Of a DNA stretch of 32,000 nucleotides, positions 1 to 32,000 are shown piece after piece. The notes beneath the pieces were generated by a model. That model had not been told where the DNA came from and did no database searches. It worked only from the letters and a program-made list of their open reading frames with translations. The position numbers were made by a program, and so were the translations under genes. How positions within the stretch are numbered: position 1 is the stretch's first letter; each line of letters begins with the position of its first letter. Origin of the DNA: an uncultured archaeon (lineage in GTDB: Archaea > Asgardarchaeota > Thorarchaeia > Thorarchaeales > Thorarchaeaceae); the NCBI GenBank assembly GCA_964354495.1, contig CAYHAA010000019.1, forward strand, positions 29,335-61,334, in the 5' to 3' direction.

Positions 1-384
1 ACAAGTTCTGTCGCCATAGAGGCAGTTCTCGACGGCCAGATTAGAAGGAGAGTTGACAGCAAACCAGTCAGGATCCGGAGAGCCGACTCAAGTGCATTCT
101 TCGTCAAATTCGAGGTGGAGAGGATTGCAGCCCTCAGGGGTAAGCTTCTAAAGAAGTCCGAGGCATCAGAAGGGCACACTCAAGAACTCCCTCCGAGTGC
201 GAAACTCGTTCTCAAGGTCCTTGAGTACCAAGACCAAATGAGCCAAAAGGAAATAATAGAGGAAACGATGCTCCCTGCGAGGACAGTTCGCTATGCACTC
301 TCACTCTTGATGAGTGAGGGACTGGTCACAAAGAAGCTGTCTCTTCGAGATAGTCGCCAGGGACTATACCAAGTAAAAGAGTAG
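1..384 (+). CDS. 5'-truncated protein: probable NAD kinase C-terminal segment fused to a C-terminal winged-helix (MarR/TrmB-like) domain
   Basis: Frame 1 is open from base 1, not only from the GTG at 115: TSSVAIEAVLDGQIRRRVDSKPVRIRRADSSAFFVKF resembles the NAD kinase C-terminal 'vlDGq...v.irr....fv.f' segment. It is followed by ELPPSAKLVLKVLEYQDQMSQKEIIEETMLPARTVRYALSLLMSEGLV, a typical archaeal wHTH. Stop TAG at 382-384. Confidence 0.65.
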   Translation, partial: TSSVAIEAVLDGQIRRRVDSKPVRIRRADSSAFFVKFEVERIAALRGKLLKKSEASEGHTQELPPSAKLVLKVLEYQDQMSQKEIIEETMLPARTVRYALSLLMSEGLVTKKLSLRDSRQGLYQVKE

Positions 385-423
385 AGAAACCAAAGAAGAG
401 AGGATTTCGACCTAAAGTATGGA

Positions 424-2562
424 GTGAAGGATTTGAAAGGGCCCCTAGAAACAAAGCACGAAGGAATCAAGAGCATACTTCGCCAAGCAGAAGAGGATTT
501 GAAGGAGGTTCTGAGAGGCAAGAAGGTGCCTGAGGGAGAGGGGTTTTTCGGTGAGTCTCGGGAGTTCATGGTGTTCGAGCTCGCCAAATCCAAGAATCAG
601 GATACTGCAACGCTTCATATTGCTAATGCAGCCAACGAGGCCTTGCTTGAGATATTCAGGGATGTCAAAGAAGAAGCAAGTGCATCTGACTGTATTGAGT
701 CAATGACTCTCTGCGCATACGGTCTCATCCTGGGAAATTACAATGAAGAGGATTTCCGTTTCTTGTACAGGCAATCACTGCGGTATGTGAGAAATCAGAA
801 CACCATAGAAGAGTGGCTGCGCAACGCAATGGTCCTCCTTGCAGCAATCAACAACGATGACGCCCATAGTCTTCTGACAGAAATACGCCACTGGATTCAG
901 TTCCTTGGAGCACCTCTTTTCGGTACAACTTCCTTCATAGATGCCGGTAAGAAACTGGGGATAGATTTACAGCCCATCGTCGAATCCGAGGAGTATCGTC
1001 TGGTGAATGCTGTCGCACGTCATCCACAGTATCTCAGTGAGGCTGTAATGAATAGGTCGTTCTTTGACGCATTTGAATCGATGAAAGAGTGGGCGCCTGA
1101 TGCTGTCCTGCTCAATCTTCTCAAGATAAAGAAAGAGGAGGTCTACGGACATGGGCAGAATGAGATTAGACCAGACATGGCTGTTGAAGAAGCAGTCAAG
1201 ACTATATCGAGAATATTTGTGAAAGAGCAATTCAGGACAAACAAGCAGACAGTCCTACCAGTGAGACTTCAGGAGCTTGCTCGACCTCCGCCTGGCGAAG
1301 TTGTAGATCCAATCATCTTTGAGATGATACCGCAAAAGCTCCGAATGGATCTTCTTCCATCAGTTGCCTATTCTACCAAAATCAAGCACATTGAAATCAT
1401 ATTCCTCGGAGGGCACAGGATTGGTAGAAGCGGCATTCTCATAAAGACAGACACAGGCGGCATTCTGCTAGACTATGGTCTCTCAGTAGCGAATCACAGA
1501 ATTCCTGAATGGATTCCGGAGATGGACATGATAGATACCGTTCTTATCAGCCACTCACATCTGGATCATGTTGGAGGGCTACCAGTTCTCTATGAGGAGT
1601 TCACAGGGAAGTGGTGCTCTGTTGGTCCAACAGGAGCAGTCACAACGATTCTGCTTGACGATGCCCTGAAGGTTGGGACTCCATTCCCTCCTCGCAAGTA
1701 TGATGAGCTAGATCTCATCTCACGCTACAATGAAGAGAATATACAGAAGGTCGCAAAGAACCACGTGAAACTGGAATACGGGCAGAGCAGTGAGGTCGGT
1801 CCGGGCATAGTTGTCACCCCCATCGATGCATGTCATATACCCGGAAGCGCAGTCTATGCAATAGACATTGAAGGCGTCAAGATTCTATACACTGGTGACT
1901 TCAATCTTGACAAATCAGTACTATTCCCTGGAGCAAACATACCTACTGATGCACAGTACGTTATCTATGATGGCACCTACTGGGGGAGAGAGGATTTTGA
2001 TAGAGCCAAGGTGGCAGAACAAATCAGCAGGACAGTTGCGACTCACGGACCAGTGATAATACCGAGCTTCGCCGTGGGACGCTCGCAGGAAATTCTGCTA
2101 ATCTTGGAGGAACTTGGCATAACAAAGAACCGAAATGTCATGGTCACTGGGATGGCCGAGCGAGTGACAAAGGTTGTGGGTGTTACAGGCAGCTGGCAGA
2201 GCATGAAGAAGAACAGGACGCATCTTGAAGAGGAGGATGTACTTGTTGCGGGAGGAGGCATGATGAGTGGCGGGCTTGCAAGGCAGCACTTCAACGAACA
2301 GAGAAACAATCCAAAGGCAGCAGTGATTCTCTGCGGGTATCTAGCTCCGAGAACTTCAGGATGGAATCTTCTTCACGGCTATGAACCTCATGAGTGTGCT
2401 TTCGAATACGCTCGGTTAAGCGCTCATTCTTCATCGTCCAACCTTGAGAGATACGTCAACTCATGCAAAGGAAAGCGGATAATGGTGCATACACCAGTCT
2501 TCAGCCAGCCAAAGGGCATCATGATACCAAGCTACAAAGAGAGAATAACCATATCAATCTAG
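424..2562 (+). CDS. Metallo-beta-lactamase/beta-CASP ribonuclease (aCPSF-like) with ~320-aa uncharacterised N-terminal extension
   Basis: MBL motifs LLDYG, SHSHLDH (HxHxDH), CHIPGSA, YTGDF and DGTY. beta-CASP motifs PSFAVGRSQE, GGGMMSGG, CGY, SAH and VH. The catalytic domain starts at about aa 320 (IEIIFLGG). GTG start. Confidence 0.85.
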   Translation: MKDLKGPLETKHEGIKSILRQAEEDLKEVLRGKKVPEGEGFFGESREFMVFELAKSKNQDTATLHIANAANEALLEIFRDVKEEASASDCIESMTLCAYGLILGNYNEEDFRFLYRQSLRYVRNQNTIEEWLRNAMVLLAAINNDDAHSLLTEIRHWIQFLGAPLFGTTSFIDAGKKLGIDLQPIVESEEYRLVNAVARHPQYLSEAVMNRSFFDAFESMKEWAPDAVLLNLLKIKKEEVYGHGQNEIRPDMAVEEAVKTISRIFVKEQFRTNKQTVLPVRLQELARPPPGEVVDPIIFEMIPQKLRMDLLPSVAYSTKIKHIEIIFLGGHRIGRSGILIKTDTGGILLDYGLSVANHRIPEWIPEMDMIDTVLISHSHLDHVGGLPVLYEEFTGKWCSVGPTGAVTTILLDDALKVGTPFPPRKYDELDLISRYNEENIQKVAKNHVKLEYGQSSEVGPGIVVTPIDACHIPGSAVYAIDIEGVKILYTGDFNLDKSVLFPGANIPTDAQYVIYDGTYWGREDFDRAKVAEQISRTVATHGPVIIPSFAVGRSQEILLILEELGITKNRNVMVTGMAERVTKVVGVTGSWQSMKKNRTHLEEEDVLVAGGGMMSGGLARQHFNEQRNNPKAAVILCGYLAPRTSGWNLLHGYEPHECAFEYARLSAHSSSSNLERYVNSCKGKRIMVHTPVFSQPKGIMIPSYKERITISI

Positions 2563-4508
2563 GCCACGATTTCAAGAACGCCATCGAGAACAAGCTTCGT
2601 TGCCACGAATTTCATGGCCTGCATGCTCACGTTAATCTTGCGGACTACATCCTCCATTGATGTTTGACCATCACAGAAGTCGACAAACTTGATCACAGCC
2701 TGCCCGTAGGCCTTCTCGGTTTCCTCGCTGACAACTCCAACTTTCTTCAGAACGCTTGTTGGTCCAATTTCAACCTTGAAATCGACCCATCCATAGCGAT
2801 TCAGTATCTGCAGACAGCCAAGGACTATCTCACGGGGTAGGTTGAGACTCCGCACTAGACCACCAATAGTATCATTCTGCGCTATGGCGGACTGAACCTC
2901 CACAATCGCTGTACCTACCTCTCGATTGCTGAATGGTAGAGGTCTTCCAGCTTCTCTAGCTCTCAACAAGTAGTCAAGACTGATCGGTCTGAGCGGAACC
3001 TTCGCCAGAATGTCAAAGATCGAGGGCTCGAATACCGAACTACTGCCGTTCCATGCTGCCCAGACATTCTGATACTTCTGCTCGAGATCCACTAGTATTG
3101 AGTTCAGGACTCCTCTCTGTTCCTCCTCCTGGCTGTCATTTGTCACAATAAGCGCCATGACGAAGTGCGTGGATTTCTCAACCATCACGAGATTACCTTC
3201 GTGCTCAATCGTCTCAAGTGCATTAGTACCACTAGTGCCATCACTTGATTGTGCGTCAATTCCTCCAAATGAGTCGAGTGCAGATATGAGAGAAGCAATT
3301 GCGTTTTCATCAATGACTTCATCGACATAGCTCACATGAGTGACTACATCAGGAACACCGTCAGTTGGAACAATGGCTAAGAGGTGTAATATCTTCGAGT
3401 GGTCAGAAGCAGGTCGAACGGGGGTCTTCTGACTGGTGACTGTATCAGTGGTCGTTTTGTGACTTACAGTCTCTGCTTTCATGGCTGATGAATGTCCGGC
3501 TGCCACAGCATCAACCGAGGAGGTCGCTTCATCGTAGGGCACATCTTGAAACCCGGTTTCGCCTTCTTTGGCTTTCTTCGCTGCAGCTCCGGGTCGGTCC
3601 ATCTCCTCAGTTCCTCTCCTAACAGTAATCATCTCACTGATAGGCAGGTCGGGTAGTGTCACACCAACGGTCTTAGCAGCAACCTCAAGCATCATACGAA
3701 TGAATTCTTCGCGACGAGACTTGTCTGTAGCAATCATAGGGAATGTGGGAGCACCCAGAAGACGCTTGATTTTTTCAGCCTTCATGGACTCGGGAAGATC
3801 CTGCTTGTTTGCCAGAATGAAGAGAGGCACTGCAGGGGCTTCCTTCCTGATAGTACGAAGAAGGGACTTGGTCTGCATGACATTCCTGAAACTTGAGTCG
3901 GTGACCAGAAAGATAACATCGGTTCCAGAGAAGTAAAAGCTCCATAAATCTTGAAAGACTGCCTGTCCTGCGAAGTCCCAGACGGTCACAAGAAAAGTAC
4001 CGAATTGGATGGTTTCTGAGGAGTCCACAGCAACATTGATGGTTGGTACGTACCCTCCCGGCGCTGGCTCCTTGCCGAAGAGGAGTCGCAGGAGAGTGCT
4101 TTTACCAACACCACCGCTTCCAACGAAGCTGACCTTGAATCGTGTGAATATCAGTTCGCCGAGAATGTCATCGAGATTATCACGGATGTAACCTATGCTG
4201 TTTCCACGAAGGGCTGTGGAAACTCGGGACGCCCCTTCTCTGACTCTGTACTGGATGGCACGGTCTTCATCGCGTCCGTCGGTTACAAAGAGGAGGAGCA
4301 TCTCTCCGTCAACCTCGGCATGGAAGACCTTATGCTTCTCAGCCACGAAGACAGGAGTGTCTTGAGCGAGACCTTGTGTCCCAAAGAGGTCTCGATAGCC
4401 AGCCAGGAAGTCAGTGATATCTCTATCCACAAAGTCGATTTTCCAAAACCTAGTTCTCACTACAACGTTGCCATCTTCTTTTCCTATGAGCAAGACGTTG
4501 TGTATCAT
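2559..4508 (-). CDS. Multidomain small GTPase: N-terminal longin-like domain, Arf-like G domain, low-complexity linker, second longin domain, two winged helices
   Basis: G1 GSGGVGKS (aa130-137), G2 VPT156, G3 WDFAGQ (aa177-182), G4 NKQD (aa234-237). Flanking regions show the longin beta-beta-alpha-beta-beta-beta-alpha-alpha pattern. C-terminal wHTH motifs LNLPREIVLGCLQILNRYGWV and CDGQTSMEDVVRKINVSMQAMKFVATKLVLDGVL. Confidence 0.85.
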   Translation of the reverse strand: MIHNVLLIGKEDGNVVVRTRFWKIDFVDRDITDFLAGYRDLFGTQGLAQDTPVFVAEKHKVFHAEVDGEMLLLFVTDGRDEDRAIQYRVREGASRVSTALRGNSIGYIRDNLDDILGELIFTRFKVSFVGSGGVGKSTLLRLLFGKEPAPGGYVPTINVAVDSSETIQFGTFLVTVWDFAGQAVFQDLWSFYFSGTDVIFLVTDSSFRNVMQTKSLLRTIRKEAPAVPLFILANKQDLPESMKAEKIKRLLGAPTFPMIATDKSRREEFIRMMLEVAAKTVGVTLPDLPISEMITVRRGTEEMDRPGAAAKKAKEGETGFQDVPYDEATSSVDAVAAGHSSAMKAETVSHKTTTDTVTSQKTPVRPASDHSKILHLLAIVPTDGVPDVVTHVSYVDEVIDENAIASLISALDSFGGIDAQSSDGTSGTNALETIEHEGNLVMVEKSTHFVMALIVTNDSQEEEQRGVLNSILVDLEQKYQNVWAAWNGSSSVFEPSIFDILAKVPLRPISLDYLLRAREAGRPLPFSNREVGTAIVEVQSAIAQNDTIGGLVRSLNLPREIVLGCLQILNRYGWVDFKVEIGPTSVLKKVGVVSEETEKAYGQAVIKFVDFCDGQTSMEDVVRKINVSMQAMKFVATKLVLDGVLEIVA

Positions 4509-4591
4509 CAGCTTTCCACGTTCCTTGTCTAGGATTGTCTTGGTTTTAGATGTTATCTGTATTGCTCGACCGTTTCAAGCTTGCTATGACA

Positions 4592-6334
4592 TCATTTTGC
4601 AGTCAATGAAACTACTCCACGTTTGTGCAACTCAGCAAAGACTTTCTGAAGGACGCTAGGCTGCAGTCCCAAGGTGCGTGCAATATCTTGAATACTGAGG
4701 GATCCATCAACCAGCGCAAGGATGGTACTAAGACCCTCATAGAGGGACATCACATCTTTACCAGGAACCACTACTAGTGAGGGAATGTCTTCAGGCTGTA
4801 CTCTCAGCTGGCAATCTATGGCGCCCAATCGATTGAGAAGGTGAATTGCGCCGAGAATTAACTCCGGACCTCTTCCCGGCGCCAACTTGGATATTGTAAG
4901 CGTGCCATTCAGTCGATACCAAACAGCTTCAAGGAATTCACGCACTGGCGCGTGCTCAAATCGCTCCCAAACTAGAGGCCTTTTTTGAATTGGTGCCACT
5001 CTTCCAGCTAGCACAGCAGGAGGGAGAGTAGCCAGCAACTTGATTGTGAAGAGAGGAGACCTGAAGAGGTCAGTAGGATCCTCAGATGGCTTAGGAATTT
5101 CATCGAGAAATAGGTCTGGAAGGAATGAGAAACGGGATCTCAGAGCCTCTACGTTTGCCTCACTTCTAGTGATCAACGTGAACACATAGTCGCTTCGTTC
5201 AATTGTGATGTAGCTCAAATCACCTGTTCTGAACACAGAGGTTTCAGCTGGGCCTGTTTGATCTATTTTGAAGGAGGATATGGCAGCGACAATATTCGGA
5301 GCCACCTCCAGCAGACCAGATCTCTCGTCGTAGTAGTAGCTGTACACTGCCTCCCCTGTTCTGCGATCTACAACGAAGAATGCCTTGTGCCCCGCGTCAA
5401 CGTTGGGTACCTCTTGAGGGGCACCGGGCTCACGAATCAGAGGCCCTATTTCCCATTTCTGCAGTGCCAGTTCTGGTTGCATATCGCAGAAACCGCCATA
5501 GGCCATAGCTGAGAGGAGTAGATTGATGGGCCTAGGAGAGACCGTATCACAGAGATCAACACCATGTTGAATCTCAAACTCTCGTGCAACCTCAAGGTCG
5601 TCGTCCGAGCCAGGAATCACTATTATCCGCGCACTTGATTCTTTGCGAATCTTGATAATAACATCCCGAATCATTTCGTTCTTTGCCATACCTTTTGAAA
5701 TGACCAATGCAAATAGCCCAACGGATTTCAGGGCATCGGGCCATGCAGCCTTGACGAGTCCAGCGCAAATCGCCCGCGTCGCCCTGACCGCATACGGACC
5801 GATTTTCATCACCTCTGAAAACTGTTCACCCGTATGCTGCTTAATCTCAAGAAGGCTTTCTACAGCAATCACTGACTTGTTATCGTCAGATTGCTCAGCA
5901 GCAGTCACAAAACAGATGTCGAGGTGAGTTCGAAGATGGGCATCTGCTACAACAGAGAACTCATTCTTAAAGTCGCGAACTGATTTGTCAACAATCTTTG
6001 ATGAAACAGCCGCCTGAAATTCCCGAAGCCGTGCTATCTCTTCATCTGTGAACGTTTCAGACTCGCTCACAGCGATGACTAGAGTCACATCACCTACTCT
6101 GCTGATACTTGTAGGACGACTATGTACATCCGTCACTATGAAACTTCGAGCTGCATCTTCCTGAATTAGTGCATAGTACTCGTTCACTACAGTAGCGATG
6201 AAGTCCTCGGTTATGCCATCTTTGATGAACGACAGCGATGCCAGTGCTTTTGAACCGAGCAGATCGTATAGTATGACTCTCGCAATCAAGCTCATCGGGT
6301 CTCCCGTTTCACCCAGTATCAACGTTCTTGCCAA
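4592..6334 (-). CDS. Paralog of 2559-4508: longin, degenerate (pseudo) G domain, longin, two winged helices
   Basis: Segments align in order with the neighbour: ELILGAIHLLNRLGAID vs EIVLGCLQILNRYGWVD; VDGSLSIQDIAR vs CDGQTSMEDVVR; IIKIRKES vs LRTIRKEA; MKIGPYAV vs IQFGTFLV. No P-loop, DxxG or NKxD. Start is TTG 6334 or ATG 6295. Confidence 0.75.
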   Translation of the reverse strand: MARTLILGETGDPMSLIARVILYDLLGSKALASLSFIKDGITEDFIATVVNEYYALIQEDAARSFIVTDVHSRPTSISRVGDVTLVIAVSESETFTDEEIARLREFQAAVSSKIVDKSVRDFKNEFSVVADAHLRTHLDICFVTAAEQSDDNKSVIAVESLLEIKQHTGEQFSEVMKIGPYAVRATRAICAGLVKAAWPDALKSVGLFALVISKGMAKNEMIRDVIIKIRKESSARIIVIPGSDDDLEVAREFEIQHGVDLCDTVSPRPINLLLSAMAYGGFCDMQPELALQKWEIGPLIREPGAPQEVPNVDAGHKAFFVVDRRTGEAVYSYYYDERSGLLEVAPNIVAAISSFKIDQTGPAETSVFRTGDLSYITIERSDYVFTLITRSEANVEALRSRFSFLPDLFLDEIPKPSEDPTDLFRSPLFTIKLLATLPPAVLAGRVAPIQKRPLVWERFEHAPVREFLEAVWYRLNGTLTISKLAPGRGPELILGAIHLLNRLGAIDCQLRVQPEDIPSLVVVPGKDVMSLYEGLSTILALVDGSLSIQDIARTLGLQPSVLQKVFAELHKRGVVSLTAK

Positions 6335-6353
6335 CAGAAGGTCTTTTCACTAA

Positions 6354-7589
6354 TCAACCTTGTTCAGCTCTCTTCGCGATGAGATTGTCAATCGAAATAA
6401 GACCTCTCATGTATCTTTGATAATCTGAGTCTATCTTAGAGCGGTCATATTCGATGGAATCCACGCCGCCACCAGAAGGAATCTCAGGTAGATCCTGTAT
6501 CGCTTCAGACACTGTAATCGGTGGTGGAAGAGATTTGCTCTCTGACAGGGCATCACCTGTCGCATTAAGGCGCGGAACTGTCGAGAACAGAGCATCGGGC
6601 TCCTCGAACAAGTCCCCATTTCGGGTTGCGATAATGAATACACGCCTCCTTCGCTGCGGCACTCCGTACTCCTCTGCTTTCAAGACCAATGTCCTGTGAT
6701 GATAGCCCTCTCTCGTTAATGTATCAAGCATGGTCTTCAACAATCGACCTTGATGTATCCATCGAATTCCTGGAACATTCTCGATAAGGACATTCTCGGG
6801 CCGCAGTTTGTGGATGAAGACCAAGGTCCTGAAGATCAAGGAGTTGCGAACATCCGAAGGTAATCGTTTGCCAGCAGTTGAGAATCCTTGGCACGGCGGG
6901 CCACCAGCCAGCAGATTCAGTGTGCGTCCCTTGAGCTTTGATTCAGTAGTATCAATGAGGTTGTCCGTGTCTGCCTCACTGAGGATATTGGCTTGGACAA
7001 CTGTGGCATTCTCATGATTCAATCGATATGTTTCGCACATGTGGCGGTTGAGGTCGGTTGCCACGAGAACTCGATGACCTGCCTGCCTCAGTCCCTCGGA
7101 GAGACCTCCTGCCCCGCAAAACAAGTCAACATAGGAACCGTGCTTGATTCCATCCCCAAGTACCTTGCCAAGAAGGGGAGGAACAGCGTTTCCAATCTGT
7201 TTGAATCGAGAGCTGAAACTACCGAGAAACCGATATCTGTCAGGAAAGGACTGCAATCGTGCTGCCTCTCGCATAGAGATTAGGCGGTCTTGAGTTGGGT
7301 GTATGAAGGTGCCGTTTCCCGGTCGATTGAAATAGGTGTTGATCGTGTAGCTCGGAAGGTCACCTCTCAGACGACCATAGTACGTCGTACGACCTCCAGA
7401 AATGGAGATTTGAGTGAGCCTTGCAGACTTTGCAATCGTTGCTTCGGGCAGATTGCTCCAATTGCCGCCTGATGGAACAGACCGGACGATCTCCATGTCA
7501 AGTTCGCTTAGCGTGGCACATGTGTGATTGTATAACATGTTGTTGATATCTTGTTCAGGCGCCTCTGCATTAGCTGAAACGAAATTCAC
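6354..7589 (-). CDS. DNA (cytosine-5)-methyltransferase, circularly permuted (TRD-IX-X-I...VIII)
   Basis: Motif IX REAARLQSFPD and X KQIGNAVPP come before motif I DLFCGAGG, IV GGPPCQGFS, VI ENVPG and VIII PQRRRRVFII. An SD-like GAGGGTGA (7600-7607, minus strand) lies 10 nt before the GTG at 7589. Confidence 0.93.
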   Translation of the reverse strand: MNFVSANAEAPEQDINNMLYNHTCATLSELDMEIVRSVPSGGNWSNLPEATIAKSARLTQISISGGRTTYYGRLRGDLPSYTINTYFNRPGNGTFIHPTQDRLISMREAARLQSFPDRYRFLGSFSSRFKQIGNAVPPLLGKVLGDGIKHGSYVDLFCGAGGLSEGLRQAGHRVLVATDLNRHMCETYRLNHENATVVQANILSEADTDNLIDTTESKLKGRTLNLLAGGPPCQGFSTAGKRLPSDVRNSLIFRTLVFIHKLRPENVLIENVPGIRWIHQGRLLKTMLDTLTREGYHHRTLVLKAEEYGVPQRRRRVFIIATRNGDLFEEPDALFSTVPRLNATGDALSESKSLPPPITVSEAIQDLPEIPSGGGVDSIEYDRSKIDSDYQRYMRGLISIDNLIAKRAEQG

Positions 7590-7606
7590 GAGGAAAAAGT
7601 CACCCT

Positions 7607-9844
7607 CTATCCTGAAAGACTTTCTCCTTCCATCTTCGACAACTCGTCAAGGATTTTGTCACGCTGATTCTCAGGGGTCTTGCGCAGGAAAAGAATTCCA
7701 TGAGCCTCTTTCATGCCTAGTCCATAGAGCGCAAAGGTTGATGCATCCAGCAAGGCCGAAAAATCATGCATTCCATCCTTGAGCTTCCGAACCTCCCTGA
7801 CCACTGTTTCCTCCAATTTGGCCTGCCCGCCTGCAGGCTGCGCTATGGGTAGACTCTGAAGTTCTCGAATAGATACATGATTGTTAGAGCTCGCGATCTG
7901 AAATCTCCAGTTAAGAAGCTCTGAGTTCAGGATTCCTAAGAGAAAATCCAAGTATCTGGATGAATCAGGATGCATGACCACCAAGTAGTTGCACGAGTTG
8001 GAGAGAATCGTGAGAGGTTCGACCAGAGCGAATTTGAGCCTCCATCTCTGTCCCATGTTTGAGATCTGTTGACAGATGATTCGCTTCATCGCGATATGTT
8101 CTGACCGCTCCGATGCATTGAGAGTCTTTCGAAATGACTCTAAGTCAACAAACTCTGAAGCGCGTCTGGTCTCTGTGAGATGAAAACGTCTGATATGAGA
8201 TCCTCTGATCAGCCTTGCATCTGATTCGTCTGAGGAAATGTGCGTCTTGTCCAAAGTGAGGTCTAATTCTCCTCGCCTTGCAAGAATCCAGCCCAGTGAT
8301 GAGAGAGGAGGCTGTCTATGCATTGTTTCCAAGTGTGTGAGACCCAAGGCGTCAACGCGGGGTATGACAAGAGACTGACCCATAGTCTGGAGAATTCGAC
8401 GAAGATTGATTTTGTGCCGCCCACGGCTGGAAGCATCATTCACGCCGGTTCGATTCAGACCAATCTCAAAGATATCCGTGCGACCTCCTTTCGTCAGAGT
8501 GATTATGGATACCGACTGTGTCACGCCAGTGAAAAGCCTCGATGCTTCAGGGAAATCATCAATGATGTTCACGACATTTCGAAGAAGAAGTTCCTGCCTG
8601 AGAGGTGCCGTTGAAATATCAGACAAGATATTTGATGGCACGATGAATCCGATATTGCCATTTGTCTTCGTGACCTGCAATGCTCGTTCGATGAAGAGCT
8701 GGTATGTATTGAGGGAATAGCTTGTCGCGAAACTGTATTCCTTGGAGTTACGGAAAAACCGTGTACTCTCGCGGATATCAGCTCTGTATTCCTCAAACTT
8801 ACTTGCATGAATCTCCCTCTCGCCACTTAGCAACTGCTCTCTCATGAACTCTGCTAGGTTTGGCTTTAGACGTTCATAGGGCGGATTCATGACCACGAAA
8901 TCAAAGCCCCCTTCCTCCCCGCAAAACACTTCCTTGAATGCGTTTCGCCATTCGAATGGAGTCTTTCCGTCCGGGTTGCGGAAGAAGTGTCGATGATTGG
9001 ATATCCCTGATATCCCATTAAGTGAAACCAGAGAATTCCCTCTTTTCAGAGTCGAACCAATGTGACTACTTCGAAATCTCAGTGGTTCTGGGCTTTCCAA
9101 GAGGCGCAGCGATACATCGGCGACCTCCAATGCCCCTGCATCTAGGTCCACCCCGTAGATTCGTGGAGAGCCATCCGTAAGGGACTCATCAATTTCATCC
9201 TTTGGAATGCCCATGCTCTCAAGGGCTTGAGTGGCTTCATGTAATGCCTGCTGTAATGCTCGCAGTGCTGAGACAAGGAATGCGCCAGAGCCACAGGCAG
9301 GATCTACTGTAAGCAATGAGGCAAGTGCCGCGAATGCAGAGATGCCGCTTTTTCTGACATGACGAATATGCTCTCGCAGCTTCGGTCCCAGTGTGAGTCG
9401 CACTATATGATCTGCAAGAGACTGAGGTGTATAGAAAGCACCAAGAGGTCTCTGAGACGAAGCCTGTTGTAGAGTGAGAGGCAATTGATATGAACCTAGG
9501 ACGTGAATTCTTCCTAGGAGTTCAATGAAGTCATTTATGGGGATTCTCTTGACGCTGTCATATTGCTCAAGTCTCAGTCCCTCAATTATTGAACGAGCTA
9601 GCTCTCCCACTTCTCTCCTAGCTACTCCACGTTTCTCACTCTCGTAGGAGAGCTCGGAGAATAGTAGCTGATCCTCATCGAGACCCAGATAGGCATTGCC
9701 AAAGCGATAGGTGGCAATCCAATTCAGCGCTGCAAGACGTACTGAATCAATCTGAAGCCTTGACTTGTGTGAGGAATCTAGAGCGGCATGATCGCGAACA
9801 TCACAGAGCATTGACCATGCCAGACTTCTGATTCTATCTTCCAA
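7607..9844 (-). CDS. N6-adenine DNA methyltransferase, probably Alw26I/Eco31I/Esp3I family
   Basis: GAFYTP, motif I VDPACGSGAFL, GVDLD, motif IV NPPYERLKP, YQLFIERAL and a C-terminal TRD-like region. Adjacency to a permuted m5C MTase is the hallmark of this Type IIS family. TTG start. Confidence 0.85.
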   Translation of the reverse strand: MEDRIRSLAWSMLCDVRDHAALDSSHKSRLQIDSVRLAALNWIATYRFGNAYLGLDEDQLLFSELSYESEKRGVARREVGELARSIIEGLRLEQYDSVKRIPINDFIELLGRIHVLGSYQLPLTLQQASSQRPLGAFYTPQSLADHIVRLTLGPKLREHIRHVRKSGISAFAALASLLTVDPACGSGAFLVSALRALQQALHEATQALESMGIPKDEIDESLTDGSPRIYGVDLDAGALEVADVSLRLLESPEPLRFRSSHIGSTLKRGNSLVSLNGISGISNHRHFFRNPDGKTPFEWRNAFKEVFCGEEGGFDFVVMNPPYERLKPNLAEFMREQLLSGEREIHASKFEEYRADIRESTRFFRNSKEYSFATSYSLNTYQLFIERALQVTKTNGNIGFIVPSNILSDISTAPLRQELLLRNVVNIIDDFPEASRLFTGVTQSVSIITLTKGGRTDIFEIGLNRTGVNDASSRGRHKINLRRILQTMGQSLVIPRVDALGLTHLETMHRQPPLSSLGWILARRGELDLTLDKTHISSDESDARLIRGSHIRRFHLTETRRASEFVDLESFRKTLNASERSEHIAMKRIICQQISNMGQRWRLKFALVEPLTILSNSCNYLVVMHPDSSRYLDFLLGILNSELLNWRFQIASSNNHVSIRELQSLPIAQPAGGQAKLEETVVREVRKLKDGMHDFSALLDASTFALYGLGMKEAHGILFLRKTPENQRDKILDELSKMEGESLSG

Positions 9845-9898
9845 GATGGGTCATCAGACTGTCATGAAACCCGCAAGAAAGGTCTTGTGTTTTATCGT

Positions 9899-10267
9899 TC
9901 ACTTCACAGAAGTATCACTCTGCATTATGCCCCAGATGTTGCCTTCTGTGTCTTTGAAATAAGCAAGATAGCCCACGCCAGGCAGCGTGCTCTTTGGTCG
10001 AATGATCTTGCCACCATTCTTGGTAATCTTTTTGATTGCATCATCAATTGAAGGAACACCAATCGTATTTACGTTGTAATCATCGGGACTTTGTCTCATT
10101 GCAAAGGCACCATCAATACCAGATTCCTTTGGGTCTCCGGTCATAAGAAACCAGTAGTCAATAGGCCCATTCCACTTCTAAACAGACCATCCGAATACTT
10201 TCTCATAGAACCGAGAGATGCGCTTAGCATCATCTGCAAGAATCTCAAAATGAATTACTCGTGGCAT
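9899..10267 (-). pseudogene. VOC/glyoxalase-bleomycin resistance family protein with one in-frame TAG (10178-10180)
   Basis: Manual translation from ATG 10267 gives MPRVIHFEILADDAKRISRFYEKVFGWSV*KWNGPIDYWFL, then continues in frame into the tracked ORF MTGDPKESGIDG...IPGVGYLAYFKDTEGN-type C-terminus. Total 123 codons, a normal VOC length. Confidence 0.85.
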
Positions 10268-10372
10268 GCGTTTGGTTTTAACTATTGTGAATAATAAGTA
10301 TATCGTTCTGGCAGAGCGGTATGAAACTACTATAAGTGCGAATATCATAGGCAGGAATAGTGAGGAATCGAT

Positions 10373-11122
10373 ATGGTGTCATCCAGGGACATCAGAGAGA
10401 TGGAATATCTGACAGCACAATTCTGGCCGGCGAGAGAAACTGAGAGGTACAGAGGATGGATACTAAACTGGAATGATGGGGTAACATGGAGAGCCAATAG
10501 TGTCCTTCCGCTTGAATCGATTGAAGACGTGCGACTTGAGGAGGCAATAGAACACGTCATTATATTCTATAATCAAAGAGGAACGCCACCTGCCTTCAAA
10601 GTCACTGAGGCGAGCGAACCCAAGGACATAGACAAAGGCCTCACAGATAGGGGCTTTGAGAAAGGCAGGTCGACCCATGTTCAGGTGATGTCTATTGATG
10701 AGTTGTCCGATCTCTACCCTAAGGTTCCTGTCGACGTCATCAAAGTCACTGACGACTCCATCAATACGCTGATGTACGAATCAGGGATGGGAGAAGTGGC
10801 TATCGAAGCAAGACGAGGAATTATCAATAGAATCGAGGGTGACAAAGGGATTGCTCGCGTCATGATTGATGGCAAGACTGCAGGAGTGGGTCTTGGTGTC
10901 GTCAGAGAGAAGTGGCTTGGTCTCTTCTCTATCAGGACAATTCCGGAGTATCAGCATCGTGGAGTTGGATGGTCTGTCACCTGCGCTTTGGGGATGTGGG
11001 GGGAGGACCTCGGGGCAGATAGAGCCTTTATTCAGGTCGAAGCAAACAACACAGAAGCTCTGGGGCTCTACGAATCAATAGGTTTCGAAACTATGTACGA
11101 CTACTGGTACAGAATCTTGTAA
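10373..11122 (+). CDS. GNAT family N-acetyltransferase
   Basis: C-terminal acetyl-CoA motif A TIPEYQHRGVG and motif B LQV/IQVEANNTEALGLYESIGF. N-terminal RANSV motif. Confidence 0.88.
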   Translation: MVSSRDIREMEYLTAQFWPARETERYRGWILNWNDGVTWRANSVLPLESIEDVRLEEAIEHVIIFYNQRGTPPAFKVTEASEPKDIDKGLTDRGFEKGRSTHVQVMSIDELSDLYPKVPVDVIKVTDDSINTLMYESGMGEVAIEARRGIINRIEGDKGIARVMIDGKTAGVGLGVVREKWLGLFSIRTIPEYQHRGVGWSVTCALGMWGEDLGADRAFIQVEANNTEALGLYESIGFETMYDYWYRIL

Positions 11123-11343
11123 GCACATAAGAAATCGTCACCCTATCTAAACTCTGCTTTGGAGCCATCCTTTAAGAGTAGGAAAGCATTCACTTGTCAG
11201 ATTACGGATGCCTTATGATACCTAATCTTGAGCTTGCATCTTCCTGAGTGACCACCCAGTGGGCAGTAATGACCACAAGCTCAATAGATAGTGACCAGTT
11301 TCATGCATCCTGAATCGCTTAATGATGGTGAGGTTTCAGAGAT

Positions 11344-12771
11344 ATGTTGGATCAATTACAGGAATGTGTCCATATTGGGGAAGATCTTGGTGCAGATTTC
11401 GTAGAGGCAAGATATGATGATCTCACACTGAGAACCCTACAGCGGATTGATGACACTTGGCAGGACATCCAGGTCAAATCAAGAATGGGATTTGCCATTA
11501 CTGCATATGTGGATGGGGTCTCTGGCTTTTCGTTCACATCCAGCCAAGAAACAAAGGACATTCGATTGGCTGCAGAGAAGGCCTACAGAATGGCGAAGGC
11601 ATCCAGTAGCGCTGCAACATTGAAACTGCCCTTTGATGGTAGACCGGCTGTGAAGAGCAAGAAAGGCGACACACATAAAGTGAAAATCCACCCGAGGGAT
11701 CGGGACCTCAGCCATAAGATTGATTTGGTCAACAGGACCATCGAGTCTGCAAGGGAGTATGGCGAGAACATTCGGAGTGTTCGAGGGCTCTGGGGAGAGC
11801 TGTTCGGCCCAAAGATGTTTGCCAACAGTGATGGTGCCACTCTCAATTGGGAATTTCTTGTCACGGACCTGGCCATATTGGTCACATCAAAGACGGATTC
11901 AGGAGCCATGGTCAATGGGTCAGACAGAAAGGGCGGAACACTGGGTCTTGAGGAGTATGAGCGCGGTGAGTCTACTCCAGAAAATCTGGGCGAAAACGCT
12001 GGCAAATGGGCGAGAGAGCAGCTTTCGGCAAAGGCTTGCCCTGCAGGCAGTTTTCGTGCCCTAGTTGAGGAAGAACTTGTGGGAGTGTTGGCTCACGAGT
12101 CGTTTGGCCATCTTAGTGAGGCGGACTTCGTTGTGACTGGAGGTTCACCACTGACCGAGAAAATCGGAAAGGCACTTGGCACCGAGCATGCAACGATCAT
12201 TGATGGCGGAACCCCTGATATCAAGAAACATGGCGGATTGTGGCTCCCCTACGATGACCAAGGCACAGGAGCAAACCAGACGACGGTTCTTGATAGAGGC
12301 GTTCTGAGGCATTACCTGCACAACAGAGGCACAGCAAAGAGACTGGGCCAACAACCAACAGGAAACGCAAGGGCCGTGAGTTTCGTATTTCCGCCTATCC
12401 CAAGAATGACCAACACATACTTCTCTCCAGGTACACTCAGCGAAGAAGAAGCATTAGAACTGCTCGGGACAGGGATTTATGCAATCCAAACATCGGGCGG
12501 TCAGGTCGAGGGAGATGGTAGTTTTCTCTTCAAGGCAGACAGAGGATATTGGGTTGAAAATGGAGTAGTTCAGTACCCCATTCGAGAGGTTTCTCTTTCA
12601 GGTAACATCCTCCAGCTACTCTCCAGAGTTGAAGGAGCAACAAAGGAGTTGAATCTCCAATCCGGGTATTTTGGGGGATGCGGAAAAGGTGATCAATTTC
12701 CTCTTCCTGTGGGAATGGGAGGTCCCAAACTCGTGATCAATGATGTCACGTTCGGCGGTGAGGCACAGTAA
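11344..12771 (+). CDS. tldD: TldD family metalloprotease subunit
   Basis: HESFGH (HExxxH), PYDDQG, GNARA, PRMTNTY and the C-terminal GCGKG...PVGMGGP with the zinc-ligand Cys. SD-like GGTGAGG at 11327-11333. Confidence 0.92.
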   Translation: MLDQLQECVHIGEDLGADFVEARYDDLTLRTLQRIDDTWQDIQVKSRMGFAITAYVDGVSGFSFTSSQETKDIRLAAEKAYRMAKASSSAATLKLPFDGRPAVKSKKGDTHKVKIHPRDRDLSHKIDLVNRTIESAREYGENIRSVRGLWGELFGPKMFANSDGATLNWEFLVTDLAILVTSKTDSGAMVNGSDRKGGTLGLEEYERGESTPENLGENAGKWAREQLSAKACPAGSFRALVEEELVGVLAHESFGHLSEADFVVTGGSPLTEKIGKALGTEHATIIDGGTPDIKKHGGLWLPYDDQGTGANQTTVLDRGVLRHYLHNRGTAKRLGQQPTGNARAVSFVFPPIPRMTNTYFSPGTLSEEEALELLGTGIYAIQTSGGQVEGDGSFLFKADRGYWVENGVVQYPIREVSLSGNILQLLSRVEGATKELNLQSGYFGGCGKGDQFPLPVGMGGPKLVINDVTFGGEAQ

Positions 12772-12786
12772 CTGAGGTGGTCATGA

Positions 12787-14181
12787 ATGGATTTCGATAA
12801 CGTAAAAGATGAACTGCTCTCAATAACTGATACAGGCCTGAAGCATGTGAAAGGGCTAGACAGCTCTGCAGAGTTTGAGATCTATGTGCACTTTGAAAAC
12901 ACAATGAATGCAGAAATCGATCAAGGCGTTGTGACTGCGCGAGATGGGGCAGTGGCTGGGTGTGCCGTTCGAGCAGCTAGGGGGAAGCGGATAGGTTTTG
13001 CCGCGGTAAGCGGAATTTCAGTCGGGAGAGTGAAACAAGCTGCGAAAGAAGCGCTTGCAGTAATCAACAGTGTGAATGTCGAAGACAATCGGTTTCAGGG
13101 TTTCGCTGACCCACAGGGAGCCGGAAAAGAGGGAGCTTTTGCCGATGAAATCCTCACACTCGGCACTGATGACCTCATTAGGAGTTGTCAAGAGATAGTT
13201 GAGGAAGCCAGGGCAGTGGATCCCAGAGTCAAGGTTGTGACTGCAGAAGCAAAAGCATCATGGAGTAGCTACGCAATCGGGAACACGCGAGGAGTACTTT
13301 GCGCAACACGCAAAAACAGAAACTCCTGTCAGGCAGGCGTCTATGCGATTAGTGGAGAAGAGCGCAAAGGCTCCTTGGATTTTGATGCCTCCAGAGAACG
13401 AGTCTACCGCACTGAGGGAGTGGGTAGAAACGCTGCGAAACGGGCAGTCAGCCTTCTAGGCGCAAAGAAACTGGGTGTCACAGCAAAGATGCAAACGATT
13501 TGGACTCCACTCCCGGCCGCACTCTACGTTCTATCCAGCTTGGCTCAGTCCACTGTCGGAAGACCAGTCGTCGATAGAGTGTCTCCGCTGTGCGACAGGA
13601 TCGGAGACACAATTGCTTCAAAGAAGTTCTCAATCATCGATGATGGCCAAGATCCCTTAGGATTGGAAACAGATGCAATAGATGCAGAAGGAATTCCGCA
13701 GAAAAGAAGTCCAATTGTAGAAAGAGGCATCCTGAAGAACTTCCTATTTGACAGCTACTTCGGAAGAGCCTATGGCCTCGAATCTACTGGCAATTGCACG
13801 AGAGGTGGAAGTCTCTTTGGTGGAGGCACTCCCTATGAAAGTAGACCGACAGCATCTACGAAGTGGCTCGAAGTTGTGCCTGGAAGGAAGAATGAAGACG
13901 ATATCATTTCCTCCATCGATGGAAAGGCAATACTAATTCGCGACTTTCCTCTCGGTATCTTCCATTCAAGTGTCGAAACAGGGGAGTTCTCCTGTGTGGC
14001 AACATCTGCATTCTTGGTCGAAAATGGAGACCTGAAAGGGCCTGTTGAGCCCGTTTCGGTCGCTGGCAACTACTATGAAGGACTCAAGAGTCTCCGAGAA
14101 GTGGGAAACGATCTCCTGCTGATTCCCTATGGCATCAATATGCCGACTCTCGTCTTCGACGATTTCTCTATCGTAGGGTAG
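12787..14181 (+). CDS. pmbA: TldE/PmbA family subunit
   Basis: DAEGIP, IVERGILKNFL, STGNC, GEFS and SVAGN motifs; no HExxxH. Lies 15 nt after tldD with SD GAGGTG at 12774-12779. Confidence 0.88.
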   Translation: MDFDNVKDELLSITDTGLKHVKGLDSSAEFEIYVHFENTMNAEIDQGVVTARDGAVAGCAVRAARGKRIGFAAVSGISVGRVKQAAKEALAVINSVNVEDNRFQGFADPQGAGKEGAFADEILTLGTDDLIRSCQEIVEEARAVDPRVKVVTAEAKASWSSYAIGNTRGVLCATRKNRNSCQAGVYAISGEERKGSLDFDASRERVYRTEGVGRNAAKRAVSLLGAKKLGVTAKMQTIWTPLPAALYVLSSLAQSTVGRPVVDRVSPLCDRIGDTIASKKFSIIDDGQDPLGLETDAIDAEGIPQKRSPIVERGILKNFLFDSYFGRAYGLESTGNCTRGGSLFGGGTPYESRPTASTKWLEVVPGRKNEDDIISSIDGKAILIRDFPLGIFHSSVETGEFSCVATSAFLVENGDLKGPVEPVSVAGNYYEGLKSLREVGNDLLLIPYGINMPTLVFDDFSIVG

Positions 14182-14313
14182 GCTGAATGTGTTATGGACC
14201 GAAGACTCGACCATGAGTGTTCAGAGTAGCGTCTTGGAAGAACAGAGTACGAACAGAAGCAGCGCAAAACCAGCTCCTAATATAGTAGGGGAACGCCACA
14301 AGTTTCGATTCCA

Positions 14314-15393
14314 ATGAGACTCAAAGCAATCACCCTGCTATCCCTTATCGTATTAGTTTCTGTCGTTCCTAGCCCAGTTCTTGTGCCCGTAGTACAGGGT
14401 CAGGAAATCAGTGATGTCAAGGTTCTCATGCTGATTGCGGATTACTTCGGGTGGAACTACTTTGATGCAACGGAGCTGCTTGAATCATGGGGGGTGAACG
14501 TCACCACAATTGCCAACTCCTTGGACACTGATGTGCCCTCTTGTTTGAACAAAGAACCTCGAGGGACAATTGCGGACCTACTCTTAGGTCAAGTCGAGAA
14601 CGATATTGTGAATCAGTTTGATGTATTATTCATTCCATCAGGCGGTCAGTGGAACAGCCTAGTCCAAAGCGCGAGGGCTCTAGAGTTCATAGAGTACGCC
14701 TCCGATAGTGGTCTCCTAATCGCTGCAGTCTGCATAGGTAACAGGGTTCTTGCAGATGCAAACAGTATCGTGAATGGTTCGTATGTTGTCAGTTATTTAG
14801 CCGCTAATCTGTATATGGCAGAAGCCGGAGCAATAGTGAGGACAGGATACCGCACAGTCATAGATAATAATTTCATCACAGGCGGGGCTGGTGGTGGCCC
14901 GAGTGAGGGAGGAAACGAAGCTGCACCAACAGAGGAGGTCTGCTTAGCCCTGGTGCGGGAGGAGCTGGGTTATTCATTTATGGAATCAGTAGGCATTGAA
15001 CCTGTGATAGCACCTATGGGAACTGCTTTCACAATCACTGCTGGAATCACAGATCTTGATGACCTGCCAGTGACAATGTCCTCAGGCAATCAGAATATCT
15101 CTCAGGTGAACGCTCGGATATATGCCAAAAACAATAGGACGCTCATTGATGTCACCGAACTCCTCGATGAGGATGGCGATGGAGTTTATTCGGGCCAATT
15201 CATCGCTTCGACAAACGGTGAGTTTGTCATTGATATCGAGATTGAGGATACAAACCATACTCTCGAGATTGAGAGAGAGCCTGTGATTTTCTCTGTTGGT
15301 ACGCATTATACAATCGACCCACTTACGTTAGGACTCATTGCTGCAGGTACCCTCCTTGCAGCGGCTGTTATTATCATTATGAAGAAGAAGTGA
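14314..15393 (+). CDS. Secreted, C-terminally membrane-anchored DJ-1/PfpI (class I glutamine amidotransferase-like) domain protein
   Basis: Hydrophobic signal peptide, KVLMLIAD, FDVLFIPSGG, nucleophile elbow AAVCIG, VIDNNFITG, a beta-rich Ig-like segment, then a TM helix ending in KKK. Confidence 0.78.
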   Translation: MRLKAITLLSLIVLVSVVPSPVLVPVVQGQEISDVKVLMLIADYFGWNYFDATELLESWGVNVTTIANSLDTDVPSCLNKEPRGTIADLLLGQVENDIVNQFDVLFIPSGGQWNSLVQSARALEFIEYASDSGLLIAAVCIGNRVLADANSIVNGSYVVSYLAANLYMAEAGAIVRTGYRTVIDNNFITGGAGGGPSEGGNEAAPTEEVCLALVREELGYSFMESVGIEPVIAPMGTAFTITAGITDLDDLPVTMSSGNQNISQVNARIYAKNNRTLIDVTELLDEDGDGVYSGQFIASTNGEFVIDIEIEDTNHTLEIEREPVIFSVGTHYTIDPLTLGLIAAGTLLAAAVIIIMKKK

Positions 15394-15550
15394 GAATACA
15401 TAGCTACTCTTGCTCGTTGTTGTTGGATTCTTGCTCAAGATAGTACTACATCAAAGGCTCTTGATTCGGATGGCCATGTTGGAGATTGAGAATGCTGGAA
15501 ACATCTGTGGCCAATCGCTAGAGGTGATATGTGCGTAATCTCATAGGACC

Positions 15551-16204
15551 TTAGTAGCTGTATTTCTTTATGTTGGCTTCAGTCAATCGAAGCGACAGGA
15601 GAAGAAAATCAGGTCCCCGAGACCTCAGAATCTGACCCACCTCGATCAGAATGCCGGGTGTTTGATCTCGAATATACTCAAAGAGATCCTCCTCTGATTT
15701 GCTCAAGGCTTGACACATATTCTTCATGTGCTCATGAACAGCCCCTTTACTGATCCGACCAGTCTCACGAAGCATCCAGTTCTCCAAAGCGGTTTGGACT
15801 GCCTTTCCGACACTTTCTGAACTTGAAAAAAGGTCTTGTGACACCCTGGTAGATGCCCTTGCCTTCTCTAACGCGGGTCTGGCTCTCACACTACCCAAGG
15901 CAAGACGAATCTCATCCAGCGGAACATTCGGATAAACAGACTTCCCGAGCTCCTTCTCTGCTAGTAATCGTTTGTACCCCTTCATGCCATGAAGGTGTAC
16001 AGGAGAAATGAATCCCTTTGCCTCCATCTCTCTAAGGTGCGACTGGAACGTATCCCGAGGGACTAGAGAGCGTACAGCTGACAAATGGAGAAAGCGCTCG
16101 TATAGGGTTTCCTCTAACTCGACAATGGACCAACCAAAGGAGCGGATGATATCCAACTCTAATGCATTTGGCGGCTCTCTGTCCATCCCTCTTTCTGCCA
16201 ACAC
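15551..16204 (-). CDS. Hypothetical protein with possible N-terminal winged helix
   Basis: 217-aa ORF filling the gap. TFQSHLREMEAKGFISPVHLHGMKGYKR resembles a wHTH recognition helix and wing. Alternative ATG at 16186. Confidence 0.6.
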   Translation of the reverse strand: MLAERGMDREPPNALELDIIRSFGWSIVELEETLYERFLHLSAVRSLVPRDTFQSHLREMEAKGFISPVHLHGMKGYKRLLAEKELGKSVYPNVPLDEIRLALGSVRARPALEKARASTRVSQDLFSSSESVGKAVQTALENWMLRETGRISKGAVHEHMKNMCQALSKSEEDLFEYIRDQTPGILIEVGQILRSRGPDFLLLSLRLTEANIKKYSY

Positions 16205-16386
16205 TTAGCCTCGACAAATGGTTGACTAGACATTCATCAAGAAATCTAATAAAACTATCACTTCAAACATATGTTGAGGATATTTGATGTTTTCCATCAG
16301 ATAGAACCATCATGCACGAGAGTCCACGATTTGCGGTATTACAGCAGTCTCTAGAGCTTGGCACTGAGTAGTCATCAATTGGCGGC

Positions 16387-17085
16387 TCAAAGCAAGAAGA
16401 CAGCAAGAATGCCTGTGAGGAAGACACCGTCCCAGGTTCCAGCTCCCCCGATAGAGGCACTTCCTGTCCTTAGACTGGATAGTTTTCCTAGATTCAAGAT
16501 GTCTGCGCCTATCAGAGTGCCGAGTGTTCCGGATACATAGGCTATTGCATAGCCATTGTACGCACCCGGAGCGATGGCTAGGAGTACCACAGTCACAAAG
16601 ACGGCCACAAGTGCTGGGAGAAATCCCGGAGTGAGGATACCAACATCTGGCTGAATCCTTGCCACTCTATGGACAACCAGCGTGACGACTGCGATGGCAA
16701 CTAGGAACTGCAAGAATGCAACTAGATTCAAGATGATGAGGTATGTGCTTACCGCGACGGGAATGACAGCGCCGCCCAAATTGATGCTGATTCGGGTCTT
16801 GCCAGGACAATCTTGCTGAATTACCTGGTAGCTGACACCCCAATATTGAACATGTGGCGCCTCAGTACAGGGAGTTGGGTCTGATTCAATCGTATATAGT
16901 GGGATGTTGATCAGGCTCCCTAGTAGTGAACCGGGAATAATAATGATAGCCAGCCACATTGGGATGCCAAGTTGCAGAAAAGCCATCCCCGCAGCTTGAA
17001 GGAAGAATAAGCTTAGAATCATGAATGCAAGAATTGTAAACACAGAGAAGCTGCCTCTTCCATGCTGCAACCGTACTTGACTCAT
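16387..17085 (-). CDS. DUF1614-family integral membrane protein
   Basis: Multiple TM segments; GSLINIP, INLGGAVIP, GTLGTLIGADILNL and SIGGAGTWDGVFLTG match the archaeal DUF1614 signature. Confidence 0.85.
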   Translation of the reverse strand: MSQVRLQHGRGSFSVFTILAFMILSLFFLQAAGMAFLQLGIPMWLAIIIIPGSLLGSLINIPLYTIESDPTPCTEAPHVQYWGVSYQVIQQDCPGKTRISINLGGAVIPVAVSTYLIILNLVAFLQFLVAIAVVTLVVHRVARIQPDVGILTPGFLPALVAVFVTVVLLAIAPGAYNGYAIAYVSGTLGTLIGADILNLGKLSSLRTGSASIGGAGTWDGVFLTGILAVFLL

Positions 17086-17495
17086 ATCATCATCAATTCT
17101 TGCTTCTCATGCATCCACTTTTTAGAGTTGGCATATGATTGCATTCCAGCGTATTCGGCTCGCTCCGTGACATTGATGAATGGCTATTCACGTTTCCAAA
17201 GAGGCAACCAAGGACTTCAGGGCTCATGCTGAACTGTGTAGAGAAGAATTCGATGGAGCCGGCTCAGGGATTTGCACCCTGGTAGAAGAGATCTGCAGTC
17301 TCTCGCGTAGCTGCTCCGCCAAACCGGCTCGTCTAGACCTTCCAAAGGCTACTCTTGTTTTAAGTATGTCGGCAAAAACTGCACATATCCTTTCAAATGC
17401 AGTGATACCAGATGCAATCACTACGATAGTAGTTCAATTGGCTTTTATCTCCGATAATCTTACTGATTCAGTAGCTGGTTAAGAGAATATCCGAG

Positions 17496-18977
17496 ATGAG
17501 AGACATGGAAGACGAAGTGAAAAAAGATCTCACTGTGATTCTCGACGAACGTCTACCCAGAAAGTCAAAGATAGCCTTTGGCCTATCCCAAGCATCCATT
17601 AACCTTCTTGAGGTCATTGCTCTCGGTTCCGCAATCACGTTCTATTACAATATCATGCTAGGTCTGAGCGAAGAATGGATTTCGCTTGCTTGGCTCCTTT
17701 TTGCCTTCTGGAACGCTCTCAATGACCCCTTGTTCGGTATTCTACAAGAAAGGATCAATACAGATATCGGCAGGCGAATCCCGGTCCTGCGCTTCGGCGC
17801 GCTGTTCTATGTTCTTACTTTCGTTATTTGCTAGTTCCCATTCATGGGAAACACGCAAATAGCCCTGTTCTGGAATCTGCTACTGGTCCTCTTTTTATTC
17901 GATTCCATGTTCACCATGGTCGGACTAGTAATAACTGCACTGCCTGCTGAAATGTGCATTACGCAAGAAGCTAGGTCCAATCTCAGCTTGTACAACGTGA
18001 TTCTAGGATCTTTCGGTGGTCTAATTGGGATGATACTCCCGTTGATTCTACTCACAAATGAATCATCAACCGACCTCAATCCTCTCTTCCAGCCAGTGAT
18101 GGTACTGGTAGCGATAGTCGCCGGGACAGTCCTGTTCTTTTCGAGTTACTCCCTGACCGAGAATGAGTATGCAAGGACTGAAGAGCCGTTGGGTTTCATT
18201 GAATCGATGGTCAAGGCAGTCAAGAATAGGGAGTTTCTCGCATTCGAAGCCATGAATTTCTTTCATGAAATGGCTTTTACGATAGTAATTGGTTCCATGA
18301 TATATTTTGTGCAATACGTGCTGAGGCTACAGGGTGTCTTGGCTTCTTTCCCATTGTTTGTTATTTTTGTCCTCATGCTGCTTTTTAGTCTCCTAGCCGA
18401 TAGAATGGTGAAACGACGGGGTCTAAAGAAGGTCTATGTTATTGGATTGATGCTAACCAGTATGGGTCTGATATTGCTATGTTTTTCGGGAAACTGGCTA
18501 GTTGCAGTAATGATTAGTCTTGGAGTGGTCGGAATAGGTCTGGCCCCTGTCACCTTGATATGGTCCCCGTTATTGGCTGATGTAATCGACTACGATGAAA
18601 TACTAACAGGCAAAAGGCGGGAAACGACCTATGCAGGTATGAACGCGCTGATTACGAAACCTGCGATCTCCATAGCTAATGCATTGTTCTTGCTGGTCAT
18701 TAGCGGATTTGGATTTGATAATTCCCAGACTGTGCAATCAGGTTCAGCGATACTTGGAATACAGATAGGATACACGCTGATTCCTGCAATATGCTTCATA
18801 GTCAGCGCAATCGCATTATGGAAATGGTACAAGCTGAATGGCAAAGAGTGGGTCGCCAGAAAAATCGAACTAGGCAAGATACATCTGCAGAAAGAAAAGG
18901 AGTACATTAGTCGTCTTCAGAAAGAGGGAAAGATCTCCAAGGTTTACGAGAAGCTCTACAGAGAGCCACAAGAATGA
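17496..18977 (+). pseudogene. MFS transporter, GPH/MelB (glycoside-pentoside-hexuronide) family, with one in-frame TAG (17832-17834)
   Basis: ORFs 17496-17834 and 17844-18977 are in the same frame (…VIC*FPFMGNT…). Family motifs WNALNDPLFG, GRRIP, LLADVIDYDE and GKRRETTYAG. Confidence 0.85.
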
Positions 18978-19120
18978 AAGCTATGGTCTACGAAAAGTAC
19001 TGATCCCGAGATGTTCTTCAAATCAGAAGAGCTGGAGATAGATAACTGACTCAAGAAACATCTTAGTCATTACGCCTATACCCAAGTTATTAAATATAGT
19101 TAATTACAATAAAACAGCTG

Positions 19121-19516
19121 GTGGACAATAACACCAAAGGAGAGAAAATCATGAAAACTGAAACAGCACAGAGAATATTGTGGTTCGCGATGTTATTTAT
19201 CGTCCTAACCATTGTAGTAACGATATTCGCAGGGATTGGATTTGTCCTTGCATTCTCACTGATCGACTTAGGCTCCTTCATTACAGATCCTACAGTCTTG
19301 GCATTCATTCAGGATTACCCATTATTAATCCCGATAGTGATATGGATCTTGGCAGGTCTACAAATCATCTATCTCGCCATCATCTACACGTGGCGAAAGA
19401 ATCCGCTCAAACATAGAACTGGATTCACAATTGTCGGTATCCTCAACCTACTCATGGGCTTTAGCCTTCCAGGATTATTCATCCTTCTTCCAGGACTTCT
19501 TTTGGAAGATCAGTAG
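19121..19516 (+). CDS. Small hypothetical membrane protein (about 3 TM)
   Basis: Hydrophobic segments. Likely true start is ATG 19151 after GGAGAG; AT-rich TATA-like tract near 19088-19100. Confidence 0.65.
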   Translation: MDNNTKGEKIMKTETAQRILWFAMLFIVLTIVVTIFAGIGFVLAFSLIDLGSFITDPTVLAFIQDYPLLIPIVIWILAGLQIIYLAIIYTWRKNPLKHRTGFTIVGILNLLMGFSLPGLFILLPGLLLEDQ

Positions 19517-19527
19517 GCCCTTAGTAC

Positions 19528-19560
19528 GGAGACCATAGTAAGGTCTCCCTACCCTCTTTT
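19528..19560 (+). terminator. Hairpin plus T-tract between convergent genes
   Basis: GGAGACC (19528-19534), 7-nt loop, GGTCTCC (19542-19548), then CTACCCTCTTTTTT, just downstream of the 19516 stop. Confidence 0.4.
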
Positions 19561-19661
19561 TTGCGGCGTCCGTACATGCGGCACTGACTGCAATTCCAGT
19601 TAAGTGGCAACCACTCTCTTTGTAGGAAATCCATTGCATTCGAGGATTGGTCATCTACAAC

Positions 19662-20231
19662 CTATGCAGCCGCTTCAGGCTCCCTTCTTGTCTCCTTTCC
19701 AATCCACCAGACCAAGGCCAACGCAATAGGGACTCCGAATATCAACAGGTCCCAGAAGACTGCAGCAAGGAATGAGTACACCCAATCATTGAATGTCCAT
19801 GAGCTAAAGGGAAGGTTCCACCGGCCATCCAACCATATCACGATTAGCCATGTCAACCCCACCAAGAAACCGAAAGCACCGCCCTCTTCACGCCTATCAC
19901 GTCGGTGCCATCCTGCCCGTTCTTCCACCGGAAGTCCTCTGTACCATTTAGCAAATATCACGGCAACTATTAGTATAACCCAACTTCCCACAAGGACGAG
20001 TTCCCAAAAGATCAGATGCAGAATGAATGTGATCACAGCACCAATTGACCATTGGCCAAGCACGAGTGGCACGAGTACAGCTGCTTGGGCCGTAGCCACA
20101 AACCAAAGCAATACAAGAAGTGCTCCAATTGCAGCTCCAGAGAAGAGCACGGCTAATACCATCACCATCTTCCAATGTCTTCTTAGAAATCTCTTCTCAA
20201 CTTCACCGGGTAGCACCTTGTCAGTATTCAT
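19662..20231 (-). CDS. Hypothetical Trp-rich membrane protein
   Basis: 189-aa ORF with about 4 hydrophobic helices; the opposite-strand ORF is a shadow. Confidence 0.7.
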   Translation of the reverse strand: MNTDKVLPGEVEKRFLRRHWKMVMVLAVLFSGAAIGALLVLLWFVATAQAAVLVPLVLGQWSIGAVITFILHLIFWELVLVGSWVILIVAVIFAKWYRGLPVEERAGWHRRDRREEGGAFGFLVGLTWLIVIWLDGRWNLPFSSWTFNDWVYSFLAAVFWDLLIFGVPIALALVWWIGKETRREPEAAA

Positions 20232-20433
20232 GATTCAGAACTCCATTATTCGGAAGCTATTGTGCAATCTAATAAATGCGACCATCTTCATGGGCTTCTC
20301 TCGTCTGACCTTCCAATTTCCTATGTCACGAAGTGATGAATTTAGGAAATTCAACCGGTATGTGGGAAAAGTACCGAATCTAACAGGTATGAGTCACTTC
20401 GTATGAGTCATTGGAGCCAAAGTGATGAGCAAT

Positions 20434-21279
20434 TCAGTCCTTGGAGAAGCCCCCATGATGGAATTCGATCCTGCACTTGAGACCAGCATCTTTGCATTCT
20501 GTTTCAATTGATTCTGCGACTTCATCCCAAAGAGAATTGTCACTTCTTATTCGATGATAGTATTCAGAGAGCTCGGGATACTTGCTGTCAATCAATTTCA
20601 TTATTCGAGGTGTGTTGTGACCTCGAAAGTTCAGATTTTCAAAACGAAAATCATCAGTGATTCGACTAGCCGTTTCAATGACCATCTTCCAATCTGAGAC
20701 CCTTGGGAAAATCGGTGAAATAAAAACATAGGTTTTGATGCCCTTGTCAGATATTTTCTTCAGGGCATCCAGCCTGTCTGCCGGTTTTGATGCACGTGGC
20801 TCAATAATACCTGCTAGTTCGTCATCGAGAGTGTTCAGAGAAACTCCGACTTCAATTCTTTTGAATTGCTCGAATAGGTCAATGTCACGTTCCACTAGTT
20901 TGGACTTGGTCAGAACTTGGATATCTCCCTTGGTTCCAATGAGCTGTCTTAAGATTCGCCTAGTGTTTTCATACTTCGCTTCGAGAGGCGTATAGGGATC
21001 TGTGACCGAACTCAACAAGAGAGTCTTTCCATCATACTTCTCTGGTTTGATTTTGTCCAGTTCGAATTGCTTTACATCTAAGAATTCTCCCCATTTGTCC
21101 CCTGCGTGATTAGTGAATCGCTTCATGAACTCCGCATAACAATAGATGCAACCATGTTGACAGCCGACATAGGGATTGGCAACGAAATCTATCCCCGGAA
21201 TGTTGCTCTTGCTGATGATGCTCTTTGCCTTGACAGATGTGACTTTCATTATTCTCAGAATTAATCGCGAGGAATGCAC
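20434..21279 (-). CDS. Radical SAM protein, SPL/Rv2578c-like family
   Basis: NPYVGCQHGCIYCYA (CxxxCxxC), SSVTDPY, LTKS, IEPRAS and FISPIFP. Likely start ATG 21249 (MKVTSVKAKSII). Confidence 0.9.
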   Translation of the reverse strand: MHSSRLILRIMKVTSVKAKSIISKSNIPGIDFVANPYVGCQHGCIYCYAEFMKRFTNHAGDKWGEFLDVKQFELDKIKPEKYDGKTLLLSSVTDPYTPLEAKYENTRRILRQLIGTKGDIQVLTKSKLVERDIDLFEQFKRIEVGVSLNTLDDELAGIIEPRASKPADRLDALKKISDKGIKTYVFISPIFPRVSDWKMVIETASRITDDFRFENLNFRGHNTPRIMKLIDSKYPELSEYYHRIRSDNSLWDEVAESIETECKDAGLKCRIEFHHGGFSKD

Positions 21280-21319
21280 TCTTGAATATTGATATACGGC
21301 TCATGCGTAGCGTTTCTAT

Positions 21320-22357
21320 CTAAGAAATGCCTGCAGGCAAATGAATTGCAAACTCACAGTAGTCGTCACCCTTTGTGAGTGCCTTGACAACCTCTATCTT
21401 CAACGGAGTCTCAAGAATTCCTTCGAAAAGTCTTCTCGGCCATCCGGCTGCACAATAGCAGAACGTGCCCGGCATTTCATCCCAGAAGTCTTCTAGCAGT
21501 GGACAGAAGCAGGCAGCATGCATTCTTTCTTTCCTTGTCGTGGCTTTCTCAAAGGCTTCCTTTCTGGCAGGAGCTTTTCTGTCGTAGATGATATTTCCCT
21601 CTCGGCGCATTTTCGGGTAGAAGAAGTGACCGTCCTTCATGGCCTGAATTACTGTATCGATACTCTTTGTCTCTCTATACAGATCTCTCATTGCTACGAT
21701 TAACTCAGCAGGGAATTCATGACCGCAGCACGATAGGACCTCATACTTCTGATCCTCTGTAGCTATCTCATCAAGTTCCATCAGAGCATCCTTGATGACC
21801 GATGCACGTTTGGGTTGCATGGTATCCAAAGCTAGTTCTTTGAAACCACTAAGAACACGGTCCTTCTTTCTCTTTCCTAGGACACGCTCTAAGTGATATG
21901 CCAATTTGCCCTCCCAACCAATAATCATGGCTTGGATTTCAACAACAGTTTTCTCGGGATTCTCAAGGTCGAGAGCTATGAATGCTTCTCTTCCATTCTC
22001 CTGAATGGGATGTCCGTGTCCGTATATCTCAGGTACTAGCTCTCGATAGGTATTCATAATTGTTTCATAGGGGCCTTCGTGAAGGGCAGTAGCAGCAATC
22101 CCGCCCTCTAGGGTAACGACTTCGAAACATCCGCCTTCAATTGGTCTGGACAAAGGAATACAGACATCCATTGTTCTTCCTTTTTTGTCTGTCAAAGGAA
22201 AGTGTTGTACAACAAAAGGATAGCCAGCTGTAGCAACTCCTGCGACTTGTTTCAATCTGGCGAACACATCAGGAAGATCCTCCACCTTTCCATGAATGCG
22301 ATGCGTCAGCACGAGAGCATCTTTGATTTTCTTGTATGTCACTCCCATTTCCGACAC
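21320..22357 (-). CDS. GyrI-like small-molecule-binding domain fused to a Cys-rich DUF6144/V4R-like domain
   Basis: N-terminal GyrI pattern ATALHEGPYETIMNTYREL…REAF. C-terminal CCGH, CFCP, FCYCAAGW and GDDYCEFAI. Confidence 0.7.
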   Translation of the reverse strand: MSEMGVTYKKIKDALVLTHRIHGKVEDLPDVFARLKQVAGVATAGYPFVVQHFPLTDKKGRTMDVCIPLSRPIEGGCFEVVTLEGGIAATALHEGPYETIMNTYRELVPEIYGHGHPIQENGREAFIALDLENPEKTVVEIQAMIIGWEGKLAYHLERVLGKRKKDRVLSGFKELALDTMQPKRASVIKDALMELDEIATEDQKYEVLSCCGHEFPAELIVAMRDLYRETKSIDTVIQAMKDGHFFYPKMRREGNIIYDRKAPARKEAFEKATTRKERMHAACFCPLLEDFWDEMPGTFCYCAAGWPRRLFEGILETPLKIEVVKALTKGDDYCEFAIHLPAGIS

Positions 22358-22493
22358 CCAATGTTGTGCTTCTCTAGGATTTTATGACTAATTAAGGCTG
22401 GATTTCACAGCAATAATCAGAGTCTCCAAATGTCCTCTATCTAAATCATCTGCTCATTTTGAAAGGTCATAATCCCATACAGGCTTTCTTCAC

Positions 22494-22904
22494 CTATTTC
22501 GCATCCAAAACGAGCACCTTAGGGAGCTTCAACAACTTCCCATAGTTTCTACCAGTCGTTCCTCCCCTGAAGAGTAGCTTTCTCGCTCCAAATCTGTTCT
22601 TCGTAAACATCATCTTCAGCGTGGAGTATTTCCTGTTAGTGAAGTACATCATATCCTCAGGGTCAGATATCAGCTCTAGGTCGTAGTCATCCAGCTTGCC
22701 TTTATTGAGAGTATATTCGCCACTTTCTGCAACCAGATTCACCCACATTATGAACTCCTCTTCCACATGCAAGCCTATGTTGATTCTAGCTCGGTACTCG
22801 TCAAGAGTCCTGGTGTTCTTGGGATTCTTCCGCTTATCAGTAATGACGTCCTCTATTACGGACTTGAATGTTAAGTACAATGTTTCTTGCGCTGCTGCAT
22901 CCAT
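22494..22904 (-). CDS. SCP2 (sterol carrier protein 2)-like protein
   Basis: Helix, then strands INIGLH/WVNLVAESGEYTLNKG, then DYDLELISDPEDMMYF: an SCP2-like pattern. Lies 20 nt downstream of a clear SCP2 gene. Confidence 0.55.
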   Translation of the reverse strand: MDAAAQETLYLTFKSVIEDVITDKRKNPKNTRTLDEYRARINIGLHVEEEFIMWVNLVAESGEYTLNKGKLDDYDLELISDPEDMMYFTNRKYSTLKMMFTKNRFGARKLLFRGGTTGRNYGKLLKLPKVLVLDAK

Positions 22905-22924
22905 CGAATTTCACCTTGTCTTTC

Positions 22925-23398
22925 TTAGTAGAATTGTGTGTCAATCATGGTTGATGTTCGTACTAGCTCCTTAGCGGCATCCGTGGCCTTGAGAATTTTA
23001 GCCATATCTCCTACGATTTTTGCCTGGCCACTGAGAAGCCCGCGGACAGGATCCAACTCGCCTTTCAGGATTTTCAACCAAGCATCATATTTGGCTTCAT
23101 AGATGTATTCTGCCGCAACCTTGCCTTTACTGCTCACACTCTCACCGGGTTTCACGACTTGGTACTCAGCTTCCGATTTTATGGGCTTCACGCCAGTGCA
23201 TTTGCCATGAGTCAGCCCGATGAAAGCAAAGATATCATGGTCCAACTTGCCGCTGGCTCTGACAATGAAGATGAAATCACCGGTCCACCACGAAGCAGCT
23301 TTGGCATAGGCTTTGTTGTTGTTGAGCGCATCCTTGTAAAGATCTAACCATTCAGGTGTCATGAATTTCGGCATAGTAATCAAACCCCAGTGTAACAC
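22925..23398 (-). CDS. SCP2 sterol/lipid-binding domain protein
   Basis: FMTPEWL…LN….Y…A..W.GDF, Y.AW.KILKGELDPVRGLLSGQAKIVGD is the typical archaeal SCP2 signature. Likely start ATG 23374. Confidence 0.85.
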   Translation of the reverse strand: MLHWGLITMPKFMTPEWLDLYKDALNNNKAYAKAASWWTGDFIFIVRASGKLDHDIFAFIGLTHGKCTGVKPIKSEAEYQVVKPGESVSSKGKVAAEYIYEAKYDAWLKILKGELDPVRGLLSGQAKIVGDMAKILKATDAAKELVRTSTMIDTQFY

Positions 23399-23545
23399 TG
23401 ATCATAATGACTCGATTGAATGTTCTTGTATCAAGAGTATCTGACTGATAAATAGAGCTTAAGGAGATCTGAGGTCACTGAGATGTGCGAAGAACCTCAC
23501 CTTTGCATTCATCCAGACGCCTTATCTCCCTTGATGAACATCAGC

Positions 23546-23555
23546 CTTTTAAAAG
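23546..23555 (+). promoter_or_regulatory. Candidate TATA box for the AOR-ligase gene
   Basis: Palindromic CTTTTAAAAG about 43 nt before ATG 23598, within the divergent intergenic region. Confidence 0.4.
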
Positions 23556-23597
23556 CGTGTGACTTCGTTTCCTGAATAGTAAGGGGTCCGCTACATC

Positions 23598-26500
23598 ATG
23601 TATGGCTACATGGGCAAAATCCTGCGTATCAATCTGACCACTTCTAGAATAACTGAGGAATTCCCTGATGAAAAGACCCTACGAAAATACCTCGGTGGTG
23701 CAGGATTAGCTACCAAGATCCTACTTGAGGAAACTAAGAAGGGCATCGACCCCCTTGGACCTGAGAACAAACTCATCTTCATGACTGGCCCCCTTACAGG
23801 TACGAATTCACCCAGCACGGGACGATACAGCGTAGTAACAAAGTCACCCCTCACGAACGGATGGGGTCAGGCGAATTCCGCAGGATTCTGGGGGAGAGAT
23901 TTCAAACGCTCAGGTTTTGATGGCATAATATTCGAGGGAAAAGCACCAAGACCAGTCTATCTTCTCACTGAAGATGGAAAAGCAAGGCTGCTCGATGCAG
24001 CCAAGATATGGGGAAAGAACACATCTGAAACAACAAGAATTCTCAGGGAGAAGCATGGACCCAAATTCAATGTCGCCTGCATTGGTATCGCAGGGGAAAA
24101 CCTAGTCAAGTACGCGGCAATCATGAACGACTGCGATGAGGAGAACTGGGGTCGTGCAGCGGGACGGTGCGGCGTTGGCGCAGTCATGGGATCAAAGAAT
24201 CTGAAAGCAATCGCATCAAAGGGGACTCTGGAAATCCCCATTGCAGATCCGGATGCATACAAGCGCGAGGCAAAACAGAGATTCGACTGGGTGAACCAAA
24301 GCCTTCTGAAGATGACCCTTGAGGTCTATGGTACTGCTACGATGGTTGACCTGGTCAATGTAAAGGGAGGCATCCCGACTCGAAACTGGCAGACCGGTGT
24401 CTTCGAAAATGCAGAGAAGATTAACGGACAAGCAATCAATGACAACATCCTTGTGAAACGAAAGCCCTGCTTTGCTTGCCCTATTCATTGTGGGAGAATT
24501 GCTGAGATCAAGGAGGGCCCATTCAAAAGCAAAGGAGAAGGCCCAGAATATGAAACTCTCAGCTCATTCGGGACCATGTGTGGTGTGGACAGTCTAGAAG
24601 CCATCACGCTCGCACACTTCCTATGCAATGAATATGGCATTGATACGATCTCTGCAGGGAACACTGTCGGGTTTGCCATGGAGTGTCGCCAACGCGGCAT
24701 TCTGAAAGATGAGGACCTCGATGGCATGGACTTCTCTTGGGGAAATGCACAACTCATAGTTGACATTGTTCACAAGATTGGAAAACGTGAAGGAATAGGA
24801 GATCTCCTTGCTGAAGGAACTATGAGGATGGCTGAGAAGCTAGGTCATGGGTCTGAGAGGTTCGCGATGCATGTCAAGGGACTGGAGCTTCCGGGTTATG
24901 ACAGTAGAGCAGCCAAGATAACTGGACTTGCCTATGCTGTTGCCAATCGGGGTGGAGATCACATCACAGCGTATATTGAAGGACCTGCTTTTCTTTCAAT
25001 GCCTTTCATGATTGTCGAGAATGCGGATGTGGGAGACCCGCTATTGGAAATCCCAGAGATAGCATTAGTCGTCAAGAACTTCGAGGACGCGTTCGGTATC
25101 TTTGATGCCATTGGTGGGTGCAAATTCATGGGGATGGTGCTCACTACCGACGACTGGGCGAAACTGATCTCCACATTGATGGGCTATGAGTTCTCTGCGG
25201 ATGACTTTCGCAAAACAGGTGAGAGAATCTACAATCTAGAACGGGCATATATTCTGAGAGAAGGGTTTACGCGAAAAGATGACACATTGCCTCGACGGTT
25301 GCTAGAGGACCCAATGCCTGAAGGACCAGCCAAGGGGCATGTTGTGAACCTAGATGTTCTCCTGAATGCGTACTACAACTATCGTGGATGGGATACTCAA
25401 GGCAGACCCACCAAAGAGAAACTGAAGGAACTGGGTTTGGAATGGGTCGCTGGTGTAATCCCTCAATACGGATATTCTGAGAGAGAGATTACAGGGACAC
25501 AAACAATTCAGATCACTGCTTCCAACAAAGAGACATCATCACTGGAATCAACAACACCGGCTGAAATCATTGGTGACAGACCATGGTTCAGCAGCTACAA
25601 AATAGGTCCATTCAAGCTCAAGCATTCGATGGCTCCGTATCCTGAGATAAATGTCTACAAGTTCCTAGAGGACTCAGCATCGAATTTCCCTGATATTGAA
25701 GCCTGTGAGTACTTAGATCAGCACATGACGTATCAGGAATTGAAGTTGAAGGTTGACAAGCTTGCCTCAGCATTCATAGCACTTGGTGTGAAGAAAGGGG
25801 ATGCAATTGCCACTGTACTCCCATCATGTCCTGAATTCATAATAGCCGACTATGCCGCAATGAAAATCGGAGCCATCCATGTTCCTCTGAGCATCATGCA
25901 CAAGGAAGACGACTTGTTGTATGAACTCAAAGAGAGTAAGGCCGAAATTGTGGTATGTTCGTCCAGACGTGTGGAAAGAGTCAATCGAGTGAAACCGGAA
26001 ACGAACGTCAGAATTGTCATCTCTACTCCTACAAGGGTGTTTCCAGACTATGAATATCCTGACGTGGAACAGATTGATGATGACAACTATTTCCTTCTTA
26101 ATGACTTGATAGAACAGTACGAGCCACATATGGGAACTGTTGAGATCGACCCGAAGCAGGATATCGCCCTACTGCCCTTCACAGGCGGCACTACGGGGCT
26201 TCCAAAAGGAACTCTGCTGACTCATTATAATTTGACAAGTGCTGTCATACAGTCAATTCAATGGATGATGGACCCTCTAAAGGAGGGTATCATAGGACAG
26301 AGCGCTGGTCTGATATGTGTGCCCATCTTCCACGCATACGGTCATTGGGCTGTGCATGCATGCTTGTCATGGGGAATGAAAATATACCTGATTGACCCGC
26401 GCGATATCTCAAGAATTGCTGACACTATCAACAAACACCGTCCGTTCGTTGTGTTTGCAGTCCCAGCTCACTATACCATGCTAAGCAAGTTCGACCTGAA

Positions 26501-27245
26501 GAAGGGGCAGATATTCTACTACTCAGGTGCAGCGGCACTTCCTGCTGATCTTGCCGAGGAGTTCGAGAAGAAGACAGGAGTGCCCATGGGCGAAGGCTAT
26601 GGTGCAACAGAGTCATCCGCAGTTGTCACAATCAACCTGTCTGCGCTTTCAAAGGTCACCGGCTTCATGAGCGAAACAAAGAGGGGCATCGGTGTTCCTA
26701 TCCCTGATACAGAGATCAAAATCGTCGATCCCGAAACCGGCAAAGAGCTTCCGCTTAACGAGCGAGGAGAAATCTGGATCCGTGGACCGCAAGTTATGAA
26801 GGGATACTTTCCAACTCCTGGAAGTGGACTAAGGGAAGGCGGATGGTTGCCCATGGGCGATATTGTCGAGATGGATAGTGATGGCTACTTCCGAATCGTG
26901 GACCGGCTGAAGGACATGATCAATGTCTCGGGAAACAAGGTGTACAGTAGAGTCATTGATGACATCCTTTGCGCACACGAAGCGATCGATGTTGCAGGTG
27001 TGATAGGGATTCCTGATCGTGAGAGACCTGGGAGTGAGAGAGTGAAGGCTTTCATTCAGTTGAAACCAGAATACAGAGGTAAGGTCTCGGAAAAAGACAT
27101 TGTCGACTACTTGAAGGACAAAGTGAAACCGTATGCTGTGCCTAAATGGGTAGAGTTCAGAGATGAATTACCTCTGACCATCGCGATGAAACTTTTCAAA
27201 AAGAAGCTACGCGAAGAAGAAATCGCAATAAGAGAACAACTCTGA
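23598..27245 (+). CDS. Fusion of tungsten-dependent aldehyde:ferredoxin oxidoreductase (aa ~1-617) and long-chain acyl-CoA ligase/adenylate-forming enzyme (aa ~660-1215)
   Basis: AOR motifs YGYMGKILRINLT, GRAAGRCGVGAVMGSKNLKAI, CFACPIHCG, PEYET, DTISAG, HVKGLE and GCKF. Ligase motifs LPFTGGTTGLPKG, GEGYGATE, GD…DGYFRIVDRLKDMINVSG and PKWVEFRDELP. One uninterrupted frame. Confidence 0.92.
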   Translation: MYGYMGKILRINLTTSRITEEFPDEKTLRKYLGGAGLATKILLEETKKGIDPLGPENKLIFMTGPLTGTNSPSTGRYSVVTKSPLTNGWGQANSAGFWGRDFKRSGFDGIIFEGKAPRPVYLLTEDGKARLLDAAKIWGKNTSETTRILREKHGPKFNVACIGIAGENLVKYAAIMNDCDEENWGRAAGRCGVGAVMGSKNLKAIASKGTLEIPIADPDAYKREAKQRFDWVNQSLLKMTLEVYGTATMVDLVNVKGGIPTRNWQTGVFENAEKINGQAINDNILVKRKPCFACPIHCGRIAEIKEGPFKSKGEGPEYETLSSFGTMCGVDSLEAITLAHFLCNEYGIDTISAGNTVGFAMECRQRGILKDEDLDGMDFSWGNAQLIVDIVHKIGKREGIGDLLAEGTMRMAEKLGHGSERFAMHVKGLELPGYDSRAAKITGLAYAVANRGGDHITAYIEGPAFLSMPFMIVENADVGDPLLEIPEIALVVKNFEDAFGIFDAIGGCKFMGMVLTTDDWAKLISTLMGYEFSADDFRKTGERIYNLERAYILREGFTRKDDTLPRRLLEDPMPEGPAKGHVVNLDVLLNAYYNYRGWDTQGRPTKEKLKELGLEWVAGVIPQYGYSEREITGTQTIQITASNKETSSLESTTPAEIIGDRPWFSSYKIGPFKLKHSMAPYPEINVYKFLEDSASNFPDIEACEYLDQHMTYQELKLKVDKLASAFIALGVKKGDAIATVLPSCPEFIIADYAAMKIGAIHVPLSIMHKEDDLLYELKESKAEIVVCSSRRVERVNRVKPETNVRIVISTPTRVFPDYEYPDVEQIDDDNYFLLNDLIEQYEPHMGTVEIDPKQDIALLPFTGGTTGLPKGTLLTHYNLTSAVIQSIQWMMDPLKEGIIGQSAGLICVPIFHAYGHWAVHACLSWGMKIYLIDPRDISRIADTINKHRPFVVFAVPAHYTMLSKFDLKKGQIFYYSGAAALPADLAEEFEKKTGVPMGEGYGATESSAVVTINLSALSKVTGFMSETKRGIGVPIPDTEIKIVDPETGKELPLNERGEIWIRGPQVMKGYFPTPGSGLREGGWLPMGDIVEMDSDGYFRIVDRLKDMINVSGNKVYSRVIDDILCAHEAIDVAGVIGIPDRERPGSERVKAFIQLKPEYRGKVSEKDIVDYLKDKVKPYAVPKWVEFRDELPLTIAMKLFKKKLREEEIAIREQL

Positions 27246-27315
27246 GTCGCTCACTTCCTTCCCAAAATGACATAGTACTTATCTGTCACCATTTAATGGA
27301 CTGAAACGGAGGCTG

Positions 27316-28416
27316 ATGACAATTCACCTGATTCACCACAAGGATTTGCAGGTCTTCACGGAAAAAGTACTCATGAAAATGGGAACCTCAGAGGAACATG
27401 CATCCTGCGTTGCTGATAATCTCGTGACGTCCAATCTACGAGGGATTGACTCTCATGGCGTTGGCAGACTCAAGAGATATGTGGACGGTATCAGAACAGG
27501 ATACATTATTCCAGGTGCAAAACCGAGAGTTGAAAGAGAGAGCCCAGTGAGCGCGAACATTGATGCATTGAATGGACTAGGGCAGCCTGCTGGCGTTTTT
27601 GGAATGAGGAAAGCAATTGAGAAGGCACTGAAATCTGGCGTAGGGATTGCTACAGTCTTTAATTCGAACCATTTTGGTTTTGCAGGATACTATGCAATGA
27701 TGGCTCTACAGCATGACCTAATTGGAATTACCATGACTAATTCTGAACCCCTTGTTGTACCTACGTTTAGCAAGAATGCAATGATTGGAACAAATCCAAT
27801 TGCCTTTGCAGCTCCAACGAAAACCGAGAGACCGTGGGTGATGGACCTTGCCACAAGTGTTGTTCCAAGTGGGAAACTCGAAGTCTATGATCGATTGGGC
27901 AAGAACATTCCTACAGGATGGGCAACTAATGAGAGAGGAGTCAGTACCACGAATCCCACACAAGTGTTGACCAGTCTCTATCAAGGTCTTGGTGAAGGCG
28001 GAATATTCCCCCTGGGCGGCGAAGGCGAACTCCATGGGGGTCACAAAGGATATGGCTTGGCAACAATGGTCGAGATTCTTTGCGGAGTAATGTCCGGAGC
28101 AAATATCGGCAGAGATGTAACGTTCAGGAAGAATGGAAACTCCAATCATCCCAGAGTAGGGCACTTCTTCATGGCGCTGGACCCATCGTGTTTCATTGAT
28201 GTTGATTCATTCAAGACTAGAATGGATGACCTGATTAATCGCTTGAAGAACGCTGAGAAGGCTGAAGGACAGAGTAGGATATTCGTTCATGGTGAGAAAG
28301 AATTCGAAGAACACGAACGTCGTGCAAGGAATGGAATACCTATTGACGACAAGACTGCCGAGATTCTAGTTGGATTCTCAAATGAGTTCTCGGTTGACCT
28401 GCAGTTCAGTAAATAG
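27316..28416 (+). CDS. Ldh_2 family oxidoreductase (malate/L-lactate/L-sulfolactate/ureidoglycolate dehydrogenase type)
   Basis: DSHGVGRL, NSNHFG, GTNPIAFAAP, DLATS and GGHKGYGL. SD GGAGG at 27308-27312. Confidence 0.92.
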   Translation: MTIHLIHHKDLQVFTEKVLMKMGTSEEHASCVADNLVTSNLRGIDSHGVGRLKRYVDGIRTGYIIPGAKPRVERESPVSANIDALNGLGQPAGVFGMRKAIEKALKSGVGIATVFNSNHFGFAGYYAMMALQHDLIGITMTNSEPLVVPTFSKNAMIGTNPIAFAAPTKTERPWVMDLATSVVPSGKLEVYDRLGKNIPTGWATNERGVSTTNPTQVLTSLYQGLGEGGIFPLGGEGELHGGHKGYGLATMVEILCGVMSGANIGRDVTFRKNGNSNHPRVGHFFMALDPSCFIDVDSFKTRMDDLINRLKNAEKAEGQSRIFVHGEKEFEEHERRARNGIPIDDKTAEILVGFSNEFSVDLQFSK

Positions 28417-28453
28417 AAACACAATAATGCTTGTTTTGTTTCGGGAGTTCAGA

Positions 28454-30487
28454 ATGTCGGAAGATTCCATCAGCATGAATGAGCAGGTTGAGATTGAGCA
28501 AAAGGTGTTGGAACTACTCAAGAAACTGACATTGAAAGAGAAATTCAGGCTGTTGACTAGTCACGGTAAGTTGCGAATGTACACGACTCCGCCATTAAAA
28601 CGACTTGCCATACCTTCCTTCAAGACAACCGATGGACCACTCGGAGTGGCAATGCATTCAAGCGGATTCAAGAAGAATACGCGCTTCCCAGCCACCATCT
28701 CTCTTGCTGCCACATGGAATAGAGACCTCGCTCACGAGGTGGGCATTGCCATGGGCGAGGAGGTGCGAGCAGTTGGAAGACACGTGCTTCTTGCCCCGGG
28801 AATGAACATTGCACGGACTCCTCTTAATGGTAGGACATTCGAGTATTTCAGCGAGGACCCGTATCTGACCAAGGAGATGGCGATTCCACTCGTCAAAGGC
28901 ATCCAGAGTCAGCGTGTCGCAGCATGCCTCAAGCATTACGCAGTGAATAACCAAGAGACCAATCGAAGGAGTTCAAGTTCCGAGGTGGATGAGCGCAGCC
29001 TTCATGAGATCTACCTCAGGGCCTTCAGGGCAACAATGAAGGAGGCGAATGCCTGGTCTGTCATGACTGCGTACAATATGGTGAATGGAGTGTATGTGAG
29101 CGAGAACAGGTATCTACTCAGAGAGACCCTGACGGAGAAGTGGGGTTTTGATGGGATTGCTATGACAGACTGGTTTGCCTCGAGGACTGCCAAGACTGCA
29201 GAGGGGTGCATCAACGCAGGTCTCTCTCTCGAGATGCCTTGGCCAAACAAGTATGGACTCAAGAATCTGGAGAATGCTTACAAAGAGGGCAAGTTTTCTG
29301 ATGAGACACTAGACGACCTTGTCAGCAGGAATTTACGAGTGATGTTCCGGACAGGTCTATTCGACCCACCTGAGAAGTTGCCCAAGGGATCGAGAAACAC
29401 GCCTGCACACCAGAATCTTGCGAGGCATGTTGCTGAGGAAGGGATTGTTCTATTGAAGAACGACAAGAACGCTCTTCCCATAGATTTCAATTCTATCAAA
29501 AGGATTAGTCTGCATGGTCCTAACTTGTTCAAGAAGTTTGGCAGACTATTGAGCGGAGGGTCATCGGCGGTGAGCCCTCCCCATGAAGTCACTCCCCTTG
29601 AAGGGATGGCTGTTAAATGTCGGGGCAGAGTAGGATTATTTCCCCACGATACATTCGCTGATGTTGCGATAATCTTCGCTGGTCTCGACCACAGTCGTGG
29701 AAAAGACTCGGAATCCAAGGATAGAGAGTCCCTGCATCTCGATGACAAACAAGTGAAGATGATTAAGAAGGTTGCAGACGACCATCTTCGGACTGTGGTA
29801 TGTATGATTGCCGGCAGTCCGATAGCAATGGAGGAGTGGTCAAACGATGTTGAGGCCATTCTAATGTGCTGGTACGGGGGCATGGAGGCGGGTCATGCAA
29901 TTGCGAATGTCCTCTTTGGTGATGTAAACCCATCAGGGAGATTACCGTTAACATTTCCAAGGCGATTAGAAGACTCTCCTGCTCATTACACAGGAAGTCC
30001 GAGGAACTATCCAGGTGACGAAAACAGGAGGGTCTACTACGATGAGGGCATATTCGTTGGGTATCGCTGGTTCGACGAGAAGCAAATTGAGCCTCTGTTT
30101 CCGTTTGGGTTTGGTCTGTCGTACACGGAGTTTGAGTTAGGTTCAGTCCAAATCGATATGGAAACCATCAGCAGATCAGAGGACAGTCTGCTTGTTGAAG
30201 TCGATGTGACGAACACGGGGAACCGTGCGGGTTCTGAAACGGTTCAGGTCTATGCGAAGGATATTGAAGCATCAGTCAAAAGGCCACCCAAGGAACTTGT
30301 AGGATTTCAGAAAGTGACCTTGGAGCCCGGGCAGACCAAGACAGTGCCTGTGAGAATTAAGGCCGATGACCTGTCATTTTTTGATGCAGAGAAGCATGAT
30401 TGGATGCTAGAGCCCGGAGAAATCAAGCTCCTTGTTGGAAAATCGTCTAGGAATGTCGACACAGAGATAGAACTCACTGTCAGATGA
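28454..30487 (+). CDS. Glycoside hydrolase family 3 beta-glucosidase with C-terminal Fn3-like domain
   Basis: TDGPLG, GRTFEYFSEDP, KHY, nucleophile MTDW, EEGIVLLKN, ESKDR and PLFPFGFGLSYT. Start placed at ATG 28454 because the tracked 28370 start overlaps the upstream gene. Confidence 0.92.
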   Translation: MSEDSISMNEQVEIEQKVLELLKKLTLKEKFRLLTSHGKLRMYTTPPLKRLAIPSFKTTDGPLGVAMHSSGFKKNTRFPATISLAATWNRDLAHEVGIAMGEEVRAVGRHVLLAPGMNIARTPLNGRTFEYFSEDPYLTKEMAIPLVKGIQSQRVAACLKHYAVNNQETNRRSSSSEVDERSLHEIYLRAFRATMKEANAWSVMTAYNMVNGVYVSENRYLLRETLTEKWGFDGIAMTDWFASRTAKTAEGCINAGLSLEMPWPNKYGLKNLENAYKEGKFSDETLDDLVSRNLRVMFRTGLFDPPEKLPKGSRNTPAHQNLARHVAEEGIVLLKNDKNALPIDFNSIKRISLHGPNLFKKFGRLLSGGSSAVSPPHEVTPLEGMAVKCRGRVGLFPHDTFADVAIIFAGLDHSRGKDSESKDRESLHLDDKQVKMIKKVADDHLRTVVCMIAGSPIAMEEWSNDVEAILMCWYGGMEAGHAIANVLFGDVNPSGRLPLTFPRRLEDSPAHYTGSPRNYPGDENRRVYYDEGIFVGYRWFDEKQIEPLFPFGFGLSYTEFELGSVQIDMETISRSEDSLLVEVDVTNTGNRAGSETVQVYAKDIEASVKRPPKELVGFQKVTLEPGQTKTVPVRIKADDLSFFDAEKHDWMLEPGEIKLLVGKSSRNVDTEIELTVR

Positions 30488-30513
30488 AGACCACATACAA
30501 CTGGCACGACAAT

Positions 30514-31503
30514 TCACAGACTCTCAAGAGTCTTCTCAAGATGGACAAGATGGCAATTGAGCTTGTATCCAACCTTTTCATACATGGCTATCGCATTCTT
30601 ATTTGCCGCCGGAGTTCCGACTGCTGCATATTCACATCCATAGTCCTTCATTAACTTGAATGACTCTGATACAAGATACACACCGATACCCAGACGCCTG
30701 TATTCAGGAAAGACTCCCAGCGGTCCGAGAATTCCCGTCAGTGGCTCGTGTTTTGATTCACGGATGAAGGCTCCAACAAATCCTGCAGGTTCATTGTCGA
30801 CAAGTGCAACTCTCCAAAGCTCAACAGGAGAGGGGCCAAAACCGCCTCCCACAATCGACCGAAGCACCTGCACTGCAGTTCCATAGTCGGCAACATTGGC
30901 GTCAAAACCATGAATCTCCCTATCTTCAGGTGTTGACACATAAGCACGTATGCAGTATTCACCAAACTTCTCTGGAATCGTTCCATGTTGAGTGTCTATT
31001 CTGATACGGGCACCAACAGGCGTCGGTTTGGGGAGATTGTCAAGTCTTGCCAATAGATCAACACTGTCCGGTTGATACCTCTTGAAACCTGATTTCTCAT
31101 ATAGCTCGAGAAGAGGATGGGCTACAACTTCATTGCTGACAGGGTACTTCATAGTAACCCTAACACGTTCAACACCCTTTGCGGATAGATGAGTCAGAGC
31201 ATTGGTAAGAAGTGCTTTCGCTACTCGCTTACTCCTTGCGCTCTTTAGCGCGGCGGGTTCCCATCTTCTAAGACTAGCATCTTTTCCTCTATAGCGCAGA
31301 CCTAAGACTCCAACGATATTGTCGTCTTCATGGGCTTCAAGAAAGACTCTACCCGCCTTCTTGAATTCACTCTCCATCTCTTCAAGTTCTTCATGCTTAT
31401 TCCAATCAAAGACAGGGTCTTCCTCATACCAGTAGTAGTCTCGCATGCACTTCTTCCATGCGGATTCGTAGATATCCCAATTCCTACTCTCGACTATTTT
31501 CAT
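30514..31503 (-). CDS. Tandem-domain GNAT N-acetyltransferase
   Basis: Two GNAT repeats. The C-terminal one has LGVFPEYRRLGIG and NKNAIAMYEKVGY; the N-terminal one has a more degenerate motif A and LELYEKSGF. Confidence 0.85.
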   Translation of the reverse strand: MKIVESRNWDIYESAWKKCMRDYYWYEEDPVFDWNKHEELEEMESEFKKAGRVFLEAHEDDNIVGVLGLRYRGKDASLRRWEPAALKSARSKRVAKALLTNALTHLSAKGVERVRVTMKYPVSNEVVAHPLLELYEKSGFKRYQPDSVDLLARLDNLPKPTPVGARIRIDTQHGTIPEKFGEYCIRAYVSTPEDREIHGFDANVADYGTAVQVLRSIVGGGFGPSPVELWRVALVDNEPAGFVGAFIRESKHEPLTGILGPLGVFPEYRRLGIGVYLVSESFKLMKDYGCEYAAVGTPAANKNAIAMYEKVGYKLNCHLVHLEKTLESL

Positions 31504-31618
31504 AACAGGAAACTCCTAAGCACCTTTCTTTTGTATGTGCTGCTTACACATAAGAATTCGCAAATCAGGGAGAGTTATCCTTATGTGAGATTCACCCCCA
31601 TCCATAAGCCGATGAGCA

Positions 31619-31900
31619 ATGAGAATCAAAGCGGTACTGAGAGATACTGATATTCTTAAGATGGCAGCAGGTTCCAAGGAAAGAATTCTTGCTGCAACAA
31701 GAAAGAACATTGACCGACTCATCAACTTGCCAAGTCTACTCAAGGTCATGGGACTTACTGATGACGATAGATGCTTGATGCTCAATACCCTCAGAGAAAC
31801 AAGAATCCATGTCTGGTTCTCAAACGATGCAAACCAGCACTTAATCTACTTTAGCGAGAACAACAATGCTGAGGAAGCTATCGGCTATCAGTGGCAATAG
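31619..31900 (+). CDS. Small hypothetical protein (93 aa)
   Basis: ATG-started ORF with protein-like composition, divergent from the GNAT gene; no family recognised. Confidence 0.6.
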   Translation: MRIKAVLRDTDILKMAAGSKERILAATRKNIDRLINLPSLLKVMGLTDDDRCLMLNTLRETRIHVWFSNDANQHLIYFSENNNAEEAIGYQWQ

Positions 31901-32000
31901 GCGCTGACGAAGATTGTGGGCAATACTTGCAGACGCCTTTTTATGGAATAACCTCAAGGAGTTGTTGGGTAGTGACCATGCTAAGAGTGTACAATACGCT

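Follow-up and report, generated by a model that had tools for sequence, protein, structure and literature searches.

A tandem pair of longin-GTPase and pseudo-GTPase paralogs in a Thorarchaeota family, a candidate heterodimeric switch

Introduction

Rag/Gtr GTPases work as heterodimers (RagA/B with RagC/D and Gtr1 with Gtr2) in which the two subunits are in opposite nucleotide states. NPRL2-NPRL3 (Npr2-Npr3), the core of GATOR1/SEACIT, is a heterodimer of paralogous subunits. In the tri-longin GEFs (Mon1-Ccz1, Fuzzy-Inturned, and HPS1-HPS4), two paralogs with several longins each form a heterodimer, which holds a small GTPase. Roadblock/longin, winged-helix, and Ras-like modules also cooperate in MglA-MglB and in the actinobacterial conservon, which comprises a roadblock protein (CvnB), a DUF742 wHTH protein (CvnC), and a GTPase (CvnD). 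Eukaryotic pseudo-GTPases such as CENP-M, the pseudo-G domains of p190RhoGAP, and AAGAB use a G fold devoid of motifs as a scaffold; to our knowledge, none is archaeal and none is paired in tandem with a live paralog.

In Asgard genomes, small GTPases and longin/roadblock proteins number in the dozens. Partner assignments among these proteins are rarely clear (PMC10933270). Lokiarchaeota encode longin-GTPase(-roadblock) fusions, and heterodimerization through a longin/roadblock-type domain has been predicted for a pair encoded in one of their operons; Asgard Rag-like GTPases include LokiRagO (PDB 8yl2) (PMC10933270). NPRL2-like proteins have been reported "in most Thor MAGs" (bioRxiv 10.1101/2020.10.19.343400). 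Here we analyze a thorarchaeal locus at which two longin proteins, one with a live and one with a dead G domain, are encoded side by side.

Results

The window, meaning the whole stretch of 32,000 nucleotides that was analyzed, supplies the numbering for all coordinates. Gene A is the 649-aa open reading frame and gene B the 567/580-aa open reading frame, and the features are as follows.

2559..4508, minus strand: gene A, 649 aa, predicted active Arf-like GTPase (ORF; Pfam Arf, 7.5e-19)
4149..4508, minus strand: A residues 1-120, N-terminal longin (AF2 secondary structure, VIA-align)
3636..4148, minus strand: A residues 121-291, G domain carrying motifs G1-G5, the catalytic Gln of DxxGQ included
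3402..3635, minus strand: A residues 292-369, linker of low complexity and variable sequence, predicted to be disordered (pLDDT <50)
3009..3401, minus strand: A residues 370-500, second longin (L2) (VIA-align)
2562..3008, minus strand: A residues 501-649, connector and two winged-helix domains (hhalign against B; weak Pfam HTH_47)
4509..4591, minus strand: spacer between B and A, 83 nt (sequence read)
4592..6295, minus strand: gene B, 567 aa, predicted pseudo-GTPase paralog of A (ATG at 6295)
5933..6295, minus strand: B residues 1-121, N-terminal longin, fast evolving (VIA-align)
5441..5932, minus strand: B residues 122-285, pseudo-G domain, folded like a small GTPase (VIA-align, motif read-out)
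5096..5395, minus strand: B residues 301-400, second longin (VIA-align, conservation)
4595..5095, minus strand: B residues 401-567, conserved connector helix (FTLKLLATLPP) and two winged-helix domains
6354-7589, minus strand: permuted C5 DNA methyltransferase, upstream of B
7607-9844, minus strand: Eco57I-type N6 methyltransferase, upstream of B

The B frame is open from a TTG at 6334 (4592-6334, minus strand), which would give 580 aa. The true start is most likely the ATG at 6295, giving 567 aa, because B orthologues begin at the matching position and a Shine-Dalgarno-like GGGAGA precedes this codon; B residues are numbered here from M14 of the TTG-initiated frame. Inspection of the 83-nt spacer by eye revealed no strong TATA-like box.

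Protein A has the module order longin, G domain, linker, longin, winged helix, winged helix. Its G domain reads GSGGVGKST (G1), PTINV (G2), WDFAGQ (G3), NKQD (G4), and ATDKS (G5). Pfam Arf matched A at 68.3 bits against a cutoff of 22.3, and Gtr1_RagA also matched (25.4 bits; cutoff, 22) but below Arf. The best PDB sequence match was Arf1 (E = 2e-15), all of the best matches being Arf or Arl proteins, and the fold of residues 120-284 matched GTPases, with Rab23 at Z 12.8 (VIA-align). We conclude that A is, as judged from sequence, an Arf-like small GTPase of the Ras superfamily. The N-terminal longin was predicted by AF2 to have the order beta-beta-alpha-beta-beta-beta-alpha-alpha, and in VIA-align residues 1-123 matched delta-COP (5mu7_B; Z 12.5, rmsd 2.3 over 108 residues) and the N-terminal domains of AP mu (Z 12.0-12.2). 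The region of the second longin (residues 367-510) matched a Lokiarchaeota longin dimer (8yqg_B; Z 11.9), VAMP7 (Z 11.7), and Sec22 (Z 11.6). The linker averages 35% identity, and the structure model of A as a whole is modest (pLDDT 60.6).

Protein B was modeled confidently (pLDDT 84.6). In VIA-align, residues 1-123 matched sedlin (2j3w_C; Z 12.1, rmsd 2.7 over 116 residues) and zeta-COP (Z 11.5), and residues 300-430 matched VAMP7 (4afi_A; Z 12.2), AP sigma (Z ~12), and Sec22b (Z 11.5). Between them, residues 121-272 matched Sec4 (Z 11.0 over 142 residues), Rab2A (Z 10.9), and Rheb (Z 10.8), with rmsd values of 3.3-3.7 over 137-143 residues. The motif read-out found no P-loop, DxxG, or NKxD in the pseudo-G domain, the equivalent positions reading TAAEQSDDNKS and VIPGSDDD, and Pfam returned no G-domain match in B. 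We conclude from motifs and model that B is a predicted pseudo-GTPase, in which the G fold is retained and the nucleotide-binding motifs are lost.

The four longins of A and B agree in fold and in order of secondary structure (beta-beta-alpha-beta-beta-beta-alpha(-alpha), without the N-terminal helix of roadblock domains), and none of them gave a sequence-level Pfam or PDB match. The fold matches are generic for each domain, with AP, COPI, SNARE, and TRAPP longins scoring equally well. Secondary structure of both tails fits tandem winged helices, in a region that the fold search hardly sampled. Weak Pfam matches in the tails were to HTH_47, Rrf2, and MarR_2 (E = 2e-3 to 5e-3); those in B residues 401-567 were to wHTH families. 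Predicted structures and fold searches bore out the double longins, and predicted structures and profile alignments support the double winged helices, of the architecture that an initial annotation had proposed for two adjacent, co-oriented genes 83 nt apart (2559-4508 and 4592-6334, both minus). The same annotation had placed G motifs in the 649-aa protein only, in agreement with the read-outs of A and B.

By BLASTP, A and B aligned only in the winged-helix tail (24% identity, E = 8e-8). Family profiles, however, aligned collinearly from end to end (A 1-646 with B 22-581; 533 collinear columns, 97.5%, E = 6e-12 by hhalign), and the homology proposed for the two proteins withstood this check. 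When segments of A were compared with B by hhalign, the cognate pair scored best in five of six rows: N terminus with N terminus, 7.5e-4; G with G, 2.7e-3; both winged helices together, 1e-10; the first winged helices, 1.5e-6; and the second, 8e-6. The second longin taken alone gave a nonsignificant 0.07, and one noncognate segment scored slightly better (0.037). The alignment noted by the initial annotation was confirmed overall; by itself, the second longin fell short of significance. We conclude that profile alignments and structure models identify A and B as full-length paralogs.

The top structural matches of B in the PDB were Gtr1/Rag, NPRL2/3, Fuzzy, and Mon1-Ccz1. In Foldseek, B 121-406 covered nearly all of RagA (residues 4-309 of 313; E = 3.2e-7), and Gtr1, Gtr2, RagB, and RagD aligned in the same way. 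The stretch B 302-564 covered most of human NPRL2 (residues 4-325 of 380; E = 3.4e-7) and also aligned with NPRL2 of fly (26-358) and fission yeast (9-347), with E values of 3e-7 to 2e-6 across the three and TM-scores by hit of 0.21-0.24, a match at the level of fold only. TM-scores to Rag and NPRL2 were low (0.18-0.31) because domain orientations differ. A genome-wide search with Pfam NPR2 (PF06218) came back empty up to E = 10, and HTH_NPRL3 (PF24064) matched neither A nor B.

A and B resemble Rag/Gtr proteins in that paralogous subunits carry a G domain followed by a longin/roadblock-type domain, which in Rag/Gtr is the dimerization domain. Whereas both Rag/Gtr subunits bind GTP, B lacks every nucleotide-binding motif, and the G domain of A is Arf-like rather than Rag-like by sequence. 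A and B also have an additional N-terminal longin and two winged helices, and A has a 75-residue disordered linker between its G domain and second longin. The order longin then C-terminal winged helix is shared with NPRL2-NPRL3, but in A and B that module is fused behind a longin-GTPase unit, unlike in GATOR1. In tri-longin GEFs the middle domain is a longin where A and B have a G fold, and there is neither a winged-helix tail nor a built-in GTPase. MglA-MglB and conservon systems differ in consisting of separate small proteins plus a sensor kinase, in having roadblock instead of longin topology, and in lacking a pseudo-GTPase. On the thorarchaeal side, one member gave a weak DUF742 match (E = 0.069). 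Like the eukaryotic pseudo-GTPases, B may use a motif-less G fold as a scaffold.

B was present in 40 of 43 genomes of one Thorarchaeota family (f1) and in no other Asgard family sampled. Each of these 40 genomes also has full-length A, which in most of them shares a contig with B and adjoins it wherever contigs permit checking; Thorarchaeota SMTZ-45 has successive locus tags for the two, and many metagenome matches of A and B come from equally sized contigs. The predicted co-conservation and adjacency of the pair were thus confirmed across this family. In the three family genomes that lack B, the neighboring beta-CASP gene is likewise missing at the threshold used, and so the co-absence there is uninformative. 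One sister-family genome has A and no B, which is consistent with a homodimeric ancestor.

The two genes differ in rate. Identity within the same genomes was 59-67% for A and 30-41% for B, and A orthologues within Thorarchaeota are 67-96% identical. By domain, mean identity was 94% for the G domain of A (20 orthologues), against 37% for the pseudo-G domain and 33% for the N-terminal longin of B. The second longin is the best conserved part of B (64%), and 18 of the 19 invariant columns of B lie between residues 306 and 487. Full-length B matches in G128 and G179 have one in-frame stop each.

Discussion

The best explanation of the whole, to which we give a probability of about 0.5, is a duplication that left one live and one dead subunit of a heterodimeric switch. 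The ancestor would have been a five-module protein (N-terminal longin, Arf-like G domain, second longin, and two winged helices), and whole-gene tandem duplication would have produced A and B. Its second longin may have doubled as a Rag-type C-terminal dimerization domain while resembling, with the winged helices, NPRL2. A would have retained a functional GTPase that is very strongly constrained; B would have lost its nucleotide-binding motifs, and its N-terminal half now evolves fast, while constraint persists on its second longin and on the connector leading to the first winged helix. We infer an asymmetric A-B heterodimer from adjacency, paralogy, and analogy to Rag/Gtr and NPRL2/NPRL3. As in RagA-RagC, Gtr1-Gtr2, and NPRL2-NPRL3, the putative interface would involve the second longins and probably the tails. 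As the switch output, the nucleotide state of the sole live G domain might determine which conformation the longin platform and winged-helix tails adopt, or whether they are available to an effector. Prediction of a complex between the C-terminal halves (A 370-649 and B 297-567) scored 0.10, below the mark of 0.32, which decides neither for nor against the obligate heterodimer with reciprocal longin contacts that the initial annotation had proposed.

An unlikely alternative, though the strongest of those considered, is that B acts on A only transiently, as a regulator or effector (GAP-, GEF-, or GDI-like, with a longin platform), or that both proteins act on other small GTPases. Its models are the longin-platform regulators MglB, TRAPP, Mon1-Ccz1, and GATOR1. 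Regulation of GTPases in trans is the usual role of longin/roadblock platforms (PMC10933270, PMC12290439). In addition, B 1-400 aligned to full-length Fuzzy and to Mon1, and the genome encodes further longin-GTPases, e.g., P0247. Catalytic longins of the GAP type, however, have a GP motif before beta2 and an arginine finger (PMC12290439). By eye, no GP motif was seen in the beta1-beta2 loops of the four A and B longins (GKEDGN and DGVPD in the N-terminal and second longins of A; LLGSK and RRTGEA in those of B), and no obvious arginine finger was seen in the expected loops. Moreover, the N-terminal longin and pseudo-G domain of B average only 33-37% identity, and a catalytic surface in this part of B would hardly be expected to evolve so fast. 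A full-length paralog with a dead G domain is the pattern of paired subunits.

We consider it less probable still that A and B are GTP-controlled DNA-binding proteins, with TrmB/ArsR-like winged helices, tied to the two methyltransferases in a four-gene epigenetic or defense unit. The order methyltransferase, methyltransferase, B, A recurs with short gaps in five of six f1 genera examined, and ~58 nt separate the C5 methyltransferase stop from the B start. A stand-alone relative, P0248, passes Pfam TrmB (26.9 versus 25.6 bits), and AFDB neighbors are named ArsR-family regulators. But both methyltransferases are absent from this position in G027, which has B-A, and in the sister family, which has A without B; the flanking genes are housekeeping genes in stable synteny. 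Neither A nor B had a meaningful PADLOC match, A is conserved far above a typical defense gene, and the C-terminal domain of NPRL2, which the tail matches as well, binds protein.

That B is a functionless decaying duplicate, as its lost G motifs and faster evolution than A might suggest, is very improbable and already contradicted by sequence conservation, since its frame is intact and full length in 35 of the 40 genomes (the other five end at contig ends), its second longin and invariant columns are maintained, and its structure model is confident.

If A and B are instead paired as live and dead subunits, a further reading, which we regard as rather improbable, though less so than the DNA-binding one, is that the two make up, on their own, an archaeal equivalent of the eukaryotic Rag-GATOR1 axis, in which a Rag-type unit (G domain and dimerization longin) and an NPRL2-type unit (longin and winged helices) share one longin within a single polypeptide. 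Were this true, GTPase, dimerization, and regulator/effector surfaces would all lie in one heterodimer, Rag-like and NPRL-like proteins would be open to dissection in a minimal two-protein system, and the question would arise whether the eukaryotic modules came from fission of such fusions.

The initial annotation had taken the arrangement to be undescribed. Longin-GTPase fusions and NPRL2-like proteins are published, and that part of the claim gives way; in the papers searched, we found no description of a GTPase/pseudo-GTPase pair, of a pseudo-GTPase partner, or of a fusion with an NPRL2-like tail, and on pseudo-GTPases in archaea only general reviews. The components are thus known, and the pair is restricted to a single Thorarchaeota family, outside the lineage closest to eukaryotes. 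Within that family, two specific proteins, one with a live G domain and the other with a dead one, stand out as candidate partners by their gene order, paralogy, and strict co-conservation. They offer a clean biochemical test case for binding, for stoichiometry, and for GTPase activity in the presence or absence of the partner. Rag and NPRL2/3 folds, separate in eukaryotic nutrient signaling, are joined here in one chain.

In this genome, two tandem paralogs also encode the longin module with two winged helices in stand-alone form, and a stand-alone relative gave a weak Pfam HTH_NPRL3 match below the cutoff (20.1 versus 27.2 bits).

An intact GTPase and a pseudo-GTPase share one architecture

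Contig 19 of genome G000 is the source of the window, whose closest database proteins are labelled Candidatus Thorarchaeota. The pair is encoded as follows:

2559-4508, minus strand: gene A, Arf-like GTPase, 649 aa
4592-6334 as an open frame, minus strand: gene B, the pseudo-GTPase paralog, 83 nt upstream of A

Orthologues of B start at the position of its Met14 in the orthologue alignment, and a GGGAGA motif lies directly ahead of the Met14 ATG. Thus, the true start of B is most likely the ATG at 6295, which would give a protein of 567 aa. Pfam matched residues 122-254 of A to Arf (7.5e-19), Roc, and Ras, and Arf1 was the nearest solved structure to the A G domain by sequence. Pfam found no domain in B except weak wHTH matches at the C-terminus. 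The G motifs of A read GSGGVGKST, PTINV, WDFAGQ, NKQD, and ATDKS, and the positions of B that face the P-loop and NKQD read TAAEQSDDNKS and VIPGSDDD. The G motifs are confined to A, as the initial annotation had stated.

Comparison of A with B by BLASTP aligned the tail only (24% identity over 90 residues, E 8e-8). When profiles of 21 orthologues each were compared, A and B were collinear over 533 columns, from A residue 1 to the last winged helix (hhalign 97.5%, E 6e-12). Both alignments were then split module by module for an all-against-all hhalign comparison, in which the cognate module was the top scorer in five of six rows, with E-values of 7.5e-4 for N-N, 2.7e-3 for G-G, 1e-10 for WH-WH, 1.5e-6 for WH1-WH1, and 8e-6 for WH2-WH2. 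For the second longin compared by itself, the cognate match fell short of significance (0.07) and was narrowly outscored by a non-cognate segment (0.037). From the module-wise scores, sequence alone proves a winged-helix tail common to A and B and suggests homology ahead of it.

A model of B, built on a deeper alignment of 43 sequences that included representatives from a 1.84-billion-protein library, had a mean pLDDT of 84.6. Domain-level structure alignment resolved three clear modules in B: 1-123 has a longin fold (Z 12.1 to sedlin with rmsd 2.7 over 116 residues, and Z 11.5 to zeta-COP), 121-272 a small-GTPase fold (Sec4 Z 11.0, 142 residues; Rab2A, Rheb, and Cdc42 Z 10.7-10.9), and 300-430 another longin fold (Z 12.2 to VAMP7 and 11.5-12 to AP sigma subunits and Sec22b). 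For A, the model was weaker (pLDDT 60.6), and the same three modules were recovered: a longin at 1-123 by the same alignment (delta-COP Z 12.5, AP mu Z 12.0-12.2), a GTPase fold at 120-284 (Rab23 Z 12.8, Arf6 Z 12.4, Lokiarchaeota RagA-like 8yl2 Z 12.2), and a longin at 367-510 (Lokiarchaeota longin dimer 8yqg Z 11.9, VAMP7 Z 11.7). The helix and hairpin order of both predicted tails fits two winged helices, and a stand-alone relative passes Pfam TrmB. Neither the N-terminal domain of A nor the longin+WH+WH module had more than chance-level matches in PDB sequence-profile searches. For B, an ESM Atlas feature search found no clusters beyond that of B itself and two from Thorarchaeota; for A 1-118, it gave no usable match. 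We conclude that the A/B pair is real and that its architecture is as first claimed: fold searches on the predicted models give two longins with a G domain in each protein, the predicted secondary structure of both tails fits two winged helices, and the full-length profiles are collinear.

The pair is co-conserved in one Thorarchaeota family

A B profile search of 201 genomes across the phylum found full-length B in 40 of the 43 genomes of the window's family and no full-length match in the other sampled families. In the 1.84-billion-protein library, 45 representatives matched B at E <= 0.001, all of them B orthologues, fragments, or short longin+WH+WH proteins. Full-length A was present in the same 40 genomes, mostly on the same contig and adjoining B. 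Both genes occur together on roughly 100 contigs. We conclude that A and B, proposed as partners by the initial annotation, are co-conserved and adjacent across one Thorarchaeota family. In the three genomes of the family that lack B, full-length A was missing too, as was the neighbouring beta-CASP gene at a threshold of E 1e-50, and thus the co-absence of A and B is uninformative and was dropped as an argument for linkage; the region was probably either unassembled or lost as a block.

The sister family, represented by one genome, likewise has a full-length A (P0249). Its neighbours are again beta-CASP, NAD-kinase-wHTH, and nadA genes, and B was not found in that genome. The upstream neighbour of this A was ruled out as B, as the 500-aa gene (L006 2838-4340, plus strand) encodes an unrelated secreted protein, in which a signal peptide and a Gly/Ser-rich linker precede a C-terminal part that looks caspase-like by eye.

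Two features of the locus were observed besides. The beta-CASP/metallo-beta-lactamase RNase-like protein (window 424-2562, plus strand), whose N-terminal ~320 residues have no Pfam match, is convergent with A in all related loci examined, including that of the sister family. In one genus, a 525-aa gene (L003 9707-11284, minus strand) is inserted on the opposite strand between B and A (~1.9 kb), and thus the pair may not form a single transcript everywhere.

Rag-like and NPRL-like layout, and relatives of the modules

When the B model was searched against reviewed UniProt models, the matches overlapped along B. Residues 121-406 cover RagA 4-309 of 313 (E 3.2e-7), with Gtr1, Gtr2, RagB, and RagD also matched; residues 302-564 cover human NPRL2 4-325 of 380 (E 3.4e-7), as well as the fly and fission-yeast proteins; and residues 1-400 cover Fuzzy and Mon1. 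The same families ranked top in a PDB structure search. Because the RagA and NPRL2 matches overlap, the second longin of B corresponds both to the Rag-type C-terminal domain and to the NPRL2-type longin. TM-scores to these matches were low (0.14-0.31) because domain orientations differ, and at the single-domain level the A and B longins match AP, COPI, SNARE, and TRAPP longins equally well. As judged from the models, the likeness is a resemblance of layout and not proof of descent. Pfam NPR2 had zero matches in the whole genome, and the GP motif, a feature of GAP longins (PMC12290439), was not seen by eye in the beta1-beta2 loops of the A and B longins.

The modules also occur in other combinations. 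The genome encodes a second longin plus Arf-like GTPase (P0247, 641 aa, G000:C1:148431-150356; L005 6432-8357, plus strand). Its G motifs are intact, its tail of ~340 residues is highly acidic and probably disordered, and nearly all genomes of the window's family have a copy. Longin-GTPases of 296 aa occur in another Asgard family, and AFDB clusters include longin-GTPases with an rmsd of 5.0 when superposed on B 3-279, as well as a stand-alone longin+WH+WH form (264 aa, TM 0.58 by hit). The stand-alone form is also present in the genome:

G000:C5:116620-118280 (L021 6603-8332), minus strand: tandem stand-alone longin+WH+WH pair, 275 and 300 aa

Both members of this tandem pair are related to A in its C-terminal half (E 2e-38 and 8e-44), one of them has a weak, sub-threshold match to Pfam HTH_NPRL3, and DUF2797, radical SAM, and Roadblock/LC7 genes adjoin the pair. 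The same block in the sister family (L007) has a single longin+WH+WH copy (P0248).

Longin-GTPase fusions have been reported, as has an NPRL2-like family "in most Thor MAGs" (Liu et al., bioRxiv 10.1101/2020.10.19.343400). In a Lokiarchaeon, Tran et al. (PMC10933270) described longin-GTPase-roadblock architectures, together with two proteins of one operon whose predicted heterodimerisation resembles that of Gtr1-Gtr2. The arrangement had been put forward as undescribed; fusions and NPRL2-like proteins are already published, and for the GTPase/pseudo-GTPase pair itself we found no description in text searches of the literature on archaeal pseudoGTPases and on NPRL2 in Asgard archaea. We conclude that the A/B pair belongs with the Rag-like and NPRL-like proteins of Asgard archaea, as a lineage-restricted variant.

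A and B as a plausible heterodimer

Across six genera, A is 59-67% identical to the window copy, whereas B is 30-41% identical. The A G domain is on average 94% identical to its counterparts in 20 orthologues; in B, mean identity is 33-37% for the N-terminal longin and pseudo-G domain and 64% for the second longin, and 18 of the 19 invariant columns fall within residues 306-487. R399 and the FTLKLLATLPP helix are among the conserved parts of B. Thus, the best-conserved part of B is the second longin with its connector, equivalent to the domain that forms the heterodimer interface in Rag/Gtr and NPRL2/NPRL3. By this analogy we infer that A plausibly binds B as a heterodimer, which the initial annotation had called obligate. 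Complex prediction with the C-terminal halves (A 370-649 and B 297-567) gave a score of 0.10, below the mark of 0.32, which is no evidence either way. In the simplest history, the five-module gene would have been tandemly duplicated in the ancestor of the window's family, and one duplicate would afterwards have lost GTP binding. The asymmetric heterodimer would then have a single live G domain, the nucleotide state of which would govern the longin platform and the tails.

Of three rival readings, one is that B is a transient regulator or effector of A. Another is that the pair has a DNA-linked role alongside two methyltransferase genes, which lie upstream of B in the same orientation in five of the six genera examined in the window's family but not in genome G027 or in the sister family. 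The third, that B is a decaying duplicate, is contradicted by the conservation of B.

The upstream methyltransferase genes

The C5 DNA methyltransferase (window 6354-7589, minus strand) appears circularly permuted. The QSFPD...QIGNAVPP block, usually C-terminal, is located at residues ~110-140, ahead of DLFCGAGG (motif I), GPPCQGFS (motif IV), ENV, and QRRRR, and Pfam DNA_methylase hits the protein in two stretches. Together (window 6354-9844, minus strand), the Eco57I-type N6 and C5 methyltransferases cover consecutive stretches, 218-615 and 646-1014, of a single 1036-residue Type II MTase model in PADLOC, resembling a fused enzyme divided over two genes. A defence-system reading of A and B was rejected, as PADLOC gave no meaningful match to them and the locus is stable core synteny. 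No nuclease gene lies near the methyltransferase pair, and since its position is kept in five of the six genera, it looks like a domesticated orphan pair.

What the first reader, a model, noticed from the sequence alone, without database searches (positions are those of the whole stretch)
5489..5932. Cryptic dead G domain inside the 580-aa protein
Seen: aa~135-282 keep the strand/helix order of the neighbour's GTPase: LDICFVT/FKVSFVG, MKIGPYAV/IQFGTFLV, AW…SVGLFALVIS/LW…GTDVIFLVTD, IIKIRKESSARIIVIP/LRTIRKEAPAVPLFILA. The P-loop is replaced by TAAEQSDDNKS, and DxxG and NKxD are gone. Motif-based annotation would miss this. Pseudo-GTPases are known in eukaryotes (for example p190RhoGAP, CENP-M); an archaeal one paired with its live paralog would be unusual.
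Basis: partly seen in the sequence, partly recalled or inferred. Interest (0 to 1): 0.7.

Follow-up and report, generated by a model that had tools for sequence, protein, structure and literature searches.

The report
Dead GTPase domain beside live paralog
A 580-residue Thorarchaeota (Asgard archaea) protein contains a Ras-like GTPase fold that has lost all its nucleotide-binding motifs, is kept under selection across a whole archaeal family, and always sits next to the live GTPase gene it was copied from.

Summary
Residues about 135-285 of the protein on window 4592-6334 (minus strand) fold as a Ras-like G domain in AlphaFold2 (pLDDT 88.7). The best structural neighbours are all small GTPases.

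None of 161 family members has a Walker A motif. DxxG and NKxD are missing at their homologous positions, whereas the adjacent 649-aa gene keeps all three motifs in 23 of 23 orthologs.

A profile built from this domain alone, run against all 9,759 ORFs of the organism's own genome, finds only itself and the neighbour's G domain, in register (E 0.0012). The two proteins align end to end (hhalign E 2.8e-10) and share one architecture: longin, G or pseudo-G, roadblock, tandem winged helix.

The pair is found in 80 of 85 genomes of one GTDB family. The genes are adjacent and co-directional wherever the contig allows the check. dN/dS of the dead domain is 0.14-0.32, so it is constrained, though far less than the live G domain (0.008 or below).

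A sister-family genome has the live gene but no full-length dead copy. This suggests duplication followed by inactivation.

The most likely role is a nucleotide-free scaffold subunit of a Rag-like heterodimer; the complex prediction gives only weak support. I found no description of an archaeal pseudoGTPase in the searchable literature.

Extra finding: a split m6A/m5C DNA methyltransferase pair is co-inherited immediately upstream.

The parts
4592..6334 (-). Gene for the longin / pseudo-G / roadblock / tandem winged-helix protein (P0001, 580 aa from the TTG; the probable real start is the ATG at 6295, residue 14)
   Evidence: ORF list and translation; 124 close and 41 representative homologs, all Thorarchaeota; ortholog N-termini align to residues 14-16.
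5933..6295 (-). N-terminal longin domain (aa 14-134), of the sigma-adaptin / zeta-COP / VAMP7 type
   Evidence: VIA-align on the full model: 9qpq_L Z 13.0, 5mu7_B Z 11.8, 4afi_A Z 11.7, AP-1 sigma3 (9ddt_B) Z 11.1, model range 14-136 or so.
5480..5932 (-). Pseudo-GTPase domain (aa 135-285): Ras-like fold without G1, G3 or G4
   Evidence: AF2 domain model pLDDT 88.7; Foldseek and VIA hits to Rab/Ras/Rheb/Rag; motif scans; hhalign and hmmsearch to the neighbour's G domain.
5870..5905 (-). Loop that replaces the P-loop (aa 144-155): acidic, proline-containing, four residues longer than the neighbour's GSGGVGKS
   Evidence: hhalign register; across 52 members the loop averages 2.6 D/E, 0.7 K/R, 0.65 G and 1.5 P.
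5573..5614 (-). New conserved motif P-G-S-D-x-x-L-E-x-A-R-x-x-E (aa 241-254) at the end of b5 and in a4, where NKxD should be
   Evidence: P241 in 51/52, S243 47/52, D244 47/52, L247 49/52, E248 47/52, R251 49/52, E254 49/52; aligned to ANKQD of the neighbour.
5453..5554 (-). Second conserved patch L-C-D-S-V-S ... P-x-x-L-L-L-S ... A ... G ... D-x-x-P-E-L-A ... W (aa 261-294): b6, the G5 position, a5 and the exit helix
   Evidence: Column conservation in the 52-member domain alignment.
5795..5800 (-). Invariant G179-P180 at the b2-b3 hairpin (interswitch)
   Evidence: 52/52 and 51/52; aligned to G170-T171 of the neighbour.
5087..5401 (-). Roadblock domain (aa 312-416), the most constrained part of the protein
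   Evidence: VIA: Ego3 (4ftx_B) Z 11.1 and a 118-residue chain of the GATOR1-Rag-Ragulator entry (7t3a_O) Z 10.8 at 20% identity, model range 312-416; dN/dS 0.03-0.06.
4595..5140 (-). Highly conserved linker segment (aa 399-475, low AF2 confidence) and the C-terminal tandem winged helix (to aa 580)
   Evidence: Many invariant residues; pLDDT 53-71 over 400-440; weak wHTH Pfam hits at 537-577; BLASTP E 8e-8 and hhalign E 4.6e-10 to the neighbour's C-terminus.
2559..4508 (-). Adjacent live paralog (P0003, 649 aa): longin, Arf-like G domain, about 80 aa of disordered linker, roadblock, tandem winged helix
   Evidence: Pfam Arf 7.5e-19, Roc, Ras and Gtr1_RagA; Walker A, DxxGQ and NKxD in 23/23 orthologs; downstream on the same strand in 44 of 52 loci, the other 8 having no or too little downstream sequence to score.
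3639..4145 (-). Live G domain of the neighbour (aa 122-290)
   Evidence: Pfam; dN/dS 0.008 or below in unsaturated pairs.
6354..9844 (-). Two co-directional DNA methyltransferase genes (Eco57I-type N6 MTase 7607-9844; C5 MTase 6354-7589) inherited together with the pair
   Evidence: Pfam; present upstream in 38 and 41 of 52 loci, which is nearly every locus with enough flank; identities co-vary with the pair, r 0.86-0.95.

Best explanation
Residues about 135-285 are a pseudoGTPase domain. It is a Ras-like G domain that arose when the ancestor of the adjacent longin-GTPase-roadblock-winged-helix gene was duplicated, in or near the ancestor of one Thorarchaeota family. It then lost the P-loop (now an acidic, proline-containing loop), DxxG with the catalytic Gln, and NKxD.

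Shown here: the predicted fold, the loss of motifs in every ortholog, paralogy with the neighbour, purifying selection, and strict gene pairing.

Inferred: the domain no longer binds guanine nucleotide, which would make it a class i pseudoGTPase. I infer that it acts as a fixed-state scaffold subunit. The dead protein would pair with the live GTPase through the roadblock and C-terminal regions, as RagA/RagC or Gtr1/Gtr2 pair through their roadblock domains, giving a heterodimer with one switch instead of two. The newly conserved patches at the former base-binding site (PGSD..LE.AR..E and LCDSVS), on a4/b6/a5, would then be a protein-contact surface rather than a nucleotide site.

My confidence is about 0.85 for 'pseudoGTPase paralog under selection', about 0.7 for 'no nucleotide binding' and about 0.5 for 'heterodimer with the neighbour'.
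For: Fold: the AF2 domain model has pLDDT 88.7 and pTM 0.85, with strand and helix order b1-a1-b2-b3-a2-b4-a3-b5-a4-b6-a5 and a b2-b3 hairpin. In Foldseek against the PDB all 50 listed hits are GTPase entries, with Rab2B at E 1.2e-5 on top. In VIA-align wide, Rab28 has Z 10.9 (rmsd 3.4, 143 aligned) and ranks 1-41 are GTPase-containing entries. AFDB Swiss-Prot hits are Rab, Rheb and RasL11, plus the pseudoGTPase-like Irc6.

Motif loss: Walker A is absent in 161 of 161 family members. In the 52-member domain alignment there is no Walker A, and DxxG and NKxD appear only at non-homologous positions, against 23/23 for all three motifs in the neighbour family.

Paralogy: hhalign over the full length aligns 546 collinear columns, E 2.8e-10. 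On the domain alone P is 4.6e-5 in register, with controls at 0.05-0.6. In a genome-wide hmmsearch with the domain profile, the only hit besides self is the adjacent G domain, E 0.0012. The family profile also hits short longin + live-G paralogs over profile positions 1-230, at E about 1e-11.

Selection: dN/dS is 0.14-0.32 for the pseudo-G domain, 0.008 or below for the live G domain and 0.12-0.86 for the neighbour's linker.

Distribution and pairing: 80/85 genomes of the family carry it. The neighbour lies downstream on the same strand in 44 of 52 loci; the other eight have no or too little downstream sequence to score. The sister-family genome G311 has the live gene and no full-length copy of the dead gene.

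Architecture: Rag/Gtr chains are the best Foldseek hits of the whole model (E 8.5e-7 to 1e-5, about 310-335 aligned columns), and the longin, G and roadblock domains are each assigned by VIA.

Binding: the complex prediction scored ipSAE 0.41 against a best control of 0.00, verdict 'weak support'. That mark was reached by 58 of 80 solved complexes and 2 of 110 mismatched pairs, but a score of 0.60 or under by only 7 of those 80 solved complexes and by both mismatches that passed. The runs share at least 52% of contacts and the partner's pLDDT is at least 73.
Against: No biochemistry has been done. Loss of nucleotide binding is inferred from sequence only, and some pseudoGTPases with damaged motifs still bind nucleotide.

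About half of the close orthologs keep a K/R-S/T pair at the end of the degenerate loop, and conservation at the former G4/G5 positions could mean a different small ligand is bound.

The structural margin over other three-layer alpha/beta folds is modest (GTPases Z 9-10.9, CheY-like Z 8.8). The domain-level sequence signal is weak in absolute terms (17.6 bits).

The complex score is in the range where the tool says passes are more often wrong than right unless the guess was already likely, and no interface was reported. Four loci carry an opposite-strand ORF between the two genes, so co-transcription is not obligatory.

The function of the pair as a whole is unknown.
Confidence: 0.75

Rival explanations
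1. The domain is a degenerate G domain that still binds a nucleotide or another phosphorylated or anionic ligand by non-canonical residues. That would make it a class ii/iii pseudoGTPase or a re-purposed ligand sensor rather than an empty scaffold.
For: A K/R/M-S/T-G remnant sits at the P-loop/a1 junction in many orthologs. There is strong new conservation exactly where G4 and G5 lie (PGSD, CDSVS). dN/dS below 1 shows the domain does something.
Against: The glycine-rich loop is gone in 52/52 members. It is replaced by a net-acidic, proline-containing loop four residues longer. The base-specificity Asp of NKxD aligns to Leu, and the DxxG Asp and Gly align to Thr and Ile. The remnant Lys is not conserved in the distant half of the family.
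Confidence: 0.13
2. The pair is not a trafficking- or signalling-type Rag-like module. Instead it is the non-methylase part of a domesticated restriction-modification-derived system: the winged helices bind DNA, and the GTPase / pseudo-GTPase pair acts on DNA marked by the two upstream methyltransferases.
For: The co-directional cluster N6-MTase, C5-MTase, pseudo-G, GTPase is conserved with gaps of about 50 nt in nearly every locus with enough flank, and identities co-vary at r 0.86-0.95. The two MTases match consecutive parts of one fused Type II MTase model. No endonuclease is present. The C-terminal wHTH gives weak hits to MarR/Rrf2/CasR-like DNA-binding domains.
Against: Neither protein has a nuclease or defence-family hit apart from the weak wHTH. 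Near-universal, single-copy, vertically inherited distribution (80/85 genomes) is unlike defence islands. Flanking unrelated genes (the beta-CASP RNase and two more) are equally syntenic, so the linkage may only reflect conserved gene order. The sister-family genome has the GTPase without MTases upstream. Related genomes are not independent, so the correlations overstate the link.
Confidence: 0.1
3. The region is an unrelated flavodoxin- or Rossmann-like alpha/beta domain whose resemblance to a G domain is convergent or generic.
For: Three-layer alpha/beta folds are common. CheY-like receivers score Z 8.7-8.8. The PDB sequence-profile search finds only a designed Rossmann 2x2 protein, at E 0.0013. 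There is no Pfam hit.
Against: The b2-b3 antiparallel hairpin is typical of Ras-like GTPases. The top 41 structural neighbours are GTPase entries. The match to the neighbour's G domain is in register and is the only non-self hit in the genome. The domain sits at the same place in a collinear five-module architecture.
Confidence: 0.03
4. Strain-specific decay: a pseudogene or a recently broken GTPase.
For: None beyond the missing motifs in this copy.
Against: The frame is open and full-length in about 70 genomes. Motif loss is shared by all 161 members. dN/dS is 0.10-0.18 over the whole gene.
Confidence: 0.01

Closest known systems
Class i pseudoGTPase domains of eukaryotes (CENP-M, p190RhoGAP pG1/pG2, AAGAB/Irc6 psGD)
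   Same: G-domain fold with G motifs lost, conserved as a protein-interaction module. AAGAB's pseudoGTPase domain binds sigma-adaptin, a longin fold (PMC12490416), and here the pseudo-G is fused to a sigma-adaptin-like longin (9ddt_B Z 11.1). Irc6 appears among the AFDB hits.
   Different: This one is archaeal. It is embedded in a longin / G / roadblock / winged-helix chain and is paired with the live paralog of identical architecture in the next gene. There is no sequence relationship to any eukaryotic pseudoGTPase, and nucleotide binding is untested.
Rag/Gtr GTPase heterodimers (RagA/B-RagC/D, Gtr1-Gtr2) and the Asgard LokiRagO/LokiRagM structures (8yl2, 8zla)
   Same: A G domain followed by a roadblock domain. 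Two paralogous subunits are expected to pair. These chains are the best Foldseek hits of the whole model (E 8.5e-7 to 1e-5).
   Different: Both Rag subunits bind nucleotide, while here one is dead. Both proteins here carry an extra N-terminal longin and a C-terminal tandem winged helix. The live partner scores better as Arf (68 bits) than as Gtr1_RagA (25 bits) in Pfam. The heterodimer is only weakly supported.
NPRL2/NPRL3 of GATOR1 and other longin-based GAP/GEF pairs (FLCN-FNIP, C9orf72-SMCR8, Mon1-Ccz1, Fuzzy-Inturned)
   Same: Paralogous pairs that begin with a longin and end in winged-helix or helical domains. GATOR1, SEA-complex, Mon1-Ccz1 and CPLANE chains are among the Foldseek hits. 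Liu et al. reported an NPRL2-like 'longin + C-terminal domain' family in most Thor MAGs (bioRxiv 10.1101/2020.10.19.343400).
   Different: Those proteins have no G-fold domain between the longin and the tail. The 'GP motif' of GAP longins (PMC12290439) is only loosely matched: G-x-K before strand 2 in 43/54 members, G-P in 9/54. No arginine finger was identified.
Pseudoenzyme-enzyme paralog pairs in general, for example the degenerated septin subunits described as pseudoGTPases in hetero-oligomers (PMC10731463)
   Same: A dead paralog is retained as an obligatory partner of live ones.
   Different: A different GTPase class and a different assembly type. Here the pair is encoded by adjacent genes in a prokaryote.

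Membership tests
pseudoGTPase (G-domain fold with lost nucleotide function) | Adopts the Ras-like / TRAFAC G-domain fold | tested here: met
   Predicted structure only: pLDDT 88.7; Rab28 Z 10.9 (rmsd 3.4, 143 aligned); Foldseek Rab2B E 1.2e-5; b2-b3 hairpin present.
pseudoGTPase (G-domain fold with lost nucleotide function) | One or more of G1 (GxxxxGK[ST]), G3 (DxxG) and G4 (NKxD) absent at the homologous positions | tested here: met
   No Walker A in 161/161 members. DxxG and NKxD are absent at the aligned positions in 52/52. The neighbour family has all three motifs in 23/23.
pseudoGTPase (G-domain fold with lost nucleotide function) | Descends from a functional GTPase and is maintained by selection, not a decaying pseudogene | tested here: met
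   The only non-self hit in the genome is the adjacent live G domain. The full-length alignment is collinear. dN/dS is 0.14-0.32. 80/85 genomes carry it.
pseudoGTPase (G-domain fold with lost nucleotide function) | Does not bind and/or hydrolyse GTP (class i: neither) | not testable with these tools
   Needs mant-nucleotide, ITC or thermal-shift assays and a phosphate-release assay on purified protein.
Rag/Gtr GTPase heterodimer | G domain followed by a C-terminal roadblock domain | tested here: met
   Model residues 134-285 are G-like and 312-416 are roadblock (Ego3 Z 11.1; 7t3a_O Z 10.8). Rag/Gtr chains top the Foldseek list of the whole model.
Rag/Gtr GTPase heterodimer | Two paralogous subunits dimerise through their roadblock domains | tested here: inconclusive
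   Complex prediction ipSAE 0.41 against a best control of 0.00, 'weak support', with no interface given. Gene adjacency is conserved.
Rag/Gtr GTPase heterodimer | Both subunits bind guanine nucleotide | tested here: not met
   By sequence, the 580-aa subunit lacks G1, G3 and G4. Biochemistry has not been done.
Rag/Gtr GTPase heterodimer | Sequence membership in Pfam Gtr1_RagA (PF04670) | tested here: not met
   The 580-aa protein has no hit. The neighbour has 25.4 bits (cut-off 22), but Arf scores 68.3 bits.
NPRL2/NPRL3-type longin GAP subunits | N-terminal longin plus C-terminal winged-helix region, in a paralogous pair | tested here: inconclusive
   The longin is assigned (Z 11-13). GATOR1 and SEA-complex chains are among the Foldseek hits at E 1e-5 to 3e-4, but the aligned ranges were not resolved. 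An inserted G-fold domain is not part of NPRL2/3.
NPRL2/NPRL3-type longin GAP subunits | GP motif before strand 2 of the longin and a catalytic arginine finger (PMC12290439) | tested here: inconclusive
   G-x-K before strand 2 in 43/54 members, but G-P in only 9/54. No arginine finger was identified.

The most novel reading that the evidence does not exclude
The two genes encode an obligate asymmetric Rag-like heterodimer with one live and one permanently 'empty' G domain, each flanked by a coat-type longin and a LAMTOR-type roadblock. This would be a prokaryotic single-switch version of the eukaryotic longin/roadblock-GTPase regulatory machines. It would be functionally tied, through its winged helices, to the co-inherited split m6A/m5C DNA methyltransferase pair, giving a GTP switch coupled to DNA methylation or chromatin in an Asgard archaeon.
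Probability: 0.12. Interest if true: 0.85.

Novelty: new variant of a known kind. Interest (0 to 1): 0.6.

Why it matters
PseudoGTPases are so far a eukaryote-centred concept. In the searchable literature 'pseudoGTPase' plus 'archaea' returned only two general pseudoenzyme and pseudokinase papers, and the Asgard GTPase surveys I read do not describe this family.

Here the dead copy, the live copy it came from, and a sister-family genome that has the live gene but no full-length dead copy are all available. The path from duplication to inactivation to retention as a partner can therefore be reconstructed and tested.

The modules involved are a sigma-adaptin/zeta-COP-type longin, an Arf-like G domain, a LAMTOR/Ego-type roadblock and an NPRL-like winged-helix tail. 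Eukaryotes combine the same modules in Rag-Ragulator-GATOR, coat adaptors and AAGAB. The pair is thus a tractable prokaryotic model for how such GTPase platforms, and the use of dead subunits in them, arose.

It also shows that HMM-based annotation of Asgard 'eukaryotic signature' GTPases undercounts degenerate members.

Tried and rejected
- BLASTP between the two proteins finds only the C-terminal 90 residues (E 8e-8) and nothing in the G region, so profile methods were needed.
- Pfam on the protein and on all 52 domain sequences gave no GTPase family.
- A profile search of PDB sequences gave only a designed Rossmann protein at E 0.0013.
- The search for related loci with the divergent alignment A3 failed because no stretch was conserved enough. 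It was repeated with A1.
- hhalign on the N-longin and roadblock domains alone gave no significant signal between the two families (0.0034 and 0.16). Their correspondence rests on the collinear full-length alignment and on structure.
- PADLOC gave no defence-family hit for either protein apart from a weak CARF/CasR-type wHTH hit.
- A search for the LokiRag structure paper found nothing, and the Stiegler and Boggon 2020 review is not held.
- A PD-(D/E)xK reading of the conserved PDLF.DE segment (aa 406-412) was considered and dropped. The spacing is wrong and the Lys is not conserved.
- The 'GP motif' GAP-longin idea was checked and left inconclusive.
Full report
WHAT IS THERE

The finding lies in a minus-strand ORF at window 4592-6334 (580 codons from a TTG). 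Most orthologs begin at a Met that aligns to residues 14-16, so the ATG at 6295 is the more likely start.

Eighty-three bases downstream on the same strand lies a 649-aa gene (2559-4508). Its residues 122-254 match the Pfam families Arf (7.5e-19), Roc, Ras and Gtr1_RagA. It carries GSGGVGKS, DFAGQ and NKQD. The 580-aa protein has no Pfam hit apart from weak winged-helix matches at its extreme C-terminus.

IS THE RESEMBLANCE REAL?

BLASTP between the two proteins sees only the C-terminal 90 residues (E 8e-8). Profiles see more.

- A 33-sequence alignment of orthologs of the 580-aa protein, compared with a 23-sequence alignment of orthologs of the neighbour, gives one collinear hhalign match of 546 columns (probability 96.8%, E 2.8e-10). 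It places the neighbour's P-loop against T144-AAEQSDDNKS with a four-residue insertion.
- With both alignments cut to the G region alone, a 52-sequence domain alignment still matches the neighbour's G region in register (75 columns, P 4.6e-5). The three off-target pairings of the domain alignment gave 0.05-0.18, and the three longin/roadblock cross-pairings 0.41-0.61.
- As an unbiased test I built an HMM from the domain alone and searched all 9,759 six-frame ORFs of at least 80 aa in the organism's own 3.3-Mb genome. At E up to 10 there are two hits: the protein itself, and the adjacent GTPase (E 0.0012; profile positions 56-130 against neighbour residues about 164-239).
- The full-length family profile also hits short (292-307 aa) longin + live-G paralogs in related genomes over positions 1-230, at about 1e-11. 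A 295-aa paralog of the same kind in the own genome is hit over positions 1-129.

FOLD

AlphaFold2 on the whole protein gives pLDDT 77.5 (33 sequences). On residues 118-298 it gives pLDDT 88.7 and pTM 0.85 (52 sequences). Both models show b1-a1-b2-b3-a2-b4-a3-b5-a4-b6-a5, with b2 and b3 forming a hairpin. That order and hairpin are the Ras-like arrangement.

- Foldseek of the domain model against the PDB lists only GTPase entries in the top 50 (Rab2B 1.2e-5, Rab2A, Rab1a, HRAS, KRAS, MglA).
- The Foldseek-independent VIA-align search of 48,161 chains puts Rab28 first (Z 10.9, rmsd 3.4, 143 aligned). GTPase-containing entries fill ranks 1-41 before the first CheY-like receiver at Z 8.8. The margin over other three-layer alpha/beta folds is therefore real but modest.
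- AFDB Swiss-Prot gives Rab, Rheb, RasL11 and, at rank 11, Irc6, the yeast homolog of the AAGAB pseudoGTPase.

On the whole model, VIA assigns four parts. Residues 14-136 are a sigma-adaptin / zeta-COP / VAMP7-type longin (Z 11-13). Residues 134-285 are the G fold (Z about 11). Residues 312-416 are an Ego3/LAMTOR-type roadblock (Z 10.8-11.1). The remainder is winged helix. Foldseek of the whole model ranks Rag/Gtr chains first (E 8.5e-7 to 1e-5 over about 310-335 columns). It also lists the Lokiarchaeota RagA-like structures, GATOR1 and SEA-complex chains, Mon1-Ccz1 and CPLANE.

MOTIF LOSS IS ANCESTRAL TO THE FAMILY, NOT DECAY

- The word-indexed search found 124 relatives, all from Thorarchaeota MAGs.
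- The exhaustive search of 1.84 billion representatives found only 41 clusters, with full-length members down to 29-30% identity.
- None of 161 members has a Walker A in the domain; the single regex hit is in the C-terminal tail.
- In the 52-member domain alignment, DxxG and NKxD occur only at non-homologous positions. All 23 neighbour orthologs have Walker A, DxxGQ and NKxD.
- The loop that replaces the P-loop is variable, net acidic (mean 2.6 D/E against 0.7 K/R), proline-containing and glycine-poor.
- By the hhalign register, D178/G181/Q182 of the neighbour face T187/I190/C191, and N234-K-Q-D237 faces S243-D-D-L246.
- New motifs have become conserved: G179-P180 at the b2-b3 turn (52/52 and 51/52), P-G-S-D-x-x-L-E-x-A-R-x-x-E at 241-254, and L-C-D-S-V-S ... 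P..LLLS at 261-275. These lie at the former G4/G5 positions and on a4/b6/a5.

SELECTION, DISTRIBUTION AND PAIRING

For eight ortholog pairs with unsaturated dS (0.17-0.94), Nei-Gojobori dN/dS is as follows.

| Region | dN/dS |
|---|---|
| Pseudo-G domain | 0.14-0.32 |
| Roadblock of the 580-aa protein | 0.03-0.06 |
| Tail of the 580-aa protein | 0.04-0.11 |
| Live G domain of the neighbour | 0.008 or below |
| Disordered linker of the neighbour | 0.12-0.86 |

The dead domain is thus constrained but greatly relaxed relative to the live one.

A profile search of 400 Asgard genomes finds the family profile in 80 of 85 genomes of one GTDB family, the window's own. The five without it are 52-85% complete. 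No full-length copy turns up outside that family.

In 52 loci fetched from species-representative genomes, the live gene lies downstream on the same strand in 44. It is usually about 100 nt away. In four loci it is separated by an opposite-strand ORF of about 526 aa. The other eight loci have no or too little downstream sequence to score. The neighbour evolves much more slowly (58-96% identity to the window copy) than the dead paralog (33-91%).

The one sister-family genome has the 644-aa live ortholog with an unrelated gene upstream, and a separate 275-aa roadblock + winged-helix protein, but no full-length dead copy. This suggests duplication of the live gene followed by inactivation in or near the family's ancestor.

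HOW IT PROBABLY WORKS

Shown: the domain is a G-fold paralog without G1, G3 or G4, kept by selection, always next to its live counterpart, and the two share one five-module architecture.

Inferred: it does not bind nucleotide, which would make it class i in the pseudoGTPase classification cited in PMC12490416. It would act as a fixed-conformation subunit that pairs with the live GTPase. The most likely contact is through the roadblock and the extremely conserved but poorly modelled stretch 399-475. The result would be a single-switch heterodimer comparable to RagA/C, where pairing through roadblock domains is the rule.

The one complex prediction used residues 125-580 with residues 112-649 of the neighbour, each with its own alignment. 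It scored ipSAE 0.41 in all three runs against 0.00 for the best of three controls, and the verdict was 'weak support'. That mark was reached by 58 of 80 solved complexes and 2 of 110 mismatched pairs. A score of 0.60 or under was seen in only 7 of those 80 solved complexes and in both mismatches that passed. The runs share at least 52% of contacts, the partner's pLDDT is at least 73, and no interface was reported. Given the prior from paralogy and adjacency, I take this as a mild increase in odds.

An instructive parallel is AAGAB, whose class i pseudoGTPase domain holds sigma-adaptin, a longin (PMC12490416). Here a pseudo-G is fused to a sigma-adaptin-like longin (9ddt_B Z 11.1).

RIVALS

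- Residual or altered ligand binding cannot be excluded. A K/R-S/T pair survives at the loop/a1 junction in many orthologs, and the G4/G5 positions are newly conserved.
- A DNA-linked role is raised by an unexpected observation: the two upstream methyltransferase genes are co-inherited with the pair in nearly every locus with enough flank (38 and 41 of 52). Gaps are about 50 nt and divergence co-varies (r 0.86-0.95; the genomes are related, so this is descriptive only). Both MTases map onto consecutive parts of one fused Type II MTase model. Against a specific link, the unrelated downstream genes are equally syntenic, the sister-family genome lacks the MTases next to its GTPase, and neither protein has a nuclease or defence-family signature.
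- Convergent fold and strain-specific decay are effectively excluded.

COMPARISON WITH WHAT IS KNOWN, AND NOVELTY

By fold and motif loss the domain qualifies as a pseudoGTPase; the defining biochemical feature is untested. It works like, but is not a member of, the Rag/Gtr family: there is no Gtr1_RagA hit, one subunit is dead, and there are extra longin and winged-helix modules.

Liu et al. noted an NPRL2-like 'longin + C-terminal domain' family in most Thor MAGs (bioRxiv 10.1101/2020.10.19.343400). That may overlap with this family or with its 275-aa relatives, but they describe no G-fold or pseudoGTPase domain.

The Asgard Arf and Rab/roadblock papers I searched (bioRxiv 10.1101/2024.02.28.582541; PMC10933270) do not describe this family. 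'pseudoGTPase' with 'archaea' returns only two general reviews. Within the searchable literature this is therefore a new, archaeal variant of a known kind of pseudoenzyme. Its value is that the live parent and the pre-duplication state are both at hand.

LIMITS

All structures are predictions. The complex interface was not reported, and function is inferred.

Noticed in passing
window 6354-9844 (minus strand) and loci L003-L052: The Eco57I-type N6 MTase and the C5 MTase directly upstream are not a strain-specific insertion. The co-directional order N6-MTase, C5-MTase, pseudo-G, GTPase, then a convergent beta-CASP RNase, is conserved in nearly every Thorarchaeota locus with enough flank. Gaps are about 50 nt and divergence co-varies (r 0.86-0.95).
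   Followed up: partly
window 6354-7589 and 7607-9844: Both MTases match consecutive parts of one fused PADLOC Type II MTase model, PDLC03237. The N6 MTase covers model positions 218-615 and the C5 MTase covers 646-1014, so they look like a split form of a fused m6A+m5C enzyme. No endonuclease gene is present.
   Followed up: partly
window 6354-7589 (minus strand): The C5 MTase seems circularly permuted. Read by eye from the translation, motifs IX/X-like (RLISMREAARLQSFPD, GNAVPP) come before motif I (DLFCGAGG), motif IV (PPCQGFS) and QRRRRVF. Pfam also matches it in two stretches.
   Followed up: no
L053:2000-2887 (own genome, contig C7); L056:1299-2177 and 2266-3189 (genome G349): Short (292-307 aa) paralogs made of a longin plus a live G domain (GESGVGKT / GEGGVGKT and NKQD; DxxG in two of the three), without roadblock or winged helix. 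In G349 two lie in tandem. The G349 pair is hit by the pseudo-GTPase family profile over positions 1-230; the own-genome copy is hit over 1-129.
   Followed up: partly
L054:1863-2690 and L055:2168-4102 (sister-family genome G311): The sister family has the 644-aa live GTPase ortholog with an unrelated 500-aa secreted-looking protein upstream. Elsewhere it has a 275-aa roadblock + tandem winged-helix protein that matches the C-terminal half of the pseudo-GTPase family (E 2.7e-20). ORFs of about 270-310 aa matching the same part of the profile occur in many Thorarchaeota genomes.
   Followed up: partly
loci L024, L026, L038, L050: An ORF of about 526 aa on the opposite strand (plus further ORFs in L038) is inserted between the pseudo-GTPase and GTPase genes. 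The pair survives physical separation of 1.9-3.6 kb.
   Followed up: no
window 4910-5140 (aa 399-475 of the 580-aa protein): This is the most conserved stretch of the protein (RFSFLPDL..DE.P, FTLKLLATLPP, W.RF, DFLEAVW; many invariant residues), yet it is modelled with low confidence (pLDDT 53-71). It is a candidate fold-on-binding interface.
   Followed up: no
window 3393-3623 (aa 296-372 of the neighbour): The live GTPase carries a low-complexity linker of about 80 aa (rich in T, S, A, K and E) between the G domain and the roadblock. Its dN/dS is 0.12-0.86. The pseudo-GTPase protein has only about 25 residues at that position.
   Followed up: no
window 6256-6264 (aa 27-29): The N-terminal longin has a G-x-K turn just before strand 2 in 43 of 54 family members (GSK 30, GPK 8). 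This is the position of the 'GP motif' of eukaryotic GAP longins (PMC12290439), but G-P itself occurs in only 9 of 54.
   Followed up: partly

Follow-up and report, generated by a model that had tools for sequence, protein, structure and literature searches.

The locus described here raises the question of whether an archaeon joins an AOR and an acyl-CoA ligase in one working polypeptide and, if so, which reaction this polypeptide would serve. In the analysed window, a stretch of 32,000 nucleotides from an uncultured Asgard archaeon (Thorarchaeota), a single open reading frame with an ATG start, a TGA stop and no internal stops encodes a protein of 1215 aa (Table 1). A Pfam scan (listing at E <= 0.01) found four full-length domains, in the order AFOR_N (aa 6-210, profile 1-199/199, E = 4e-78), AFOR_C (aa 237-614, profile 16-385/385, E = 1e-140), AMP-binding (aa 690-1071, profile 1-384/384, E = 5.6e-85) and AMP-binding_C (aa 1120-1196, profile 2-74/76, E = 4.5e-12), and the protein ends 19 aa past the last of these. 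The preliminary description had read the frame as an AOR fused to a ligase, and knew of no characterised protein with this architecture. The latter still holds, since the combination of AOR and acyl-CoA ligase was absent from PDB structures, from AlphaFold DB clusters and from a full-text literature search.

Table 1. Features of the fusion locus, in window coordinates.
Feature	Position	Strand	Evidence
SCP2b, second small conserved partner, 136 aa	22494..22904	-	conserved beside SCP2a
SCP2a, SCP2-like, 157 aa, conserved partner of the AOR-ligase	22925..23398	-	sub-cut-off Pfam match, atlas, synteny
Divergent intergenic region between fusion and SCP2-like genes	23399..23597	.	direct sequence reading
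AOR-acyl-CoA ligase fusion gene	23598..27245	+	ORF, translation, four Pfam domains, 37 full-length homologues
AOR half, AFOR_N + AFOR_C, tungstopterin/[4Fe-4S] enzyme	23613..25439	+	Pfam, 1AOR match
Inter-enzyme linker, aa ~621-657, Thr/Ser/Glu-rich	25458..25568	+	conservation, pLDDT
ANL (AMP-forming) acyl-CoA ligase half	25569..27242	+	Pfam AMP-binding + AMP-binding_C, motifs, 3G7S match

The fused frame is genuine and conserved. Full-length homologues of 1204-1226 aa were found as 37 cluster representatives, drawn from independent NCBI, JGI, ENA and Logan assemblies of Thorarchaeota and Hodarchaeota; all of them are free of stops, contain the four Pfam domains and are 62-94% identical. A genome search gave uninterrupted matches over positions 1-1210 in at least 15 genomes of the source family and in 2 of a second family, the fusion gene being the only orthologue in the source genome itself. 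Although this source is a metagenome-assembled genome of 51 contigs (97.7% complete, 3.84% contamination), and the junction carries a stop in relatives of the same genus, an assembly artefact or a pseudogene is hardly credible and has effectively been refuted. The same open frame occurs in dozens of independent assemblies, catalytic residues are invariant on both sides of the junction, and the junction is bridged without indels by contigs of other studies: a 2093-bp Logan contig from a different study covers 23922-26014 gap-free, and two further runs also cover the linker. The relatives with a stop, which the preliminary description had regarded as a possible sign of misassembly, do exist within the genus, but they make up a clade of their own, in which both genes have proper boundaries.

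Where the fusion came from can be read from its relatives. Most of the Asgard genomes searched encode AOR and ligase separately, as neighbouring genes in this same order, and such pairs were found throughout the phylum. The split Asgard orthologues (AOR 68-76% and ligase 56-70% identical to the fusion) have the same SCP2-like neighbour and differ in being two polypeptides, with 21-160 nt of spacer between the stop codon of the first gene and the start codon of the second. Split AOR, ligase and SCP2 strings occur in Promethearchaeota, Hodarchaeota, Hermodarchaeota, some Thorarchaeota and more distant organisms. The fused forms fell into two clades, each with the unfused homologues of the same family as its sister group (SH-aLRT 99-100); a single fused clade was rejected by the AU test (p = 2.5e-70), and the linker sequences of the two clades are unrelated to each other. 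There were two independent fusions, one in the source family and one in the second family, and split AOR-ligase pairs are their direct precursors. In the sister clade within the genus (70-72% identity), the AOR gene ends normally at one in-frame TGA, and after a spacer of 21 nt the ligase gene starts with ATG. This is the ancestral two-gene state and not evidence of an assembly error at the source locus. In the Thorarchaeota fused clade, the fusion has been kept through divergence to 79% identity, and one genome has two fused copies.

The N-terminal half is a member of the AOR family by its domains, three-domain fold, cysteine ligands and active-site residues. Its best solved relative is 1AOR (558.6 bits), which aligns with the N-terminal 620 aa over their full length; its known kin further include the C. 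autoethanogenum AFOR (9G7J), the bifurcating AOR (9MQX) and the Aromatoleum aromaticum enzyme (8C0Z). In structural alignments it was 42-45% identical to 1AOR, 9G7J and 9MQX and 26-27% to BamB. The [4Fe-4S] cysteines, the catalytic Glu/His pair and the second pterin motif are shared with P. furiosus AOR: Cys291, Cys294, Cys298 and Cys508 align with Cys288, 291, 295 and 494, Glu319 and His455 are the equivalents of Glu313 and His448, and the motif itself reads D503-A-I-G-G-C508. All of these cysteines, Glu319, His455 and Asp503 are invariant across the 37 homologues. The first of the two D-x-x-G-L-(C/D) pterin motifs, N344-E-Y-G-I-D349, has an asparagine, invariant across the clade, where P. 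furiosus AOR has Asp338, and the dimer-bridging Glu332 of 1AOR is replaced by Leu. The cofactor metal is putative, either W or Mo. The tungstate-binding protein WtpA was not found in the 97.7%-complete source genome, which gave one weak SBP_bac_11 match. These known kin are stand-alone subunits of ~605 aa or are accompanied by ferredoxin-like or FAD subunits, and a fused CoA ligase is found in none of them.

The C-terminal half is an AMP-forming acyl-CoA ligase of ANL superfamily class I, with core motifs A3, A5, A7, A8 and A10 (P-loop T862-K870, E1005, D1088, R1103/K1105 and the A10 lysine K1198). Among the 37 homologues, FTGGTTGLPKG (861-871), GYGATE, D1088, DRLKD (1102-1106) and K1198 vary little or not at all. 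The complete motifs reported earlier hold, with the Fe-S cysteines and Glu/His pair present in the AOR half and the core motifs in the ligase half. The best solved relative is A. fulgidus FadD-1 (3G7S), in an alignment that takes in the A10 lysine, and 4-coumarate ligases are nearly as close, so that an aromatic substrate is possible from the sequence. The two-subdomain ANL fold and core motifs of the C-terminal 560 aa are shared with 3G7S, 5BSR (4-coumarate:CoA ligase) and 4EAT (benzoate-CoA ligase), at an identity of only 26-28% in structural alignments. Unlike these, the ligase half is fused to an AOR and starts with a conserved N-terminal extension of ~35 aa, 'RPWFSSYKIGPFKL...' (PW..SY..GPFKL), ahead of the AMP-binding domain. 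All 25 listed NCBIfam long-chain-fatty-acid--CoA ligase models scored under their own cut-offs, the best being NF004837 with 356 bits against a cut-off of 476, and therefore we did not file the ligase half as a FadD.

Between the enzymes lies a linker of ~37 aa, which the preliminary description had placed correctly, at about 25450-25570. It is the only poorly conserved stretch of the protein (column conservation 0.30 versus 0.85-0.95 in the flanks, 37 homologues), yet its length is roughly kept among homologues despite the variable sequence. In split relatives, its place is taken by the stop codon of the AOR gene, the intergenic spacer and the start of the ligase gene; a conserved Met ('HSMAPYPE') comes closely behind the linker. 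In an AlphaFold2 model of the fusion (pLDDT 90.1, pTM 0.83), residues 626-656 form the only long low-confidence stretch, with a pLDDT below 50. Because the linker is variable and predicted to be disordered, it does not imply a tunnel, and the earlier term 'channelled' cannot be kept in that sense; kinetic channelling may occur in the fusion. The modelled AOR half superimposes on 1AOR with a TM score of 0.97 (rmsd 1.8 Å, 45% identity). The modelled ligase half lies within ~5 Å rmsd of 5BSR, 4G37 and 4EAT, versus ~10 Å for adenylate-state structures, and thus appears to sit in a thioester-type conformation, compatible with the handling of CoA esters and not directional. With only one half placed confidently, a protein of 1200 residues could not reach a pTM of 0.83, and this value hints at a defined packing of AOR and ligase. 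Both halves look active, as judged from the catalytic and cofactor residues, all of which are invariant, from the pLDDT of the model and from the match of its AOR half to 1AOR.

Upstream of the fusion gene, the divergent intergenic region contains a TATA-box-like element, CTTTTAAAAG (23546-23555), located ~48 nt ahead of the fusion ATG, and a Shine-Dalgarno-like run GGGGT at 23583-23587, and this region may act as an archaeal promoter. On its other side lie two small genes. SCP2a is probably a divergent member of the SCP2 family: it scored 19.9 bits against Pfam SCP2 (gathering cut-off 21.3), its orthologue in locus L018 reached 21.9 bits, above the cut-off, while the one in L023 matched weakly, and in the atlas features 93 of the 100 nearest clusters were SCP2, with a top score of 0.95. 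Of the 22 loci examined, 21 have an SCP2-like homologue next to the gene pair or the fusion, in three arrangements and with otherwise varying neighbours; at the exception, L005, the contig ends. Even in the distant locus L023, where the ligase is only 43% identical, the SCP2-AOR-ligase string recurs. SCP2b is kept next to SCP2a within the source family, at fused and split loci alike. It has no Pfam match and no BLASTP similarity to SCP2a, its atlas matches are mostly unnamed clusters with a minority of SCP2, and its AlphaFold2 model (pLDDT 50) was too poor for use. No beta-oxidation gene adjoined the module, and an alcohol dehydrogenase or other aldehyde sink was not conserved beside it.

The AOR and the ligase represent consecutive steps, because the carboxylate product of the former is the substrate of the latter, and a functional link between them is supported by the kept gene order, the two fusions and the SCP2-like neighbour. 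Our main reading, to which we assign a probability of roughly 0.6, is that the enzyme turns a hydrophobic aldehyde into the acid, with reduction of ferredoxin, and then spends ATP to convert this acid to an acyl-CoA for beta-oxidation. The fusion would be one bifunctional polypeptide, a P. furiosus-type AOR tethered by ~37 flexible residues to an ANL class I ligase; it arose twice in Asgard archaea, when the stop, spacer and start between adjacent operon genes came to be read through. The AOR half would oxidise the aldehyde, probably a long-chain aliphatic or isoprenoid compound that the conserved SCP2-like neighbour handles, to the free acid, passing two electrons to ferredoxin. The ligase half would then adenylate this acid and thioesterify it to acyl-CoA, with ATP converted to AMP and PPi, and the product would enter beta-oxidation. 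Fusion at the ligase N-terminus would leave the mobile C-terminal subdomain free to rotate, fix a 1:1 stoichiometry and hold the two active sites near each other. We infer both the substrate class and the direction of the reaction. A CoA-acylating aldehyde dehydrogenase would need no ATP, against two ATP equivalents for the AOR-ligase route. The source genome has matches to 7 acyl-CoA dehydrogenases, 3 enoyl-CoA hydratases and 2 hydroxyacyl-CoA dehydrogenases. Of the channelled aldehyde-to-acyl-CoA route to beta-oxidation proposed earlier, the consecutive steps and the presence of beta-oxidation genes stand, and the channelling is conjectural. The acid/aldehyde couple has an E0' of about -580 mV, which makes aldehyde oxidation by ferredoxin downhill, and AORs can also run reductively in vivo (PMC12727526). 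The ligase scores below every listed long-chain NCBIfam cut-off, the closeness of 4-coumarate ligases, the cost in ATP, the reductive working of AORs, Asn344 in place of Asp338, WtpA not being found, the lack of an adjoining beta-oxidation gene and the disordered linker are points that count against the main reading.

Flux might instead run the opposite way, with the ligase working in reverse (acyl-CoA + AMP + PPi to acid + ATP + CoA) and the AOR then using low-potential ferredoxin to reduce the acid to the aldehyde. Here, too, one step follows on the other, fusion and synteny fit this direction equally, and the thioester-type conformation of the modelled ligase would be compatible with either direction. 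However, few organisms are known to run an AMP-forming ligase in reverse, for which PPi must be high, a conserved alcohol dehydrogenase or other aldehyde sink is missing beside the module, and the Fe-ADH of the source genome adjoins another AOR paralogue. Physiological acid reduction by AFOR does occur as long as ferredoxin stays reduced and the aldehyde is drawn off (PMC12727526), but acid reduction is uphill at -580 mV, and Asgard genomes usually gain ATP by means of ADP-forming acyl-CoA synthetases (PMC8163825). We consider this direction unlikely; if true, it would provide an ATP-conserving route from acyl-CoA to fatty aldehydes or alcohols, serving to dispose of electrons or to make building blocks for lipids. 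An energy-coupled acid-to-aldehyde machine, in which the ligase activates the acid or harvests ATP from acyl-CoA while the tungsten half reduces the acyl group with ferredoxin, seems improbable. It would be a ferredoxin-linked counterpart of CAR or fatty-acyl-CoA reductase with a reaction mode new to the AOR family, and would give Asgard archaea a source of fatty or isoprenoid aldehydes and alcohols. The CAR-like version of the preliminary description, an ATP-driven, ferredoxin-dependent analogue in which the ligase makes acyl-AMP or acyl-CoA and the AOR reduces this activated acyl to the aldehyde, is very improbable. In its favour, the acyl-CoA/aldehyde couple has a far less negative potential than the acid/aldehyde couple, AOR-family BamB binds a CoA thioester (4Z3W was among the structural matches), and the pTM suggests that the halves pack together. 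Nevertheless, PP-binding and NAD_binding_4, i.e. a carrier (PCP) and a thioester-reductase domain, were absent from the fusion protein (Pfam, E <= 0.01; four families only), the AOR half is closest to the free-aldehyde AORs and far from BamB, and it keeps the Glu/His pair. Most relatives are moreover two separate proteins, and we know of no AOR that reduces acyl adenylates or thioesters to aldehydes.

Finally, the fusion could be catalytically meaningless, a neutral read-through of the stop between two co-expressed genes, after which the halves act independently on a general pool of aldehydes and acids or end up as separate proteins through proteolysis or internal initiation. An unconserved linker that is predicted to be disordered and the conserved Met right behind it would fit this, as does the fact that the genes are apart in most lineages, and fusion is mutationally cheap because the sister split genes are parted by one in-frame TGA and 21 nt. 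Against this, the fusion arose twice, persisted in the Thorarchaeota clade, is present in two copies in one genome, and has kept the length of its linker, so that neutrality is rather unlikely. The AOR-ligase-SCP2 linkage is also conserved over long distances, which argues that AOR and ligase would share a pathway, whatever the fusion itself adds.

Several known systems resemble the preferred oxidative reading in part. Like the fusion, CAR combines an ANL adenylating domain and an acid/aldehyde redox enzyme in one chain, but CAR is built as adenylation domain, carrier and NADPH thioester reductase, and the fusion has neither a phosphopantetheine carrier nor an SDR-type reductase. Its redox partner is a tungstopterin enzyme that would use ferredoxin and take free acids or aldehydes, the domains of the fusion come in the opposite order to those of CAR, and the flux is likely oxidative. 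The same logic of aldehyde oxidation followed by ATP-dependent CoA ligation is found in Aromatoleum aromaticum (phenylacetaldehyde to phenylacetate to phenylacetyl-CoA) and in peroxisomes (pristanal to pristanic acid to pristanoyl-CoA), the latter also involving an SCP2-type lipid carrier. These steps are carried out by separate, mostly unrelated enzymes, and the likeness to the fusion is one of chemical logic.

The single chain is a convenient target, since the coupled reaction, its direction and kinetic channelling can be tested on one expressed protein, and a two-enzyme catalyst from aldehyde to acyl-CoA, or the reverse, could interest biocatalysis. A 2026 classification divides the tungsten oxidoreductases into 92 clades, of which only five have a defined physiological role (PMC13328260). 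The twice-arisen fusion and its SCP2-like neighbour would tie one uncharacterised clade to CoA activation, and together they point to a hydrophobic class of substrates. Asgard archaea are the closest known archaeal relatives of eukaryotes, and our hypothesis is that they may feed lipid-derived or other greasy aldehydes to beta-oxidation, gaining low-potential electrons.

As listed in the table below, the fusion gene is a single open reading frame. The preliminary description had read it as one 1215-aa frame holding a complete AOR and a complete adenylate-forming domain, with a Thr/Ser-rich linker at about 25450-25570 between them, and a Pfam search agreed, returning four full-length domains in this order with the linker in that place. 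The P. furiosus AOR (1AOR) could be aligned to the N-terminus from residue 1 (558.6 bits), and this alignment indicated that the AOR half keeps the cysteines of the [4Fe-4S] cluster as well as Glu313 and His448 (1AOR numbering). A. fulgidus FadD-1 (3G7S) was alignable to the whole C-terminal half, including the catalytic A10 lysine.

Features of the fusion gene and its surroundings in the window
Feature	Position	Strand	Remark
Radical SAM protein	20434-21279	-	beyond the SCP2-like genes
GyrI-like/DUF6144 protein	21320-22357	-	beyond the SCP2-like genes
SCP2b	22494-22904	-	136 aa
SCP2a	22925-23398	-	157 aa
AOR-ligase fusion	23598-27245	+	1215 aa, single ORF
AFOR_N	aa 6-210	+	Pfam, full-length
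AFOR_C	aa 237-614	+	Pfam, full-length
Linker between halves	aa ~621-657, nt 25458-25568	+	Thr/Ser/Glu-rich
AMP-binding	aa 690-1071	+	Pfam, full-length
AMP-binding_C	aa 1120-1196	+	Pfam, full-length
Ldh_2 family (malate/L-lactate dehydrogenase type 2)	27316-28416	+	70 nt after fusion
GH3 glycosidase ORF	28370-30487	+	overlaps Ldh_2 end by 47 nt, called from TTG

A homologue search over 5.8 billion proteins yielded 37 full-length cluster representatives, 1204-1226 aa long, all with these four domains and free of stops; they came from NCBI, JGI, ENA and Logan assemblies, with identities of 79-94% for those in Thorarchaeota MAGs and 62-63% for a group from Hodarchaeota. When 301 genomes of the phylum were searched, at least 15 from the family of the window matched residues 1-1210 without interruption, 7 further matches ended at contig edges yet ran openly across the junction, and a second family added 2 more genomes with an uninterrupted fusion. 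Moreover, a contig of 2093 bp that stems from another study (~93% identical) spans 23922-26014 without indels, and the linker is also covered by contigs from two other runs. The concern that a stop in the linker might expose an artefact can thus be put aside, since the frame is open in independent assemblies and bridged by an indel-free contig; the fusion is a real gene and not an assembly join. In the alignment of the 37 sequences, conservation was 0.85-0.95 per 25-residue block in both halves and 0.30 in the linker, the length of which is similar, and all catalytic and cofactor residues checked were invariant. Besides the fusion, the genome of the window encodes ten AOR paralogues (33-43% identity) and four ligases (36-40%), and the genome search found no second copy of the AOR-ligase pair there. 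Another genome of the family, G203, carries two fused copies (C142:48-3680 and C40:23598-27227, sharing 86% and 80% identity with the protein of the window), corresponding to the two fused sub-clades of the tree described below, which means either that the fused gene was later duplicated or transferred, or that strains are mixed (contamination ~6%). Two 100%-identical contigs of ~200 nt from metatranscriptome run X19, both within the AOR half and outside the junction, give a weak hint of transcription, with DNA carry-over as a possible source.

The preliminary description knew of no characterised protein with this architecture, and this still holds: no PDB chain and no AlphaFold DB cluster representative covers both halves, and neither the AOR-ligase fusion nor the AOR-ligase-SCP2 string is described in the full-text literature searched (subscription journals excluded). 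A 2026 classification of tungsten oxidoreductases does not mention a ligase fusion (PMC13328260). A phmmer search of 1.84 billion representatives returned none matching both halves, which is not proof of absence, since fused proteins may be present in clusters that are represented by unfused ones. In public records, fused proteins are named 'hypothetical' or 'AOR C-terminal domain-containing'. Other AOR fusions were met in the searches. Many proteins of ~810-860 aa (P0053-P0097), from MAGs of Methanomethylicia, Nezhaarchaeota and Promethearchaeota, combine a full AOR (40-50% identical) with a C-terminal domain of the 3-hexulose-6-phosphate-synthase/OMP-decarboxylase fold, and possibly link formaldehyde or aldehyde oxidation to the RuMP pathway. 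Among P0102, P0106, P0110, P0112 and P0084 are further architectures, one with a C-terminal poly-ferredoxin (4Fe-4S) domain (750-840 aa) and another with an N-terminal MoaD/ThiS-like domain (673 aa). AlphaFold DB entry A0A653A1N1 (1214 aa) is a different large AOR fusion, with the AOR part at residues 550-1213 behind another N-terminal half of 550 aa.

In most Asgard genomes sampled, the orthologues of the AOR (68-76% identical) and the ligase (56-70%) sit next to each other as two genes, in the order of the halves of the fusion. Junctions of a split clade within the window's own genus were read directly: the AOR ends with '...IDQIY' and a TGA, and the ATG of the ligase follows 7-10 codons on. 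At three loci of this clade (L013:5864-5890, L014 and L022), both genes share one frame, with a single TGA (in L022 also a TAG) and ~21 nt between them, and this arrangement is the state mutationally nearest to the fusion; spacers in other families measure 25-160 nt. Selenocysteine insertion or programmed read-through at the in-frame TGA was considered and rejected, given the normal ATG 7-10 codons later and the two stops in related loci. Because the fused proteins continue past the position of this stop, the linker represents what used to be the stop codon, the spacer and the start region. The concatenated AOR and ligase (28 rows, rooted on paralogues from the window's genome) gave a maximum-likelihood tree that grouped the fused sequences from Thorarchaeota into a single clade, whose sister is the split clade of the same genus, and the fused sequences of the second family into another, sister to a split locus of that family, both with support of 99-100. 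A single fused clade was rejected by the AU test (delta lnL 319, p 2.5e-70); two origins had been expected from identity values before the tree was made, and the constrained group was formally named only afterwards. The linkers of the two clades show no sequence relation. Two separate clades with unrelated linkers argue for two fusion events, so the same two genes were joined on two occasions. Among the genomes searched from the Thorarchaeota family, the fusion occurs patchily: ~22 were fused, 10 split, and the rest gave only paralogue-level matches with the window query.

The pair or fusion is adjoined by a homologue of SCP2a in 21 of the 22 loci for which all ORFs were compared with the window's genes, and the exception stops at a contig edge. 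This homologue lies divergently upstream of the fusions and co-directionally upstream in the split sister clade, whereas in another family it follows the ligase. Its Pfam SCP2 scores fall just under or over the cut-off depending on the orthologue, and 93 of its 100 nearest clusters in the Atlas feature search are SCP2, by which the protein is classed as SCP2-like. An unrelated assembly also has an SCP2-AOR-ligase string, with an overlap of 7 nt, around a ligase only 43% identical, and no AOR adjoins the distant ligase representatives P0334 and P0354. SCP2b accompanies SCP2a in the window's family; it could be assigned to no family, BLASTP showed no similarity between the two proteins, and its AlphaFold2 model (136 aa, 12 sequences) reached a pLDDT of only 50. 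The remaining neighbours (Ldh_2, GH3, GNAT, radical SAM and GyrI-like in the window; a DAP-dehydrogenase-like gene, aminotransferase, DUF1512, HAD and PPDK at L013 and L018) were not conserved across loci, the compared flanks stopping short of the GyrI-like and radical SAM genes, and they give no pathway clue. Ldh_2 recurs at none of the 22 loci, and GH3, the true start of which is probably later given its overlap and TTG start call, lies downstream of the fusion at only one other locus, L007.

Residues 1-1200 were modelled with AlphaFold2 using an 87-sequence alignment (pLDDT 90.1, pTM 0.83), and the sole long low-confidence stretch was aa 626-656. Since a pTM this high needs more than one well-placed half, the halves are probably packed in a definite way in the model, as judged from the pTM value. 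The AOR half superposed on 1AOR with a TM of 0.97, and the ligase half was nearer to thioester-state ANL structures (5BSR, 4G37 and 4EAT; rmsd ~5 A) than to adenylate-state structures (~10 A).

The product of AOR-type oxidation is the substrate of a ligase, so the halves would catalyse consecutive steps: the AOR half would oxidize an aldehyde to the acid while reducing ferredoxin, and the ligase half would convert the acid to acyl-CoA at the cost of ATP to AMP and PPi. We favour this forward direction with a probability of roughly 0.6. Both forward steps are exergonic, the acid/aldehyde couple lying near -580 mV (PMC12727526), and the compared loci have no conserved aldehyde sink next to the module. 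Flux in the reverse direction through the same protein is possible in principle but unlikely; AFOR does reduce acids in vivo if the reaction is pushed and pulled (PMC12727526). The suggestion of a ferredoxin-linked counterpart of CAR, with the AOR acting on an activated acyl group, fared poorly and is very improbable: Pfam finds neither a carrier nor a reductase domain, and the AOR half is far nearer to ordinary free-aldehyde AORs than to BamB, which binds a CoA thioester. That two partners of one pathway were fused without functional consequence is a fair rival, if quite unlikely; the tether is predicted to be disordered, and one base change in the TGA of the sister clade would be enough to join the genes.

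For the forward route from aldehyde to acyl-CoA, the product could be taken by acyl-CoA dehydrogenase, enoyl-CoA hydratase and hydroxyacyl-CoA dehydrogenase, for which the window's genome has 7, 3 and 2 matches, respectively. Elsewhere in this genome (G000:C4:131797-134777), an AOR paralogue (39% identical) is immediately preceded by an Fe-type alcohol dehydrogenase, and the two look like a separate alcohol-aldehyde-acid couple. Tungstate uptake was represented by no WtpA match and one weak SBP_bac_11 match, which carries little weight in a MAG that is 97.7% complete. The presence of an SCP2-like partner speaks for a hydrophobic substrate, which may be a straight-chain fatty, isoprenoid or aromatic aldehyde, candidates left undivided because the ligase half falls under every curated subfamily cut-off. 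The AOR and ligase families are both well known; what is new is their combination in one protein, the fact that it arose twice, and the link to a pathway.
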